Shown here: one piece after another, positions 1-64,000 of the stretch
How the letters are laid out: every line of letters begins with the position of its first letter
Numbering within the stretch: the first letter of the stretch is position 1
Assembly: GCA_963713865.1 (NCBI GenBank)
Contig: OY970208.1
Location: forward strand, 1,856,001 to 1,920,000
Reading direction: 5' to 3'
DNA length: 64,000 bases
From: an uncultured candidate division Zixibacteria bacterium
Lineage (GTDB): Bacteria > Zixibacteria > MSB-5A5 > RBG-16-43-9
Notes under the pieces: generated by a model
The model's database searches: none
What the model was told of the DNA's origin: nothing
The model's input: only the letters and a program-made list of their open reading frames with translations
Translations under genes and position numbers: made by a program

Positions 1-440
1 GCATCATCACCAGCGTTTCCCGGGCCATTATATCTTCTCACCCAAGCTGTATCCCCATTAGGATAATATTTTATGGTGGTGTAATCCTCACCTGTGCCAC
101 TGCCATAACTTAACCCAGTCACATACACATTCCCAGAACCATCTACTGCTATGGCCCGAGCCCAATCAGCAGTGTCTGCCGTACCATTGTATATTCTCAC
201 CCAGGCATTATCCCCATTTGGGTAGTACTTTATGGTGGCATAGTCCCAGGAAGTCATGGTGTCCATACTATATCCGGTCACATAGACATTGCCAGAGCCA
301 TCTACTGCTATGGCCCGAGCATTATCATTGGAGTTGCCCGGTCCGTTATATCTTCTCACCCAGGCAGTATCAACAGATTCGGCAAAAAGAGGCAGGGTAA
401 AAATAGAAATCAATACCAGCACCAAAGAAGTCTTGACCAT
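1..440 (-). CDS. Secreted SBBP beta-propeller repeat protein (5' part; runs off window start)
   Basis: Not in ORF track (truncated). ATG at 440 with GGAGG RBS; reads [57 protein letters not shown]... with repeated WVRxYNG / [14 protein letters not shown] / DYxTIKY units. Confidence 0.85.
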   Translation of the reverse strand, partial: [146 protein letters not shown]

Positions 441-657
441 AAATACCTCCTTATGTAACTGTTAGGTTTGATTATCAAAAACCAAAGTCAGCTTCCCCCG
501 AGCTTAGGTTATGGAATTCATAAGTAAATTAATAAGAAATTTTAGTAAGTCAAGAAGAATTTGTAACTCCTCTTATAGGATGAGTAGTGTTGAAAGATTT
601 TGAGGAGCAGGGCCGTCAAGGTCTTGAGACTTTTAGTTTTTTTTGATAAATAAAAAC

Positions 658-826
658 GTCCCGACAGGAGTCGGGATACTACGAACTGCAAACTGTAAGG
701 GCAGACCTGTCCTGCGTATCCGTTTTAGGATGTGTCTGCCCTGATTATTTATGCAAAATGTTGTAAGGTTTTAATATTTTGAATCCTTTTAATTTAATTG
801 TAGAGACGCATGCAATGCGCCCCTAC
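658..826. repeat. Cluster of GTAG-tagged REP-like hairpins
   Basis: gtcccgacaggagtcgggatactac; gggcagacc...gtgtctgccc; gtagagacgcatgcaatgcgcccctac. Confidence 0.75.
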
Positions 827-853
827 AAATGCTGAAGGTTTTCTCTACATTTG

Positions 854-2530
854 TTAATATGAACAGGGCTCCGGTCCGCTTTTAAAAAGATAATTTATCA
901 GATAAACCACATCTGAAATAGTGGTATTCTGGTCGCAGTTGACGTCTCCTCTATACAGAAGGTATGGTGATGGTCCGCCTTTAAGCAGATAGTTGATTAA
1001 AAAGACAACATCTGAAACGCTCGTTTTTCCATCTCGATTTACGTCTCCAGTGCTAAAAGAATATTGAACTGCGGCTAAGAGGTCTATTAACCCCCAGCCG
1101 TAGGTGTTGTTAGGAGTAAGGGCATTATTAGCAGTGTACATCAACGCCTCTCTTACTTTCCAGGGAACCCAGTTTGGATGAGCTGAGAGCAGAACTGCGG
1201 CGCATCCTCCTACTAAAGGAGTTGAAAGAGATGTTCCGCTTACATATACAAAGGTATTGGTGTCGGTGGCTGTGGCACAATAAGTGCTAACTCCTCTGGC
1301 TACTACCTCAGGTTTAATTCTTCCGTTACCGGTTGGTCCTCGTGAACTGAAACTGGCAATCGTGCCTGAGCTATTCACCGCTCCGCAAGAAAGGATGGAA
1401 TCAGCATCAGCCGGAGTTATCAAGGTAGTATCTCCAGGACCTTCATTCCCCATAGCATTACAGACCACTATTCCTAAACTGGCCGCTATATCTGCGGCTA
1501 TAGTTGTTACTGCTGTATTCCCATCTAATTGCTGGCGAGTGTAAAAGAAACCATCATCAAAATCAAGATAACCCAGGGAGCTGGAGATAACATCTGCACC
1601 GATACTGTCTGCCCACTCCATCCCGGCTACCCAGTTATCCTCTTCAATCCGGGTTTCGGTTGGAACATATTCGGTTTTAGCTAAGATAAAGTTAGCTTTA
1701 TAAGCTGGTCCATATAGGGTTCCATCTATTTCTCCACCTAAAGCTGACCAGGTGTAGGTTCCGTGATTATGTTGACTTGTCGCATCCTGTCCGGGCTCAT
1801 TCTGGGTATTAGTGTCGAGATTTATAAAATCGTATTCAGCTAAAACTCTTCCTTCTGAAAAAGCAGATTTAAAAGCCTTATGATCTTTTCTAAAACCGGT
1901 ATCCATCATACAGACTAAAACCCCCTCTCCATGATAACCTAAAGCATGCACTGCCGGAACGTTTATCTGCTGGAGCTGATCATAGGATGGACCATAATTA
2001 ATTGGAAAGAGAGGCTTCCATTGGGGTTGAACTTCTTCTTTTATAGGTTTGCGAATATATGTAAGGACAGGCTTTATAGATTTGACAAAGGGAAGGAGAG
2101 CTATCTGTTCTAATATATTCTGGGAGACCTCAAAACTTGCCGCATTAAGCCAGCGGCTTGGCTGACGCGATTTGGCTCCAAGACTTTTTATATTTTCAAC
2201 ATAAAGCTGGTGTACAGGCAAGTCCAGAAAATTAATTAGCTCACTCTTCAAAACCTTGGCTCGCCGATGAAGAGACTTGGCAGTGAAAAGATTCTGAGTC
2301 CTGCTCTTTGCTTTAACACAGCTTTCCTGGTCAAAAATTCCCTTATCAGTGAAATAGACCCAGACTTTGACCTTTTCACCAGAGGGTTTATTTGACAGAA
2401 ATGTTCTTAGTTCTGGAGAGATAACTGGATAGTCCTTAGGACTAACCAAAGGCTTTTCAATACCCCAGGTTAAAGTAAAGGTTATAAAGAGAAAGAATGA
2501 TAACAAGAGAAGATACCTGCTTTTACACAT
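854..2530 (-). CDS. S8 (subtilisin-like) serine peptidase with C-terminal dockerin-like domain
   Basis: Catalytic motifs MDTG, HGT, SGTSLSTP; signal peptide; C-terminal GDVNRDGKTSVSDVVFLINYL / GDVNCDQ...SDVVYLINYL duplicated repeat. Confidence 0.9.
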   Translation of the reverse strand: MCKSRYLLLLSFFLFITFTLTWGIEKPLVSPKDYPVISPELRTFLSNKPSGEKVKVWVYFTDKGIFDQESCVKAKSRTQNLFTAKSLHRRAKVLKSELINFLDLPVHQLYVENIKSLGAKSRQPSRWLNAASFEVSQNILEQIALLPFVKSIKPVLTYIRKPIKEEVQPQWKPLFPINYGPSYDQLQQINVPAVHALGYHGEGVLVCMMDTGFRKDHKAFKSAFSEGRVLAEYDFINLDTNTQNEPGQDATSQHNHGTYTWSALGGEIDGTLYGPAYKANFILAKTEYVPTETRIEEDNWVAGMEWADSIGADVISSSLGYLDFDDGFFYTRQQLDGNTAVTTIAADIAASLGIVVCNAMGNEGPGDTTLITPADADSILSCGAVNSSGTIASFSSRGPTGNGRIKPEVVARGVSTYCATATDTNTFVYVSGTSLSTPLVGGCAAVLLSAHPNWVPWKVREALMYTANNALTPNNTYGWGLIDLLAAVQYSFSTGDVNRDGKTSVSDVVFLINYLLKGGPSPYLLYRGDVNCDQNTTISDVVYLINYLFKSGPEPCSY

Positions 2531-2846
2531 CTAAGACCTCCTTAAAAGTTAAGTTCCGAAAGTCAATGCTCTCATTTTATAATTTAACCAAAATCCCAAT
2601 TTTGTCAACCTCTCAATAAATTTATTCGGATAATTTTTGATTTAAAGTATGGGAAAATTCCCATATCCTGTAGAAATTAGCCAATTTATTGAAACGTTAT
2701 TAAAAGGTGGTTTTATTATATCGTCAGAAAAGTAGCCGAATCCTAAGCAAGTTAAGGCTTTATAGAAGAAGAACTTGTGCCTAAAAAGACGATTTATTGG
2801 CATATTTATTGCTCAATAATATATTGGTTTACAAAGAAAGGGAGAG

Positions 2847-3239
2847 GTGGTGCTAAGAAGATTTAAAAATATAAATGGGCTTAGTCTTTTAGAGGTCTTA
2901 GTGGCAATGCTGATATTAGCCTTTGGAGTCCTGGGTCTGGCACCGATGATTGTTACTACAATATTCTCAGGTAGTTATTACAATGAGGTAACCAGAGCTA
3001 ATATCATAGCTCAGGATAAGATGGAATTTATGAAGAATTTAGTTTCGTTCAATCCTCTACCCTGGAATGAGATAACCAGCATAAATGGGATTTTTATGCG
3101 CACTACCAGAGTGGATGTTGATACCACAGACTCGTCTGTGCCGGCTGGAGTTTATCGTATCAGAATAACAATAAGCTGGACAGATAAAGTAGGTAAGACC
3201 AGAACAGTAAACTATTATACCTATAAGATGAGAACTTAA
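2847..3239 (+). CDS. Type IV minor pilin, PilV-like
   Basis: Prepilin cleavage motif G/LSLLEVLVAMLIL; first gene of pilin cluster. Confidence 0.8.
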   Translation: MVLRRFKNINGLSLLEVLVAMLILAFGVLGLAPMIVTTIFSGSYYNEVTRANIIAQDKMEFMKNLVSFNPLPWNEITSINGIFMRTTRVDVDTTDSSVPAGVYRIRITISWTDKVGKTRTVNYYTYKMRT

Positions 3240-3240
3240 A

Positions 3241-3783
3241 ATGAGATTCAAGTTTGAAACAAATCCAGTTAATAGCCAGAAAGGTTTAAGTCTGGTTGAG
3301 CTTTTGATTACTGCAACCCTGACTGTTCTAATGGGATTAGCTATGTTGGATTTCTATATTTCCCAGCACAACCAGTTCTTAGTGCAGGAGGAGATATCAG
3401 ATATGCGGCAGAACGGTCGGGTAGCTATGGACGAGATCGCTAAAAATATAAGAAAAGCTGGATATGGGTTGACAGGACAACCATCGATTTCCGTGGGGAC
3501 TGATACTTTAAAAGTCTATTTTAAGGACAGCTCTCAAACCGATACCATCGTTTACTATATCTCCAGGGCAGATGCCCTGCATCCCAATCTAATGAAAAAG
3601 GTAGGTTCAGGTGCGGCTCAAGTATTTGCTGAGAACATAGACTCACTGAGGTTTACTCAAAGCGAAAAATTAATCCATGTGAAGATAGTTGCCAGAGAAG
3701 ATACAAAAGATGATCATTTCCTCGGAGATAAATATCACCGAATAATTTTAAGCTCTAACGTTGAGGTAAGGAATAGTCTCTAA
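3241..3783 (+). CDS. Type IV minor pilin, PilW-like
   Basis: QKG/LSLVELLI prepilin motif; Q..R.AMD.I.K.IR.AGY PilW-like segment. Confidence 0.8.
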   Translation: MRFKFETNPVNSQKGLSLVELLITATLTVLMGLAMLDFYISQHNQFLVQEEISDMRQNGRVAMDEIAKNIRKAGYGLTGQPSISVGTDTLKVYFKDSSQTDTIVYYISRADALHPNLMKKVGSGAAQVFAENIDSLRFTQSEKLIHVKIVAREDTKDDHFLGDKYHRIILSSNVEVRNSL

Positions 3784-3793
3784 AGGAGAAAAA

Positions 3794-5434
3794 TTGAGGA
3801 AATACGCTGTTAGTGAAGAAAAAGGGTCTGCTCTACTTTTAGCCCTGATCATAATGGTTATGCTAACTTTCGTTTTTATTGCAGCATTGACCACCACGGT
3901 AACTGATATGAATATATCAAAAAATCTGAGAGAGAGAACTTCTGCTTTCTATCTGGCTGAATCAGGTTTAGAGTTGGGAATGGGAGTGCTGAGAGGTAAC
4001 TCTAATATGCTGAATAATGATTCCTTAGAAGCATTGATAAGCGCCCATTCAAATCTGGGTAACGGCAGTTTCAGTGTAGATGTTACCGGCACAGCCCCGT
4101 ATAAGACCCTGACATCTACAGGGAGTTCATCTGAAGGGCAGAGCCAAGTTCAGGTCACGGTAAAGAGGGGAAAGAATCCATTTAATATCTGGAATAATAT
4201 AGTTTTTGCTGGAGCAGGCTTAGCAGGACATAGCATCGCCGGTAACGTCTCTTTTCACGGACCAGTCCATATCTTAGGTGGGGGTGAGCCATTCACTGAC
4301 TCCAATAGTAACGGGCATTGGGATCCGACTGATACTTACACTGATTTAAACAAAAATGGAGTATGGGACCCTGGAGAACCTCTCCTGACCGATTCAGATG
4401 GAGACGGTATATGGGATTCAGCAGAACCTTATACTGACTCCAACGGAAATGGTTCCTACAATGGAGCTCTTACATCTGTAGATTTAGCCTGCGAACTTAC
4501 CGGAACTGCCAGGATTTATAATAACTATACCGGTATGAATTCGGATTTATCCTCAAGGATACCACCTATAGATACGATCACTTTCAATGGCGAGCTGGTA
4601 AATACTTTGGATGCTGAACTCAGAGTGAAACATGGACAGGTAAGTTTATCTGGATCTGTTACTGTGGGACAACCTAATGCTTCCGGCAATCATGTAAAAG
4701 AGACGATGGATGGATGTTATGTTAACGATGGTTATGCCGGTAACAAAGGAGCCAGCAATGTTTATTCAGATAATGGCACTAACCAGAAGTATGATTTAGA
4801 AGAGGGTCCGACTTTCCCTAATCTCAGCGACCCTTATACTGACCCTTCGACTGGAATTTCATACCCCTCTTTTCAAAATTATTTAAATTATAATGCTTTG
4901 GTTATAAGCGGGGATTTAGATTTACAACCTGGAACTTCTTATCCTGCTCTTTGCAATGCCAAGGGAAGTATCTATTTAGATGCCAGTGGTTATTTGCAGA
5001 TCAGTGGAATTGTCTATGTTACAGGTAATATAAATATAAACAAAGGCAGTGGCACCCCTGTTTATTTCGATGGAAGAGGAACTCTGGTCTCAGCTAATGA
5101 CATCAGTGTCCACATCGATGTACTATCTAAGGGGATGTTCCCAACCGATGATGTGATAGGGTTTGTTGCTGCTAAGAATTTGAATCTTGCAAATGGTTCT
5201 GGTGATGCACAGCTTAAACTTATGGGTGCCTTTTATGCTCAGAATAAAATCTCTAATGCTAAACAAAATCAATTAGTCGGTGCTATGGTTTCAAATTATT
5301 TCGAAATAAAAAATGTTCCAGACCTATTCCACGTACCTTCTTTAGCCGATAACTTACCACCGGGTATGCCTGGTGCTGGAACTTCTTATGCCTATACTTA
5401 TCAGATAGTACCGAATAGCTGGAGAGAGTTATAA
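3794..5434 (+). CDS. PilX-like minor pilin with acidic Ca-binding-type repeats and beta-rich C-terminal domain
   Basis: KG/SALLLAL (no E5, typical of PilX), AFYLAESG motif; internal EPFTDSNSNGHWD-type repeats. Confidence 0.75.
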   Translation: MRKYAVSEEKGSALLLALIIMVMLTFVFIAALTTTVTDMNISKNLRERTSAFYLAESGLELGMGVLRGNSNMLNNDSLEALISAHSNLGNGSFSVDVTGTAPYKTLTSTGSSSEGQSQVQVTVKRGKNPFNIWNNIVFAGAGLAGHSIAGNVSFHGPVHILGGGEPFTDSNSNGHWDPTDTYTDLNKNGVWDPGEPLLTDSDGDGIWDSAEPYTDSNGNGSYNGALTSVDLACELTGTARIYNNYTGMNSDLSSRIPPIDTITFNGELVNTLDAELRVKHGQVSLSGSVTVGQPNASGNHVKETMDGCYVNDGYAGNKGASNVYSDNGTNQKYDLEEGPTFPNLSDPYTDPSTGISYPSFQNYLNYNALVISGDLDLQPGTSYPALCNAKGSIYLDASGYLQISGIVYVTGNININKGSGTPVYFDGRGTLVSANDISVHIDVLSKGMFPTDDVIGFVAAKNLNLANGSGDAQLKLMGAFYAQNKISNAKQNQLVGAMVSNYFEIKNVPDLFHVPSLADNLPPGMPGAGTSYAYTYQIVPNSWREL

Positions 5435-5456
5435 AATATTAAACGAGGTAAGTAAA

Positions 5457-5943
5457 ATGTTATTAAAGAAGAATCAAAAAGGATTTACTTTCATCGAGTT
5501 GATGATTGTGGTGGTGATAATAGGAATTATGGCCGCCTTGGCGGTGGGACGTTTTGACAAATTCCTTCTCGACCAGAAACTTAAATCTAAAGGAAGGGAT
5601 CTGCTTTCCAGCCTGCGTTTAGCCCGTTCCTATGCGGTAGCACGCAGAGCTCAATATGGTATTTATTTCGATATAAATAGTCACCAATATCTCCTGTTTA
5701 AAGATGTGGTGAATCCATCATCTTATACCTATGACTCTGGAGATTCGGTTTTAAAAACTGAACCATTGTCCAACATCTTTTCATTTAATAACTGTACTTT
5801 TACTAATACTACGATAATTTACCTTTCAACCGGATCTGCCTCTTCTTCTGGCTCAGTGGATATTTATAATTCGGACACTGGCTAAATATGTAAGGGTGGA
5901 TATTCTAGCCAGTACCGGAAGGGCTCGTCTAACCAGAAGCTAA
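5457..5943 (+). CDS. FimT/GspH-like minor pilin with apparent +1 frameshift near 5883
   Basis: QKG/FTFIELMIVV motif, LRLARSYAV; frame ends at 5885 but +1 frame continues KYVRVDILASTGRARLTRS* (typical FimT/GspH C-terminus) to 5943. Confidence 0.75.
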
Positions 5944-6108
5944 TAGGTCTAATAAATATCTCCAAAACTATTAGAAGTATATTTTTTATGATATTTGAAT
6001 CGGGCTAAAAAAATGTTATTTTTCTTCTTAATATTTTTTAAAAATAGTCGATAAAGAAATTAGTGATTTAAAGATTAAGAACAAAAAACTTTTTTCAAAG
6101 AAGAAGAT

Positions 6109-7161
6109 ATGGTCTTAGGAAAAAAGGGTAGAACGGTAGCGGGACTGGATATAGGTGCCAGCTCTATTAAATTAATCAAGTTTGAAGAAAAAGGTGGGGC
6201 TTATATTCTGAGGGCTATGGGTATCAGGGAGATTCCACCGAACGCAATTGTGGATGAGGAGATCAAAGATCGGGATACTCTGATCTATAACATTCAATCG
6301 TTGATCGATCAGTGTGATCCCAGGATAAAAGAGGTAGCTATAGCGGTAGCAGGGCATGGGGTGTTGAATGATAAATTAACTATGGATAAGAAATCAGGTA
6401 GCGAAGCAGAACAGGCTATCCTTTTTGAAGCTGAACAGAGAAGCCCTTTTGATGTAGACGATGTAAGTTTAGATTATCATATTATTAAGGTGAGTGAGGA
6501 TATCAATAAGATGGATGTCTTATTGGTAGCCGCTCGTAAAGATTTTTTACAATCCTATATAGATTTAATCCTGGATGCCGGGCTAAAGCCGGTATTAGTG
6601 GATACCGAAACTTTAGCCCTGTTGAATGCTTATGAGATAAATTATGAGATGAATCCCGAAAAAGTAACCGTTTTGATAAATATTGGATTTGATACCATCA
6701 ATTTAACTTTTATCAAAGATGGAGTTTATAATTCTGCCAGGGATATTTCCTCCGGGACTCGTTTGATATACGAATCGATAATGAAGGAATTCCGTCTTAA
6801 TCCGGAGTTAGCTCAAAAAACTCTTAAAGGAGAAATGGGGAATTCCATTGACCAGGATATGCTGAAAGCCACAGTGGTAACTTCGTCTGAGGAGTTAATC
6901 TCCGGGCTAGAAGTTGCTCTATCCTACTTCAAATCTTCAGCCAAGGTTTCCAATGTGGACTGGATAGTTATGAGTGGAGGAGGAACTTTAATTCCTTTCC
7001 TACCGGAGTTCATCCAGTCGAAGTTAAATATAACGGTGGAAATAGTTAATCCTTTAAGAAATATAGAATATGATCCAGATATTTTCAGACAAGTCCAGCC
7101 GGAGAAAATAGCACCGCTTTTAACCATTGCGGTTGGATTAGCTGCAAGGAAGGTAAAGTAA
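6109..7161 (+). CDS. pilM: Type IV pilus assembly protein PilM
   Basis: GLDIGASSIK actin-like ATPase start, MSGGG, AVGLAAR C-terminus; followed by pilN. Confidence 0.93.
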   Translation: MVLGKKGRTVAGLDIGASSIKLIKFEEKGGAYILRAMGIREIPPNAIVDEEIKDRDTLIYNIQSLIDQCDPRIKEVAIAVAGHGVLNDKLTMDKKSGSEAEQAILFEAEQRSPFDVDDVSLDYHIIKVSEDINKMDVLLVAARKDFLQSYIDLILDAGLKPVLVDTETLALLNAYEINYEMNPEKVTVLINIGFDTINLTFIKDGVYNSARDISSGTRLIYESIMKEFRLNPELAQKTLKGEMGNSIDQDMLKATVVTSSEELISGLEVALSYFKSSAKVSNVDWIVMSGGGTLIPFLPEFIQSKLNITVEIVNPLRNIEYDPDIFRQVQPEKIAPLLTIAVGLAARKVK

Positions 7162-7162
7162 G

Positions 7163-7864
7163 ATGATAGAGATAAATTTACTTCCCAAGGAGTTAAGAAA
7201 AAGAAGAGGAATATTTACTCTAAAGAAAAACACTGCCTATATTTTTGGCGCAGGAGGAGTATTAATTATCCTTCTGATCTTTATAAGTATCTTGCAAGGG
7301 ATAAGGCTTCAAGGTTTAAACCGGAAAATAGCTGAAGCTCAGAAAAGAAAAGAAGGGCTTAAAGAAAGTATCCAGCTGGTGGATGCCCTGACCGAGCTTA
7401 AGAGTAAAATCTTAATGCGCCTTTCCGCCATCGAGTCTCTGGATAGAGATCGCTCCACCTGGATTGACGTTATGGAGGATTTAAGCTCAAGAGTTCCTGA
7501 TTATCTATGGCTTTCTTCTTTTAAAGAGACTCCTCCAGTTGCTCCTCTAGTTCCTAAGGTTCAGACAACAGAAGAAGGAGCAGTCGATACTGTTAAAGTG
7601 ACTCAACCTCAAGCACCACCTGTGTTAAGTCGAAAAGTCATCATTGAAGGTTACACCTTTTCTCTTAATAGCTTAGCTACTTTAATATTAAACCTGATGA
7701 GATCAAACTATTTTAATAATATAGAGTTAAATTACGTGAAATCGGCTGAGCTGGAGAAGCAGAAAACTTACAGCTTTCAGCTAACCAGTGACCTTTTCTA
7801 TGCCAGCCAGATCGATACTCAGAAGGAGCTAGCACTAAATCAAACCGGGTTATCTTCCCCTTAA
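7163..7864 (+). CDS. pilN: Type IV pilus assembly protein PilN
   Basis: MIEINLLP N-terminal motif, TM helix, coiled coil, VPDYLWL. Confidence 0.9.
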   Translation: MIEINLLPKELRKRRGIFTLKKNTAYIFGAGGVLIILLIFISILQGIRLQGLNRKIAEAQKRKEGLKESIQLVDALTELKSKILMRLSAIESLDRDRSTWIDVMEDLSSRVPDYLWLSSFKETPPVAPLVPKVQTTEEGAVDTVKVTQPQAPPVLSRKVIIEGYTFSLNSLATLILNLMRSNYFNNIELNYVKSAELEKQKTYSFQLTSDLFYASQIDTQKELALNQTGLSSP

Positions 7865-7896
7865 TAAGGGGATTTGACAGTTTTTAGGAGGATGAA

Positions 7897-8487
7897 ATGG
7901 ATTTAAAAGATCCAAAGATCCAGAAGATACTTTTGGTAGCATTGGTCGCCTTTTTGGCAATTTATTTTTGGTATGCTAGGATTTATTCTCTGAATATTCA
8001 GAAAATAAACCAGAAACAAGCAGAATATGAGATGCTCCTTACCAATTTGAAAAACGTAGAGATGAAAGCCAAAAGTTTTCAAAACCTTAAAGCTGAATAT
8101 GAAAGCCTGCTTTCGAGATATAAACAGGTGGAGCTGCTTTTACCTGAAGAAAAACAGATCCCCTTATTTTTGACCCAGTTGCAGGCGGCCTCTCAGAACT
8201 CAGAGGCTAAAATAATTCAGATCTTACCTCAAGGCCTAATGCCAATTACTTTTTACAATGCCGCATATTTTGCTTTGGAGTTCAAAGGGAATTACGAGGA
8301 TGTAGGGACTTTTTTCGCCAGCGTAGCTAATTTTCCATTTTTGACCAATATCACTGATGTCAGCTTCTCCGGCTTACCAAAAGATGAGGTGAAGAAGGAA
8401 AAGAGCACCATTGCAATTTCCTGTAAATTAACCACCTATTTTATAAAAGAAGAGGAGAAACTTAAGAAGGTAGAATTTCCAAAATAG
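7897..8487 (+). CDS. pilO: Type IV pilus assembly protein PilO
   Basis: TM helix, coiled coil, LLPEEKQIP, G.Y..VG.F motifs; position after pilN. Confidence 0.88.
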   Translation: MDLKDPKIQKILLVALVAFLAIYFWYARIYSLNIQKINQKQAEYEMLLTNLKNVEMKAKSFQNLKAEYESLLSRYKQVELLLPEEKQIPLFLTQLQAASQNSEAKIIQILPQGLMPITFYNAAYFALEFKGNYEDVGTFFASVANFPFLTNITDVSFSGLPKDEVKKEKSTIAISCKLTTYFIKEEEKLKKVEFPK

Positions 8488-8496
8488 GAAGATTCC

Positions 8497-9672
8497 ATGA
8501 AACAGAATAAACTCTGGTTTGGAATTATAATAAGTGCGATATTTTTACTGAGTCCTTTTGCTCTTCTTTGGGCAGATAGTAGTATTCAGAACATTACTCT
8601 CCAAAGGGAAGGAGACTATACTAAGATAACCATCTTAGCGGACGCACCTTTTCAATTTAATCATTTTATTGAGGAGAAAAAGGAGGGGAAGCCTTATCGG
8701 ATTGTGATCGACTGTTTGAATGCAGTGAATTCTCTACCGCAGGGAAGTTTCCTACAGCTCCCTTCTGGTACGATTACCGCAATCCGCACAAGTCAATACC
8801 AAACCTCTCCGGATAAGATCTGTCGGATTGTTCTGGACCTCAAAAATCCAGCGGTATATAAGGTGATGGATGAGACTGGGAAAAAGGGTGTCATATTGGC
8901 GCTTTCAACTCCTCAGGAACCAGTATATCCTCTGTGGAGTGCAGTTCAGGAAAAATCCTTTAAAAGCGGACAAAAAACTCCTGAGTCAATTGAAACCAAG
9001 CCAGTTCAGTCCGAATCTAAATCCAAAATTGTGGAAAAACCCACAAAAACTACTATTGCTTCAAAAGAAAAACCTATAGAGAAACCTAAAAAAGAGTTAG
9101 CCGTTTCAACCGAAAAAGAGAAGGATATAAAGCTATCTCAAAAAACAGAAGTTACCCCCTCTGAGAAAGTGAAAATTCCGGATAAACCTGTTCCGCCGAT
9201 AAAAAAAGAAAAGCAGAAAGAGATACCCGTAACAACAGAACAACCCAAAACTACCGACTCTGAAAAAACTGAAGCTGCAGAGGTAGATAGCTCGAAGAAA
9301 GAGCCTTCAGTAAATATAGCTGGTAAAGTAATAGAAGAAGTTCCAAAAAGAAAAATACTGGTCTATCATAGCGGGGAAAGAAAAGACCCTTTTTCACCTT
9401 TAACTGAGAAAAAGAATTTCTCAATGGGTGCACCTCCTCTCCCCAGTATTGAGGAGCTTAAGCTGGTGGGTATCTTAGAAGATCATAATGGATTTAAGGC
9501 GCTTTTAGAAAATGAACTGGGCTATGGTTATATTTTGCAAACAGGGGATCGGATAAGAAATGGGTCTGTGGTATCCATAGATAAAGAAAGGATAATCTTT
9601 CAAATCCAGGAATATGGATTTACTAAAAATATAGCTTTAGAGCTTTTCACACCTAATCAGGAAGAGAGGTAG
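8497..9672 (+). CDS. pilP: AMIN domain - K/E/P-rich linker - PilP domain fusion
   Basis: Signal peptide without lipobox Cys; PYRIVID / IRTSQYQ..PD.ICRIVLDL (AMIN); C-terminal Y...RKDPF.PL...LKLVGIL...GDRI (PilP). Confidence 0.75.
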   Translation: MKQNKLWFGIIISAIFLLSPFALLWADSSIQNITLQREGDYTKITILADAPFQFNHFIEEKKEGKPYRIVIDCLNAVNSLPQGSFLQLPSGTITAIRTSQYQTSPDKICRIVLDLKNPAVYKVMDETGKKGVILALSTPQEPVYPLWSAVQEKSFKSGQKTPESIETKPVQSESKSKIVEKPTKTTIASKEKPIEKPKKELAVSTEKEKDIKLSQKTEVTPSEKVKIPDKPVPPIKKEKQKEIPVTTEQPKTTDSEKTEAAEVDSSKKEPSVNIAGKVIEEVPKRKILVYHSGERKDPFSPLTEKKNFSMGAPPLPSIEELKLVGILEDHNGFKALLENELGYGYILQTGDRIRNGSVVSIDKERIIFQIQEYGFTKNIALELFTPNQEER

Positions 9673-9677
9673 ATGTT

Positions 9678-11000
9678 ATGTGGAATAATAATCTGAAGCC
9701 CAGAAAAATAATCTTACTCCTCACTGCCTGGCTTTTAATTTTCTTTGCTCTCCAGGCTTTAGGACAGCAGGAGAAGGTTTTGAAATCGCTTACCCTGCAG
9801 AATGCAGAGGTTCATTCGGTTATGAGCTTCTTAGCTGAAGAGGGCAGAACCAATATCGTTGTCGCTCCTACGGTATCAGGAACTGTTACCTTAAGCCTGA
9901 AGGGAGTTACCTGGAGGCAGGCACTGGAAATAGTTACCAAAACTTATAATCTGGCTACGGTAGAGGAACCAGGTTATATCAGAGTACTTCCCCTGCAGGA
10001 TTATATGAATGAATTGACCATTACCCAAAAACATGAGGCTGATCAGAAAACTTTAGTTAGCTTACAGACTGAGATAATCCCAGTGAAAAATGGCACAGCG
10101 GCTGACCTGATTAAACCTCTTAAAGCTTCTCTTTCCGAAAGAGGGACTGTGGATGTGGACCAGAGAACAAATTCTCTTGTCGTCCGGGATATCCCGGAGA
10201 ATGTTGCCCGGGCAAAAGAAATGGTTAAGGCTTTAGACACAGAGACGGACCAGATAAAAATTTCTGCTCAACTTTTAGAAGTGGAAACAGGCTTATTAAA
10301 TGAATTAGGAGTTGACTGGTCAGTCATCCCCAGTTTAAAGGGAAGTGCTGATGGGACCATACATAGTGAGATGGAAATCAATCAGAAAGGGAACCAGCTC
10401 GCAGATGAGGATAAGATTGGTAACTTTACATACAGTACTGTTCAAAAGGATTTTAACCTGGATGCAACTGTTTCAGCTATGGTAAAAAACAATAAAGCCA
10501 AGATGGTCGCTCATCCTGAGATTACCACTTTGGATAACAAAGAAGCATTTATTCAGATGGGTCAAAAGGTTCCTATCAAACAATTCGATGCCTCCGGAAA
10601 TACAGTTATAACATTTGTTGAGGTTGGAACTATCCTAAGGGTTGTTCCTCATATAACCTCTGAGGGAAGAATATTAATGAAGCTCAGTCCAGAGAGGAGC
10701 TCTTATCAGTATGACGCCAATGGCGTGATTATCAATACAAATAACGCCGAGACCAACGTGGTTGTAGATGATGGGCAGACCGCAGTGATCGGAGGATTAA
10801 CCACCCAGGAAGAGACAAAGCTGCAGAAAGGCATTCCAATACTTAAGAATATTCCGTTGCTAGGATACCTGTTCAGTTATACTAAAAAAGAGATCGTGAA
10901 TCATGACCTGGTTATCTTCGTGACTCCGACTGTAGTTACCAGCGAGCTGAAGGGGTTAAAATCCAGCCTGGACACAAGAGCAGGTGCTAAGTCTGAATAA
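9678..11000 (+). CDS. pilQ: Type IV pilus secretin PilQ (no AMIN domains)
   Basis: N0 (V.L.LKGVTWRQAL), N3 (VDQRTNSLVV), secretin motifs VDDGQTAVIGGL, GIPILKNIPLLGYLF, LVIFVTP. Confidence 0.92.
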   Translation: MWNNNLKPRKIILLLTAWLLIFFALQALGQQEKVLKSLTLQNAEVHSVMSFLAEEGRTNIVVAPTVSGTVTLSLKGVTWRQALEIVTKTYNLATVEEPGYIRVLPLQDYMNELTITQKHEADQKTLVSLQTEIIPVKNGTAADLIKPLKASLSERGTVDVDQRTNSLVVRDIPENVARAKEMVKALDTETDQIKISAQLLEVETGLLNELGVDWSVIPSLKGSADGTIHSEMEINQKGNQLADEDKIGNFTYSTVQKDFNLDATVSAMVKNNKAKMVAHPEITTLDNKEAFIQMGQKVPIKQFDASGNTVITFVEVGTILRVVPHITSEGRILMKLSPERSSYQYDANGVIINTNNAETNVVVDDGQTAVIGGLTTQEETKLQKGIPILKNIPLLGYLFSYTKKEIVNHDLVIFVTPTVVTSELKGLKSSLDTRAGAKSE

Positions 11001-11022
11001 GACCTAAACCCATCTTTTTTCT

Positions 11023-11052
11023 AAAGGCTTCCTTCTTGAGAAGGAAGCCTTT
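11023..11052. terminator. Bidirectional intrinsic terminator
   Basis: aaaggcttccttc-ttga-gaaggaagccttt hairpin between convergent pilQ and Ntn-hydrolase genes. Confidence 0.85.
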
Positions 11053-12267
11053 TTATTTTCTAATTAATTCTTTTAATTGCCCAATTTGTTGCTTTGCAAA
11101 AAAATTGTCAGGGTTTATCTCAACTGATTTTTCATAATTAGCTAATGCTAGTTCGAATTGCTTGTTTTTTATATACGCATCAGCTAAAATATCATATGCA
11201 TTCCAAGATTTGGGAGATGCCTTTACATTTAATTTAAAAACAGATATTGCTGCTACATATTTCTTTTTGTCTAACCAAGCAGTACCAATTTCATTAATTT
11301 TATCTTCAAATTTACAAATCAACTTTACATCCTTACAAAAAAGGGTGTTAACAACATTACTATATCTTACGGAATCATTTACGATGTCTTCATTTTTGAA
11401 TAAGTCTATCTCATTACTTATTTCATTGTAATCATTTAAAAATTCCATCCCTTTGTTATTCCCGGGAAATAGTTTGGGAATAACCAGAATATGATCACCC
11501 TTTTCAAATTCTTGAGTTAAATTAAATTTCACAACATAATTATAATCATGAAAGGAATATAAATAGATAATACCATCTTTCAAATCATACAAGGTTGTAT
11601 ATAGTGTTCCTCCTCCCCATTTCGTTTCCTGATGCATCGTGTCCATTACAGAAGCACAGAAGCTAATGCTTGTATCCCTACAACTTTCTAATAATCTTTT
11701 TCCTTTTTGATAGATAGGAATATTAATTTTGCTTTCGTCTTTAACTTGAGAAGGATAGAAATTTGATAAAACATAATATTGATTATTTCCAGAGATGAGC
11801 GAATCTCCTTCAACAATAAGGTATTTGCCTGTTTTATCGATAAATAAAAACATAGATGTTTCCAAACCAGTTAAATTGTATTGGGCAAAATATTTTTTTA
11901 CATCATCAACAGTAGTACATTTTTTCATTATATCTTTTAAAAAATCTGCCTTAAGCTCTTTTTTACCCAAGGTATCATTTATAGCTAAATATGGCATTGC
12001 GAAACCATCAAATACAAGACCGGCCTGATTCATCCCTCCTTGCGGCCAAAAATCATTATATCCAACAAAGGCGACTCCATATTCATGGCCTTTTCCTCGT
12101 TCAAACCAAATTCGAGTATTTGGATTCCAATAATCTTCATTATTACCAACAATTGTTTTACCATACATTGTTATTTTAAACATGCTACAACCGTATGCAT
12201 TTTGGATTAAAGCAAACGAAAAGATTGAAATTACAAGAAAAATAATAATTAACTTATTTTGTTTCAT
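11053..12267 (-). CDS. Secreted Ntn-hydrolase (choloylglycine hydrolase/C45-like) with C-terminal TPR
   Basis: Signal peptide then C-S-M-F (N-terminal Cys nucleophile), GNNED, GGMNQAGL; C-terminal SWNAYD.LA.AY...A..NYEKSVEINP TPR; lower GC. Confidence 0.8.
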   Translation of the reverse strand: MKQNKLIIIFLVISIFSFALIQNAYGCSMFKITMYGKTIVGNNEDYWNPNTRIWFERGKGHEYGVAFVGYNDFWPQGGMNQAGLVFDGFAMPYLAINDTLGKKELKADFLKDIMKKCTTVDDVKKYFAQYNLTGLETSMFLFIDKTGKYLIVEGDSLISGNNQYYVLSNFYPSQVKDESKINIPIYQKGKRLLESCRDTSISFCASVMDTMHQETKWGGGTLYTTLYDLKDGIIYLYSFHDYNYVVKFNLTQEFEKGDHILVIPKLFPGNNKGMEFLNDYNEISNEIDLFKNEDIVNDSVRYSNVVNTLFCKDVKLICKFEDKINEIGTAWLDKKKYVAAISVFKLNVKASPKSWNAYDILADAYIKNKQFELALANYEKSVEINPDNFFAKQQIGQLKELIRK

Positions 12268-12287
12268 GATCTCAAGTTTCTTGATAA

Positions 12288-12299
12288 ATGGGTGCTAAC
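12288..12299 (-). other. Integron-like core site (GTTAGCA) upstream of Ntn-hydrolase gene
   Basis: Minus strand ...cacactg-GTTAGCACCCAT lies between the integrase remnant and the gene start. Confidence 0.45.
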
Positions 12300-12335
12300 C
12301 AGTGTGTAATGGCATGGTATTTATTTCGCTTTTGA

Positions 12336-12472
12336 CTACTGGATCTCTTGATCCAGTGGACTTGTAATCTTTCCAGGTGTCTGTTTACTGACAGGAGTGT
12401 AAATTTAGCCGTTTCTGAACTAGCATGCCCAAATATTTCCTGAATGTATCTTAAATCCGTTCCACTTTCAAG
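12336..12472 (-). pseudogene. C-terminal remnant of tyrosine recombinase (integron-type integrase-like)
   Basis: Minus strand reads LESGTDLRYIQEIFGHASSETA then (frameshift) IYTPVSKQTPGKITSPLD, matching the box II H..Y region and SPLD ending. Confidence 0.75.
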
Positions 12473-12791
12473 ATCCGTAGATCAGGAACTCTGGCTCTTG
12501 ACCTATGGACTCTGGGTATAATATAATCTATTTAATGAACCATTCCTCTTTTTATAGTATCAGTATAAAATCACTCATGCCCTTAGTCAAGAAAAATATT
12601 TGTGTTTTTGTCCTCCATCATTTACAAATTTCTTCCTGAAGAAAAGATAAGGACATTAATAATAACATTCAAAATGAGATGTGAGAAATATTACTTGAAA
12701 AATTTACGTGACCGAGCAGAAATTATTACGCCGCTGGATGATATCATCCAGTGCGAGCAAGGGTTTCGTTTACGCAGGCTAAAGCCAGCGG

Positions 12792-13136
12792 CTACCTTTG
12801 AGAAGGAGTCCAGAGATAAAGCTCGAAATCTATAATGTCATTTTTGTCGAACTTTAGGCTTTCTCTCCTTATTAGCCCTTTTTGTATTTCGTAACCAGAG
12901 TTTAGTTTCAAAGATATTTTTCCTTCACGGTTGACTACCCTGCGCCAGGGTTATTTATCTTTTCGACTGGATGAATTTAGTATCCATACAACCTGGCGAG
13001 AGGCACAGGGATGACCTGCATAAACTGCAATCTGACCGTAGGGGGCAACTTTACCCTGAGGTATCTTTTTGATGATTTCTTTTACTCGCTGGGTGAAAGA
13101 AAAGGTTTGGGATATTCTTGGTGAAGTCATTTTCAT
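12792..13136 (-). pseudogene. MGMT/Atl (alkyltransferase-like) pseudogene
   Basis: IPQGKVAPYGQIA...RQV; in-frame TAA at 12951-12953 where Leu of LPWHRV is expected, then PWRRVVNREGKIS...YLWTPSQR* to 12792. Confidence 0.8.
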
Positions 13137-13174
13137 TTTAACTAAGCATGAATATCTACTGATATCCTAACTTT

Positions 13175-13275
13175 AGGCATAGGCAAGATGCCTGTGCCAC
13201 CATATTTAGAGTGACTGCAATCTCGGGCGAGGGCGGATTAGCCTGACCCTTGCGACCCTGAAAGGGTTGCGCTAC
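13175..13275. repeat. REP-like hairpins
   Basis: ggcataggcaagatgcctgtgccac and gcgaccctgaaagggttgcgctac. Confidence 0.65.
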
Positions 13276-13440
13276 GAAAGCTTAAGATCAAACGAATTGA
13301 TTAACCTTTAGCCTTCGAAGAAAAATGTGTATAGAGTCACTTTCAAAAAGTCTACTCTTGATTTATTAAGTTGAATGCTAACTTATCAATAACAAGTAAA
13401 TAAATTATCAATTTGTCAATTAAAAAGTCCTCAATTTTTA

Positions 13441-13469
13441 TTGACAAGTTTCTTATTATATACTAAATT
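13441..13469 (+). promoter_or_regulatory. Putative sigma70 promoter of the manC operon
   Basis: TTGACA-17 nt-TAAATT upstream of GGAGG RBS. Confidence 0.5.
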
Positions 13470-13527
13470 GCCTTAGTTTTAAAACTCTTTTCCCGCAGGA
13501 TCCAAATTTGGACCGGAGGTTAAGGAA

Positions 13528-14607
13528 TTGAATTATGCAGTTATTTTAGCTGGTGGGAAGGGGGAGAGGTTCTGGCCTCTTTCCAGGATAGGTCATCCTA
13601 AACAACTGTTAGAGATAACCTCAAATAAAACCATGCTCCAGGAAACTATCGATCGGGTTAGCGATTTTATTCCCATAGAGAAGACCTTGATTGTTACTGG
13701 AGAGAATTTAAAAGATATTATACTGGAGAAGGTAAAAGTATTGAAAGAGAAGAATCTCTTAATTGAACCAGAGGTAAGAAATACCTGTTTGGCTATTGGA
13801 GTTGCAGCGGTCCATCTAAAAAATATCAATCCATCCGCTACAATGGTAGTTCTCTCTTCAGACCATTATATCCAGAACAAAGAAAAACTGCAAAAAGTGC
13901 TAAAAGCTGGCTCAGAAGTAGCCAATCAAGGAGAATATCTCATAACCCTAGGCATAATCCCTACTAGAGCTGAGACTGCTTACGGATATATTGAGTTTTC
14001 AGACCTCTTTACCACCGTGGAAGACATACTGGTTTACCGGATTAACCGTTTTAAGGAGAAGCCAAACCGCATGACAGCTCAGAAATATTATTATGATCGA
14101 AAACATCTCTGGAACAGCGGGATATTTATATGGACTGCAGATACAATCCTTAAAACATTGCAAAGACATATGCCAGACCTTTATCATGAATTAAATCTAT
14201 ATGCTAAGGAGATAGGTACAAAGAACCAGGTGAATGCACTTAAAGACTTATATTCCAAAGCAGAAAATATATCTATCGATTGTGCAGTTCTGGAAAAAGC
14301 AGATAATGTTTTAACCATAAAAGCGGATTTAATCTGGGATGATATCGGTTCCTGGTTGGCTTTAGAAAGAATCAAGGAAAGGGACCGGGAGAATAACGTG
14401 ATCATAGGAAAAGCGCAAGCGACTAGTACCTATGAAACAACAATCGTCAATGATGGGCCAGGGATAATTGCGACTTTGGGAGTTTCCGATCTGGTTATCG
14501 TTAGAACCAATGATATTGTTTTTGTAGCCCATAAGACCAAAGCTCAGGATATTAAAGAATTACTTCAGAAGTTTGCCTCGGATAAAAATATGGATGAATA
14601 TCTCTAA
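13528..14607 (+). CDS. manC: Mannose-1-phosphate guanylyltransferase
   Basis: VILAGGKGERFWPLSR..PKQ, EP..RNT, FKEKP, WNSGIF, WDDIGSW. Confidence 0.92.
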   Translation: MNYAVILAGGKGERFWPLSRIGHPKQLLEITSNKTMLQETIDRVSDFIPIEKTLIVTGENLKDIILEKVKVLKEKNLLIEPEVRNTCLAIGVAAVHLKNINPSATMVVLSSDHYIQNKEKLQKVLKAGSEVANQGEYLITLGIIPTRAETAYGYIEFSDLFTTVEDILVYRINRFKEKPNRMTAQKYYYDRKHLWNSGIFIWTADTILKTLQRHMPDLYHELNLYAKEIGTKNQVNALKDLYSKAENISIDCAVLEKADNVLTIKADLIWDDIGSWLALERIKERDRENNVIIGKAQATSTYETTIVNDGPGIIATLGVSDLVIVRTNDIVFVAHKTKAQDIKELLQKFASDKNMDEYL

Positions 14608-15280
14608 AGACCAGCTTATTTCTGCGGTGAAAAAAACTGAGATTTTAAAACTCTCTAAGGAAAAACAGCTAAAGAAAATACTCCGACAGGCAACCGAGGT
14701 TATTAAAAAAGGTGGGGTGGTAGCATTTCCCACAGAAACAGTTTATGCCTTAGGGGCGGACGCAATGAACAAGGATGCTGTGAAAAAAATATTTCGCTTA
14801 AAAAGAAGAGGTGCTAACAAACCAATTGCCATCTTTCTTTCAAAACCGGAAGAATTGAGTAAATTCGTTAAAGTCATAACTTCTCCAGCTAAAAGATTGA
14901 TAAAATATTTTTGGCCCGGACCTTTAACTTTAATCTTTAAATCAAAACCTGGAAAGCTGATTTATCTAACTGGTAAAGAAGAGAAAATAGGGATTAGGGT
15001 TTCTTCTTCAAAGACAGTCCAATCTCTTTTACGCCAAACCAAAACACCTCTTACCGCTACCAGTGCTAATTTGTCAGGGCTGAAAGGGTCGCTTTCTGCT
15101 TTTGAAGTCTTGAAAGGTTTTAGCGGGAAAATAGCGCTTGTCTTGGATGGAGGTCCTTCAGAGGAAGCCGCTCCATCAAGCGTAGTCGATGTCTGCGGAG
15201 ATACACCAATTCTAATTAGAGAAGGGCGTATCTCTTTTGAGGAAATAAAAAAAATAGCTCCGGAGTTGAAAAGAAAATAA
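14573..15280 (+). CDS. tsaC: L-threonylcarbamoyladenylate synthase (Sua5/YrdC); true start may be slightly downstream
   Basis: AFPTETVYALG, KRR..NKP, FWPGPLTLI, TSANLSG, SSVVD. Confidence 0.9.
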   Translation: MPRIKIWMNISKDQLISAVKKTEILKLSKEKQLKKILRQATEVIKKGGVVAFPTETVYALGADAMNKDAVKKIFRLKRRGANKPIAIFLSKPEELSKFVKVITSPAKRLIKYFWPGPLTLIFKSKPGKLIYLTGKEEKIGIRVSSSKTVQSLLRQTKTPLTATSANLSGLKGSLSAFEVLKGFSGKIALVLDGGPSEEAAPSSVVDVCGDTPILIREGRISFEEIKKIAPELKRK

Positions 15281-15297
15281 TAAATGGCTTAATAGAT

Positions 15298-15807
15298 ATG
15301 GAGAACAAGAAGTCTGAATTCAAGATCTTATTCGTCTGTACGGGAAATACCTGTCGCAGCCCAATGGCAGAGGGGATCTTAAAGAAGCTCTTGGCTGAAA
15401 GAGGAATGAAAAATATCCAGGTGAGCTCAGCCGGGATTTCTGCTCTGGATGGCTATCCGGCGGCTTTATTTGCGATTGAAGCTGCCAAAGTTTGGGAGAT
15501 AAATTTGGAAGAGCATTACTCCAGAAAACTGACTCCGGATATGCTGAAAGAATCAGACCTGATCCTGGTTATGTCTAAAGAACATTTAAAACATATCGAG
15601 AAGGTGGATCGAAAATCTTTGGAGAAAAGTTATCTGCTGAAAGCGTTTCCTCTTAGAAATGAAGATGATAATTTAGCCATTAAAGACCCGATTGGCTGTT
15701 CCTTAGAAGAATATAATCAATGTTTTTTTGAATTAGATGAGGAGATTAAGAGAATCCTTCCTGAAATTATCAGTCTCTACGAGAAAAAAAATGAGAAAGA
15801 AGAATAA
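15298..15807 (+). CDS. Low molecular weight protein (arginine/tyrosine) phosphatase
   Basis: FVCTGNTCRSPMAE P-loop, DPIG. Confidence 0.9.
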   Translation: MENKKSEFKILFVCTGNTCRSPMAEGILKKLLAERGMKNIQVSSAGISALDGYPAALFAIEAAKVWEINLEEHYSRKLTPDMLKESDLILVMSKEHLKHIEKVDRKSLEKSYLLKAFPLRNEDDNLAIKDPIGCSLEEYNQCFFELDEEIKRILPEIISLYEKKNEKEE

Positions 15808-16741
15808 AACTTCTATTCTTGTAGAATCCGTTATTCTATCTTCATTTTTAATTCTCATTTTTATACCGGAATCTTTTAAGGATATGGAAGCTCAAGAGGT
15901 TAAGGGAGAAAATTCAGATTTGAGAGATACGCTTAGATTGAGAGATACTCTCATGGAAACTCAAGAAGTCGAGAGAGAAAGCTCAGGTTTGATCGATACT
16001 CTTACGTTTAAAGATACCCTTTCGGTTCCTATCATGAAGGACACTTTAAAAACAGAAAGGAACGTAACTAACCTTTCATTTGGAGTAGGGGAGAAGTTAG
16101 AGTTTAAAGTCAGGTGGGGACCTATAAAAGCCGGTAATGCAACTATGGAGATAACTGAGATAATAGAATTCCAGGGGAAAAAATGTTTCAGAGTTGTCTC
16201 CACGGCTGGATCAAGTAAGTTCTTCTCCGCTTTCTTTAAGGTTAGAGATCGCGTGGAATCTTTTATAGATAAAGAGGGACTTTATTCACTCCATTTTGAA
16301 AAACATATAAGGGAGGGTAAATTCAAAGCAGATAAATTTGTGGATTTTGATCAACAAAATCATTTAGCCATAGCCGGAAATGATACCATACCGGTCCCGC
16401 CTTTTGTTCAGGATGTTCTCTCCGCTTTATATTATGTCCGAACTCAGCAGTTGGAAGTAGGAAAATCTTTATTTGTTGACAATCACACGGATAAAAAAAA
16501 CTACCCTTTAGAGGTTAAAGTTTTAAAAAAAGAGAGAGTAGAAGTGGATGCAGGAACTTTCGACTGCCTGGTGGTTCAGCCGATCCTGCAAGCTGCAGGA
16601 GTTTTTGAACAAAAAGGTACTTTAACTGTCTGGCTGACTGATGACCAGAAGAAGATGCCGGTTCAGATGAAAAGCAAGGTAGCTATCGGCTCCATAACCA
16701 CAGAGTTGAAAGATTATCGTTTGGGAAGAATAGGAGAATAA
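15791..16741 (+). CDS. DUF3108-like exported protein
   Basis: F.VGEKL.F.V.WG.IKAG.A, D.LSALYYVR, V.AG.FDC, VWLTDD..KMPV; ATG 15791 preferred to ORF-track 15737. Confidence 0.7.
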   Translation: MRKKNKTSILVESVILSSFLILIFIPESFKDMEAQEVKGENSDLRDTLRLRDTLMETQEVERESSGLIDTLTFKDTLSVPIMKDTLKTERNVTNLSFGVGEKLEFKVRWGPIKAGNATMEITEIIEFQGKKCFRVVSTAGSSKFFSAFFKVRDRVESFIDKEGLYSLHFEKHIREGKFKADKFVDFDQQNHLAIAGNDTIPVPPFVQDVLSALYYVRTQQLEVGKSLFVDNHTDKKNYPLEVKVLKKERVEVDAGTFDCLVVQPILQAAGVFEQKGTLTVWLTDDQKKMPVQMKSKVAIGSITTELKDYRLGRIGE

Positions 16742-16746
16742 TAAAA

Positions 16747-17688
16747 ATGTCTCTTTATAAACAGATAGACTTATCCAAGATTAAAACTATTCCCATCTCA
16801 GTAAGAAAAAGTAAATCTCTGGTGAAAGACTTTGCACAACCAACCTCCAATATGGAAGGTATAGAGGATTTTTTGAATAGACTACCCAATTACTTGAAAG
16901 CCAGCGAGTTCAAGTCATTATTTAAAGCTATTAATCAAGCTAAAATAAAAAACAAGCCCGTGATTTTTATGTTCGGAGCTCATATAATCAAATTAGGACT
17001 TTCATCAATTGTAATAGATTTGATGAAAAACAAGTTTATCAGCTTTCTTTCAACCAATGGAGCAGGAGCAATCCATGATTTCGAAATAGCAGTTTGGGGA
17101 AAAACATCTGAGCAGGTAGAAGAAGGTTTAAAAAAGGGGAGTTTTGGGATGGTAGAGGAAACCTCCAGGCTATTTAATCAGATTTCAAAATGTGCGGTTA
17201 GAGCCGGGCAGGGATTAGGTGAGAGCATTGGTGAGTATCTAATCAAGAATAAAGCCAAGTTCAGAAAATATAGTCTTTTTGCCACAGCTTATCAGTTTAA
17301 AATTCCGGTTACCGTGCATATAGGTATAGGGACAGATATCGTTCATCAATCACCGTATTTCGACCCGGCTGCAACCGGTGAAGCTACTTTTACTGATTTT
17401 AAAATCTTAGCGGACGAGCTCTCAAGATTAAATAATGGCGGCGTAGTTCTGCATTTTGGCTCCGCCGTAATCCTTCCTGAAGTTTTTCTAAAAGCTTTAT
17501 CCGTAGCACGCAACATTAAAGGGAAGGTGGAAAATTTCACCACTGCTAATTTCGATATGATCCAGCATTATCGTCCTAATATGAACGTGGTCTTAAGGCC
17601 TACTCAAAATAGTGGCAAGGGATACTCTTTTACCGGTCACCACGAGATTATGTTGCCTCTTTTAGCCTGGGCATTAAAAGGGAAGTGA
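16747..17688 (+). CDS. Conserved hypothetical protein with deoxyhypusine-synthase-like NAD-binding fold
   Basis: GAHIIK.G, TNGAG.IHDFE, H..IGTDI.H, GSAV.LPEVF.KA, GHHEIM.PLL. Confidence 0.6.
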   Translation: MSLYKQIDLSKIKTIPISVRKSKSLVKDFAQPTSNMEGIEDFLNRLPNYLKASEFKSLFKAINQAKIKNKPVIFMFGAHIIKLGLSSIVIDLMKNKFISFLSTNGAGAIHDFEIAVWGKTSEQVEEGLKKGSFGMVEETSRLFNQISKCAVRAGQGLGESIGEYLIKNKAKFRKYSLFATAYQFKIPVTVHIGIGTDIVHQSPYFDPAATGEATFTDFKILADELSRLNNGGVVLHFGSAVILPEVFLKALSVARNIKGKVENFTTANFDMIQHYRPNMNVVLRPTQNSGKGYSFTGHHEIMLPLLAWALKGK

Positions 17689-17715
17689 GACGTGAGATGT
17701 GAGAAGAGACAAAAC

Positions 17716-17774
17716 TGGAGTGTAAAGCTTAGCTTTGCCTATTCATCCTGGTAAACCTTAAGGTTTACACTCCA
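17716..17774. repeat. TGGAG-tagged inverted hairpin pair
   Basis: tggagtgtaaagcttagctttgcc...ggtaaaccttaaggtttacactcca; related copies near 25599, 36315, 37918-38059, 39386-39594. Confidence 0.75.
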
Positions 17775-17803
17775 ATATAAAATACAAAAGAAAGGAAGAT
17801 AGA

Positions 17804-19327
17804 ATGGCAAGGTTAGTCGAATGTGTTCCAAATTTCAGTGAAGGGAGAAGGGCTGAGGTGATCGAAGCTATTTTAGCTGAGATCAAATCGGTCGAGGGAG
17901 TTATGCTTTTAGACAGGGAGATGGACAAAGACCATAACCGGGCAGTTATTACCCTGGTAGGAAGTCCTCAAGCGGTTAAAAATGCCGCCTTTAAAGCAAT
18001 AGCTAAAGCATCACAGTTAATAGATATGGATCAACATAAGGGAGAACATCCCCGGATGGGAGCAACGGACGTAGTTCCATTTGTCCCTATTTCCGGAGTG
18101 ACTATAGATGATTGTATAAACTTAGCTAAAGAGTTAGGTAAAGAAGTAGGGGAGAAATTAGGAATACCAGTTTATCTTTACGAAGCTGCGGCTGCTCGTC
18201 CGGATAGAGTGAACTTAGCTGAGGTGCGCAAAGGAGAATATGAAGGACTAAAAAAGGAGATAGAAACCAACCCCGAAAGAAAGCCAGATTTTGGGCTCTC
18301 TAAACTATCTAAAGCTGGTGCGACTGCTATCGGTGCCAGGATGCCCTTGATAGCTTTTAACGTCTACCTGGGAACCAGGGACGTAAGCATAGCCAGAAAA
18401 ATAGCTAAAGGAATCAGGTTTTCCACTGGAGGGTTTAGATATGTAAAAGCTTTAGGGTTTGAGATTAAAGAGCGGGGCCTGGTTCAGGTTTCAATGAATT
18501 TAGTCAACTATAAAGAATCCCCTATCTTCAGAGTATTTGAGGTAATTAAAAAAGAAGCAGAGAGATATTCTGTGCCTGTAATCTCAAGCGAGATTGTAGG
18601 TTTAACCCCGATGGAAGCTCTTTTAGATGTCTCTGATTTTTATCTGAAGTTAGAAAATTTTAAAAAAGACCAGATCTTAGAAAATAAACTGATGACCTTT
18701 TCCGAAAAACAGAAATCCGGCTTTTCTGATTTTATGGATGAAGTATCTGCAGGTACACCTGTGCCCGGCGGTGGAAGTGTGGCTGCCTCCTCCGGTGCTA
18801 TGGGAGCGAGTTTAGTTTCGATGGTTTGCAGGCTAACTATGGGAAAGAAAAAGTATCAGGATTTTGAAGAAGAGCTTAAAAAAGTCCTGGAGGAATCAGA
18901 AAAACTTCGCAAGGATTTGAAAGAGTTAATCATAAAAGATGGCGAGAGTTTTCTCAAAGTATTAGATAGTTTTAAACTATCCCAGAACACGCCTGAAGAA
19001 CAAAATAGAAGGCTGGCAGCCATTCAGGAAGCTTACAAAGAGGCAGCCTTAGTACCTTTTAAAACTATGGAAAAGTCCTCAGAGGTGCTAAAGCTCAGTC
19101 GGATTGTAGTAGAAAAAGGAAATGTCAATACCATAAGTGATGCTGGCGCGTCAGCCCTTATGGCAAAAAGTGCTTTAGAGGGTGCTCTTATGAATGTTAA
19201 GATAAATCTTAAATCAATAGAGGATCACCAATTCGTTACCGGTCTAAAAGAAAAAACAGAATTAATACTTTTAGAAGCTAACAAACTCAAAGAAGAGATC
19301 GATGGACTTCTGCAGGAGAAACTATAA
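17804..19327 (+). CDS. ftcd: Glutamate formiminotransferase / formiminotetrahydrofolate cyclodeaminase (bifunctional)
   Basis: LVECVPNFSEGR, D.DHNR, H.GEHPRMGATDVVPF, QVSMNL; C-terminal PGGGSVAA cyclodeaminase domain. Confidence 0.92.
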   Translation: MARLVECVPNFSEGRRAEVIEAILAEIKSVEGVMLLDREMDKDHNRAVITLVGSPQAVKNAAFKAIAKASQLIDMDQHKGEHPRMGATDVVPFVPISGVTIDDCINLAKELGKEVGEKLGIPVYLYEAAAARPDRVNLAEVRKGEYEGLKKEIETNPERKPDFGLSKLSKAGATAIGARMPLIAFNVYLGTRDVSIARKIAKGIRFSTGGFRYVKALGFEIKERGLVQVSMNLVNYKESPIFRVFEVIKKEAERYSVPVISSEIVGLTPMEALLDVSDFYLKLENFKKDQILENKLMTFSEKQKSGFSDFMDEVSAGTPVPGGGSVAASSGAMGASLVSMVCRLTMGKKKYQDFEEELKKVLEESEKLRKDLKELIIKDGESFLKVLDSFKLSQNTPEEQNRRLAAIQEAYKEAALVPFKTMEKSSEVLKLSRIVVEKGNVNTISDAGASALMAKSALEGALMNVKINLKSIEDHQFVTGLKEKTELILLEANKLKEEIDGLLQEKL

Positions 19328-20161
19328 GTGGAGAAAAAGTATGTAGATTTACACATTCACACCACTGCTTCAGATGGTCTTCTGACCCCTGAAAAGGTGA
19401 TAGAATTTGCACAGGAGTTAAATTTTTCAGCTATTGCCATTGCGGACCATGATACTGTAGATGGATATGAAAGTGCAAAACAAAAAGCAGAGGATTCAGG
19501 AATAGAGCTGATCCCCGCAGTGGAATTAAGCATAGCCTATCAAGGAATGGATTTTCATCTTTTAGGATATTTGATAGACTGTCAAGATTCAGGATTTAAA
19601 AAGAAGATCGAAAATTTCAGAGAGGAGAGGTTAATAAGAGGGGAGAAGATGGTGGAGAAATTGAATGAGTTAGGGATAGCTCTTCGTATGGATACGGTTA
19701 AGACTATAGCCAGAGGCGCTTCCGTAGGCAGGCCACATTTGGCAGATGCCTTGCTTAAGGAGGAATATGTAAAGACGTACAATGAAGCCTTTGCCCGTTA
19801 TTTAGGTTATCATGCTCCAGCCTATGTTCCGAAAAAATACTTGACTCCGGAGGAAGGGGTAGAGTTGATTCATAAGGTTAAAGGGCTTGCTATCTTAGCC
19901 CATCCGGGTACTTCTCATCAGGATGAGCTTATCCCTGATTTTATGGAAATGGGAATAGATGGAATCGAAGCTTACCATTCGCAGTACGACCGTTTTCAGA
20001 CCAATAAGTACATCAATCTGGCTAAAAAATTTAGCTTGATTTATACTGGTGGCTCTGATTGTCATGGTAGGGGGGATTTGATTTTGATAGGTAAGGTCAA
20101 AGTTCCTTACCGGTGTCTGGAGATGTTAAAAGAAGCTAAAAAAAGGAAGTTTAAAGATTAA
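19328..20161 (+). CDS. PHP-domain phosphoesterase (TrpH/YciV-like)
   Basis: DLHIHTTASDG, IADHDT, GRPH, LAHP, GGSDCHG. Confidence 0.88.
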   Translation: MEKKYVDLHIHTTASDGLLTPEKVIEFAQELNFSAIAIADHDTVDGYESAKQKAEDSGIELIPAVELSIAYQGMDFHLLGYLIDCQDSGFKKKIENFREERLIRGEKMVEKLNELGIALRMDTVKTIARGASVGRPHLADALLKEEYVKTYNEAFARYLGYHAPAYVPKKYLTPEEGVELIHKVKGLAILAHPGTSHQDELIPDFMEMGIDGIEAYHSQYDRFQTNKYINLAKKFSLIYTGGSDCHGRGDLILIGKVKVPYRCLEMLKEAKKRKFKD

Positions 20162-20167
20162 AAGAGA

Positions 20168-20279
20168 TGTCAACCTGAGCCCCGCATCCTGCGGGGCGAA
20201 GGGTAAAAGATTCTTCTGCCCGTAGGGTATCAGAATGACTAAAGATCACAGTTGTCATGTTGAGAGAAGCGAAACATCT
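20168..20279. repeat. TGTC-tagged palindromic repeat cluster
   Basis: tgtcaacctgag-ccccgcatcctgcgggg-cgaagggt...agattcttc...cagaatgac; tgtcatgttgag...cgaaacatct. Confidence 0.75.
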
Positions 20280-20350
20280 ATAGGCGGACTATTATTTTTA
20301 GTCTAACCTGTTTTTAAAAGGAGAAACATTATAAATAAAGAGGAGTTAAA

Positions 20351-22258
20351 ATGAAAAAGCTGATCTTTTTACTCGTTTGCTTACAAATTGCTGTTACCGC
20401 TTATGGGAAAGAATACACTCAAGCTTATGAAAACAAACTGATCCAGGATATAAAGGGGATATATACTCAGGAAGCTATTAAAACCCCGGATAATCCAACC
20501 GGACATCCCATTGATGCCACACCTTTGATCCTTCAGGCAAAATATGATTACCCTTTTTTAAGTCCTGAGGCAAAAAAGGTTTTAGATACTCTTTTAGCCA
20601 GACCGAGCTTTGCTCCTGATTCAGAGTATACTTATGATTCTCCATGTCAACATTTTAAGATTCATTTTGCCAAGACCGGGACAAATGTGGTTTTTGAAGC
20701 TGGAGTGGATAATAATGGAAATGGGGTTCCAGATTATGTAGATAACTGCGCCTCTATTTTAGATTATGTCTGGGCAAAAGAGGTTGATACTTTAGGCTAT
20801 GTTTTTCCACCTTCAGATGACTGGTATAGTTCTTATGGCTGGAATAATGGAGGGGACGGAAAATACGATATTTATCTTTTAAATTTTGGCTTTTTATATT
20901 TAGGCGCGACCTATGCCGAGACCACCAATGCAACCGCAGAACCCTGGACTAATTGGACAAGTTTTATTGAGTTAGATAACGACTATTTAGGTTACGACCC
21001 TAATTTACAACACTCCCAGTATGAGTGGCTTAGCGTTACAGCCGCACATGAGTTCTTTCATGCAATCCAATTCGGCTATGACGCATCCGAATTCGAGTTA
21101 GGAGCAGGAGATATGGCGAAACCTTACTGGATGGAGATGAGCGCTGTCTGGATGGAGGATCAGGTTTATGATAATATAGACGACTACATCTATTATCTGC
21201 CAGCTTTTTTCAATTATCCCTGGGTGTCCTTGAGATTTTTCACCAATTACTCACAGGATCCAAGGTACCTTCATCCTTATGGCTCCTGCGTCTGGCCTAT
21301 CTTTTTAAGTGAAAGATTCAACGATATAAACATTGTTAAAAATATATGGTCTGTCTGTGCGCAAGTTCAGGGTGATAATGTTCTCTCCGCCACTGATACG
21401 ATCTTAAAGAGTATATACAGTAGTTCATTGAATAAAGCCTTTCAAGAATTTTCAGTCTGGAATTATTTCACGGCAGACCGGGCCATTGACACGCTTTTTT
21501 ATTCAGAAGGGAGCCTTTTCTGGACTAATAATCCGCGTAATCCAATAAAAGTTTATGAAACTAATATACACGAGGTCTATCCGGTCACGGGTACCGTTTT
21601 TCAGTTGCCAGAAGACTTAGGTACAACTTATATCACTTTTAAGCCGATAGTAGATTCCCTCGGTGGATTAAGAATATATTTTAAAGGTAACGCTGGGGGT
21701 GCAGGGTGGAATGCTTCCCTGATTGATTTTAGGTCAGGTGATCAGCCATTTGAAGATACTACCATTGACCTAACACCGGATAGCGGAATGGGAGTGGTTT
21801 TCGATTGGGGGCGCTTTTCTGAAATCTCTATGGTCATTGCCAGGGGCGATACCATCTCCTCCCGAAATTTTAACTATAGTTATACTGCTGAATTCGACAC
21901 ATCCTTATTCCACGGATTTATTCCTCCGTCTGCTGATAAAATATATCAGAATTTCCCTAACCCGTTTATAATCACAGATGCCTCTTCCACCACAAAATTC
22001 CCGATGTTATTGAAAAATCTCACAGATGTAGAACTTTTTATTTTTACAATATCCGGAGAACTTGCCTGGAAACACCTGTGGCAGAATAAAATCGGCGATT
22101 ATACTACAGCAGTGTTCAGTGCTCCTGAATTTATTCCCTTCAAATGGGATGGCAGAAATATGAATGGTGAGTATGTAGCATCCGGGATTTATATATATAG
22201 AATAGTAACTAATAACACCTCAGCTACTAAAAAGCTGGTGGTAGTTAATCAGAGATAG
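20351..22258 (+). CDS. Secreted HExxH metalloprotease (MXAN_6640-like) with FlgD/T9SS-like C-terminal domain
   Basis: TAAHEFFHAIQFGY, W.MEMSAVWMED; C-terminal QNFPNPF...WDGRN..GEYVASGIYIY. Confidence 0.8.
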   Translation: MKKLIFLLVCLQIAVTAYGKEYTQAYENKLIQDIKGIYTQEAIKTPDNPTGHPIDATPLILQAKYDYPFLSPEAKKVLDTLLARPSFAPDSEYTYDSPCQHFKIHFAKTGTNVVFEAGVDNNGNGVPDYVDNCASILDYVWAKEVDTLGYVFPPSDDWYSSYGWNNGGDGKYDIYLLNFGFLYLGATYAETTNATAEPWTNWTSFIELDNDYLGYDPNLQHSQYEWLSVTAAHEFFHAIQFGYDASEFELGAGDMAKPYWMEMSAVWMEDQVYDNIDDYIYYLPAFFNYPWVSLRFFTNYSQDPRYLHPYGSCVWPIFLSERFNDINIVKNIWSVCAQVQGDNVLSATDTILKSIYSSSLNKAFQEFSVWNYFTADRAIDTLFYSEGSLFWTNNPRNPIKVYETNIHEVYPVTGTVFQLPEDLGTTYITFKPIVDSLGGLRIYFKGNAGGAGWNASLIDFRSGDQPFEDTTIDLTPDSGMGVVFDWGRFSEISMVIARGDTISSRNFNYSYTAEFDTSLFHGFIPPSADKIYQNFPNPFIITDASSTTKFPMLLKNLTDVELFIFTISGELAWKHLWQNKIGDYTTAVFSAPEFIPFKWDGRNMNGEYVASGIYIYRIVTNNTSATKKLVVVNQR

Positions 22259-22377
22259 AGATTCTTCTCCCCGTAGGGGATCAGAATGACAATCAGTATA
22301 CATTGTCATGTTGAGCGGAGCGAAACATCTAAAGACAAAAACCAATAGATTCTTCGCTCATTGGGCTCAGAATGACA
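22258..22377. repeat. TGTC-tagged palindromic repeat cluster
   Basis: agattcttc-tccccgtagggga-tcagaatgaca; tgtcatgttgagcggagcgaaacatct; agattcttcgct...tcagaatgaca. Confidence 0.8.
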
Positions 22378-22399
22378 AACGGTTTATGAAAATTAAAAT

Positions 22400-22942
22400 A
22401 TGACTTTTTCTTCCAGGAAAATTGCCAAAATCGGTGTGTTTACTGCACTGCCCATAGTCTTGAAAATACCAATTCTCCAGATACCCAACGTGGAGTTCTT
22501 CAGCTTCGTGGTTTTTACCTCAGGCTTTTTGTTAGGCATAATTGAAGGTGGCATCGTTGGTGCTCTTTCGATGAGCATCTATACTATCTTCAACCCTTAT
22601 GGATTTCCACCTTTACCCATAGGAATTGCCCAGGTTCTCTCTATGGTTTTCATCGGTATTTTGGGAGGTCTGCTCTTTAAAATGATTCGCTTGAGAAGAG
22701 TCAAGAAAATAAATTTATCTATTTTTATCTGGATGGGGATTACAGGATTTTCTGTTACTCTGTTATATGACATTATAACCAATTTGGGTGTCGTTATAGT
22801 AACGGGTGAATTTATACCGATTATGATTGCGGCAATTCCTTTTGCCCTGATTCATCTTCTCTCTAATACTTTAATCTTTATACTTTTGACACCTCTCCTT
22901 TTTCGTTTAACCAGATTAGAAAGAAGAGGTGAGCTTGCTTAA
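22400..22942 (+). CDS. ECF transporter S-component-like membrane protein (CbrT-like)
   Basis: ~180 aa, multiple TM helices, IPNVE motif, FNPYG; overlaps downstream TonB-dependent receptor. Confidence 0.7.
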   Translation: MTFSSRKIAKIGVFTALPIVLKIPILQIPNVEFFSFVVFTSGFLLGIIEGGIVGALSMSIYTIFNPYGFPPLPIGIAQVLSMVFIGILGGLLFKMIRLRRVKKINLSIFIWMGITGFSVTLLYDIITNLGVVIVTGEFIPIMIAAIPFALIHLLSNTLIFILLTPLLFRLTRLERRGELA

Positions 22943-24896
22943 AATAATTAATTTTATATTGCTGTTCTTTCTGCTCCTTTTCTCTTTATCTCTGGCGCAG
23001 GATGACGACTCTCTTCTTTTAACTTCGAATCCGCTTTCGGCGGATAGCACCTATATAATTGAAAGTCTAACTGATAAAGTATGTTCACTTTTTACTACTA
23101 ATTATGTTATCTCATCTGAAAATATTGAAAACTCAATCTATAAAAGCCTGGGTGGATTGTTAAAAACATACCGGGACATTGATGTAACCAGTTATGGTCC
23201 CTATGGTCAGCCTGAATATGCAACTATCTGGGGAGGAACTTCACGACAACTTTTAATCTATCAGGATGATATTTCCTTTTTTCAACAGGCAATATATCTA
23301 CCCCAGACTGGCGACCTTGACCTTTTCTCTGTTCCCTTAGAGAATATAGAATCTATCCAGATTATAGATAACCCGGTTGCCAGTATCCTGGGTAGAGGTA
23401 CGGGAATAGGAGGGCTGAGACTAAAATCCAAAGAATTTAAAACTGACCAGCCGTATTCAAGAATAAATTTTGAAAGAGGTCCTTATGGCTACAGAAAAAC
23501 CCAGATTGATTTTGGTAAGAATTTAAGTAAGAAAATAGGTTTCTATTTTACCTCTGGCTGGAAAAAATCAGATTCGCCACAGGCGAATGTAAATAATAGC
23601 AATTTCAAATCATTATATCTGACTGGTAACCTACTATTCAAGATGAGGAAAAACTGGAAAGTTAAAGTAAAAGCTTTCCATTTTGAGAACCGTGCTGGTA
23701 ATCCATTACCTTATGAATCTGCAATCGCTTTGAAAACCAAAGAAGATAGCTGGATTTTGGATTTGAATTCAGATTATTATTTTAAAAACAATACGCTACT
23801 GAAAATTGAAGGTCTGTATAGCTCTAATTCAACTAAAAGTTACAATGGTAGCTATTTTCTCGACAGGGAAAAGGAGGGTAGGGAATATTATCTAAAGGGA
23901 AGTTACCAATTCAGATGGGACAGGAAAAATCAAGCCAGATTGGAAGGATTTCTTAGCAGGGAGAAGTTGAAAATAAAAGGGTTGGAAAAATCTACGAACC
24001 AAGGTTATCTTTCCTATCTGCATCTATTAGAGTTCTCTTCAAAATTCTACACCTTTCTCTTTTTAAGATTAAACCGAAATACCGATTTTGGATCCAGAGG
24101 ACAGGAGTTTAACTGGAATTTATCCGGCACGGGAGGGGTCTCTTATCTGCCGAATAAAGAGCTGACTTTATTTTTCATTTTTTCCCGTGTCTTTGACAAT
24201 CCCACATTACATGACCTTTACCTTGAGAGGAGCAGTTATTCGGTTCATTTCGATTCGACCTATTTTTCTTATCAAGAATATTATAACCTTTTTCTTGGGA
24301 CTGAAGGACTTACTTCTGGAAATGTTGGATTCTCCTGGCTGAAAAAAGAATTCAGCCTGAGAAGTTCCCTCTTTTTCTGTTTGAATCGGGACAACTTAGA
24401 ATGGACTTTCTCTAAAACAGTTGACCGGGTTTTTCCTTATACCTTTATCAGATACCAGTACTTGCCTTCTAACCGGGAAAGAAAATTATTCGGAGTAAGT
24501 TTGAATTTAGACTATAAATTCTCTCCTAATTTCGAAACAGGTTTTTCCTATGCTTATAAAAGGGCACGCTCTCAGAAAGATTATCATTTTCCATATATAC
24601 CTGAGCATAGTTTATATAGTTATTTTCAATTTACAAATGAATTCTTGAGTCGTGAGATCGGAATAAAAGTGAGACTGGAACAGGAATATCTCTCTAAGAG
24701 GTATCTGGCTGATTATAATCAGGACCAGGTTCCTTTTGCCCTTCTCTTTAATTCCAAAATAACATTGAGATTCTTAGGTTTTCAGTTCTATTATGTGATA
24801 GAGAATATTACGAATGAGACTTACCGGACCAGGGGTGATTTTAATATGCCCGGAAGAACTTTATGGTTCGGGTTTAACTGGGAGTTTTTTGACTAA
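22929..24896 (+). CDS. TonB-dependent receptor (BtuB-like)
   Basis: Signal peptide, plug-like region (YGPYGQ...I.GG...Q.L.Y.D, LENIESI.I), beta-barrel end EN.TNE.Y...MPGRT.W.GFNWEF. Confidence 0.75.
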   Translation: MSLLKIINFILLFFLLLFSLSLAQDDDSLLLTSNPLSADSTYIIESLTDKVCSLFTTNYVISSENIENSIYKSLGGLLKTYRDIDVTSYGPYGQPEYATIWGGTSRQLLIYQDDISFFQQAIYLPQTGDLDLFSVPLENIESIQIIDNPVASILGRGTGIGGLRLKSKEFKTDQPYSRINFERGPYGYRKTQIDFGKNLSKKIGFYFTSGWKKSDSPQANVNNSNFKSLYLTGNLLFKMRKNWKVKVKAFHFENRAGNPLPYESAIALKTKEDSWILDLNSDYYFKNNTLLKIEGLYSSNSTKSYNGSYFLDREKEGREYYLKGSYQFRWDRKNQARLEGFLSREKLKIKGLEKSTNQGYLSYLHLLEFSSKFYTFLFLRLNRNTDFGSRGQEFNWNLSGTGGVSYLPNKELTLFFIFSRVFDNPTLHDLYLERSSYSVHFDSTYFSYQEYYNLFLGTEGLTSGNVGFSWLKKEFSLRSSLFFCLNRDNLEWTFSKTVDRVFPYTFIRYQYLPSNRERKLFGVSLNLDYKFSPNFETGFSYAYKRARSQKDYHFPYIPEHSLYSYFQFTNEFLSREIGIKVRLEQEYLSKRYLADYNQDQVPFALLFNSKITLRFLGFQFYYVIENITNETYRTRGDFNMPGRTLWFGFNWEFFD

Positions 24897-24909
24897 ATTC
24901 TTTATAACT

Positions 24910-25002
24910 TGTCATTGCGGGGAGTCTCGCCACAGGCGGGACGACGAAGCAATTTAATAATTTTAACGGATTACTTCGCTCCTTTAGTCGCCCGCAATGA
25001 CA
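24910..25002. repeat. TGTC-tagged inverted repeat pair
   Basis: tgtcattgcg...cgccacaggcg...gaagcaat / gattacttcg...cgcaatgaca. Confidence 0.75.
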
Positions 25003-25023
25003 GTTCAGAGCGAGGAGAAAATT

Positions 25024-25569
25024 ATGAACCGTGAAGAGGCATTAAATTTAGTTAAATCTAAAATCAAAAATAAGAATCTGATCAAGCATATGTTAGCGGT
25101 GGAAGCAATAATGAGAAGGCTGGCAGAATATTTCAATGATGATACAGAGCTCTGGAGTTTAACTGGATTATTACACGATTTAGATTACGATTCCACAGTA
25201 AATGATTTTGCAAATCACGGCATCCTTACAGCCGAGTGGCTTAAAGAATATAATTTAGATGAAAAGCTACTTTATGCCATTAAAGCTCATCCTAAACATG
25301 TGCCAGCAACTTCTAAGTTAGACTGGGCACTTTTTGCCACAGATCCTTTATCCGGATTGATTGTGGCAGCAACCTTAATGCATCCGACAAAGAAAATAAA
25401 AAATGTAACCCCTGAATTTGTCCTCAATCGATTTAAGGAGAAAAGGTTTGCGGCTGGAGCAAACCGTGAGGATATAAAAGAATGCGAGAAAATGGGTTTG
25501 ACTCTGGAAAAGTTTGTGGAGCTGGCTTTAGAAGGAATGCAGAAAATAGATGCTGATTTAGAATTGTAG
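25024..25569 (+). CDS. HDIG/HD-domain metal-dependent phosphohydrolase
   Basis: KHMLAVEA, GLLHDLD, HG, D.LSGLI, K.FAAG..R; ATG 25024 after GAGGAG. Confidence 0.85.
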   Translation: MNREEALNLVKSKIKNKNLIKHMLAVEAIMRRLAEYFNDDTELWSLTGLLHDLDYDSTVNDFANHGILTAEWLKEYNLDEKLLYAIKAHPKHVPATSKLDWALFATDPLSGLIVAATLMHPTKKIKNVTPEFVLNRFKEKRFAAGANREDIKECEKMGLTLEKFVELALEGMQKIDADLEL

Positions 25570-25781
25570 TTGCCTGATTTGTCAGGCTTATTTTAGCTTG
25601 GATTGTAAACCTTTCCTTCGGTGGCTACGAGCCCGCCCGCCCGTGAGGCGCCAGACGTAGTCTCCGTTTCTCGGACAGGTTTACCAATTCATCTAAAATG
25701 GTATATTCCAGTATTTAAATCCAGGTTGAGGGCAACCTGGGTCTACCAAAATTAGTAACCCCGCCTGGCCCTCAAGGCGGG
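25566..25781. repeat. REP-like cluster starting on the HDIG stop codon
   Basis: GTAG-ttgcctgatttgtcaggc; ccaggttgagggcaacctgggtctac; cccgcctggccctcaaggcggg. Confidence 0.7.
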
Positions 25782-25812
25782 ATAGTGGTTAAACATAAGA
25801 ATTTTTAAATAG

Positions 25813-26193
25813 ATGCGAAAAGTTATCCTTATATTCGGTTTGTTTTTACTATTTATGGCTGCCTACAAGACAAACTACGCCTGGGATAAATACAGATCAA
25901 AGAAAACTGAAACTGAAAATCATACAATTAAGGAAGACAAGTGGCTCGGGTGGGATAAATTAGGTCATTTTTTCATAAGTGGATTTTTGAGCGGGTCATC
26001 ATATTCTATTTATCATAAAAGTTTCAACAACGATAAGGAATCTTCAATTTTATTTTCCAGTTCCTTCACCCTGAGTTTAGGAGTAGGGAAAGAAATAAAC
26101 GATATGAAAAAACCTCAAAATAAGTTCAGCTACAAAGACCTTATCTTCGATCTTATGGGCATTTCATTTGGTTTAATTATTGCCTCACATTAA
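25813..26193 (+). CDS. YfiM/VanZ-like small membrane protein
   Basis: D.W.G.DK..HF, G.GKE..D, FSYKDL..D..G. Confidence 0.7.
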   Translation: MRKVILIFGLFLLFMAAYKTNYAWDKYRSKKTETENHTIKEDKWLGWDKLGHFFISGFLSGSSYSIYHKSFNNDKESSILFSSSFTLSLGVGKEINDMKKPQNKFSYKDLIFDLMGISFGLIIASH

Positions 26194-26195
26194 TT

Positions 26196-27545
26196 ATGCA
26201 TAATTTCACACAAAAAAGAATCGAGGTCTTTTCCTGGGGAATCTACGATTTTGCCAATACCATCTTTTCGATGAATATTATCACTATGTATTTTGCCCAG
26301 TGGATAATTATAGATAACCATAAAGAAGATATACTGTATAGCATAACTTACGCTTTATCTATGCTTTTAGTTGCTTTAACTATGCCTATCTTGGGTGCGA
26401 TCTCAGATAACCGTGGGAAAAGGAAGCCGTATCTTTTAATTTTAACCTTAGGTTGCATTTTGGGAACTTTTTTGATTGGAGGGGTAAGCACTGAGATCGC
26501 AAATACTGACCTTAAAGTCTTCTCTGCTTTATTTTTCTTTCTCCTGGCAAATTTCTGCTTTGAGGGTGGCTTGGTTTTTTATAATGCCTTGCTCCCGGAG
26601 GTTTCCTCACCTAAGAATATCGGCAAGGTCTCCGGTTTTGGAGTAGCTTTAGGTTATCTCGGCGCAATAGTAGGACTGCTTTTAGTTAAGCCCTTTGTTA
26701 CTGGAAACTTTTTAGGGCTTCAATTCAGTTCGGGGGGAAGAGAAAAGGCATTTATCCCTACCGCCATTTTTTTCCTTTTGTTTAGCCTGCCAATCTTTAT
26801 ATTTATTAAAGAGAAAGCAAACCTGGTTATAGATGAAAAAAAAGTAAGGATTAAAGAGGCGTTTAAAAAAGTATGGGATGGAATTGTCAATACCAGGAGA
26901 TATCCCGGGGTTTTACGTTTTCTGATCGCAGACTATTTTTTCGAGGATGCCATTGCCACAGTGATTATCTTTATGGCAGTATATGCTCAGGTAGTAATGA
27001 ATATGGGAGACGAGGTGAAGATACTGTTTTTCTGGTTTGCCACAACTTTTGCGGTCATAGGTTCATTTATAGCCGGAGTGGTAAGCGACCGCATAGGTCC
27101 AAAAAAAACCTTGTTTTTTGTAGTCCTGGGCTGGATATTATCTTTATCAGTCATTATATTCACTACTCATACTATCTATTTCTGGATTATGGGTCCATTT
27201 ATCGGGATATTTTTAGGCTCAACCTGGACAACCTCCAGACCACTTCTGACTACTCTGGCACCTAAAAAGATGTTAGGCCAGTTTTTTGGCTTGTATTCTT
27301 TATCCGGCAGAGCTGCTGCCATCATAGGTCCACTTCTCTGGGGTGGGACGGTTCTTTACTTTAAGAAAGACAATATTATGGTGAAGGGTATGATAAATGC
27401 TTTATCAAAGTTTGGGATTAATTTTTCAAGGCAGGTCTTGAATACCATCCAGTACCGTTTTGCTATTCTGATTTTAATATTTTTGATGATTGTTGGTCTT
27501 ATAATATTTATAAAAGTTCCAGATAAAAAAAGTTATGACGAATGA
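26196..27545 (+). CDS. MFS transporter (Atg22/BtlA, UMF1-like)
   Basis: SW..YDFANT, G..SD..G.RK, FYNALLP, GKVSG.G.ALGYLG, GQFFGLY...GR...I.GP. Confidence 0.85.
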   Translation: MHNFTQKRIEVFSWGIYDFANTIFSMNIITMYFAQWIIIDNHKEDILYSITYALSMLLVALTMPILGAISDNRGKRKPYLLILTLGCILGTFLIGGVSTEIANTDLKVFSALFFFLLANFCFEGGLVFYNALLPEVSSPKNIGKVSGFGVALGYLGAIVGLLLVKPFVTGNFLGLQFSSGGREKAFIPTAIFFLLFSLPIFIFIKEKANLVIDEKKVRIKEAFKKVWDGIVNTRRYPGVLRFLIADYFFEDAIATVIIFMAVYAQVVMNMGDEVKILFFWFATTFAVIGSFIAGVVSDRIGPKKTLFFVVLGWILSLSVIIFTTHTIYFWIMGPFIGIFLGSTWTTSRPLLTTLAPKKMLGQFFGLYSLSGRAAAIIGPLLWGGTVLYFKKDNIMVKGMINALSKFGINFSRQVLNTIQYRFAILILIFLMIVGLIIFIKVPDKKSYDE

Positions 27546-27572
27546 TGAATTACGGATAGCGGATAAAAAAAA

Positions 27573-27692
27573 TGTCATTGCGACCCCGCCTCTAACGGAG
27601 GAAGTCGTAGGGACAGAACATTGTTCTGTCCTTACTATCCACGTTAGAGACGGATAGCTTCGTCGTCCCGTAGGGGACTCCCCGAAATGACA
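27573..27692. repeat. Nested repeat: GTAG REP inside TGTC-tagged pair
   Basis: tgtcattgcga...[gtagggacagaacattgttctgtccttac]...cttcgtcgtcccgtaggggactccccgaaatgaca. Confidence 0.75.
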
Positions 27693-27708
27693 GAAATAGG
27701 GAGAGAAT

Positions 27709-28743
27709 TTGGAGAGATGGAATGAAATAGTGGGGGCGATACACATCCATTCAGTAGATTCGGATGGTACCAAGTCTATACCGGACATAGCTAAGATCGG
27801 GGATAGAATGAAGCTTGATTTCTTGATGTTCTCCGACCATATGACTCTAAAATCATATCAATCTGGTTTGGAAGGGGTATATGGTAAAACACTGGTCATA
27901 ATCGGGTATGAGATTCATGATAAACAGAACAAGAACCATTATCTGGCTTTCAATCTGAAGGAGACCTTACCTTTTGGGCTCTCACCTCTTGAATATGTAA
28001 AACAGGTTAAGGAAAAAGGAGGATTGGGAATAATTGCTCATCCGGACGAGATCCGCAAAGATTTGCCCAAATATCCAGCTTATCCCTGGACTGCCTGGGA
28101 AACTGAAGATTTTGACGGGATTGAGATCTGGAATCAGATGTCCGAGTGGATGGAGAAATTAACCAGATTCAATCAGATCCAGATGCTTTTCTCACCGCGA
28201 AAATCACTGGATAGTCCAACCGAGAGAATCTTGAGCAAATGGGATGAGCTGAACCAGAAAAGAAAAGTCTGCGGTATAGGAGCTATAGACGCTCACGCTC
28301 ACCCCTATAAATTAGGTCCCTTAAAATTGATAATCTTCCCCTATGAGGTGCAGTTCAAGTCCATCCGCACCCATCTGGTTTTAGACCAGCCACTCTCTTC
28401 AGATTTTGAAAAAGGAAAAGCCCAGATATTCTCTGCACTTTTAAACTGCAACGCCTTTGCCTCCAATTTCAGAAGGGGAGATGCAAGAGGTTTTCTTTTT
28501 TATATTGAAGGCAAGAAAAGTATTGCGAAGATAGGGGAGGAGATAAGGTTAGAGGAAATAGTTAGCCTAATCGCAAAAACTCCAGCTAAAGCTGAAATAA
28601 GATTGATTAATAATGGTAATTTGATCTATAAAACCAAAGGTAAAGAATTAATTTATCAACCAAAAGAAAAAGGGGTTTATAGAATTGAAGCCTTTAAAGG
28701 GGATAAAGGGTGGATATTTTCAAATCATATAAGGATAATTTGA
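27709..28743 (+). CDS. PHP-like metallohydrolase (CehA/McbA-like)
   Basis: GAIHIHS..SDG, SDH, IIAHP, GIEIWN, DAH, WIFSN.I. Confidence 0.75.
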   Translation: MERWNEIVGAIHIHSVDSDGTKSIPDIAKIGDRMKLDFLMFSDHMTLKSYQSGLEGVYGKTLVIIGYEIHDKQNKNHYLAFNLKETLPFGLSPLEYVKQVKEKGGLGIIAHPDEIRKDLPKYPAYPWTAWETEDFDGIEIWNQMSEWMEKLTRFNQIQMLFSPRKSLDSPTERILSKWDELNQKRKVCGIGAIDAHAHPYKLGPLKLIIFPYEVQFKSIRTHLVLDQPLSSDFEKGKAQIFSALLNCNAFASNFRRGDARGFLFYIEGKKSIAKIGEEIRLEEIVSLIAKTPAKAEIRLINNGNLIYKTKGKELIYQPKEKGVYRIEAFKGDKGWIFSNHIRII

Positions 28744-28800
28744 ATTTATTTATTCATATTTTATTCATATATAATTTGAAAATAGAATATTGTTGATAAT

Positions 28801-29379
28801 TTGATAAAATCTACTGATATTCGCATGTTAAAAGATTTGTACTTCATTTGTAGGATAATAACGTTTTCCATCCTTCTTTTAATACTCCATTTTGATGTAT
28901 TTGCTTCTCAACCTGTTGACCTTTATGAAAACTATCTTGACGCTGATTTAGTAATCGTGGGAAATGTTCTTTCTTGCTCAACAAAAATAATAGAGGAAAA
29001 AGAACTCCCTGAAACTGGCAGTTGGATCTGGCATTGTACTAAGTTTATGAATATCCACATGGTAAGAGTAGATAGCGTTATAAAAGGGTCTTTTTCAGAT
29101 ACCACGCTTATTATACAAAATGAGTCATTTAAGACCTATTATTGGAGGGAAGAAAAAGGCGATTCTCTATCGTCGATGAAAATCAGACCAGGTATTGGGG
29201 ATGAAAGTGTTAGTAACATCCCAGGATTAGGGAAATTTATTATAATTCTCAAGAAGAAAGATGGTATCTATACCTCTACGCTCTGTATGGCTTACGACAA
29301 ATCCATCCTTGATTTTTATAAGAAGATCCAAGAAAAAGGTAAAGGCCATTTTAAAAAATTTGAATCTTCACCGAAGTAA
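28801..29379 (+). CDS. Hypothetical exported protein (OB/TIMP-like N-terminus possible)
   Basis: 192 aa ORF, hydrophobic N-terminus, ADLVIVGNV...V.VD.VIKG pattern; start uncertain. Confidence 0.5.
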   Translation: MIKSTDIRMLKDLYFICRIITFSILLLILHFDVFASQPVDLYENYLDADLVIVGNVLSCSTKIIEEKELPETGSWIWHCTKFMNIHMVRVDSVIKGSFSDTTLIIQNESFKTYYWREEKGDSLSSMKIRPGIGDESVSNIPGLGKFIIILKKKDGIYTSTLCMAYDKSILDFYKKIQEKGKGHFKKFESSPK

Positions 29380-29525
29380 GTTTTGAAACTTAGAGTGAGA
29401 ATTTCCAAAGCTGGTAAAAAAGTATAATCGCATTTATGGATGCAGATGCATCAAAAGAAGCCATCTGCTAAATTCTACTAATTAACTCCTCTTATTCGTA
29501 TAAAATTGATAGAAAGAATCAATCT

Positions 29526-29710
29526 GGGTTCGATGAATCGAACCCCTACCAAAACAGGTAGGGGCTTGATTTATCAAGCCCTGCTCTTATGTATATTGAC
29601 AAATTCAGGGTTTATATTTAATTGAACTTGGTGAGCGAAAATACCGATAAAATAAAGAAAGGGAAAGATTTTGTATTTATATACAGGACAGAACAGTGTT
29701 CTGTCCCTAC
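29526..29710. repeat. GTAG REP-like hairpins
   Basis: gggttcgatgaatcgaacccctac; gtaggggcttgatttatcaagccc; ggacagaacagtgttctgtccctac. Confidence 0.75.
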
Positions 29711-29754
29711 AGAATATAATTCACTGAATCATAGATAGTTATGTTGGAGGTATA

Positions 29755-31776
29755 ATGAAAAGGTTTAAGGCGGATATTCTGGTTATAGAGCTTGCATTTG
29801 TATTAACAGTCTTTTTAGGAAGTTTTAAAATATCTTATGGGGCTGAAAAAGGGACCTTAGATTTGATTGAGGATGCTTATAAAAGCGGAGAAATTGATTA
29901 CCAGACCAGTTTAATCTATAAAGTCCAAACCATCCGACAGCCTGAAAAAATACCTTCAAAATACAGAGCTAAAGTGGAAAAGATAGAGAAGGATGCTACT
30001 CCTATTTTATTAGAAGTTAAGAAGAGCTGGCCCGGGCTTTCTTCTCAAACACAGGCAGTATTAAAAACTCTTTTATCCCGTCCGGTCAGAGCTTTTTCTT
30101 ATGATTCCCCTGAAGGGCATTATAAGATACATTACGATACTGCTGGAACTCATAAAGTCCCCTCAACCGATGATAATGTAAATGGAATACCGGATTATGT
30201 AGAAAATTTAGCCCTTTACGCAGACAGCTCCTATCGGACTATGATTACTTACCTGGGATATAGAATCCCCCCTTCGGATGGTACTGCTGGAGGAGACAGC
30301 AAATACGATATCTACACTGAAAATATGCCCTATTACGGGTATACCCAGGGTGAATCACCCGGACCTGAGTCCTGGAACGATTATACCAGCTATATCTCAG
30401 TTCATAATAACTTTATCGGCTTTCCACCAAACGATGACCCGGAAGGAGATCAGAAAGGAGCTATGAAGGTCACGGTTGCACATGAATATTTCCATGCGGT
30501 TCAGTTTGGTTATGATATATTTGAATCTGAATGGTTTATGGAGATCTCCTCCGTCTGGATGGAGGATGTGGTTTTTGACCCGGTAAATGATAACTATAAC
30601 TATTTATCCTCTTTCTTCAATTATCCGGATGTCTCCTTACAGGCAACCACCATACACGAATATGCCAGTTTCATCTGGAATACCTTTCTTTCTTCAAATT
30701 TTGGCAACAACCTTATTAAAGATATCTGGGAAGGGTGTATTTACGGAACTGCGATAAATGAGATAAATACTGCCCTGCAATCGCGAGGGAGCAGTCGAGA
30801 TGAAGAATTTAAGAAATTCACCGTATGGAATTATATCACCAGTACCCGGGATGACGGACTGCATTACGAGGAGGGTAGCCATTATCCGCCGATAAAGATA
30901 ATGAGGACCCATTCATCTTATCCAGTGGTAAATAATACTTCCAATGCAACCCCGGATAATCTATCAGCCAACTATATCCAATTCAATCCCTCGGCGGGTT
31001 CTTATAACCTTAACATCAAATTCGATGGGCAGTATGGATACATCTGGGGACTAAAAGCTTTAGGAGTAAAAACGGGCACAGGCTATAATTATACTGAATT
31101 TGAAATCCCTTTAGATGATTCAGGATATGGAGAAGGTATTATTCCTAATTCTAATGATTATAATTATGTGATCTTAATTCCCAGTGTCCTTTCCACCACA
31201 GGCACTAATCTGAACTATCTTTATTCTGCCTGGCTTACCTCAGCTGATACAGTTCACAAAGTAGAGGTTACATCCAGCAATGATAAAGAAGTTATAAATG
31301 CCAGTTGGGATACCTCTTATTTCTTTATTAATAACACCGGCATCGTTACTGATACCTATTCAGTAACCATTTCAGATAATAAGGGATGGTTCCAGAATCC
31401 TGGTTCCTTCTTTGATACTTTAGACCCTGGCGAGACAGATACTATAGAAACTATTTCTCAAATACCTTATGATTTGACTCTCCTTACAGCAGATTCCTTA
31501 AAACTGGTTTTGGTATCTCTTTCCATCTCGATATTAAAAGATTCTGCTGAGGTGGTTTTAAATGTTGTGGCACGAAGAGGAGATACTAATAATAACGGCT
31601 CTATCTCAATAGCAGATATAGTTTATTTAATTAATTATCTATTGAAAGGCGGAGCTCCTCCTCAGTATTATAATACCGGAGATACTAACTGCGATGGCAC
31701 AGTTTCGATATCTGATGTAGTCTATCTGATAAATTACCTGTTCAAATCCGGACCGTTACCTTGCTTTCCTGGATAA
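29755..31776 (+). CDS. Secreted HExxH metalloprotease (MXAN_6640-like) with C-terminal dockerin-like domain
   Basis: TVAHEYFHAVQFGY, WFMEISSVWMED; paralog of 20351-22258; ends GDTNNNG...ADIVYLINYL / GDTNCDG..SISDVVYLINYL. Confidence 0.82.
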   Translation: MKRFKADILVIELAFVLTVFLGSFKISYGAEKGTLDLIEDAYKSGEIDYQTSLIYKVQTIRQPEKIPSKYRAKVEKIEKDATPILLEVKKSWPGLSSQTQAVLKTLLSRPVRAFSYDSPEGHYKIHYDTAGTHKVPSTDDNVNGIPDYVENLALYADSSYRTMITYLGYRIPPSDGTAGGDSKYDIYTENMPYYGYTQGESPGPESWNDYTSYISVHNNFIGFPPNDDPEGDQKGAMKVTVAHEYFHAVQFGYDIFESEWFMEISSVWMEDVVFDPVNDNYNYLSSFFNYPDVSLQATTIHEYASFIWNTFLSSNFGNNLIKDIWEGCIYGTAINEINTALQSRGSSRDEEFKKFTVWNYITSTRDDGLHYEEGSHYPPIKIMRTHSSYPVVNNTSNATPDNLSANYIQFNPSAGSYNLNIKFDGQYGYIWGLKALGVKTGTGYNYTEFEIPLDDSGYGEGIIPNSNDYNYVILIPSVLSTTGTNLNYLYSAWLTSADTVHKVEVTSSNDKEVINASWDTSYFFINNTGIVTDTYSVTISDNKGWFQNPGSFFDTLDPGETDTIETISQIPYDLTLLTADSLKLVLVSLSISILKDSAEVVLNVVARRGDTNNNGSISIADIVYLINYLLKGGAPPQYYNTGDTNCDGTVSISDVVYLINYLFKSGPLPCFPG

Positions 31777-31893
31777 CTTCAGGAGTTGCTAATCCTGTCA
31801 TTGCGAGGAGTATCGCCACAGGAGAGCGACAAGAGAGAAGCAATCTCCATAGAATATGCAGATTACTTCGCTTTGTGGACTCCCAATAATAAT

Positions 31894-33141
31894 CTAATAT
31901 ATCTGGTTAAATCTTTTCAGATGCTTATAGGGCCTCCAGGCAGGGGAGAGGATATGGGATATTTTAACCCGGTCTAGGAGTCGGCCCCAGGTAAAAGTAG
32001 ATTCCCCGTAGCGGTCATTTATCTCATCCATAGCCTCCAGTAAAATCTGTTTTCTCCATTCCCCTTTGAATAAGTAGAACTGACCTGTTCCCCTTATTAG
32101 ATTGGAAACACTTACTCCGATTAATCTAACTCCCAAGGCTTCGATATTTATCTGATCTAAGATGTAAAGGGCAGTTTGATAAATTTCCCTCTCATCATCT
32201 ATGAACTTTTTCAAAGTTTTTTGCTGGGAGAAATGGGAGAAATCCGGAAAACGAATCACCAGAAAAACGGTTTTCCCCTTGTAGCATTTTCTTCTCAATC
32301 TTCGGGCTACTTGCTCGGATAAGCCCAAAAGATACCTTTCTGCCTCCTCCCGGCTGTAAGTATCCTGAGGCAGGGTTATAGAATGTCCAACCGACTTAGT
32401 TTTCTCCTCGATTTCGGCTAAGAGAACCGGACCTCCATCTAAACCCGAAGCCATCCGGTGTAAAGCTCTGCCAACCTTGCCGAACTTCTTTTCTAACGGT
32501 TCAACTGGATAACGGGAAAGCTCGCCGCAGGTATGGATTCCTAATTTATTCAGATAAAAAGTTAGTCTTGGACCTATCCCGCATATCTCTGAGATGGGTA
32601 AATCCTCTAAAACTTCAGAGATTTTTTCGTCTCTTATCCAGAACAAGCCATCCGGTTTTTTCATATCTGAGGCTAACTTGGCTAAAAGTTTGGTAGAGGC
32701 TATTCCTATGGAACAGGTTAATCCTAATTCCTTTTTTATTCTTTTTTTAATCTTTTCCGCTACCTGAAGCGGATTGCCGAATAATCTTTCAGTTCCAGTG
32801 ATATCTAAGAACGATTCGTCTATGGAAAAAACTTCAACTATGGGAGTGAACTCTTTAAAAATACTGTTAAGCTTTAAGGAGATTTCCACATATTTATCCG
32901 AATCGCATCGAATCAGGATTACCTCAGGACACACTTTTTTTGCCTGCCACAGAAGCATCCCGGTTTTAACCCCATAAGCTCTGGCTTCATAAGAGGATGT
33001 GGAGACCACACTTCTGCCCTTGGGATTTCCACAGACTATAATCGGCTTCCCCCTTAAAAAGGGGTTAGACTTTTGTTCTACCGCGGCAAAAAAAGCATCC
33101 ATATCTATATGTAAAATGGTCCTTTTTTTATTTGGCTCCAT
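31894..33141 (-). CDS. dinB: DNA polymerase IV (Y-family)
   Basis: ILHIDMDAFFAAVE, SYEAR..GV, SIDESFLD, LAKLASD.KKPDG, little-finger KSVG. Confidence 0.93.
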   Translation of the reverse strand: MEPNKKRTILHIDMDAFFAAVEQKSNPFLRGKPIIVCGNPKGRSVVSTSSYEARAYGVKTGMLLWQAKKVCPEVILIRCDSDKYVEISLKLNSIFKEFTPIVEVFSIDESFLDITGTERLFGNPLQVAEKIKKRIKKELGLTCSIGIASTKLLAKLASDMKKPDGLFWIRDEKISEVLEDLPISEICGIGPRLTFYLNKLGIHTCGELSRYPVEPLEKKFGKVGRALHRMASGLDGGPVLLAEIEEKTKSVGHSITLPQDTYSREEAERYLLGLSEQVARRLRRKCYKGKTVFLVIRFPDFSHFSQQKTLKKFIDDEREIYQTALYILDQINIEALGVRLIGVSVSNLIRGTGQFYLFKGEWRKQILLEAMDEINDRYGESTFTWGRLLDRVKISHILSPAWRPYKHLKRFNQIY

Positions 33142-33167
33142 AATCAGCCTCGCAGGTCAAGGAAAGC

Positions 33168-33225
33168 GTAGCGTCAGGGTTTATTCCTGACGTTTTTTTC
33201 GTCCTGTCAGAAGACAGGACGCTAC
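33168..33225. repeat. Inverted GTAG REP doublet in dinB leader
   Basis: gtagcgtcagggtttattcctgacg...cgtcctgtcagaagacaggacgctac; sister copy at 48278-48339. Confidence 0.75.
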
Positions 33226-33243
33226 ATTTCTTCTCCAAGTCAT

Positions 33244-33272
33244 AATATACTGCACAAATGTGCAGCTGTCAA
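33244..33272 (-). promoter_or_regulatory. dinB promoter with palindromic operator (putative LexA/SOS box)
   Basis: Minus strand TTGACA-17 nt-TATATT; spacer holds CTGCAC-AAAT-GTGCAG (33250-33265). Confidence 0.75.
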
Positions 33273-33493
33273 GAGGAGAATAAAAAATAAAACTACGAAT
33301 GACGGATAATGAATAAATGGTAGGGGAGGGGCTTATCCCCTCCCGTTTTTCTTTCCGGACAGAAACAGAATCCGGCTGGTGTGGACTCTGTCCTAATAAA
33401 AGACAAAAAAATGATTGACAAATATAAAAAAAGAATTATTGTAAAAGTGGAAGATAATTAAATTATCGGGCTTTTTAAACCGTAGGAGGATTT

Positions 33494-34969
33494 ATGAAAA
33501 AAATAGTTATATTTCTGGCTGTGACATTTATTTTCTTTAACATTACTTATGCCAGAATACACTGGGTGCCTTCCGCTTATCTAGCAACCATTCAAGGGGG
33601 GATAGATGTAGCTGAAGATGGAGACACGGTCTTGGTTTTACCTGGCGTCTATTATGAAAATATAAACTTCAAGGCGAAGAAAATTTTGGTTACTAGCAAT
33701 TTCATCTTTGACCAGGACACTAACACAATTCATAATACTATCATAGACGGAAAAGAAAAGAATTCTGTTGTCACTTTTGACTCGAAAGAGAATTCTTCTG
33801 CGACCATACTAGGTTTTACAATAAGAAATGGCTGCCATCGCGAAGGTGGCGGCATTTTATGTCGAGGTTCTGGTCCAAGGATAGCCTATAATATTATAAA
33901 AGAAAATACCGGAGATGCGAGCTGTATAGAACCAGATCAGTTCACTTTGGGAGGTAGTTCTGGTGGTGGTATTTCCTGCCTTGATTGTTCTGCAATAATC
34001 GAGCACAATTATATTATCAAAAATCGCTCCCTTGCTAGTGGGGAAGGAGAGGGTCTTGGAGGGGGAATTTTTTTCGTCGGGAAACATTTTTTAACAATTA
34101 GGTATAATTTGATAGCTTCGAATCTGGCAGAAAAAGGGGTAAATTCTTATGGAATAGGTGGGGGAGGGGGTATTTGGGGAGGCGACTCCTGCGTAGCTTC
34201 CATTTACAATAACACCATCGTTAATAATTATGCAGAAGAAGGAGGAGGCGGTATCTTTAATTGTTCCCTACTACCTGGCACCAAGTTTTACAATAACATT
34301 ATAGCATTTAATTCTGAAGGCATCAGAGTTTTATATTTACCAGGTTGTGTATTTAGTCCGATCCTCACCTATAATGACGTCTGGGGAAATGTTGAAGGGA
34401 ATTTCTTTGGTTTTGGTTCTGAGGTTGGCGATACCACCTGGGGATTTAATTTAAACGGCACACCCTGCGATAGTTTCTATAATATTATTCGTGATCCACT
34501 TTTTGTTGATACTGCAAATTTCGACTTCCATCTTTTAGTCAATTCTCCCTGTATCGATGCTGGTGACCCTTCTTCACCCTTAGACCCGGATACTACTATT
34601 GCAGATATGGGAGCCTTTTATTATCCTCATATCCCAACTTATGTCAAAGATGATAACCGAAATTTGCCAGTAGAGTTTGAACTGCCTCAGAATTATCCTA
34701 ATCCCTTTAATCCAGCAACCACCATTCCCTTCAGCATTTATGGTTCACAGTTCATAGTTCATAATCCCATCCACACCATCTTAAAAATATATAATATCAA
34801 AGGTCAATTAGTAAAGACATTAGTAGATGAAGAAAAATTGCCAGGTAGTTATAATATCATCTGGGATGGTAAGGATAACTCAGGTAGAGAAGTCTCAAGC
34901 GGGATATATTTCTATCAATTGAAGACTAAGGATTATACTCAGACCAAGAAGATGGTCCTGTTGAGGTAG
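33494..34969 (+). CDS. Secreted parallel beta-helix protein with FlgD/T9SS-like C-terminal domain
   Basis: TIQ.GID...DGDTVLV.PGVYYENI, repeated GGGI/N..I..N, SPCIDAGDP, QNYPNPFNP...WDGKD..G.EVSSGIYFY. Confidence 0.85.
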   Translation: MKKIVIFLAVTFIFFNITYARIHWVPSAYLATIQGGIDVAEDGDTVLVLPGVYYENINFKAKKILVTSNFIFDQDTNTIHNTIIDGKEKNSVVTFDSKENSSATILGFTIRNGCHREGGGILCRGSGPRIAYNIIKENTGDASCIEPDQFTLGGSSGGGISCLDCSAIIEHNYIIKNRSLASGEGEGLGGGIFFVGKHFLTIRYNLIASNLAEKGVNSYGIGGGGGIWGGDSCVASIYNNTIVNNYAEEGGGGIFNCSLLPGTKFYNNIIAFNSEGIRVLYLPGCVFSPILTYNDVWGNVEGNFFGFGSEVGDTTWGFNLNGTPCDSFYNIIRDPLFVDTANFDFHLLVNSPCIDAGDPSSPLDPDTTIADMGAFYYPHIPTYVKDDNRNLPVEFELPQNYPNPFNPATTIPFSIYGSQFIVHNPIHTILKIYNIKGQLVKTLVDEEKLPGSYNIIWDGKDNSGREVSSGIYFYQLKTKDYTQTKKMVLLR

Positions 34970-35015
34970 AACCTTTTCCCATCCCCTCTTCTTAAAAAAC
35001 AGAGGGGAAAAATGC

Positions 35016-35044
35016 GTAGGGGCGGGTTTCAAACCCGCCCCTAC
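35016..35044. repeat. GTAG...CTAC perfect REP palindrome
   Basis: gtaggggcgggtttcaaacccgcccctac; variant at 48393-48421. Confidence 0.8.
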
Positions 35045-35162
35045 TGTCTCAAATTCCATAAAATTTTCAAGCCAAAAATTAAAAATTGAAGTTGACTTTT
35101 GCTTTTTCAATCTAATATATTCATTTTGGTAAAAAACAAATCTCTTCCTATGGAGGTAAAAA

Positions 35163-36269
35163 GTGCAAATCACCATCAGCGTAATCAAAGCAGACATTGG
35201 AAGTATCGGCGGGCATATAAAGCCCAGCCAGAGGTTAAAAGACTCAGTTAGGGATTACATACAGGAAAATGGCTTAAAAAAAGGGCTGGTCATCGATAGC
35301 TATATCAGCTCTACCGGAGACGATATAGCAATTCTTATGACTCATAAAACGGGGAAGTTAAATTCTGAAATACATAAGTTAGCCTGGAATGCCTTTGTGG
35401 CTGGAACCAGTGTAGCGAAAAAACAGGGGCTGTATGGTGCAGGGCAGGACCTTTTAAAAGATGCTTTTTCAGGGAATGTAAAAGGTATGGGACCGGCTGT
35501 AGCGGAGTTGGAAATAGAGGAAAGACCAAATGAATCTTTCCTTTTCTTTGCTGCGGACAAGACTGACCCGGGTGCCTATAGTCTGCCTTTATATTTAAGC
35601 TTTGCTGATCCTATGCATAATGCTGGATTGTTACTTTCTCCGGGAATGAGCAAGGGGTTTAAATTTACCATTATGGACGTAGCGTATACCGAGGCTGACC
35701 GGGTGATTGAGCTTTATGCTCCTGAAAATCTTTATGATATAGCTGCCCTTTTGAGAGATAACCAGAGGTTTGTGATCGAATCTATTCATTCTAAAAATGC
35801 AGGTGAGCAGGCAGCCGCAGTCAGCACAACCAGATTACATAATATCGCTGGGAAATATACCGGCAAGGATGACCCGGTCTGTTTAGTCCGGGTACAGGGT
35901 AACTTTCCTGCCACGGGCGAGGTTTTATCTCCTTATAGTATAGGCCATTTTGTAGCTGGATTTATGCGAGGCAGCCATACAGGACCTTTGATGCCGGTGA
36001 AAGCCAATTCTACCATTTCATTCTTTGATGGTCCCCCGGTTGTATCTGCTCAAGCCTTCTCCATGAAAGAAGGCGTGTTAACCGAACCAGCAGACGCCTT
36101 TGACCAGCCTTTCTGGGATTACGTACGGGACAGGGTTTCTCAGAAGGCTATCGATATACGCCAACAGGGTTTCTCCGGTTGTGCTATGCTTCCTTATTCA
36201 GAGCTGGAATATGGAGGGATAGTAGAAAAGCTTAAAGAGTTGGATAAGAAGTTTGTGGTTCGTAAATAG
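35163..36269 (+). CDS. fbp: Fructose-1,6-bisphosphate aldolase/phosphatase (class V FBPase)
   Basis: IKADIGSIGGH, GDDI, LYGAGQDLLKDAFSGNVKGMGP, ADKT.PGA, YTGKDDP, MRGSH.GPLMP, ELEY. Confidence 0.92.
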   Translation: MQITISVIKADIGSIGGHIKPSQRLKDSVRDYIQENGLKKGLVIDSYISSTGDDIAILMTHKTGKLNSEIHKLAWNAFVAGTSVAKKQGLYGAGQDLLKDAFSGNVKGMGPAVAELEIEERPNESFLFFAADKTDPGAYSLPLYLSFADPMHNAGLLLSPGMSKGFKFTIMDVAYTEADRVIELYAPENLYDIAALLRDNQRFVIESIHSKNAGEQAAAVSTTRLHNIAGKYTGKDDPVCLVRVQGNFPATGEVLSPYSIGHFVAGFMRGSHTGPLMPVKANSTISFFDGPPVVSAQAFSMKEGVLTEPADAFDQPFWDYVRDRVSQKAIDIRQQGFSGCAMLPYSELEYGGIVEKLKELDKKFVVRK

Positions 36270-36487
36270 AAAAGAAAAATTGACCCAGGTTGAGGGCAAC
36301 GTGGGGATACGATTTGGAGTGTAAACCTTTAGGTTTACCAAAAGGTAAAGATATGTAGGTCAAGCATGGCAAAGCCTGTTTGACAAAATAAGATGTCGAA
36401 CAGTCCTTGGACATGGTCGACCTACGGAAATCCTGCAAATTTTTCTTGACAGTTAATTTCGCAAGTTATATATAATTGCAGACTAAA

Positions 36488-36559
36488 GCGGGTGTAATTC
36501 AGCGGCAGAATGCAAGCTTCCCAAGCTTGACGTCGAGGGTTCAACTCCCTTCGCCCGCT
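36488..36559 (+). tRNA. tRNA-Gly(CCC)
   Basis: gcgggtg...cgcccgc acceptor stem; anticodon arm caagc-ttCCCaa-gcttg; T arm gagggttcaactccc. Confidence 0.92.
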
Positions 36560-36622
36560 TTTTTTAATTCTATCCTACGGATTCCTTTCGGGACAAATTC
36601 GTTCCAGGATTGGAGTTTTTAA

Positions 36623-37927
36623 GTGAAAATAAGATCGGTTGAAAGAAAAAGTCTGGCTGAAAAATATTCAATCCTGACGGGAGAAGAAATTTTAGAGATA
36701 AATAATTCTTCGATAAAGGACTTAATTGAATATAAATTTTATTCCAGCGAAAAGAAATTAAAACTAAAAATTAAAAGTAAATCTGGTATTATCCGAGTAG
36801 TTACATTAACAAAAAAACCGGATCAGGATTTAGGAATAGCTTTTGAGGAAAAAAGATATAGAGGCTGTCCGAATAAATGTATCTTCTGTTTTATTGACCA
36901 ACTTCCAAAAGGCTTAAGGAAGCCGCTCTATTTTAGAGATGAAGACTTTCGTCTTTCATTTTTACATGGTAGTTTCATCACCCTGACTAATCTTTCGGAA
37001 CAAGATATACAACGCATAATAAATCAGAGATTAAGCCCTCTATATATATCAGTTCATACGACCAATGAATCGCTTAGGAAAAAAATGCTGGGCAATCAGA
37101 AAGCACCGGATATCATGCCTTTAATCCGCAGATTGGCAGAAAACAGAATTGAAATACACGCTCAGATAGTTTTATGTACAGGAATAAACGATGAAAAATA
37201 TCTGGAGAAATCGGTTTACGAGCTTTCTTTATTCTATCCCCGGGTAAAATCCTTAGCTATAGTCCCTGTGGGATTGAGTAAGTTCAGAAAAGGTCTGCCT
37301 GAATTAAAAGCGATTAATAAGGAATATGCAAAACGACTCATACGTTTAGTTGACCATTGGCAACTTTATTTCAGGAAGAAATATGAATCCAATTTCGTTT
37401 ATGCCGCAGACGAGTTTTATCTTTCAGCCGGGCTTGACATCCCCACCAAAAAATATTATGATGAATTCTATCAGATCGAAAATGGCGTGGGTATGGTCAG
37501 GGAGTTTTTAGATGATTTTAAAAGGAAACAGAGGTTTTTACCGAGAAGTTTAAAATACAAATACCGATTGACCCTGGTAACTGGAGGGTTAGCTTATAAA
37601 TTTATGAGTGGTTATATCCTGGATAGGTTAAAAAAGATAAAAAACCTGAAGGTGAACCTGGTAAAAGTAAAAAATAATTTCCTGGGAGAAAGCGTAACCG
37701 TCACCGGCCTTTTGAGTGGTGGAGATATACTTCAAGCTCTAAAAAAGTCAGGAAAAAGTGACTTGATTATGCTGCCACCTAACTGTCTGAATCCGGATGA
37801 CTTTTTCCTGGATGATTTGAAGCCTGCCGATTTGGAGAAAAAATTATGTGTGAAAATCGTTAAAGGGTCTTATGATTTAGTTGAATCCTTGAAAAATATA
37901 TCACCGGAGATAAAATCTGGAGTGTAA
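36623..37927 (+). CDS. PDZ + radical-SAM-like DUF512 protein
   Basis: CPNKCIFCFIDQLPKG.R..LY..D.D.RLSFLHG; QIENGVGM; upstream of der. Confidence 0.85.
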   Translation: MKIRSVERKSLAEKYSILTGEEILEINNSSIKDLIEYKFYSSEKKLKLKIKSKSGIIRVVTLTKKPDQDLGIAFEEKRYRGCPNKCIFCFIDQLPKGLRKPLYFRDEDFRLSFLHGSFITLTNLSEQDIQRIINQRLSPLYISVHTTNESLRKKMLGNQKAPDIMPLIRRLAENRIEIHAQIVLCTGINDEKYLEKSVYELSLFYPRVKSLAIVPVGLSKFRKGLPELKAINKEYAKRLIRLVDHWQLYFRKKYESNFVYAADEFYLSAGLDIPTKKYYDEFYQIENGVGMVREFLDDFKRKQRFLPRSLKYKYRLTLVTGGLAYKFMSGYILDRLKKIKNLKVNLVKVKNNFLGESVTVTGLLSGGDILQALKKSGKSDLIMLPPNCLNPDDFFLDDLKPADLEKKLCVKIVKGSYDLVESLKNISPEIKSGV

Positions 37928-38059
37928 ACCTTCAGGGTTACAAAAAAACGCGTATCCGAGCCTTTATGGCTTAGCAAAGATACGAAACCTCTGCTATGCG
38001 AACTCTGGAGAAAGTAAACCTTAAACTTTAAAAAAATAAAGCTAAAGCTTTATACTCCA
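37918..38059. repeat. TGGAG-tagged hairpin pair overlapping DUF512 stop
   Basis: tggagtgTAAaccttcagggttac ... aaagctaaagctttatactcca. Confidence 0.65.
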
Positions 38060-38069
38060 TAATAGAATA

Positions 38070-39380
38070 ATGTCACTTCCAATCGTAGCTATAATCGGTC
38101 GTCCCAATGTAGGGAAATCCACTCTTTTTAACCGTTTTCTAAAAAAAAGAGTTGCGGTGGTACATAATCGACCAGGGGTAACCAGAGATAGAAATTATGC
38201 TTCTTGCACCTGGAATGGTAAAAGCTTCTATTTAGTCGATACTGGAGGTTTTTTGCCCGCAACCAAAAATGAGCTGGAAAAACAGGTTAAAGCTCAAGCT
38301 GAAAGTGCCATAGCTGAAGCAGATCTGATTTTGTTTTTGATCGATAGTAAAGCAGGCACTCAGGAAATAGATTTAGAGATCGCTAAAAGATTGAAGAAAA
38401 CAAACAAAAAGGTCTTACTTGTGGCCAATAAAGTTGATAACGAAAAGGAGGAGTTAGAGGTCTATTCTCATACCAGATTAGGATTAGGAGAGCTTTATGC
38501 TATATCTGCGACTAATGGAAGAAACGCAACCGAGCTTTTAGATGATATCTCCAGACTAATTCCTGAGAGCATACCGGTGGAGGAAGAAAAAGGGATTAAA
38601 GTAGCAGTTATTGGCAGACCCAACGTAGGGAAATCCACCTTTGTAAATACCCTTTTGGGTGAAGAGAAATTAATCGTTAGCCAGATACCAGGCACTACCA
38701 GAGATTCAATCGATACCAGAATTAAGATAAATCAGGACGATTTTGTTCTTATCGATACGGCTGGCTTAAGAAAAAAGTCGAATATCAAAGACGATCTGGA
38801 ATTCCATACATCACTTAGAAGTTTAAGGTCTATCCAGAGATCCGACGTTTGCTTACTTTTAACTGAAGCTCCGGTTGGCCTGGTAAATCAGGATTTGAAG
38901 ATCGCCAGTGAAGTTATAGAAATGTGGAAAGGGCTGGTAATGGGGATAAATAAATGGGACCAGCTTCAGAAAGAAAGCAAAACGGTTGATTATTATACTA
39001 AATGGATTAAAAATTATGCACCATTCTTGGATTTCGTCCCGATTACTTTTATCTCAGCCAAAACCGGACAAAGAGTAGAGAAAACGATGGAATTTATAAA
39101 AGAAGTCTATCTGGAAAGGAAGAAGAGGATAGCTACTAATGAGCTGAATCAAAAATTAGGATCGGAGATCATAAAACAACCTCCTCCTTCTGTGCAAGGT
39201 AAATATATAAAACTCTATTACTGCACTCAGACCGATATAGAACCTCCGACCTTTGTCTTCTTTTGCAACTACCCGGAACTTTTGAAGAAGCCTTATTTAA
39301 AGTACTTACAGAGTAAAATCAGGGAACATTTTGGTTTCAAAGGATGTCCCATCAGGATAAAAGTGAACAAAAGAGAATAA
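38070..39380 (+). CDS. der: Ribosome biogenesis GTPase Der (EngA)
   Basis: Two GRPNVGKST G-domains, DTGG/DTAG, NKVD/NKWD, KH-like C-terminus. Confidence 0.96.
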   Translation: MSLPIVAIIGRPNVGKSTLFNRFLKKRVAVVHNRPGVTRDRNYASCTWNGKSFYLVDTGGFLPATKNELEKQVKAQAESAIAEADLILFLIDSKAGTQEIDLEIAKRLKKTNKKVLLVANKVDNEKEELEVYSHTRLGLGELYAISATNGRNATELLDDISRLIPESIPVEEEKGIKVAVIGRPNVGKSTFVNTLLGEEKLIVSQIPGTTRDSIDTRIKINQDDFVLIDTAGLRKKSNIKDDLEFHTSLRSLRSIQRSDVCLLLTEAPVGLVNQDLKIASEVIEMWKGLVMGINKWDQLQKESKTVDYYTKWIKNYAPFLDFVPITFISAKTGQRVEKTMEFIKEVYLERKKRIATNELNQKLGSEIIKQPPPSVQGKYIKLYYCTQTDIEPPTFVFFCNYPELLKKPYLKYLQSKIREHFGFKGCPIRIKVNKRE

Positions 39381-39385
39381 AGATT

Positions 39386-39594
39386 TGGAATGCAAACTTA
39401 AAGGTTCTGTTTAAAAACCGGAATCAATAGAAAGATTGTCATTCTGAATCCGCCGGAGGCGGATGAAGAATCTCTATATTACTCAATAAGATTCTTCAGT
39501 CGTCCCCGTAGGGGACTCCCTCAGAATGACAGTGTGGATTTTTTCAATACTCTCTGAAGGTTTACTAAAAGGTAAAGCTGAAGCTTTACATTCC
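39386..39594. repeat. Multi-level nested palindromic element
   Basis: TGGA-type ends enclosing ctgtttaaaaacc...ggatttttcaatac IR enclosing tgtcattctga...cagaatgaca pair containing ccgccggaggcgg and ccccgtagggg mini-hairpins. Confidence 0.7.
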
Positions 39595-39605
39595 AGAAAA
39601 AAGAG

Positions 39606-39905
39606 ATGTCACAATTCTTTTCAGAAAAGATTGAAGTTGTGTTTGATAAAAAAAGAGGAGTGCCGCTTTCTTTTGTCTGGAATAAAAAAGAATACATAAT
39701 AATTGAGCAGATAGCAGTCTGGCATGATTGGGGATTTCCCAAAGGCTCGCCTAAGGCTAAAAACTGGAGATTGAGACACCACAGGAATTATTATAGAGTT
39801 CAGACTAATGAGGATGAGGTCTTTGAAATATATCTTGACAGAAAAACTAAAAATGAAGAAGTGGAATGGTATTTGTATCAAAAAATAAAGTTAGAACTCT
39901 CGTAG
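39606..39905 (+). CDS. DUF6504-like small protein
   Basis: P.SF.W....Y.I.E....W.DW...W..R.HRNYYRV.T..G/D..FEIY.DR...W.L pattern. Confidence 0.7.
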   Translation: MSQFFSEKIEVVFDKKRGVPLSFVWNKKEYIIIEQIAVWHDWGFPKGSPKAKNWRLRHHRNYYRVQTNEDEVFEIYLDRKTKNEEVEWYLYQKIKLELS

Positions 39906-39925
39906 AGACGCATTGCATGCGTCTC
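39902..39925. repeat. GTAG REP hairpin overlapping stop codon
   Basis: GTAG-agacgcattgcatgcgtctc; same family at 800 and 61052. Confidence 0.75.
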
Positions 39926-39955
39926 AATTAAGTTTCTAAATAACAGTACCTATAA

Positions 39956-40591
39956 ATGCTATCGATTGTTTCTATAACTATACTCTCCTATCTCTTAGGC
40001 TCAATTCCCTTCGGAATAATCATTTCTAAATTCTGGAAGGGGATCGACATCCGGGAATATGGCTCGAAAAATCCCGGAGCGACTAATGTCTATCGAGTTA
40101 TTGGACCAATTCCTGCTTTAATAGTTTTGCTCTTGGATGTAAGTAAAGGACTAATTGCCACTCTTTTAATAAGCAGAATTATCATTGACCAACCAGTTCT
40201 TAATCAAACCAGTTTAAGGATAATTGCAGGACTGGTTGTTATCCTCGGTCATATTTTTCCCGTATTCGCCTCTTTCAAAGGAGGTAAAGGAGTAGCCACG
40301 GGCTTGGGCGTATTAATTTCTCTTGCCCCTGTAGAGTTGATTTTTGCTCTATTACTTTTTTTGATTATAGTTGCAATCACCCGCTATGTATCTCTGGGTT
40401 CTCTATCTTCAGCTTTATTTATCTTGCTTGCCTTAATCTTTGAAAAATATTATCTTCATAAGCCAGTATCGTATGAGCTTTTGATAGCGGTTCTGGTGCT
40501 TAATATATTTCTTTTCTATACTCACCGCTCGAATATCAAAAGATTAATTAACGGGACTGAGAATAAGTTTGGTAAAAAACAAAAGCTGTGA
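39956..40591 (+). CDS. plsY: Glycerol-3-phosphate acyltransferase PlsY
   Basis: YLLGSIP, DIRE.GSKNPGATN, GHIFP.F..FKGGKGVAT, HRSNI.RL..GTE. Confidence 0.94.
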   Translation: MLSIVSITILSYLLGSIPFGIIISKFWKGIDIREYGSKNPGATNVYRVIGPIPALIVLLLDVSKGLIATLLISRIIIDQPVLNQTSLRIIAGLVVILGHIFPVFASFKGGKGVATGLGVLISLAPVELIFALLLFLIIVAITRYVSLGSLSSALFILLALIFEKYYLHKPVSYELLIAVLVLNIFLFYTHRSNIKRLINGTENKFGKKQKL

Positions 40592-40624
40592 TAATCTTGC
40601 ATAGGAGTGGAGTTTAACTTTGCC

Positions 40625-40720
40625 TGTCATTCTGACCCCGCCGTAGGCGGGGGAAGAATCTCTGTCCGCCTTAGGCGGATTCGGTCGTCTCGCAGAATGC
40701 GGGACTCCTTCAGAATGACA
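40625..40720. repeat. TGTC-tagged pair with CCGCC-N-GGCGG inserts
   Basis: tgtcattctga-ccccgccgtaggcgggg-gaagaatct; tccgccttaggcgga; cagaatgaca. Confidence 0.75.
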
Positions 40721-40784
40721 ATTATGGCTTACAGGGTAACACAAACTCCGCATCTACGCGGTATGATCTCACAGAAGAGAATCA

Positions 40785-41792
40785 ATGACTAAAATCGCAG
40801 TCTTGGGTGCAGGAAGCTGGGGCATAGGGGTTTCGGTTCTTCTTCATTCAAACCAGCACAAAATCTCATTATGGGAGTTCAACTCTCAGGATATGCTTAA
40901 CCTGAGAAAAGAGAGAGAGCATAAGAGTAAACTTCCTGGCATTACAATACCTGAAGAAATCGAAATCACTGACCAGTTGGACCAGGCAGTAAAAGATGCT
41001 GAAATGTTAGTTTTGGCTTTACCTTCACATACAGTCAGGGAAGTCAGTAAAAAATTAACCCGGATTTCTCTAAACGAGCCTTTAATTGTGAACTTAGCCA
41101 AGGGGATTGAAAATGATACCTTATGCCGGATGTCAGAGGTCCTAACCCAAGAATTACCTGAGAAGCTACATAATAAGATTGTGACTTTATCCGGACCCTG
41201 TCATGCAGAAGAGGTCTCGCGAAAAATGCCTACGTCTGTGGTAATAGCAGGATTAAAGCAGGAATCGTCTATACAAGCCCAGAAGATCTTTATGAATAAA
41301 TATTTCCGGGTATATACCAGTGAGGATTTGATCGGAGTGGAACTTGGCGGCTCTCTGAAAAATGTTATTGCCATTGGCTCAGGGATTTGCGATGGACTTA
41401 ATTTAGGTGATAATGCCAAAGGTGCTCTTTTGACCAGAGGCTTGGCAGAGATGGTCAGGTTAGGGGAGAAGCTTGGAGCTAAAGCATCTACATTTTCCGG
41501 ACTTTCCGGAATGGGTGATTTGATTACTACCTGTATCAGCCGGCATTCGAGAAACAGGTATGTGGGAGAGCATATCGGTAAAGGAGAGACTCTTAAAGAG
41601 ACACTTGAAGGTATGGTTATGGTGGCTGAAGGGGTCAAGACCACAAAATCCGCTTTTCAGCTTTCTCAAAAATATAAAGTGGAGATGCCGATTACCCGGC
41701 AGGTTTACCGGATATTATTTGAAAATATTAACCCCAAAGAGGCTTTAATCGAGCTTATGACCCGTGAGCCAAAATCTGAAATTTGGAGTTGA
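40785..41792 (+). CDS. gpsA: NAD(P)H-dependent glycerol-3-phosphate dehydrogenase
   Basis: GAGSWG, AKGIE, SGP.HA.E, LKNVIAI, GMGDL.TTC.S.HSRN, AEGV. Confidence 0.95.
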   Translation: MTKIAVLGAGSWGIGVSVLLHSNQHKISLWEFNSQDMLNLRKEREHKSKLPGITIPEEIEITDQLDQAVKDAEMLVLALPSHTVREVSKKLTRISLNEPLIVNLAKGIENDTLCRMSEVLTQELPEKLHNKIVTLSGPCHAEEVSRKMPTSVVIAGLKQESSIQAQKIFMNKYFRVYTSEDLIGVELGGSLKNVIAIGSGICDGLNLGDNAKGALLTRGLAEMVRLGEKLGAKASTFSGLSGMGDLITTCISRHSRNRYVGEHIGKGETLKETLEGMVMVAEGVKTTKSAFQLSQKYKVEMPITRQVYRILFENINPKEALIELMTREPKSEIWS

Positions 41793-41832
41793 CAACTTGA
41801 AATAAATGTGTATCTTAAGTCTAAATTATGAA

Positions 41833-41953
41833 GAGGTCTCTGAAAAAGTGGAAACGACTGGTCGGGCAGGGGTGCCCGACCTACGAAAAATCAACGTCTT
41901 AGATGCACGTAGACAGGGCTCCCAGCCCTGTAAATGAGTTTTTCAGAGCTCTC
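41833..41953. repeat. IR-bounded element containing two GTAG REPs
   Basis: gaggtctctgaaaa ... ttttcagagctctc enclosing gtcgggcaggggtgcccgacctac and gtagacagggctcccagccctgt. Confidence 0.6.
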
Positions 41954-41991
41954 ATAAAGTATCTCTTTAAGGTCAGTAAAGGGCAATAAGT

Positions 41992-42354
41992 ATGAAACAC
42001 AAATCAGTAGACGAGCTAAGCGGAAAGCTCTATTATTCCATTAGCGAGGTAAGCGAGATAACCGGAATAAAACAATACGTGCTTAGATTCTGGGAAAAAG
42101 AATTCTCTGATTTGAGACCGAAAAAGAACCGGGCTGGTAACCGGACCTACCAGTTGAAAGACATAGAGCTGGTGAACCGGATAAAGAACCTTCTATATGA
42201 AGAAGGCTTTACCATCGAGGGAGCCAGAGCCCAGTTAAAAGAGTTCCGCCATACTACAGAGCCAGAAAATAAGGAAATTAATCAGGAAAATCTGAAAACG
42301 GTTTTGAAGGACATCAAAAAGGAGCTTAGCGAGATTTTAAAGATATTGAGTTGA
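41992..42354 (+). CDS. MerR-family HTH regulator
   Basis: KLYYSISEV, VLRFWEKEF..L.P.KNRAGNRTY, FTIEGAR; commonly adjacent to tRNA-Pro. Confidence 0.88.
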   Translation: MKHKSVDELSGKLYYSISEVSEITGIKQYVLRFWEKEFSDLRPKKNRAGNRTYQLKDIELVNRIKNLLYEEGFTIEGARAQLKEFRHTTEPENKEINQENLKTVLKDIKKELSEILKILS

Positions 42355-42360
42355 TTCAAT

Positions 42361-42435
42361 CGGGGCGTAGCGCAGCCTGGGTAGCGCACTTGCTTGGGGT
42401 GCAAGTGGTCGTCCGTTCAAATCGGATCGCCCCGA
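42361..42435 (+). tRNA. tRNA-Pro(GGG)
   Basis: cggggcg...cgccccg acceptor; anticodon arm cttgc-ttGGGgt-gcaag; T arm gtccgttcaaatcggat. Confidence 0.92.
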
Positions 42436-42465
42436 TAAAAGGAGATTCCGAAATAGGAGGCAAAG

Positions 42466-42942
42466 ATGAAGAAGTATATTTTCATTGCCATCTGTGTTTC
42501 TCTGCTAGCTGTAGCTGTGAGTTGCCGAAGCGGGAGAGACATTGAAGCTGAAAAAACTAAGGTCAAAGCAGTCCTGGATAGCTACATAACAAGTATTGAG
42601 AATGAAGACATGGGACTGTATTCCAGGATCATCATGCATGACCCAGACATGGTGAATTTCGGCACTGCCGTCACCGATCGCATCGTCGGGTGGGACGCTT
42701 TGAGAAATGCAATTAAAGCTCAAAATGCCGCTTTGTCGGAGACAAAGATCACTCAGAGCGATGTTACCATTAATCTGTCACCTGACGGGCAGTTTGCGTG
42801 GGCGACATCCCTATGGAATTTCAAAGCTACAATGGGAGCGCAAGCCATTGATCTGCCAGTTCGCTGCACTTGGATTCTGGAAAAACGCAATAAGGACTGG
42901 GAAATTGTTCATTTTCATAAGTCCATAGGCGCAGCATTCTAA
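42466..42942 (+). CDS. SnoaL/NTF2-like fold lipoprotein
   Basis: Lipobox-like AVAVSC; FGT...D...GW, AW, R.TWILEKR..DW.IVHFH.S; higher GC than flanks. Confidence 0.8.
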   Translation: MKKYIFIAICVSLLAVAVSCRSGRDIEAEKTKVKAVLDSYITSIENEDMGLYSRIIMHDPDMVNFGTAVTDRIVGWDALRNAIKAQNAALSETKITQSDVTINLSPDGQFAWATSLWNFKATMGAQAIDLPVRCTWILEKRNKDWEIVHFHKSIGAAF

Positions 42943-42960
42943 GAGCTGTGTGGCCATCGG

Positions 42961-43012
42961 CTTGCTTGGGGTGCAAGTGGTCGTCCGTTCAAATCGGATC
43001 GCCCCGATAAAA
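42961..43012 (+). repeat. 52-bp direct repeat of tRNA-Pro(GGG) 3' part (attR-like)
   Basis: Identical to 42389-42440 (cttgcttggggtgc...gccccgataaaa). Confidence 0.92.
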
Positions 43013-43077
43013 ATAAATAATTTTATGCAAGTATTAGTAAAAATTAGGATGTTTGCATTGCCTCTATTACTCCAATT

Positions 43078-43124
43078 TGGGGGTATATACGCAATGCAGA
43101 TATGAACGAGTTATGCGCTATGCT
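43078..43124 (+). other. attI-like site / cassette core (GTTATGC)
   Basis: gggggtatatacgca...gatatgaacgaGTTATGCGCTATGCT; inverse partner agcacagcgcgtaat at 45064-45078; similar motif at 45249-45291. Confidence 0.55.
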
Positions 43125-43191
43125 AGTCTCCAATCTATAATATTATTTTACTAATAAACAATTATTCATTAAAAAAATCAAATAGATATTT

Positions 43192-44187
43192 ATGAAAAAA
43201 CAATTAATCGATACCGTAGAATACAAAGAGAAAATCATTGATGTCCCTTTATCACAAATCGAATTGAATAATCTAAATCCAAGGAGAAGGTTTGTTGATA
43301 CAGAGGAGGATGTGTTAATAGAATCAATATTATCGAAAGGTATGTTAAATCCAATTATTGTATATAAAAGGCAAAAAGATAACCGATACGTAATTTTGGA
43401 TGGCGAAAGAAGATTCAAAGCATTTAAGAAATTAAACAAGCCACATATCTCGTGTCATGTTTTAGAAAAAGAGCCAACAGAATTAGAAAATTTATCAATG
43501 ATGTTTCATATCCATAATGTAAGAGAAGAATGGACCGACTTTGCAATTGCTCACACGTTGGTAAAAGTAATTTTTGAAATGGGAAAGGATTTGAGGCACT
43601 TAGGGCGTCAAGATAAATTACAGTTATCCCAATTAACTTCTCTTTCTGAGTACAAAATTAATAAATATTTGATTTTCTATGATTATCCAAAAAGCATAAT
43701 TACTAAGTTTATGGAATCTGAGGTGAAAGAGATTCCAGACAAAGGGATGGATCCTGATATACTGGCAGAAATGCATGCGCCTATAAAGCTTATTGAAAAT
43801 GAACTCCCAGATTTTTTGAAAGAATATAACAAAGAAAAAATAATTGATGCATGCGTAAGAAAAAAAGCAAATGGTATTATCAAAACAAATAGAGATTTTA
43901 GGATGCTGACAAAATCTCTATCCGCAATGAAAAAAGGGGGAGTCAGAAAAGAGGTTATGTTTGATAAATTAGTATCATTTATCAAGGATTTGGAAGTTAC
44001 TCCGCAAAATATTTTTGAAGAAACATCAGAGACTATTTATCAAATAGACTCAATTCTTAAAAAGACAGATACATTAATTAAAGAAGTGCAAAACTTAAAT
44101 CTGAATCAAATAACAAGACATGAAAAAGGCAGATTAGAGAGAAATTTAAAAAAACTGACTGATTTATTAAGAACTAAATTAAGATAA
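43192..44187 (+). CDS. ParB/Srx N-terminal domain protein (no parA nearby)
   Basis: NPRRRF...L.ESI...G.LNPIIV...ILDGERRFKA; HNVREEW; AT-rich. Confidence 0.85.
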   Translation: MKKQLIDTVEYKEKIIDVPLSQIELNNLNPRRRFVDTEEDVLIESILSKGMLNPIIVYKRQKDNRYVILDGERRFKAFKKLNKPHISCHVLEKEPTELENLSMMFHIHNVREEWTDFAIAHTLVKVIFEMGKDLRHLGRQDKLQLSQLTSLSEYKINKYLIFYDYPKSIITKFMESEVKEIPDKGMDPDILAEMHAPIKLIENELPDFLKEYNKEKIIDACVRKKANGIIKTNRDFRMLTKSLSAMKKGGVRKEVMFDKLVSFIKDLEVTPQNIFEETSETIYQIDSILKKTDTLIKEVQNLNLNQITRHEKGRLERNLKKLTDLLRTKLR

Positions 44188-44188
44188 C

Positions 44189-45025
44189 TTGCTAATGCTC
44201 GATGAAATTAAGGATCAGTTTAAAAAGAATGGCTACATAGAGTCACCAGGTTATAATTTACCTAAATCTTTGCTTTGGCAACCAGACTTAGTCTTCTCAA
44301 AAAATAATTACACATATCTTATTCTCGTTAAAAGTAATAATTCTATTCCCCCCTCCTTTCTTAATAGAATCTCAAATATACCTAAAGACACGATAATTCC
44401 GCTGATTGTCTTTGCTCAAAAATTAAAGGATAAAGAAGAAAAGGGTATACTATCGCTCGGTATAAGTATAGCCTATTTTATTAGGGGGAGACTTGTAAAA
44501 TTTACCTTTAAGAAAAAGAAGCCACGGAAAATCGTTAAGAGAGATATAAGAAACAAATTAAAAGCTATTGATATTTTCATAAGCTCTAAACAAGATATTG
44601 TTGAAAGAGAATTTGTAAAAAGTAGAATTAATTATTTAAGGGATACCAATAATTATCCTTTTTTCCTACATATGATTGAATACGACAAATTCGAAATGTC
44701 AAAACTATATAAGCACATCAAAACTGAAATGTGCAAATGCGAATGGATTATAGTTTTATTGGGAAATCACTATTCTCCAATTGTTAAGTATGAAATGAGA
44801 AAAGCTCTAACAGTTATAGAGCATAATAACTATTTCATGTTTGTGAAATCGACCAATAATTGTCGCATAGCATGGGAAAAGGAATTAGACGAAGTAAAAC
44901 AATATAACACTATTCACTATATTCCTTATGCAAATTTAAATGATTTAGAAGTTAATCTATCTAGAGCTGTAAATAAAAGAATGTATCAAATTTGCAAGAA
45001 AGAAAAGGTTGAGATATTTGTTTAA
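44189..45025 (+). CDS. Putative restriction-endonuclease-like N-terminal domain fused to TIR/DUF4062-like domain
   Basis: N-term F...GY...WQPDLV.......ILVK; C-term DIFISS.Q...ER...CEWIIVLLG..YS..V.YE...A; starts 1 nt after parB-like stop (ATG at 44195 also possible). Confidence 0.6.
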   Translation: MLMLDEIKDQFKKNGYIESPGYNLPKSLLWQPDLVFSKNNYTYLILVKSNNSIPPSFLNRISNIPKDTIIPLIVFAQKLKDKEEKGILSLGISIAYFIRGRLVKFTFKKKKPRKIVKRDIRNKLKAIDIFISSKQDIVEREFVKSRINYLRDTNNYPFFLHMIEYDKFEMSKLYKHIKTEMCKCEWIIVLLGNHYSPIVKYEMRKALTVIEHNNYFMFVKSTNNCRIAWEKELDEVKQYNTIHYIPYANLNDLEVNLSRAVNKRMYQICKKEKVEIFV

Positions 45026-45161
45026 ATGCAAATTTATGACTTTATCATAGCCTTTATTCAGGAAGCACAGCGCGTAATAGAGCAAACAACGGCGCTTCCT
45101 TTGTTGATGAAGGATAATTATGATTATCTGGGTGATTCTGAGTGGTCAAACTGCTCTTTTT

Positions 45162-45219
45162 AGTTAATGAAAACAATCTTAGTCCTTATTCCGGCTTTTA
45201 ATGCGGAGAAAACCATTTC
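45162..45219 (+). repeat. Diverged duplicate of the GT2 gene 5' end
   Basis: 53/58 identical to 46768-46825; encodes MKTILVLIPAFNAEKTIS. Confidence 0.85.
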
Positions 45220-45370
45220 CGCAATAGGTGCTGATATCATCCCCAAAAGGGGATTATATTCGCACCAGGTGAGGATGTGAACAAGCTGGTGTAAATGCTG
45301 CCCGTTTGAAAGAAAAATGAGCAGTGGCGCAGGTAGAATACAAAGAAAATAAAATAGAAAGAAGGTTAGA

Positions 45371-46366
45371 ATGCTTTTAAATCATCTAAAAACAGTTATG
45401 CATAACATAAGAATACCAAAGCATATCCGGCATAATTTTAAAACCATCAATCCAGATAAAATGAACGAATTACGAGAAATACTCAGGGAAGAGTATTTTA
45501 AAAACATTAAATACTCCATTGGAGTTACTTCAGAAAATTATCTTGCGACAGCAGAAGGCAAAACTGACGTTGAAAATCATACGGTTAATAGATTAAATGT
45601 TTTCAGGAACACGGTCGTCCCCTGGTTAGATTCATTAAAAAAATTATCCTCATCCAAAATACTTGAAATAGGTTGTGGAACAGGGTGCTCTACTTTAGCA
45701 CTTGCAGAACAAGGTGCCATTGTCACAGGAATTGATATAGACGAAGCAAGCATCAGGGTGGCAAAATTTCGAGCCAATTTGTATGGCGTTGATTACACCC
45801 TCCTTCAAGAAAATGCCACACGCATTGATCGATTCAGCAAACAATCTTTTGATTTAGTAATATTTTTTGCGTCACTTGAACACATGACTATTGATGAGAG
45901 AATCGAGGCCTTGAAAAAAGCGTGGGATTTACTATCAGCCGGCAGTATCCTGGTTGTAATCGAAACGCCGAATCGACTTTGGTTCCGGGATGAGCATGCC
46001 TCTCTTCTTCCATTTTTTCATTGGCTGCCGGATCAACTCGCTTTTTATTATTCCTCTAGGAGTCAGAGGATTAATTTCTACCGCTTCTCAAATGACTTAG
46101 GCAGCCAGGTGCCGATGACATTTCATAGACTCGGAAGGGGGGTAAGCTATCATGAATTCGAAATAGCAATTGGTAAAAATGCTAAATTGAAAGTTATTGG
46201 AGACCTTGATTCGTTCTTAGCAAAGAGATCCATAAATCCACTCCTTAAGCTAAAGAGAAAAATATCCAAGGGAAATAGATATTATAAATTAATTAAAAGT
46301 CTAAATCCGTTCGTACATAGTTCGTTTTTTCGTCAGGAACTGAATTTGGCTATTATCAAAGAATAA
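45371..46366 (+). CDS. Class I SAM-dependent methyltransferase (cassette-like)
   Basis: ILEIGCGTG, GIDID, FDLV...ASLEH, ETPNR; flanked by inverted repeats 45285-45331 / 46522-46568. Confidence 0.85.
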   Translation: MLLNHLKTVMHNIRIPKHIRHNFKTINPDKMNELREILREEYFKNIKYSIGVTSENYLATAEGKTDVENHTVNRLNVFRNTVVPWLDSLKKLSSSKILEIGCGTGCSTLALAEQGAIVTGIDIDEASIRVAKFRANLYGVDYTLLQENATRIDRFSKQSFDLVIFFASLEHMTIDERIEALKKAWDLLSAGSILVVIETPNRLWFRDEHASLLPFFHWLPDQLAFYYSSRSQRINFYRFSNDLGSQVPMTFHRLGRGVSYHEFEIAIGKNAKLKVIGDLDSFLAKRSINPLLKLKRKISKGNRYYKLIKSLNPFVHSSFFRQELNLAIIKE

Positions 46367-46561
46367 AACTATAGCCTGGCGAGCAATGCGGTTGAGGTAA
46401 ATTTTCTCAGGAGAGGAATTGTTGAATCGGTTGGTTTGGCAGAACCGGATGCGGCTTTGACGAAAATAGATTCGCAATAAAACAAGAAAGCCTCGTGCTA
46501 AGGAAATAAAAATCATAAACATGCGCCACTGCGGAGAATCAAAACAAACCGGCAGCATATC

Positions 46562-46694
46562 CACCAACAGCCGCAGCCTACCATTTTGCGCAGCAAGTCA
46601 GGGTAGCGCTTCCGTGTCCGCTCCGCTTTGCTCCGAGGCACTCCAGCGGAATTATAGGCGCAAAACAGCAGGCGGGTGCGGCTAACGGTTAGCA
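46562..46694 (+). other. attC-like site
   Basis: cacCAAC-agccgca...ttttgcgc ... gcgcaaaa...tgcggct-aacg-GTTAGCA imperfect inverted repeat of ~133 bp. Confidence 0.6.
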
Positions 46695-46718
46695 AAATAT
46701 CCGAAAAGGCGAATTTCA

Positions 46719-46751
46719 GTGAAAGTTCGTGATATTATAAAATTGATTAAG
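46719..46751 (+). pseudogene. HicA toxin N-terminal stub (start of next cassette)
   Basis: GTG-KVRDIIKLIK resembles HicA N-termini (MKVRD.IK.IE.DGW); truncated, immediately after attC-like site. Confidence 0.45.
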
Positions 46752-46772
46752 TGTTCTGGTTGCAGCAAGTTA

Positions 46773-47438
46773 ATGAAAAAAATCTTAGTTCTAATTCCAG
46801 CTTTTAATGCCGAGAAAACCATTTCTCCGCTCATAGAGCAGATTTCAGCTAATAGTATAAAAAAAGAAGATATTTTAGTTATAGATGATGGCTCTCTGGA
46901 TTCGACTTATGAGATTGTAAAAAAATGTGACGTTAAGATTATTCAGCACCAAAAAAACAAAGGCAAGGGGGAGGCTTTGAAAACGGGGTTTGGGTATACC
47001 CTGCGGGAAGGGTATTCAGGGGTAATTACTTTAGATGCGGATTTACAGCATGATCCAAAATTCATTCCGGAATTTATCAAAAAAGCAAACTCAGATATAC
47101 TTGTCGGGACAAGGAATATCAGGCTAAAAATTATGCCTTTTCCCAGATGGTTATCTAATAATCTAACTTCTATAATTGTATCTATTTTAGGAGATACTAA
47201 AGTCAGGGACAGCCAATCCGGTTACAGGTATATCTCTGCAGAGGTTTTAAAAACTGTCAGATTGAGGACTAAGAAATATGAGCTTGAGTCAGAACTATTA
47301 ATAAAAGCCGGAAGAAGAAAATTCAAAATTGATCCGGTGCCGATAAGCACAATTTATAAAGGAAGCAAAAGTTTCATAAATCCTCTTGTGGATACAGGAA
47401 GATTTATTAAATTAATGTGGAAAAGTCTTTTCTGGTGA
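46773..47438 (+). CDS. Family 2 glycosyltransferase (DPM-synthase-like)
   Basis: LIPAFN.E, VIDDGS.D.T, N.GKG.AL, TLDADLQHDP, DSQSGYR; ATG 46773. Confidence 0.88.
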   Translation: MKKILVLIPAFNAEKTISPLIEQISANSIKKEDILVIDDGSLDSTYEIVKKCDVKIIQHQKNKGKGEALKTGFGYTLREGYSGVITLDADLQHDPKFIPEFIKKANSDILVGTRNIRLKIMPFPRWLSNNLTSIIVSILGDTKVRDSQSGYRYISAEVLKTVRLRTKKYELESELLIKAGRRKFKIDPVPISTIYKGSKSFINPLVDTGRFIKLMWKSLFW

Positions 47439-47505
47439 AAAGACAGTGGTCAGAAAAAACTGATTACTGACCACTCACCAATGGTTACTAATTTCCGGAG
47501 GAAAT

Positions 47506-48246
47506 TTGATTGCTCTATTAACCAACGACGATGGAATCGAAGCCAAAGGTTTAAAGGTTTTAATAAAAGAGATTTCTAAAATTGCTCAGGTCTGGGTAGT
47601 AGCTCCGGACAGGGAGCAGAGTGCTACCAGCCATTCTTTAACCATAACCCGTCCTTTGAGGTTAAATAAGATCGGAGAGAAAATCTATTCTATTGATGGA
47701 ACCCCTACGGATGCGGTGATGATTGCTTTTCATAAAGTATTAAAGAAAAAGCCAGATATTCTCATCTCCGGCATCAATTCCGGTCCAAATTTAGGAGATG
47801 ACGTTACCTATTCAGGAACCGTAGCTGCCGCAATTGAAGGGACAATCTTAGGTATACCCTCAATCGCAGTTTCCATCACTGATTACGATTTTGATAAATT
47901 TGATAATCCTGCTAAATTCGTTAAAAAACTGGCTAAGTATGTTCTTAAAAATGGACTGTCTGCAGATACCTTTTTGAATGTGAATATACCTCCTCACAAA
48001 AGACCACTTAATAAATATAAGATCACGCGATTAGGTAGAAGGGTTTATAAAGACGTGGTAGTGGAGAAGATCGACCCGCGGGGCAAAAAATATTTCTGGA
48101 TAGCCGGGCAGGCAATAGTTTCAGAAGGAGGGAAAGACTCAGATTTCTTAGCCATTGAAAAAGGGTATATCTCCATTACTCCCCTGCATCTGGACTGGAC
48201 AAATTATAAGACTATCGAGGAGATGAAAGGGTGGAAGATATTTTAG
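47506..48246 (+). CDS. surE: 5'/3'-nucleotidase SurE
   Basis: LLTNDDG, VAPDREQSA.SHS, GTPTD.V, SGIN.G.NLG.DV.YSGTVAAA.EG. Confidence 0.95.
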   Translation: MIALLTNDDGIEAKGLKVLIKEISKIAQVWVVAPDREQSATSHSLTITRPLRLNKIGEKIYSIDGTPTDAVMIAFHKVLKKKPDILISGINSGPNLGDDVTYSGTVAAAIEGTILGIPSIAVSITDYDFDKFDNPAKFVKKLAKYVLKNGLSADTFLNVNIPPHKRPLNKYKITRLGRRVYKDVVVEKIDPRGKKYFWIAGQAIVSEGGKDSDFLAIEKGYISITPLHLDWTNYKTIEEMKGWKIF

Positions 48247-48277
48247 ATTGTGTATATGTGTATAATTGAGGTCGTTT

Positions 48278-48540
48278 GTAGCGTCAGGGTTTATCCCTGA
48301 CGTTTGTTCATTTTCGTCGGGCATAAAACCCGACGCTACATAAAAAACCTCACCTGTCTCTCTCATTACAAAGAAGAGTGAGAAAATGATTTGTAGGGGT
48401 GGGTTTGAAACCCACCCCTACCATTCTATCAGGGGACCCACAGGGTGGCACCCTCAAACTCGTTTGAGGGTGATGCATGAGGTATATGCTCTGATAGCAT
48501 TCTCAAAGCAAGTTTGGGAATGGCACACCGCGTAGCTACC
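48278..48540. repeat. Cluster of GTAG/GTGG REP-like hairpins
   Basis: gtagcgtcaggg...cgacgctac; gtaggggtgggtttgaaacccacccctac; gtggcaccctcaaactcgtttgagggtg. Confidence 0.75.
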
Positions 48541-48798
48541 ACAGGATTTGAACAAAAAAAAGGCTCCCAGCCATTTTAGTGGTGTAGGAGACAGCAATTA
48601 AATAAAAATTTTACTTGACTTTTGCTCTTGAAAATCGTAGATATTTATTGTCAACCATTAGGGCGCGGCTTGGCGCTGACCCGGCTGCAACTGCAGCTTA
48701 GAATGTAAGAAGGGCAAAAATCCCTTTTCCATCTGTACGGACTCCGCTCAAAGCACAAACCCTTTTTAAAAAACACTTTAACTCCAAAGGAGGAGTAA

Positions 48799-49126
48799 GT
48801 GAGTAACAACAAGCTATACGTAGGCAACCTGAGCTACATGACTGGTGAGGAGAAGCTCAGAGAAGCTTTTTCGGCCTACGGAACTGTAACCTCCATCACC
48901 ATAATCGAAGGAAAAGGATTCGGGTTTGTGGAGATGGAAACCGGTGAAGCCGCCCAGAGTGCCAAAGAGGCTCTGGATGGGAAAGAACTGGATGGTCGTA
49001 ACATCAAGGTGGACGAAGCCAGGCCCAGGGCCAAAAAGAAGCGGCGGCGGTGGCGGTGGATATGGAGGAGGGGGTGGTAGAGGAGGAGGGGACAGGGATT
49101 TTAAAAGAAGACGACCCAGATATTAA
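48799..49126 (+). CDS. RRM RNA-binding protein with Gly-rich tail; apparent +1 frameshift at ~49030
   Basis: KLYVGNL (RNP2), KGFGFVEM (RNP1); +1 frame continues PKRSGGGGGGYGGGGGRGGGDRDFKRRRPRY*. Confidence 0.85.
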
Positions 49127-49138
49127 CTCTGAATAGAA

Positions 49139-49171
49139 AAGGGTCGGTCTACTTTAAGTAGACCGACCCTT
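49139..49171 (+). terminator. Strong hairpin, probable terminator
   Basis: aagggtcggtctac-tttaa-gtagaccgaccctt. Confidence 0.65.
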
Positions 49172-49333
49172 ATAGTTTACTGAGTATTGTAGTATTGTAG
49201 TTGCTCGATTCATCGAGCAAAAAACAGCCCGATAGATGAACAACTGCAGTTCAGATAGTTCGGGGAATATAACGACACCAATAGAACCTCACCCTAACCC
49301 TCTCCTTATAAAGGAGAGGGTTAGGAGTTAGCT

Positions 49334-49639
49334 ATGCCATTTTCAAAAGAAAAATGGATCGAGATTGCCAGAAACAGAGGATTGGAAGAAGTAGGGGTTA
49401 AATTGATTGAAAAAATAGGTAAATGCCCTCATGCAGAAGGGAAAGTTTTTATATATGTTCATCCAAATTGCAGACCTGAAGGACTTTGCGGAGTAGCTTC
49501 CATTGCTATAGAGCCTTTTGTTCAGCGCTGTTCAGCCAGAGTCCCATCCTGGGAGAAAGACGACTCGAATATATATCGCATTCACTGTCCTTCAAAAAAA
49601 GGGACCATCTGGGAGATAAGGAGATTAAAAGATAAATAG
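49334..49639 (+). CDS. Small Cys-containing hypothetical protein (TIGR04076-like)
   Basis: G.CP...G, PEGLC..A, CP.....W pattern; AGGAG RBS. Confidence 0.55.
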   Translation: MPFSKEKWIEIARNRGLEEVGVKLIEKIGKCPHAEGKVFIYVHPNCRPEGLCGVASIAIEPFVQRCSARVPSWEKDDSNIYRIHCPSKKGTIWEIRRLKDK

Positions 49640-49881
49640 ATCTTTCTGCTCGGGCAGGGGTATAACACCTATCCATCCAAGGTTTCTCATCGTCAATCTT
49701 TTTACTCAGGGCTGTATTTTCGATGGTGAGGATACCAATGCAGAATCGCAGGAACAGAATCCGCCTAAGGTGGATTCTGTTCTTTCAGTCTGAATATGAT
49801 ATTTTACTTTTAAAAATAAAACTATTTTTCTATTGACATTCTTCAAAAAAAATATAAGATAGATAGGTCAAGAAGATAGTG

Positions 49882-49955
49882 CGGGGCGTGGCTCAGCCTG
49901 GTAGAGCACTTGGTTCGGGACCAAGGTGTCGTCCGTTCAAATCGGACCGCCCCGA
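49882..49955 (+). tRNA. tRNA-Pro(CGG)
   Basis: cggggcg...cgccccg; anticodon arm cttgg-ttCGGga-ccaag. Confidence 0.93.
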
Positions 49956-50001
49956 AAAATATAATTTTAAAAACGACCTGGGGGTAAAAGGGAGTTGTTA
50001 T

Positions 50002-50508
50002 ATGAAAGCAAAAGAAATGAAGAAAGAAGCAAAGAAAGAATTAAAGGAAGAAGGAAAAAAGGTTTTCATTGGAGTAATCGGTGCTGGTACCTGTTCCAAG
50101 AAAATCCATAGTACCGCAGTTGATGTAGGCAAATATATCGCCAAAGCAGGAGGAATCCTGGTTTGTGGTGGACTTGGCGGAGTGATGGAAGGGGCGGCTC
50201 AAGGAGCTAAGGAAAATGACGGGATAACTATAGGAATAATCCCTGGCGAAAACAGGGAAGAAGCTAATTCCTATATCGATTTTCCGATTGTAACCGGTTT
50301 TGGTGAAGGAAGGAATTTGATGGTTATCCGCAGTTCTGACGTTATCATCGCTTTGCCCGGTAAATATGGTACGTTGTCCGAGTTAGCCTTCTGCCTCAAA
50401 TTAGGTAAACCCGTAATCAGCATAAGCACTTGGGATGTCTCAGAGAGAATTATTAAAGCCAAAGATCCTAAAGAGGCAGTTAAGTTAGCCTTAGAACAAA
50501 TTAAGTAG
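50002..50508 (+). CDS. TIGR00725/LOG-family nucleotide-binding protein
   Basis: IGVIG, VCGGLGGVME, TG.GE.RN, G.YGTLSE; ATG 50002 (ORF-track start overlaps tRNA). Confidence 0.85.
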   Translation: MKAKEMKKEAKKELKEEGKKVFIGVIGAGTCSKKIHSTAVDVGKYIAKAGGILVCGGLGGVMEGAAQGAKENDGITIGIIPGENREEANSYIDFPIVTGFGEGRNLMVIRSSDVIIALPGKYGTLSELAFCLKLGKPVISISTWDVSERIIKAKDPKEAVKLALEQIK

Positions 50509-50510
50509 AG

Positions 50511-50795
50511 ATGAGCCCGGATAAGGTTACTGCACATATAATTGTTTCAGGAATAGTTCAAGGCGTAGGCTTCCGCTATTTTGTCTATCGTAAAGCAGGA
50601 GAATACAACCTTAAAGGTTATGTAAGAAATCTGCATAACGAAGATGTCGAGATAGAGGTTGAAGGTGACAAGGGGATGATACTGGATTTTATAAAGGATT
50701 TGAAAATAGGTCCACGTTCAGCTCACGTAACCGGAGTAAATATCGAGTGGCTGGAACATAAAAATAGTTATTCTGATTTTCAGATAAGATTTTAA
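50511..50795 (+). CDS. acyP: Acylphosphatase
   Basis: SG.VQGVGFR, GYVRN, GP..A.V. Confidence 0.93.
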   Translation: MSPDKVTAHIIVSGIVQGVGFRYFVYRKAGEYNLKGYVRNLHNEDVEIEVEGDKGMILDFIKDLKIGPRSAHVTGVNIEWLEHKNSYSDFQIRF

Positions 50796-50818
50796 TTGGC
50801 TTCTTGAAAGGAGATAAG

Positions 50819-51346
50819 ATGGCTCAAGATTTAAAAAGGCTAATCAGAAATGTCAAAGATTACCCGAAACCGGGAGTAATATTCAGGGATATCACTACTT
50901 TGCTTAAGAATGGAAAAGCATTTAAACGTGCTGTAGAGCTATTATATAAAAAATATAAAAACGAAAAAATCGATCTGATAGCTGCGGTGGAATCCAGAGG
51001 ATTTATCCTGGGAGGAGCCTTAGCTAACCAGATGGGAGTTGGTTTTATACCCATTCGAAAATTTGGAAAACTACCAGCAGATCGGATCGAGGAAAAATAT
51101 GATTTGGAATACGGAACCGATACTCTGGAAATTCACCGGGATGCAGTAAAAAAAAGACAGAGAGTTTTGGTTGTGGATGACCTTTTAGCCACAGGTGGAA
51201 CTCTCCAGGCCACTTGCAAGCTCATAGAAAAATTAGGAGGAAAGGTAGCTGGTATTCTGGTATTAATTGAGTTATCCTTCCTTAAAGGAAGGGAAAAACT
51301 CAAAAACTACGACCTTTTCTCTTTGATTAAGTACCATAAGGAGTAA
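50819..51346 (+). CDS. apt: Adenine phosphoribosyltransferase
   Basis: DYPKPG..FRDITTL, ESRGF, Y.LEYG, VDDLLATGGT. Confidence 0.95.
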   Translation: MAQDLKRLIRNVKDYPKPGVIFRDITTLLKNGKAFKRAVELLYKKYKNEKIDLIAAVESRGFILGGALANQMGVGFIPIRKFGKLPADRIEEKYDLEYGTDTLEIHRDAVKKRQRVLVVDDLLATGGTLQATCKLIEKLGGKVAGILVLIELSFLKGREKLKNYDLFSLIKYHKE

Positions 51347-51423
51347 AGTATAGTCTATAAAGCTTTTTTGGATGGGGGAAGGGACTAATCACCAATCACT
51401 ATTCACTAATCACTGCCTTTTCC

Positions 51424-51498
51424 GCCCCCGTAGCTCAGTTTGGATAGAGCAGCAGTTTCCTAAACTGTTGGCCGCCCGTTCAAGTCGGGCCGGGGGTA
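51424..51498 (+). tRNA. tRNA-Arg(CCT)
   Basis: gcccccg...cgggggt; anticodon arm gcagt-ttCCTaa-actgt; T arm gcccgttcaagtcgggc. Confidence 0.92.
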
Positions 51499-51624
51499 GA
51501 AATACAGATTAAAATTTGAGGTTTGGAGTTTATAGAAAAAAATTAAAAAAATGCTTGCCAAAAGAAAAACAGGTTTATATATTTAAAACTTAAATTGTGA
51601 GGTGAACCAAAAACTCAAAAAGGA

Positions 51625-53040
51625 GTGAGCCAGATGAAGTTAAAACTAACCCTTACAATCGGTTTGCTGGTCCTGGTCTTTGTCAACCTGGGATATCCTC
51701 AGGTTACAGTAACCAGAAACATTCTCGATTACAATTTCTTAGGAGGAGGAGCAAGGGCAAGAGCAATGGGAGGAGCTTTTTTTGCTGTATCAGATGACCC
51801 ATCCGCTGGCAGCTGGAATCCAGCCGGCCTGGTTCAGTTAGACAAATACCAGATGGGAGCAACTCTTTACTTCATAAATCCTAAAATGGATTATATTACC
51901 AGCTATACCACCTCTTCCTTTCCCAATTCATTAAAACAGACTAAATCCACTCTCTCTTTTGGCAGCGTAGTCATTCCATTCAAGCTTTTTAACAAGGATT
52001 TAGTCGGAAGCGTTCTTTATAACCGGGCTTCAGATATTTATGATAAACGTGTATATAATTTCTTGGGTGTTTATACTTATGGAGAAGTCTCTGTTAGAAT
52101 CTGGGATAAAACAGAAGAGGTTAAAGGAGGGCTTGATGTAGTAGTTCTTTCTCTGGGAGGTAAAGCCTATAAAGATTTATCCTTTGGTTTAGGTATAAAT
52201 GTTTATACTGGAAGTTATGAATATAATTCTGGACAATTAATAGATGTCAGCTGGGATGCAATATCCGATACGTCAGTTTACTACCACCCATATATAAAAG
52301 GAAGTTATTCCGGTGTTAATTTCGCCTTGGGCACGATGTATAAATATCAGGATTTAAGAGTTGGAGCAGTTGTGAAAACTCCTTTTAAATTAAAAGAGAA
52401 AGATGATGTTCAATATGTTTATGATATGATCGTGGATGGAGTAGTTAATCCTTATTCGATTCAATATGGAATAATCTGGCCTGTTGAATACAAACAGAAA
52501 TGGGAAATTCCTCTGATGATTGGATTTGGAGCTTCATATCAAATAAAAGGACTTACCTTAGCAGGGGATGTAGAGTTGAGGGATTTCAGTAGTTCAAAGT
52601 TGTTCTATCCGAAAAAATGGTGGGACCCTAATTCACCTGATACCTCTATTGCTTTAGATTGGAATTCCTTAACTCAATTCAGAATCGGAGGCGAATACTT
52701 ATTCCACAGCAAATATGGTACCATACCATTAAGAGCGGGTTTTAGAAACGACCCTAAGGTGTTTTCAGATTTGAAGAACGTAGAAATAAACTTCCCTTCT
52801 TCCATTAGTGGAAAAGACGAAATAACCATAATCAATCAGAAGAACGGAGATAAAGTCTCAGGGAACACCATCTCTTTGGGAACCGGAATAGGCTGGAAAC
52901 AGATAAAACTTGATTTTACTTATGAGTTAAGCCAGTATAAGACCGAGATGAGTGGTGAAAACTTAGGGGTTCCTTTTGATATTAAAGATATTGAGAAAAA
53001 AGATAATCGATTTCTGGTGAATTTCACCGGATTCTTTTAA
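51625..53040 (+). CDS. Outer-membrane beta-barrel (FadL/OmpP1/PorV-like)
   Basis: GARARAMGGAFFAVSDDPSA..WNPAGL; FRIGGEY, LRAG; terminal Phe. Confidence 0.8.
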   Translation: MSQMKLKLTLTIGLLVLVFVNLGYPQVTVTRNILDYNFLGGGARARAMGGAFFAVSDDPSAGSWNPAGLVQLDKYQMGATLYFINPKMDYITSYTTSSFPNSLKQTKSTLSFGSVVIPFKLFNKDLVGSVLYNRASDIYDKRVYNFLGVYTYGEVSVRIWDKTEEVKGGLDVVVLSLGGKAYKDLSFGLGINVYTGSYEYNSGQLIDVSWDAISDTSVYYHPYIKGSYSGVNFALGTMYKYQDLRVGAVVKTPFKLKEKDDVQYVYDMIVDGVVNPYSIQYGIIWPVEYKQKWEIPLMIGFGASYQIKGLTLAGDVELRDFSSSKLFYPKKWWDPNSPDTSIALDWNSLTQFRIGGEYLFHSKYGTIPLRAGFRNDPKVFSDLKNVEINFPSSISGKDEITIINQKNGDKVSGNTISLGTGIGWKQIKLDFTYELSQYKTEMSGENLGVPFDIKDIEKKDNRFLVNFTGFF

Positions 53041-53060
53041 TCTTCTAAAGAGCTATCCAG

Positions 53061-53093
53061 AGGCGAAGTTCAACAAAGAGCTTCGCCTTTTTT
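53061..53093 (+). terminator. Intrinsic terminator
   Basis: aggcgaagttc-aacaaa-gagcttcgcct + T6. Confidence 0.8.
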
Positions 53094-53169
53094 ATAAAAG
53101 GCTTGATTAGTTATGGAATTTTATTAAAATGATTTGTTATAGTTGCTTGATTCATCGGGTAACTCTGTT

Positions 53170-53300
53170 TGTCATTCTAAGGGAGTCACGCCTTTGATAG
53201 ACGACCGAAGAATCTGCGTAGGTTAGCCTGAGGCAGATTCTTCGCCCCCGGCAGAGGATTCAGAATGACACAGTGTCATATATGGAGAATCAGAATGAAA
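53170..53300. repeat. TGTC-tagged palindromic repeats
   Basis: tgtcattctaa...gaagaatct; agattcttcg...tcagaatgaca. Confidence 0.7.
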
Positions 53301-53351
53301 ATCAGTCATATTTGATAAAATTAAAATTACTTTATTCAGGAGGTAATTAAT

Positions 53352-54038
53352 ATGAGCCCTAAAAAAGTAAAGATAACCAAACACCAGATGAAAGAGGACA
53401 AGCTGGTTACTACCACTTTCCAATTCACCCAATATATCCAGAAACATTCCAGTAAGTTTTTGATAGTCGGTGCAGGGGTAGTAGTTGTGATATTGATAGC
53501 GATATTTTTTATTTCATCCAGTAGGGTGCGCAACCAAAAAGCCTTAGAGCTGCTGGGAAAAGCCAGGGTAGAGCTGCAGGCAGGAGAATTTCAACAAGCC
53601 ACCACAGACCTGCAGACTATCTGGAGAAATTATGGTGGAACCAAAGCAGGACAGGAAGCTTTATATCTCTTAGGGAATACTTTTTATTATGGTCGGGATT
53701 ATGATCAAGCATTAAGGCATTTTCAAAACTTTGTTAATAAATATCCTAAAACTGACCTGCTCCTTTTATCCGGAGCTTACTCCGGCATAGGGGATTGTCA
53801 TATGCAGAAAAGAGAATATTCCCAGGCAGCAGAATATTACCTTAAAGCTGCAGACAAGAATCCGGATGATTTTGTCGTTCCAAATTTATTATTATTATCT
53901 GCTCAGGCTTATTCTTATGCCAATCAGCCTGACAAAGCTAAAGAGATATATCAGAGGATAATCCAGAAATATCCTGATTCCAAAGCTGTATTTCAAGCCC
54001 GTTTAGAGTTAGCAGAACTTTCTATACAAAAAAGTTAA
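53352..54038 (+). CDS. Membrane-anchored TPR protein (YfgM/CpoB-like)
   Basis: K..MKED.L N-terminus, TM helix, TPR repeats, ..YP.S. Confidence 0.78.
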   Translation: MSPKKVKITKHQMKEDKLVTTTFQFTQYIQKHSSKFLIVGAGVVVVILIAIFFISSSRVRNQKALELLGKARVELQAGEFQQATTDLQTIWRNYGGTKAGQEALYLLGNTFYYGRDYDQALRHFQNFVNKYPKTDLLLLSGAYSGIGDCHMQKREYSQAAEYYLKAADKNPDDFVVPNLLLLSAQAYSYANQPDKAKEIYQRIIQKYPDSKAVFQARLELAELSIQKS

Positions 54039-54052
54039 AGACGAATGATACT

Positions 54053-56284
54053 ATGAATGGAAATTCGAAAAAGCCATTGAAAGTTGCATTTATCTGGCAT
54101 ATGCATCAGCCTTATTATAAGGAGATAAAAACCAATCGCTATCTTCTGCCCTGGGTCAGATTGCATGCTTTAAAAGATTATTATGATATGGTAGCTATCC
54201 TTGATAACTACCCTAAAATCTCGCAGACTTTCAACCTGGTTCCTTCATTAATTGAACAGGTTCAGGATTATGCATCTCAGTCAGTCTATGACCGGCATCT
54301 ACTTTTAACTGAGAAACGGGCGGATGAGCTTACTGATGATGAAAGATTAGAGGTGATCAGAGATTTTTTTATGGGTAACCAGGTAACTATGATCAAACCC
54401 TACCCTCGCTTTTATCAACTTTTTCTCAAAAGGGGAGAAGACCCAGAGAAGTACAGTCAAGCAATTCAGAAATTCACTCATCAGGACCTTCTTGATTTAC
54501 AGGTCTGGTCAAATTTAACCTGGTTTGATCCCATCTTCAGAAAAGATAAAGAATTAGCACCTTTGTTCAAAAAGAAGGAGAATTTTACTGAAGAAAATAA
54601 AAAAGAGATGATTTCCAAGCAGAAGAAAATCATCTGTGCAATTCTTCCAAAATATAAAGAGCTAAAGGACAAGGGGCAGATAGAAATAACCATATCCCCC
54701 TGTTACCACCCTATTTTGCCTTTGCTCTGCGATATCGGTATATCCAAAGTATCCCAACCTAACCTAATTTTACCTCATCGAAAATTTAATCATCCTGAAG
54801 ATGCCATAGCTCAGGTAAATTGTGGAATCGAGATTTTTGAAAAAGTTTTTGGAGGAAAACCCAAAGGAATGTGGCCCTCAGAGGGAGGGGTAAGTGAAGA
54901 TATTATACCCATTATGGCTCAAGCAGGTATTGAATGGTCTGCTACAGATGAAGAGATTTTATATTTAAGTCTTGGAGTCACAGATGCTTCCAACCATAAT
55001 AAAATCAAACTGTTATATAAACCGTACGAAGTAACAGTTAAAGAGAATAAAGTGGTTTTCTTTTTTAGAGATCATCTCCTGTCAGACTTAATCGGATTCG
55101 TCTATTCACACTGGGACCCAAAGAAAGCTGCAGATGATTTTATTAAAAGGCTTCTGGAAATCAGAAAGAACCTCAACGATGAGGAGTTAAATGATTTCCT
55201 GGTAAGCATTATCCTGGATGGGGAGAATTGCTGGGAGTATTATAAAAACGATGGTTCGGATTTCCTCAATGCTCTTTACTCAGGGTTTTCAGATGAAAAT
55301 CTAATTCAAACAACTACGATAAGCAAATTTTTAGAAGCTAAGCCCGGCGTAGCTGCTGAGGCTCAGGTAAAATCCAAACTCACCAAACTCTATCCTGGTT
55401 CCTGGATTGACCATAACTTTAAAATATGGATTGGTGAGCAACCCGATAATTTAGCCTGGGACCTGCTTAAAGAGGCACGGGATAAATTAGTTGAATTTTC
55501 TGATCTTAGATCCAGAGAAAAAGATAAGAAGGGAGTAGGTATTATCGAAGAAAAGTTAAAAGCCGCCTGGAAGGAAATCTATATAGCTGAAGGTAGCGAT
55601 TGGTGCTGGTGGTATGGAAGTGAACATTCAGGTCCGGGCAGCGAGCTCTTTGACCTGCTTTTCCGTTCCCATCTTCTATCCGTATATGAATTGATAGACT
55701 TAGAACCGCCGGAAACGCTCTTCAATCCTTTAAGAGCTGGTGTAAAGGAATTAGCTATTCAAGAACCGGTAAGCCTTATCACCCCAACCCTGGATGGGAA
55801 AGTAACCCATTATTATGAATGGGAGGGAGCAGGCGTTCTCGATTGTGTTAAACTCAGCGGGGTAATCAAGAGAGCCGTAAGTATATTTAAACAGATCCAT
55901 TTTGGAAACGATTTGGAAAATCTTTACATAAGAATAGATACGGTCCTTCCTATAGAAAAATACTTCTCTGAGAATTATCAATTTGAACTGGAGATTATGA
56001 TACCAGCACGTTTTAAAATTTCTATTTCCAAAGAGAAAGCCGATTTTAATAAATATATTCCAGAAAAAAAACAGTGGGTAGAGGTTCCCGTTCCAGTTAT
56101 TTATCAATTCTCAAAAGTGCTTGAGCTTTCTTTGCCCCTTTCGATCTTTGAGCCGGGAAAGGAGAAGGGTTTTCAATTTAGATTAAGGGTTAAAAAAGGA
56201 GAGGATGAAATAGAAAAATGTCCGGAGATCGATCTTGTAAAATTTAACATCCTGCAGGAAGATAAAAGCCCTATTTACTGGTAG
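54053..56284 (+). CDS. Glycoside hydrolase family 57 (amylopullulanase-like)
   Basis: WHMHQP, PWVRLH..KDY, HPILPLL, G.WPSEG, ILDGENCWE, AEGSDWCWW. Confidence 0.92.
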   Translation: MNGNSKKPLKVAFIWHMHQPYYKEIKTNRYLLPWVRLHALKDYYDMVAILDNYPKISQTFNLVPSLIEQVQDYASQSVYDRHLLLTEKRADELTDDERLEVIRDFFMGNQVTMIKPYPRFYQLFLKRGEDPEKYSQAIQKFTHQDLLDLQVWSNLTWFDPIFRKDKELAPLFKKKENFTEENKKEMISKQKKIICAILPKYKELKDKGQIEITISPCYHPILPLLCDIGISKVSQPNLILPHRKFNHPEDAIAQVNCGIEIFEKVFGGKPKGMWPSEGGVSEDIIPIMAQAGIEWSATDEEILYLSLGVTDASNHNKIKLLYKPYEVTVKENKVVFFFRDHLLSDLIGFVYSHWDPKKAADDFIKRLLEIRKNLNDEELNDFLVSIILDGENCWEYYKNDGSDFLNALYSGFSDENLIQTTTISKFLEAKPGVAAEAQVKSKLTKLYPGSWIDHNFKIWIGEQPDNLAWDLLKEARDKLVEFSDLRSREKDKKGVGIIEEKLKAAWKEIYIAEGSDWCWWYGSEHSGPGSELFDLLFRSHLLSVYELIDLEPPETLFNPLRAGVKELAIQEPVSLITPTLDGKVTHYYEWEGAGVLDCVKLSGVIKRAVSIFKQIHFGNDLENLYIRIDTVLPIEKYFSENYQFELEIMIPARFKISISKEKADFNKYIPEKKQWVEVPVPVIYQFSKVLELSLPLSIFEPGKEKGFQFRLRVKKGEDEIEKCPEIDLVKFNILQEDKSPIYW

Positions 56285-56356
56285 TAAAAATGTTTAGCAG
56301 GGACAGAATCCGCCTGAAGCGGATTCTGTCCTGATAGAGTTTAAAAAGGTTCAGCG

Positions 56357-56725
56357 ATGGATGAATTAGAGTCAAAAAAAGCTGAAGAAGAAAATAAATC
56401 TAAGTCCACACCATCTGAAGAGGAGCTCATCCAGGAAGGGAAAGCAGCCGCTATCCTGGGCTATATCCCTTTTATGTGTTTCGTGCCTCTGGTTAAGATG
56501 AAAGATAATCCTTTTGCGGTTAAACACGGGAAGCAGGGACTGATCCTTTTCTTCTTAGAGATAATCGCAGCGGTTTTTCTTCTGCCCAAAATAAGCCAGC
56601 TTTTCTGGGGAATGGTAATCATACTCTGTTTGATTTCAGCTCTAGCCGGAATACTGAATGCCGTCCAGGGGAAGGAATGGAAAATACCATTTATTGGCGA
56701 ATTAGGAGATAGGCTAAAACTATAA
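56357..56725 (+). CDS. DUF4870-like small membrane protein
   Basis: A.LGY, F..KH.KQGL.LF, G..NA.QG.E..IP.IG. Confidence 0.72.
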   Translation: MDELESKKAEEENKSKSTPSEEELIQEGKAAAILGYIPFMCFVPLVKMKDNPFAVKHGKQGLILFFLEIIAAVFLLPKISQLFWGMVIILCLISALAGILNAVQGKEWKIPFIGELGDRLKL

Positions 56726-56828
56726 GTCTTTTCAGCTCTTCGCTGGTGTTCTCATCAGCGAATGCAAAGTCGAACTAGGGACGACCAGCTGAAGGCGTCT
56801 CACAAAATTTTTACGAGGGCTAAAATAA

Positions 56829-57803
56829 GTGATCAAAATAACCGTAGTGGGCAGCTACCCAAAAATAAGCTCGGATAAGAACGTTCCCAATCTGAGAAAC
56901 GCTTTGAACCAGTTTGAACAGAACAAGATCTCGGAGGAAAAGTTAGAAGAGGTTTATAAGGCTACCATTATAAGGGTTTTAAAAGAACAGGAGGATGCCG
57001 GAATCGACATTATCACTGACGGGCAGATAAGATGGGACGATCTTTTGACTCCCTTTGCTAAGAATATAAAAGGGTGCGAAGTAAACGGACTTCTGAGATT
57101 TTTCGATAATAATTTTTATTATCGCAAGCCGGTGATAAAATCTAAAATGGTTTTTAAAGATTTTACTACTCTTGAGGACTTCAAATTCGCCAGAGCCAAT
57201 TCTAATCAGAGCTTGAAAGTGGTTCTGCCGGGTTGTCTGACTTTTTCGGGATTATCCCTGGATGAATATTATAAGGATTTAATGAGTTTTGGAATGGATT
57301 ACCGTCAGATTTTGAAAAAAGAGATTCAGGGATTAGACCTGGAGGGGATAGAATATATCCAGGTAGATGAACCTTCATTATGCTTCGTTCCCCGGGAGAT
57401 AAGCTTATTGAAAGAAAGTCTAAGGTTCATCTTTTCCGGTATAAAGGCTAAAACTATTCTTTTTTTGTATTTCGGGAAGATAGAATCTTTAATACCTGAG
57501 CTTTTTGATCTCCCCGTGGATATAATCGGCATTGACCTGGTAAGCAAACCTGAGAATCTATCTTTTATCTTAGAAGCTGATTTAAAAAAAGAGCTGATCC
57601 TGGGCTGTTTGGATGCCCGGAATACCAAAATGGAAGATGAAAAGGAGATCCTCAAGCTCATCGAGAAAGTCTCCAAAAAGATTCCTCCTGAGAAAATCTA
57701 TATCAGCCCCTCCTGCGGGCTTGAATTTTTACCACATGAAAATGCCTTGAAGAAATTAAAACTTTTATCTTCCATTGCATATCGGTTTAATCATATGGGC
57801 TAA
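56829..57803 (+). CDS. Cobalamin-independent methionine synthase, N-terminal half (split MetE, lacks Zn ligands)
   Basis: VGSYP, Q..AG.D.ITDGQ.RWDD, RFFDNNFYYR.P, QVDEP; no HxC motif. Confidence 0.8.
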   Translation: MIKITVVGSYPKISSDKNVPNLRNALNQFEQNKISEEKLEEVYKATIIRVLKEQEDAGIDIITDGQIRWDDLLTPFAKNIKGCEVNGLLRFFDNNFYYRKPVIKSKMVFKDFTTLEDFKFARANSNQSLKVVLPGCLTFSGLSLDEYYKDLMSFGMDYRQILKKEIQGLDLEGIEYIQVDEPSLCFVPREISLLKESLRFIFSGIKAKTILFLYFGKIESLIPELFDLPVDIIGIDLVSKPENLSFILEADLKKELILGCLDARNTKMEDEKEILKLIEKVSKKIPPEKIYISPSCGLEFLPHENALKKLKLLSSIAYRFNHMG

Positions 57804-57816
57804 AATATTCTGGAAA

Positions 57817-57934
57817 TGAGATACTGCCCCCGCTAAAAGCGGGATCAGTATGACAGATTAAATTTAACTGCCATTCTGCGGGACGACCGAAGAACCCGTA
57901 TACAGATTCTTCGCCCTGCGGGCTCAGAATGACA
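57817..57934. repeat. TGTC-tagged palindromic repeats between the two metE halves
   Basis: agatactg-cccccgctaaaagcggg-atcagtatgaca; gccattctgcg...gaagaacc; agattcttcgccctgcgggctcagaatgaca. Confidence 0.7.
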
Positions 57935-57947
57935 AGGAGGAGAGAAG

Positions 57948-58913
57948 ATGCTTCTCACGACCAGCGTAGGCAGCTTTCCCAAACCAGACTACTTGGCTAA
58001 GGCTCGAACACAGTTCTCGCGGGGTGAAATTACTCAAGAAGAGTTACATCTTTTAGAGAGAAAAGCAACGGCTGAGGTCATAAAATTCCAGGAGGAGATA
58101 GGCATAGATATACTTGTCCATGGCGAGATGGAAAGGGGGGATATGACCACCTATTTTGCAGAGATATTAGAAGGGTTCGGTATTAGCGGACTGGTTCGCT
58201 CCTACGGAAATAGATATTATAGAAAACCGGTTATCTTGGGAAAAGTAAAAAGAAATACCCCGATGACAGTTGAAACCTTTAAGTATGCTCAGAGCTTGAC
58301 TCCAAAACCGGTTAAAGGTATGCTCACCGGACCTTATACTATGATGGACTGGTCTTTTAATGAGTATTATCCCTCCAGAAAAGATACGGCTTTAGCTTTA
58401 GCTGAAGTAATCCATCAGGAAGTTTTCGACTTGGAAAAAGCCGGGGCTAAATATATTCAGATAGATGAGCCCGCCTTATCCACGCGGCCAGAGGAGATAG
58501 ATTTAGCCATAGAGGCCATGGCTATAGTTACCAGAGGGATAAAAGCAAAAACTATCAGTCATATCTGTTATGGTGATTTCTCTAAAATCTATCCGAGACT
58601 TTTGGATTTTCCGGTTGATCAGCTTGACTTGGAGTTTGCCAATAGCAATTTCTCCAATTTAGACCTCTTCAGAAATCCCAAATTTACCAAAGAGATTGCA
58701 GTCGGAGTAATAGATGTGCATAGTCATAGAATCGAGACTAAAGAGCAGGTAAAAGCCAATATTAAAAAAGCTTTAGAAGTTTTTCCTTTAGAGAAAGTCT
58801 ATATCGACCCGGATTGCGGGCTGAAAACCAGAACTGTAGAAGAAGCCCAGGCTAAGCTTAAAGTAATGGTTGAAGCTGTGCGGGAAGTCAAGAAAGAATT
58901 GGGAATTGAGTAG
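57948..58913 (+). CDS. metE: Cobalamin-independent methionine synthase, catalytic C-terminal half
   Basis: TTSVGSFP, HGE.ER.DM, KGMLTGPYT, IQIDEPA, Zn ligands HIC and PDCGLKT. Confidence 0.88.
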   Translation: MLLTTSVGSFPKPDYLAKARTQFSRGEITQEELHLLERKATAEVIKFQEEIGIDILVHGEMERGDMTTYFAEILEGFGISGLVRSYGNRYYRKPVILGKVKRNTPMTVETFKYAQSLTPKPVKGMLTGPYTMMDWSFNEYYPSRKDTALALAEVIHQEVFDLEKAGAKYIQIDEPALSTRPEEIDLAIEAMAIVTRGIKAKTISHICYGDFSKIYPRLLDFPVDQLDLEFANSNFSNLDLFRNPKFTKEIAVGVIDVHSHRIETKEQVKANIKKALEVFPLEKVYIDPDCGLKTRTVEEAQAKLKVMVEAVREVKKELGIE

Positions 58914-58960
58914 CGCGACCCTTTTAGGGTCGCAATGCGAGGCTGAAAGCCTCGCGCTAC
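58910..58960. repeat. Inverted GTAG REP doublet beginning on the metE stop codon
   Basis: GTAG-cgcgacccttttagggtcgc-aat-gcgaggctgaaagcctcgcg-CTAC. Confidence 0.8.
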
Positions 58961-58968
58961 GAAATAAC

Positions 58969-60802
58969 ATGACAAATCAATTTATAGAAAAACTGCAAAA
59001 AGGTGTCCTGCTCTGCGATGGGGCAATGGGGACACTGCTTTATACCAGGGGAGTTTCCTATTACCAGTGCTTTGATGAGCTGAACCTATCCAACCCTAAA
59101 GTTGTCCAGAAAGTCCATCAGGATTATATCAAAGCTTGCGCAGGGATAATTGAGACCAATACCTTTGGCGCAAACCGTTTCAAATTAGCCACTCACGGGT
59201 TTGAGGAGAAAGTTAGGGAGATAAACCTGAAGGGTGCAAAAATAGCGCGTGAAGCCAGAGAGATAGAGGGAAAAGATATCTTCGTAGCCGGTTCAATCGG
59301 ACCAATAGGGCAGAGGGTTTATCCATTTGGGGAGATAACCTTAAAGCAAGTCCGGGAGGCTTTTTTAGAGCAGGCAGAAGGGCTTTTAGAGGGTGGAGTG
59401 GATTTATTCATAGTTGAGACCATATCTGATCTCAGGGAGATGAAAGAAGCAGTCTTTGCCATCCGGAGTATCTGCCAGCTGCCGATTATGGCTTCAATGA
59501 CCTTTGGAGAGGATGGGAAAACCCTGATGGGTAACACCCCTGAAGAAGTGACCGAGGTTTTGGATAAATTGGAAGTAGAGGTAATTGGAGGCAATTGCAG
59601 TGTGGGTCCTTTGAAGATGTATGAGGTGATCCAGAACAATGAAAAGCAGGACCACAAAATTCATCTCCGCCCAGCCCAATGCCGGTTTGCCTCATTTTGT
59701 AGAGGGAAGATACATCTATCTTACCTCCCCGGAGTATATGGCAGAATATACCGAGAGATTCATCCGTGCCGGAGTTAATATCGTCGGCGGCTGCTGCGGC
59801 ACGACTCCCGAGCATATCAAGATGATGTCTCAGGTTATTAAAAAATTGAATTCCGGGATTACATCCAGAACCGAGCCTGATATCTATTTGGAAGAGGAGG
59901 TCGAAGAGGAAAAAATAGAAATCCCCCTGATGGAGCTTTCGCCTTTTGCCCGGAATCTCGGTAAGAAATTTCTGGTCTCAGTAGAAATCGACCCGCCTAA
60001 AGGAACCAATCCGGAGAAGATAATTCAGGTGGCTGAAAAGCTGAAGAAAAAAGGAATCGACGCGGTCAATATCGCTGACAGCCCCATGGCAAAGGTGAGA
60101 ATGGGCTGTCTCTCCCTGGCTTATCTTTTGAGAGAAAAGACCGGGATAGACGTTATTCTCCATTTAACCTGTAGAGACAGGAATTTAATGGGTCTGCAGT
60201 CAGACCTTATAGGTGCGCATGCCTTAGGCATAAGAAATATCCTGGCTATCACCGGTGACCCGCCCAGCCTGGGCGATTATCCTCATATGACCGCAGTTTA
60301 TGATGTTGACTCTATTGGTTTGGTAAAGATTATCCAGAAATTGAATATGGGAACAGACTGGGCAGGAAATTCCATTGGCTCACCCACATCTTTTTTCGCC
60401 GGGGTGGGAGTTGACCCGAATGCTGAAGACTGGGACAGGGAATTAGACCGACTCAGGGAAAAAGAAAAAGCCGGAGCAAATTTTATCTTTACCCAGCCGC
60501 TTTATGATTTAGAAACCTTAGAGAGATTTTTCAGAAGAATAGAAGGAATAAAACTGCCGATTATCATTGGTTTACTCCCGTTACAAAGCACTAGACATAC
60601 GGAATTCCTCCACAACGAAGTCCCCGGAATCAGAATCCCGGATAAGATAAGGGAGAGGATGAAACAAGCAGGGGAGAGGGGCGCACAGGAAGGGGTGCAA
60701 ATCTGCAAAGAGCTTTTAAAAGAAGCAAAATCCTTAGTCTCCGGAGTTTATTTAATTCCTTCTTTTGGCAGGTTTGAACAGGTTTTAGAGGTGATAGAAT
60801 GA
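58969..60802 (+). CDS. yitJ: Bifunctional homocysteine S-methyltransferase / methylenetetrahydrofolate reductase; apparent +1 frameshift at ~59636
   Basis: DGAMGT, ETNTFGAN, GGNCSVGP in first frame; QPNAGLP, GGCCGTTP, VEIDPP, H.TCRDRN, TGDP in second frame (ORFs 58870-59778 and 59639-60802). Confidence 0.85.
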
Positions 60803-60807
60803 TAATA

Positions 60808-61122
60808 TTGTCATTCTGAGGGAATCCAGCCGAAGGCGGATGACCGAAGAATCTGTCGAATTTGACCTTGAGGTAGATTCTTCGCTTTCGCTCAGAATGA
60901 CATTGATGCTGTAGCGTCGGGCTTCACGCCCGACGAAGTAAACGTAGGGTAAGGCTTTTAGCCTTGCTTTTGTTTTTCGTAGTATGACCCTTTTAGGGTC
61001 GCTGTAGTTGTAGGGACAGAACATTGTTCTGTCCAGTAATTACGACAAATCGAGACGCATGCTATGCGTCTCTACAACTATTAACCGTCTAATAATAATG
61101 TAGAGGAAGGCTTTAGCCTTCC
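60808..61122. repeat. Dense cluster of at least six different palindromic repeats
   Basis: tgtcattctgag...cagaatgaca; gtagcgtcgggcttcacgcccgacg; gtagggtaaggctttttagccttgc; gtagtatgacccttttagggtc; gtagggacagaacattgttctgtcc; gagacgcatgctatgcgtctctac; gtagaggaaggctttagccttcc. Confidence 0.8.
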
Positions 61123-61134
61123 ATTATTAATTTT

Positions 61135-61164
61135 ATTGACTTTAGTCAATGACTATTATATACT
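61135..61164 (+). promoter_or_regulatory. Sigma70 promoter with palindromic operator over the -35 box
   Basis: TTGACT-17 nt-TATACT; ATTGAC-TTTA-GTCAAT palindrome at 61135-61150. Confidence 0.65.
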
Positions 61165-61194
61165 TTTCAATACCAATAACCACGGCGGTAAATA

Positions 61195-61818
61195 ATGGAT
61201 TCTAAACAAAGATGGTATGGATGTTATTTCGATACTGATAGACAATTGACGAACTTTCTGAGTAAAGCGAGAAGCACATATGAAAAGCACACTAAGTTTA
61301 TTGAGCTTGAAAGAGCTTTCTTTTTTAAGGTTTTCTTAGACTTTGATACTAGCCGAGTGCATCTAGTGGGTATTCCAACTTTGGATGATTCGGTAGAAAA
61401 GAGACGGTGTGTGTGGGAGGAGATATTGGATAGAAAGATTGCATTCGATGAGGATTTTGATATCGTTATTGCTCCCAAAGATAAGTTAGATGAAAAAGTA
61501 AAATATTTGATCCAGATAGTCAGATTTACCGGAAATGTTAGCGCTACTACTGAAAGTTTACTTGACTTCTTGAAGAAGAAGAAATTCAATATACCTAGAG
61601 ATAGAAATATATGGCTTTTGGTTGTGGTTGAAGCTGACGCATTTCAGCTTAAATATAGTGAACTAAATAGGAAACTATCTGAAACAAATGTACCATACGG
61701 TAAAATTTTCATACTTGGGACAACACAGAGCCCGCGTATACTTTTCTGTTGCGAGGTTTTCCCTTTAGCTAGACTGCTGGGGGAAATAGATTTCAATACA
61801 CTTCGCTATTTTCAATAA
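61195..61818 (+). CDS. Hypothetical protein, possible PD-(D/E)xK nuclease-like fold
   Basis: 207 aa ORF; E..A helix then EDFDIVI...YLIQIVRF; KK.F...WLLV. Confidence 0.55.
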   Translation: MDSKQRWYGCYFDTDRQLTNFLSKARSTYEKHTKFIELERAFFFKVFLDFDTSRVHLVGIPTLDDSVEKRRCVWEEILDRKIAFDEDFDIVIAPKDKLDEKVKYLIQIVRFTGNVSATTESLLDFLKKKKFNIPRDRNIWLLVVVEADAFQLKYSELNRKLSETNVPYGKIFILGTTQSPRILFCCEVFPLARLLGEIDFNTLRYFQ

Positions 61819-61835
61819 AACTAAAACGAGTATAT

Positions 61836-62414
61836 ATGGACTCAAAAGAAACGAAGTGGGGGTTTCCAAAAGGAAAAGTAGCCTCGACGCTCAAAAATAT
61901 TCTTTCCAAAGAGTTTACAAATAAAGACATTGATACTATTGCTGTTGTGCTAATGCTTCGTTCCATGGTCGAATTATCAATTGAAAGGGTATTGTTTTTA
62001 ATGTTAAATTATGAATATCCACATTACGGCAAAGGGATGAACCCAAAAGAGACCCAAAAATACAAAATTCTAAATGAAAAAATGGAAGATGAACTTTGGA
62101 AAGTTATTGTTGGAATGAACTTTCACGTAAAACTTTCATTAATCGAGCCTTGCCTCAAGGTTTGGTACCCTGGTTTTGAAAAAACCATAAAAGAAATAAA
62201 TAGAGTGAGAAACAAGATAGCTCATTTAAATAAACTGAAAAGCTTAAAATTCAAAAATAAATTAATATGGAGCGAGGAGGGTATTGAAGAGTTTTTTGTT
62301 ACAGCTCAGATCACCACTAAGGAGATCAACAAGTTTTGTGAACGAATAGAAGAACGAAACGAAGCCATTAAAGATACGCTTAGAGAGATGCATTTAAGGC
62401 GACAAACAAGTTAA
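61836..62414 (+). CDS. Hypothetical protein with HEPN-like RxxxxH motif (MtlR-like HEPN)
   Basis: Helical; LR..VE..I, F..KL, INRVRNKIAH. Confidence 0.6.
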   Translation: MDSKETKWGFPKGKVASTLKNILSKEFTNKDIDTIAVVLMLRSMVELSIERVLFLMLNYEYPHYGKGMNPKETQKYKILNEKMEDELWKVIVGMNFHVKLSLIEPCLKVWYPGFEKTIKEINRVRNKIAHLNKLKSLKFKNKLIWSEEGIEEFFVTAQITTKEINKFCERIEERNEAIKDTLREMHLRRQTS

Positions 62415-62418
62415 TAAA

Positions 62419-62446
62419 ACGTCCTATAATATATATTATGTAAACA
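62419..62446 (+). other. dif-like XerC/XerD recombination site
   Basis: ACGTCCTATAA-TATATA-TTATGTAAACA, 11-6-11 architecture closely matching Bacillus-type dif (ACTTCCTAGAA-TATATA-TTATGTAAACT). Confidence 0.8.
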
Positions 62447-62479
62447 TAAAAGCAGATAAATTAATAATGTAAAATTATT

Positions 62480-62514
62480 AAGCCCGAATCCTGGTAATTC
62501 AGGTTCGGGCTTTT
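62480..62514. terminator. Intrinsic terminator between convergent genes
   Basis: aagcccgaatcctg-gtaatt-caggttcgggc-tttt. Confidence 0.75.
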
Positions 62515-62562
62515 CCTCATTTCCCTCTTCCCTATTGATGTATCTGGACCTGGTCCGCCTAA

Positions 62563-62638
62563 GGACAGAATCCACCTCAGGCGGATTCTGTCCCTACAAT
62601 CTGAACAATCTGCTTGGAAGGCTAAAGCCTTCCGCTAC
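62563..62638. repeat. GTAG REPs downstream of leuS, one overlapping its stop
   Basis: ggacagaatccacctcaggcggattctgtccctac; ggaaggctaaagccttccgCTAC. Confidence 0.75.
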
Positions 62639-64000
62639 TTAATCACGATATTCAAAATCTTATTCGGAACGTAGATTATCTTTACAATCTTTTTATCTTT
62701 TGTATGAGCTTGTACCTTTTCATCATTTAAAGCAATAGTTTCAACCGCTTTCTGATCGGAATTTATAGGCACATTAAATGTAGCTCTGAGCTTGCCGTTG
62801 ATCTGGACCGCTATGGTCACTTCATCCTCTATAACCGCATTTTTGTCATATTCAGGCCATTCAGACTTGAATATGCTTTCATTATGACCCATTTCATGCC
62901 AGATTTCTTCAGCCAAATGAGGTGCAAAAGGAGACAGAAGCTGCGCTGTTCTTTCCACAAAATACGGCAAGAACTCATATCTTTCCGTATCGGGAATAAC
63001 ATAAAGCTGTTCATCTAAAGTATTCAACAGTTCCATCATAGAAGCAATAGCTGTGTTCAGATCAAGACTTTCTATATCTCCAGTAACTTTCTTGATAGTT
63101 TGATGCAGTTTCCTGTATACGGGTTTATAAGTCTTTATATTCCAATCAGATAATATGCCAGATTTAGAGTATTTGTTTACATCAACTTTATAAGTATCTA
63201 TGCATACTTTTGCAAAATCGTAAATGCGTGTCAAAAATCTCCTTGCACCAGTAATACCCTCTCCTGTCCACAGGATTTCTTTACCTGAAGGAGCTGCAAA
63301 ATAAACAGCAATTCTGGAGACATCCACTCCGTTTTGCTCCATCAAATCCAATGGCGAAATAGCATTCCCCTTGGATTTGGACATAATCTCACCCTTGGAA
63401 TCCAAAACCATACCGTGATTGAAAAGCTCCAAAACCGGCTCATCTACTTTTAACCAGCCAAGATCATACAGGACCTTGGTGAAAAACCTGAAATACAACA
63501 GATGACCAGTAGCGTGTTCAATCCCTCCTATATATTTATCCACCGGCATCCATTTTTTAGCCTTTTCCCTGGAAAACGGCTCTTTATCGTTATGCGGGTC
63601 TGTGTATCTGAAAAGATACCAGGAAGAGCAGACAAAGGTATCCATAGTATCAGGGTCTCGTTCAGCTTTACCCTTGCAATTCGGGCAGGTAGTTTCTATA
63701 AATTCTTTCACATCAGAGAGAGGAGAACGACCTTTAGGTATAAAGTCTATATTACCCCTGGGCAGTAGAACCGGTAACTCAGATTCAGGCACAGGCAGAA
63801 TCCCGCATTTCTTACAGTGAATCATCGGAATGGGTGCACCCCAGTACCTCTGACGGGAGATCAGCCAGTCCCTCAATTTGAAATTAGTCTTCTTTTTACC
63901 TAAGCTTTTCTCCTCGATATAATCATTTATTTTTTCTATCCCGTCAGTTGACCAGAGTCCATTAAATATTCCAGAATTAACCATAGTTCCAGGGTCCTCG
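62635..64000 (-). CDS. leuS: Leucyl-tRNA synthetase (C-terminal part; 5' end outside window)
   Basis: RDWLISRQRYWGAPIP, DTMDTF..SSWY, YIGGIEHA..HLLY.RF, MSKSKGN, QINGKLR, YVPNKILNIV. Confidence 0.96.
   Translation of the reverse strand, partial: EDPGTMVNSGIFNGLWSTDGIEKINDYIEEKSLGKKKTNFKLRDWLISRQRYWGAPIPMIHCKKCGILPVPESELPVLLPRGNIDFIPKGRSPLSDVKEFIETTCPNCKGKAERDPDTMDTFVCSSWYLFRYTDPHNDKEPFSREKAKKWMPVDKYIGGIEHATGHLLYFRFFTKVLYDLGWLKVDEPVLELFNHGMVLDSKGEIMSKSKGNAISPLDLMEQNGVDVSRIAVYFAAPSGKEILWTGEGITGARRFLTRIYDFAKVCIDTYKVDVNKYSKSGILSDWNIKTYKPVYRKLHQTIKKVTGDIESLDLNTAIASMMELLNTLDEQLYVIPDTERYEFLPYFVERTAQLLSPFAPHLAEEIWHEMGHNESIFKSEWPEYDKNAVIEDEVTIAVQINGKLRATFNVPINSDQKAVETIALNDEKVQAHTKDKKIVKIIYVPNKILNIVIK

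Follow-up and report, generated by a model that had tools for sequence, protein, structure and literature searches.

The nearest known NADases to the protein described here belong to the DUF4062/NIR systems Swarozyc, Vulcan, Vesta, Evangelion and NIR-Avs2. In the available text of the three preprints, DUF4062 domains are reported to be NADases in several phage-defence systems and to depend on a conserved glutamate (10.64898/2026.05.01.722283, 10.64898/2026.09.04.749371, 10.64898/2026.06.25.731849). The tested DUF4062 proteins yield plain ADP-ribose, and an Avs DUF4062 domain formerly annotated as a CMP hydrolase is an NADase (same preprints). These systems are single genes or, for Vesta, paired with a phosphatase, and the domain is N-terminal where its position is stated. 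DUF4062 has been known as a defence NADase only since 2026. Orphan ParB-fold proteins are described as frequent, and most have no assigned function (10.1101/2025.10.10.680097). The gene pair described here joins an orphan ParB to a DUF4062-like domain in a compact unit that lends itself to experiment and offers obvious point mutants.

The gene pair and its genomic slot

The pair lies in the window, the 64,000-nt stretch of DNA that was analysed (Table 1). The two AT-rich reading frames are present as the earlier note had claimed, with a GC content of 29.9% for gene 1 and 29.2% for gene 2 against 39.1% for the window. The gap between them is 1 nt, counted from the TTG start of gene 2. The motifs GERR, WQPDLV...ILVK, IFISS and LLG..YS..V.YE are found exactly in the translations. 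The observations of that note on the gene pair are confirmed; its interpretation, a ParB sensor with a TIR or nuclease effector, is partly supported. Residues of gene 2 are numbered from the ATG at 44195 (record P0003, 276 aa). Promoter-like sites occur at chance level (11 seen, 11.9 expected).

Table 1. Features of the gene pair and its surroundings in the window.
Feature	Position	Strand	Remark
tRNA-Pro(GGG), left boundary of variable slot	42360..42436	+	same place in G001, G003, G006
SnoaL gene, separate insertion	42466-42942		between the copies of the tRNA-Pro 3' end
Exact 52-nt copy of tRNA-Pro 3' end	42961..43012	+	identical to 42389-42440
Left flank, decayed attC-like site	43030..43116	+	core GTTATGC at 43110-43116
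Gene 1, orphan ParB family	43192..44187	+	331 aa ORF; aligned to Noc/Spo0J chains
Gene 1, ParB N-terminal nucleotide-binding domain	residues 14-103		Pfam PF02195, E 1.4e-13
Gene 1, probable HTH	residues about 144-161		
Gene 1, C-terminal half			helical, clade-specific
Gene 2, degenerate PD-(D/E)xK + DUF4062/TIR-like domain	44189..45025	+	278 aa ORF, TTG start
Gene 2, N-terminal domain, restriction-endonuclease fold, triad lost	44195..44509	+	model pLDDT 91
Gene 2, C-terminal domain, TIR/NDT-superfamily fold closest to DUF4062	44561..45001	+	
Gene 2, predicted catalytic Glu200 codon	44792-44794	+	
Right flank, inverse-core-like 15-mer and 5' part of decayed attC-like site	45064..45125	+	
Slot right boundary	45133..45220	+	copy of glycosyltransferase leader/first codons; gene resumes near 46770

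The pair had been placed just after a duplicated 3' end of tRNA-Pro. An exact 52-nt duplication does lie upstream, but it is part of the SnoaL insertion: the SnoaL gene is all that lies between its two copies, and the pair is outside. The duplication was therefore rejected as the attachment site of the pair. tRNA targeting as a trait of the family was also rejected, since a tRNA is found at only one (L005) of 17 related loci scanned. A search of Rfam returned the tRNA, one chance match and nothing else.

The claim that the pair is bracketed as an integron cassette holds in part. The 15-mers GTTATGCGCTATGCT (43110-43124) and AGCACAGCGCGTAAT (45064-45078) are present and complementary at 12/15 positions, a value reached in 0/100 shuffles of the flanks. 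In a stricter test with 12-mers the window scored 9, which was equalled by 35/462 mismatched flank pairs, and the 15-mer or its complement occurs with up to three mismatches at 38 places in the genome, both bracket copies included. The bracket by itself is therefore suggestive, and its support comes from relatives. The left attC-like site aligns with an attC-like site found at the corresponding slot in G001, and also with copies dispersed in G000 (near 523,690 and 709,070). The right end aligns with the inverse-core end of a cassette in this G001 slot. Both sites in the window are decayed: the left one folds as a hairpin and lacks the RYYYAAC start, and the right one starts GCGTAAT, with no matching far end seen by eye. 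Core and inverse core match at 10/12 or better in 6/22 relative loci against 4/462 mismatched pairs (16/22 are below 10/12, and two of the six, being AT-rich, could be fortuitous). Clear ends of both kinds are seen in the relatives L002, L014, L016 and L020. No integron integrase scores above the TIGR02249 cut-off in the genome (94% complete) and none is adjacent to the pair; the only trace is a C-terminal relic (G000, 753,928-754,134).

Domains and active sites of the two proteins

Gene 1 is of the ParB/Srx type with an intact GERR motif, as had been noted. Besides its match to PF02195, it scores above the TIGR00180 (ParB/RepB/Spo0J) cut-off, and ParB_N clusters were the lead for it in the ESM Atlas. 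It retains R31, S45, G50, E72, R74 and N109. By their spacing and by alignment to Noc, these correspond to the CTP-binding and hydrolysis residues of Myxococcus ParB, as listed in the available text of PMC13229309. Judged by this alignment, the nucleotide-binding residues are intact, and the site is complete across aligned ParB homologues of 52-85% identity. Compared with canonical ParB, Q is replaced by N in Box I and E by H in Box III, and this histidine is invariant across the gene 1 alignment. The Box III glutamate of canonical ParB (E of ENLQR) is catalytic, so the chemistry of the switch may differ here. Residues 104-331 have no Pfam HTH match; the sole matches to HTH families come from a distant ParB relative, L050 (HTH_24, E 2.9e-4; HTH_ParB, E 0.016).

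That gene 1 stands outside any parA or parS context was borne out. No parA-like frame was found by eye among the ORFs at 30-56 kb, and the parS-like sites and other ParB matches of the genome lie more than 1 Mb from the pair. No upstream gene is conserved in the close ParB clade. Gene 1 has no match among 50,697 phages and three weak matches, none of them close, among 72,556 plasmids.

The AlphaFold2 model of gene 2 has a pLDDT of 92. The N-terminal domain is closest to XisH (Z 9.5, rmsd 2.8, 103 aligned) and resembles VC1899, Cdn1, NucS and AF1548 (Z 7.9-8.1). PD-(D/E)xK folds make up most of the best 30 structural matches, and the ESM Atlas lead is PDDEXK_3 at 0.90. The nuclease-like fold proposed for this segment is thus confirmed, but a nuclease effector is not. 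The triad positions of gene 2 in the window are D31, L44 in place of D/E, and K46. An acidic residue at position 44 is present in 8/92 homologues and absent in 84/92, which makes it very improbable that this domain acts as a nuclease effector. The full D-E-K triad occurs in 1/92, although a catalytic residue may have shifted in others. An active nuclease as the effector of gene 2 was rejected for this loss of the triad.

The best structural matches of the C-terminal domain are nucleotide N-glycosidases and TIR domains, which are tied: MilB (Z 14.0), YtoQ (13.4), TIRAP (13.3) and TIR-STING (12.8). Among these top matches, YtoQ, RCL and a conserved protein of Enterococcus have Z 13.1-13.5, and the top row in Foldseek is the CMP N-glycosidase BcmB. 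Comparison of profiles, in a set of 14 DUF4062 and 24 TIR_2 domains, gave 97.6% and E 3.6e-12 for DUF4062 against 95.9% and E 5.4e-9 for TIR_2, a small margin; the top three single matches are DUF4062. The window's gene 2 misses the cut-off of PF13271 (DUF4062; 13.4 vs 24.7 bits), and the best family member matches DUF4062 with E 4.1e-5. At E ≤ 0.1, DUF4062 is matched by 22/41 members and TIR_2 by 12/41; the NDT family is absent from the best 25 of 30 rows of this search. Searching PDB sequences with profiles of gene 2 returned no meaningful match. Arg138, Glu162 and Glu200 are present in 92/92 homologues, and conservation is concentrated in the C-terminal active site, away from the nuclease site. 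The TIR/DUF4062-like fold with a glutamate at the expected catalytic position, as first proposed, is therefore upheld. By analogy, gene 2 is a probable NAD-destroying enzyme.

Conserved pairing, exchange of partners and defence-like context

Homologues of gene 2 number 43 at 48-100% identity, and 50 representatives reach down to 24%. ParB is the most conserved part of the pair. Pairing is obligatory and conserved: gene 2 is downstream of ParB in 34/36 assessable ParB-first metagenome loci (30/32 loci with a close ParB homologue once near-duplicates are removed), and ParB is upstream of gene 2 in 5/5 gene-2-first genome loci. The gap is −8 to +13 nt in 39/39 paired loci, with a family median of 1 nt. 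Two close ParBs lack gene 2; one (L029) is followed by an Mrr-nSTAND3 gene and the other (L031) is truncated. No gene 2 without ParB was seen among the loci inspected. Gene 2 is found in 0/40 related genomes, and a search of viral contigs gave none; among 8000 candidates of 549-2000 aa, neither a longer nor a fused form appeared, which is weak evidence. The pair is mobile, and its neighbours vary among homologous loci.

Around more distant ParBs of the clade, a Dam-type methylase gene precedes ParB and another kind of effector gene follows it. The methylases form one cluster of 33 upstream genes, of the D12 adenine class (one tested in Pfam), and DPPY is present in 32/32 upstream methylases with a complete N-terminal motif; in sequence, this Dam-type methylase is intact. 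On the downstream side, a cluster of 29 genes consists of PRTase-CE (6/6 tested above the Pfam cut-off). At five loci the order is methylase, ParB and a protein with a restriction-endonuclease fold and a helical domain, with an RNxxxH motif in 4/5, which we take to be HEPN-like. At three further loci the partner joins the restriction-endonuclease fold to a domain without a family. No Pfam family was matched by the C-terminal domains of these alternative partners. Both share the N-terminal domain of gene 2 (profile probability 94.2% and 95.5%). Four of four further ParB loci, found by HMM in 285 genomes of the phylum, have the order methylase, ParB, REase-effector. At the distant locus L049, a ParA-like ORF lies two genes further upstream of ParB.

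The effector is exchanged in the wider clade: ParB is constant and the C-terminal enzyme of its partner varies, as is typical where the controller is fixed and the effectors can be exchanged. The pair would then be one member of a wider family in which the same ParB type goes with interchangeable toxic enzymes.

The slot is defence-like, in keeping with the context first proposed. In the same place G003 carries a SIR2 protein, G006 a methylase with an MvaI/BcnI nuclease, and G001 cargo without a PADLOC match (0/5 genes). Near the pair, 12/83 neighbour genes match PADLOC at E ≤ 1e-15, in 9/26 loci (17/26 have no such neighbour), against 2/50 ordinary genes of the window, the one stretch used as control. 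This enrichment is modest (p 0.08 with all matches; p 0.007 after dropping one subtilase match per set and one control GTPase match). The pair matches no named system, as the earlier note had supposed. Gene 2 has no PADLOC match at E ≤ 1, and a search of openly readable paper text found no description of the pair or of the methylase-ParB-PRTase-CE unit.

Interpretation and comparison with known systems

We consider the pair a candidate mobile abortive-infection module against phages or plasmids, controlled by ParB and depleting NAD+, with a probability of about 0.58. Gene 2 would be the effector, its DUF4062/NIR-like domain hydrolysing NAD+ by means of Glu200 once copies are clustered or freed from restraint, and the infected cell would stop. 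The dead nuclease-fold domain would serve as the unchanging adaptor, binding either the ParB partner or DNA. Gene 1 would be the control unit, a nucleotide-binding ParB dimer on DNA, most likely with CTP. It would keep gene 2 quiet, and foreign DNA or an altered nucleotide pool would turn gene 2 on. We infer the NADase chemistry from the DUF4062 proteins that others have assayed; the physical coupling of the two gene products, the trigger and which protein controls which are likewise inferred. In the ancestor the trigger was probably DNA without the self methylation mark, since the wider clade carries the methylase. For the methylase-free two-gene branch, any single guess at the trigger is doubtful.

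One described pair counts against this explanation. In a phage ParB-dioxygenase pair, mutations of nucleotide binding were immaterial and no complex was trapped, according to the available text of PMC13229309.

The pair could instead be a toxin-antitoxin module that spreads by killing losers, with gene 2 a constitutive NADase toxin and ParB its antitoxin and repressor. Two tightly coupled genes with a DNA-binding-type gene first would fit, as would the cassette-like ends of relatives (6/22 loci vs 4/462 mismatched pairs) and the constant company of ParB among the loci inspected. Toxin-antitoxin cassettes are common in integrons. A plain antitoxin needs no complete nucleotide-binding site, yet the site is kept at 52-85% identity, and the methylase of the wider clade points to discrimination of self from non-self. 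We regard this as unlikely; it is also compatible with defence.

Reversed roles, with gene 2 sensing through its dead nuclease domain on DNA, its TIR-like domain making a signal, and ParB killing as an NTPase or nuclease, as has been proposed for DndB-like ParB proteins, are improbable. ParB is the most conserved part and has an invariant histidine in place of the Box III glutamate, and ParB-fold proteins have been suggested as nucleotide-degrading or nuclease effectors (PMC10853773, in its available text). However, it is the partner's C-terminal enzyme that varies, and tested DUF4062 proteins are reported to make plain ADP-ribose. Still less probable is a nucleotide N-glycosidase (MilB/RCL/NDT) that would destroy normal or modified (d)NMPs and so starve or clean the pool. 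MilB is the top structural match, it and YtoQ, RCL and the Enterococcus protein differ from the TIRs by about 1 Z or less, BcmB is first in Foldseek, and the PRTase-CE partners would likewise act on nucleotides; sequence profiles, however, favour DUF4062/TIR_2, and the Avs domain annotated as a CMP hydrolase is reported to be an NADase. Although gene 1 passes the TIGR00180 cut-off, it is very improbable that the pair serves a mobile element in partition or housekeeping and has no role in conflict: parA and parS are lacking nearby, the plasmids and phages hold no close match, and the partners are of toxic-enzyme types.

The abortive-infection reading may extend, tentatively and at somewhat less than even odds, to an undescribed, widespread immune family. 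In it the methylase would mark self, and a CTP-loaded ParB clamp, reading unmarked DNA or a changed nucleotide pool, would trigger one of several interchangeable suicide enzymes (DUF4062 NADase, HEPN-like RNase or PRTase-CE) by way of the dead REase domain. If so, a chromosome-segregation switch would be a general immune sensor, and the methylase-free branch would use another self signal. The same ParB type occurs with at least four effector types in the wider clade, so one set of experiments could show whether a ParB nucleotide switch works as an immune sensor, and for what signal.

With chromosomal ParB/Spo0J/Noc, gene 1 shares the nucleotide-binding domain, the key residues and the probable HTH; it differs as an orphan, in Boxes I and III and in its C-terminal half. 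In CALIN and solo attC integron cassettes, promoter-poor cargo is flanked by a core and an inverse core and there is no adjacent integrase, whereas both ends in the window are decayed and most relatives lack such ends. PD-Lambda-5 (PADLOC models A and B) resembles the wider clade in combining a ParB-like protein with a Dam-type methylase. Gene 1, however, matches only positions 48-119 of the 449-position model (E 1.6e-6), and the pair has a separate effector gene and no methylase; PD-Lambda-5_A was matched at E ≤ 0.001 neither by three of four distant-clade ParBs tested nor by the others scanned.

Menshen (NsnA-B-C) likewise has a ParB-fold sensor, polymorphic effectors and an N-terminal inactive nuclease fold, but its NsnA is a ParB-DUF262 protein in a three-gene system with an inactive PIN adaptor, according to the available text of PMC12065111. 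Gene 1 matches NsnA with E 0.044 (PADLOC). Effector-ParAB also puts ParB to use in immunity, with REase and HEPN among the accompanying effectors; as far as its available text describes, ParA is kept, the effector is fused to ParA and ParB is inactive (10.64898/2026.10.19.760177), whereas in the pair ParA is missing and the ParB site (GERR) is intact. The main texts of the three DUF4062 preprints, figures and supplements apart, contain 0 occurrences of 'ParB'. The DUF4062/NIR systems they describe have in common with the pair a TIR-like domain that carries the signature FxSS...ER...E and a conserved catalytic Glu, mobility, nearby defence genes and the need for a partner module for activation. 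In gene 2, unlike in those systems as described there, the domain lies C-terminal to a dead REase fold, scores below the Pfam cut-off and is tied to a ParB.

Composition and conservation of the gene pair

The open reading frames of gene 1 (an orphan ParB-family gene) and gene 2, their spacing, AT-richness and motifs were all re-read in the sequence as the earlier note had described them. The pair is real and conserved. In all five genomic loci where gene 2 turned up (Ignavibacteriaceae, Melioribacteraceae, two Chitinophagaceae and Bacteroidales), ParB lies directly 5′ of it, and the neighbors are unrelated. Forty metagenome loci carry a ParB of at least 39% identity. With four that end at the gene left out, gene 2 follows in 34/36 (30/32 once sequences 95% alike are merged), and the co-occurrence expected from the earlier note is borne out. 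The two ParBs without gene 2 are a truncated one (L031) and a close homologue (L029) with an Mrr-nSTAND3 gene in gene 2's place. In a midpoint-rooted FastTree phylogeny of 69 ParB sequences, those paired with REase-DUF4062 form a single branch. One locus, L026, holds a ParB and then two broken gene 2 copies on opposite strands. Directly downstream of the pair in two independent loci is an 898-aa gene, presumably resembling valyl-tRNA synthetase; this site is a second insertion slot for the pair.

Residues 14–103 of gene 1 are the ParB N-terminal domain (PF02195, E 1.4e-13), and a query with the C-terminal two thirds found 150 relatives. N29, R31, S45, G50, R73, R74 and N109 are invariant in 51 family sequences, and E72 nearly so. 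In PMC13229309, residues Q52, R54, S68, G73, E93, R95 and N127 of Myxococcus ParB are assigned to CTP binding and hydrolysis; spacing and alignment to Noc suggest that the conserved gene 1 residues correspond to these. The clade is marked by a Q-to-N change in Box I and by His108, which stands where the ENLQR box has its Glu. The motif with this His (MFHIHNV) served as a search pattern and is present in L006–L084 by construction; the His is also found in 4/4 loci recovered by HMM.

The two domains of gene 2

At E≤1, neither PADLOC nor NCBIfam gave a match to gene 2, and Pfam gave a single sub-threshold one (DUF4062, E 0.095). Its homologues comprise 43 full-length proteins at 48–100% identity, and 50 representatives reach down to 24%; judged by sequence, it belongs to a genuine protein family. 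In the AlphaFold2 model (pLDDT 92), residues 123–269 adopt a TIR/NDT fold. The structural matches MilB (Z 14.0, rmsd 3.0, 133 aligned), YtoQ (13.4), TIRAP (13.3), RCL (13.1) and TIR-STING (12.8) are tied on this model. Profile comparison with 14 DUF4062 and 24 TIR_2 domains, all from one phylum, gave 97.6% (E 3.6e-12) and 95.9% (E 5.4e-9), respectively, placing the domain closer to DUF4062 by sequence profile. It shares with DUF4062 the FxSS, the ER, a Glu ending strand B and a Glu on helix C. R138, E162 and E200 are invariant in 92 homologues, and S131 and E137 are present in 91 of them. The TIR/DUF4062-like domain proposed earlier is thus upheld.

The proposed PD-motif nuclease-like segment survives as a fold, but its catalytic site appears decayed: the acidic residue before Lys/Arg occurs in 8/92 homologues and the full triad in 1/92. 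Residues 1–105, modeled alone (pLDDT 91), match PD-(D/E)xK proteins (XisH, Z 9.5; VC1899, Cdn1, NucS and AF1548, Z 7.9–8.1). Foldseek also returned PD-(D/E)xK proteins, but no row at E≤0.001. The enzyme under selection in gene 2 would be the C-terminal domain.

Genomic slot and mobility

None of the 40 related genomes searched carries gene 2, and no close ParB was found in other genomes of the phylum (285 searched). The cargo between tRNA-Pro(GGG) and the glycosyltransferase gene is different in each relative examined: G001 has five genes that PADLOC does not match, G003 a SIR2 protein among others, and G006 a methylase with an MvaI/BcnI nuclease. The pair had been placed after a duplicated tRNA-Pro 3′ end; the 52-nt duplication encloses a SnoaL gene only. 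The integron-cassette bracket holds in part. Both flanks align with attC-like ends in the same slot of G001, but both are decayed in the window, and the integron integrase of G000 (the window's genome) is only a C-terminal relic 1.1 Mb away. Both flanks are available for 22 non-redundant loci, and in six of these core and inverse core score at least 10/12, versus 4/462 mismatched pairs; the window scores 9. Over part of its range the module therefore travels as a cassette; in the window it is a fixed, decaying one. At its right edge, the slot holds a second insertion, the SAM methyltransferase gene. Defense neighbors are modestly enriched near the pair (12/83 genes, 9/26 loci, versus 2/50 control genes; p 0.08, or 0.007 after removal of non-specific protease and GTPase hits).

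Coordinates of the pair, its surroundings and comparison loci
Feature	Location	Remark
Window	G000:1,856,001-1,920,000	
tRNA-Pro(GGG)	window 42360-42436	
Gene 1	window 43192-44187 (+)	331 aa
Gene 2	window 44189-45025 (+)	
Glycosyltransferase gene start, duplicated	window 45161-45219 and 46768-46825	91% over 58 nt, around SAM methyltransferase gene
SAM methyltransferase gene	window 45371-46366	
Integron integrase relic	G000:C1:753928-754134	
Solo attC-like end	G000, near 523,700	before protease-methylase-nuclease row
Solo attC-like end	G000, near 709,050	before HNH-type gene
898-aa gene	L001:8916-11612; L023:1713-4406	
ParB followed by Mrr-nSTAND3 gene	L029:655-3604	PADLOC PDC-S73
ParB, two broken gene 2 copies	L026:1092-3438	
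Methylase-ParB-PRTase-CE unit (example)	L049:2059-4679	
Same unit, other genes directly 5′	L054:4059-9739	ORC-CDC6-like ATPase, CARF-like gene
Methylase-ParB locus	L046:642-3278	RNxxxH-type partner
Partners with H-x-R-Y domain	L050:3068-4024; L055:4016-4774; L084:7968-8906	

Proposed function and relation to known systems

According to three 2026 preprints (10.64898/2026.05.01.722283, 10.64898/2026.09.04.749371, 10.64898/2026.06.25.731849), DUF4062 domains are NADases causing abortive infection, an action that needs a conserved Glu and oligomerization or a partner module. For this reason we read the pair as a candidate defense module in which gene 2 would be the effector and the ParB its controller (probability roughly 0.6). 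A pure addiction module is an unlikely reading. Reversed roles of the two genes are improbable, and slightly more so is a nucleotide glycosidase in gene 2. A role outside conflict is very improbable.

ParBs at 24–37% identity align over their whole length (99.8%, 301 columns) and have partners other than gene 2. Downstream of these ParBs, 29 genes cluster together as PRTase-CE; upstream, a cluster of 33 genes is identified as a D12-class adenine methylase (DPPY intact in 32/32 checked). The resulting Dam-type methylase-ParB-PRTase-CE unit recurs at about 29 loci (L047–L087, L091); viral contigs supply four of the methylase/PRTase-CE ParB loci. No description of this unit was found in the literature searched, and it deserves separate study. 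In the close clade (the ParBs paired with gene 2), no recovered upstream gene belongs to the methylase cluster, and many of these loci have no abutting upstream ORF. In five methylase-ParB loci (L046, L145–L148), the partner's N-terminal domain matches that of gene 2 (94.2%); its C-terminal helical domain, which we take to be HEPN-like, has RNxxxH in 4/5. Four of these five methylase-ParB-REase-fold units lie in genomes of the window's phylum. Three further partners join a gene 2-like N-terminal domain (95.5%) to another C-terminal domain with an H-x-R-Y motif and no Pfam match, a candidate phospholipase-D-like domain. Since defense systems are established to be modular, a ParB that stays constant while toxic enzymes are swapped behind a shared degenerate adaptor suggests a conflict-system layout. 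The outgroup of the clade consists of viral ParB homologues (L088–L090) whose next gene encodes a TET-associated glycosyltransferase, which may point to a connection with DNA modification systems.

No description of the ParB-gene 2 pair was found in the literature searched; the main texts of these preprints nowhere mention "ParB", though their architecture figures or supplements might show the pair. The pair would resemble NIR/DUF4062 defense systems in its way of working, and resembles Menshen and PD-Lambda-5 in organization, but does not qualify as a member of these systems (PADLOC release of 2023), in agreement with the earlier note, which did not recognize it as a named system. Effector-ParAB systems have ParA, whereas the pair is without it. 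Set against these systems, the pair is probably an undescribed candidate defense module, and it gives access to a larger ParB-centered family.
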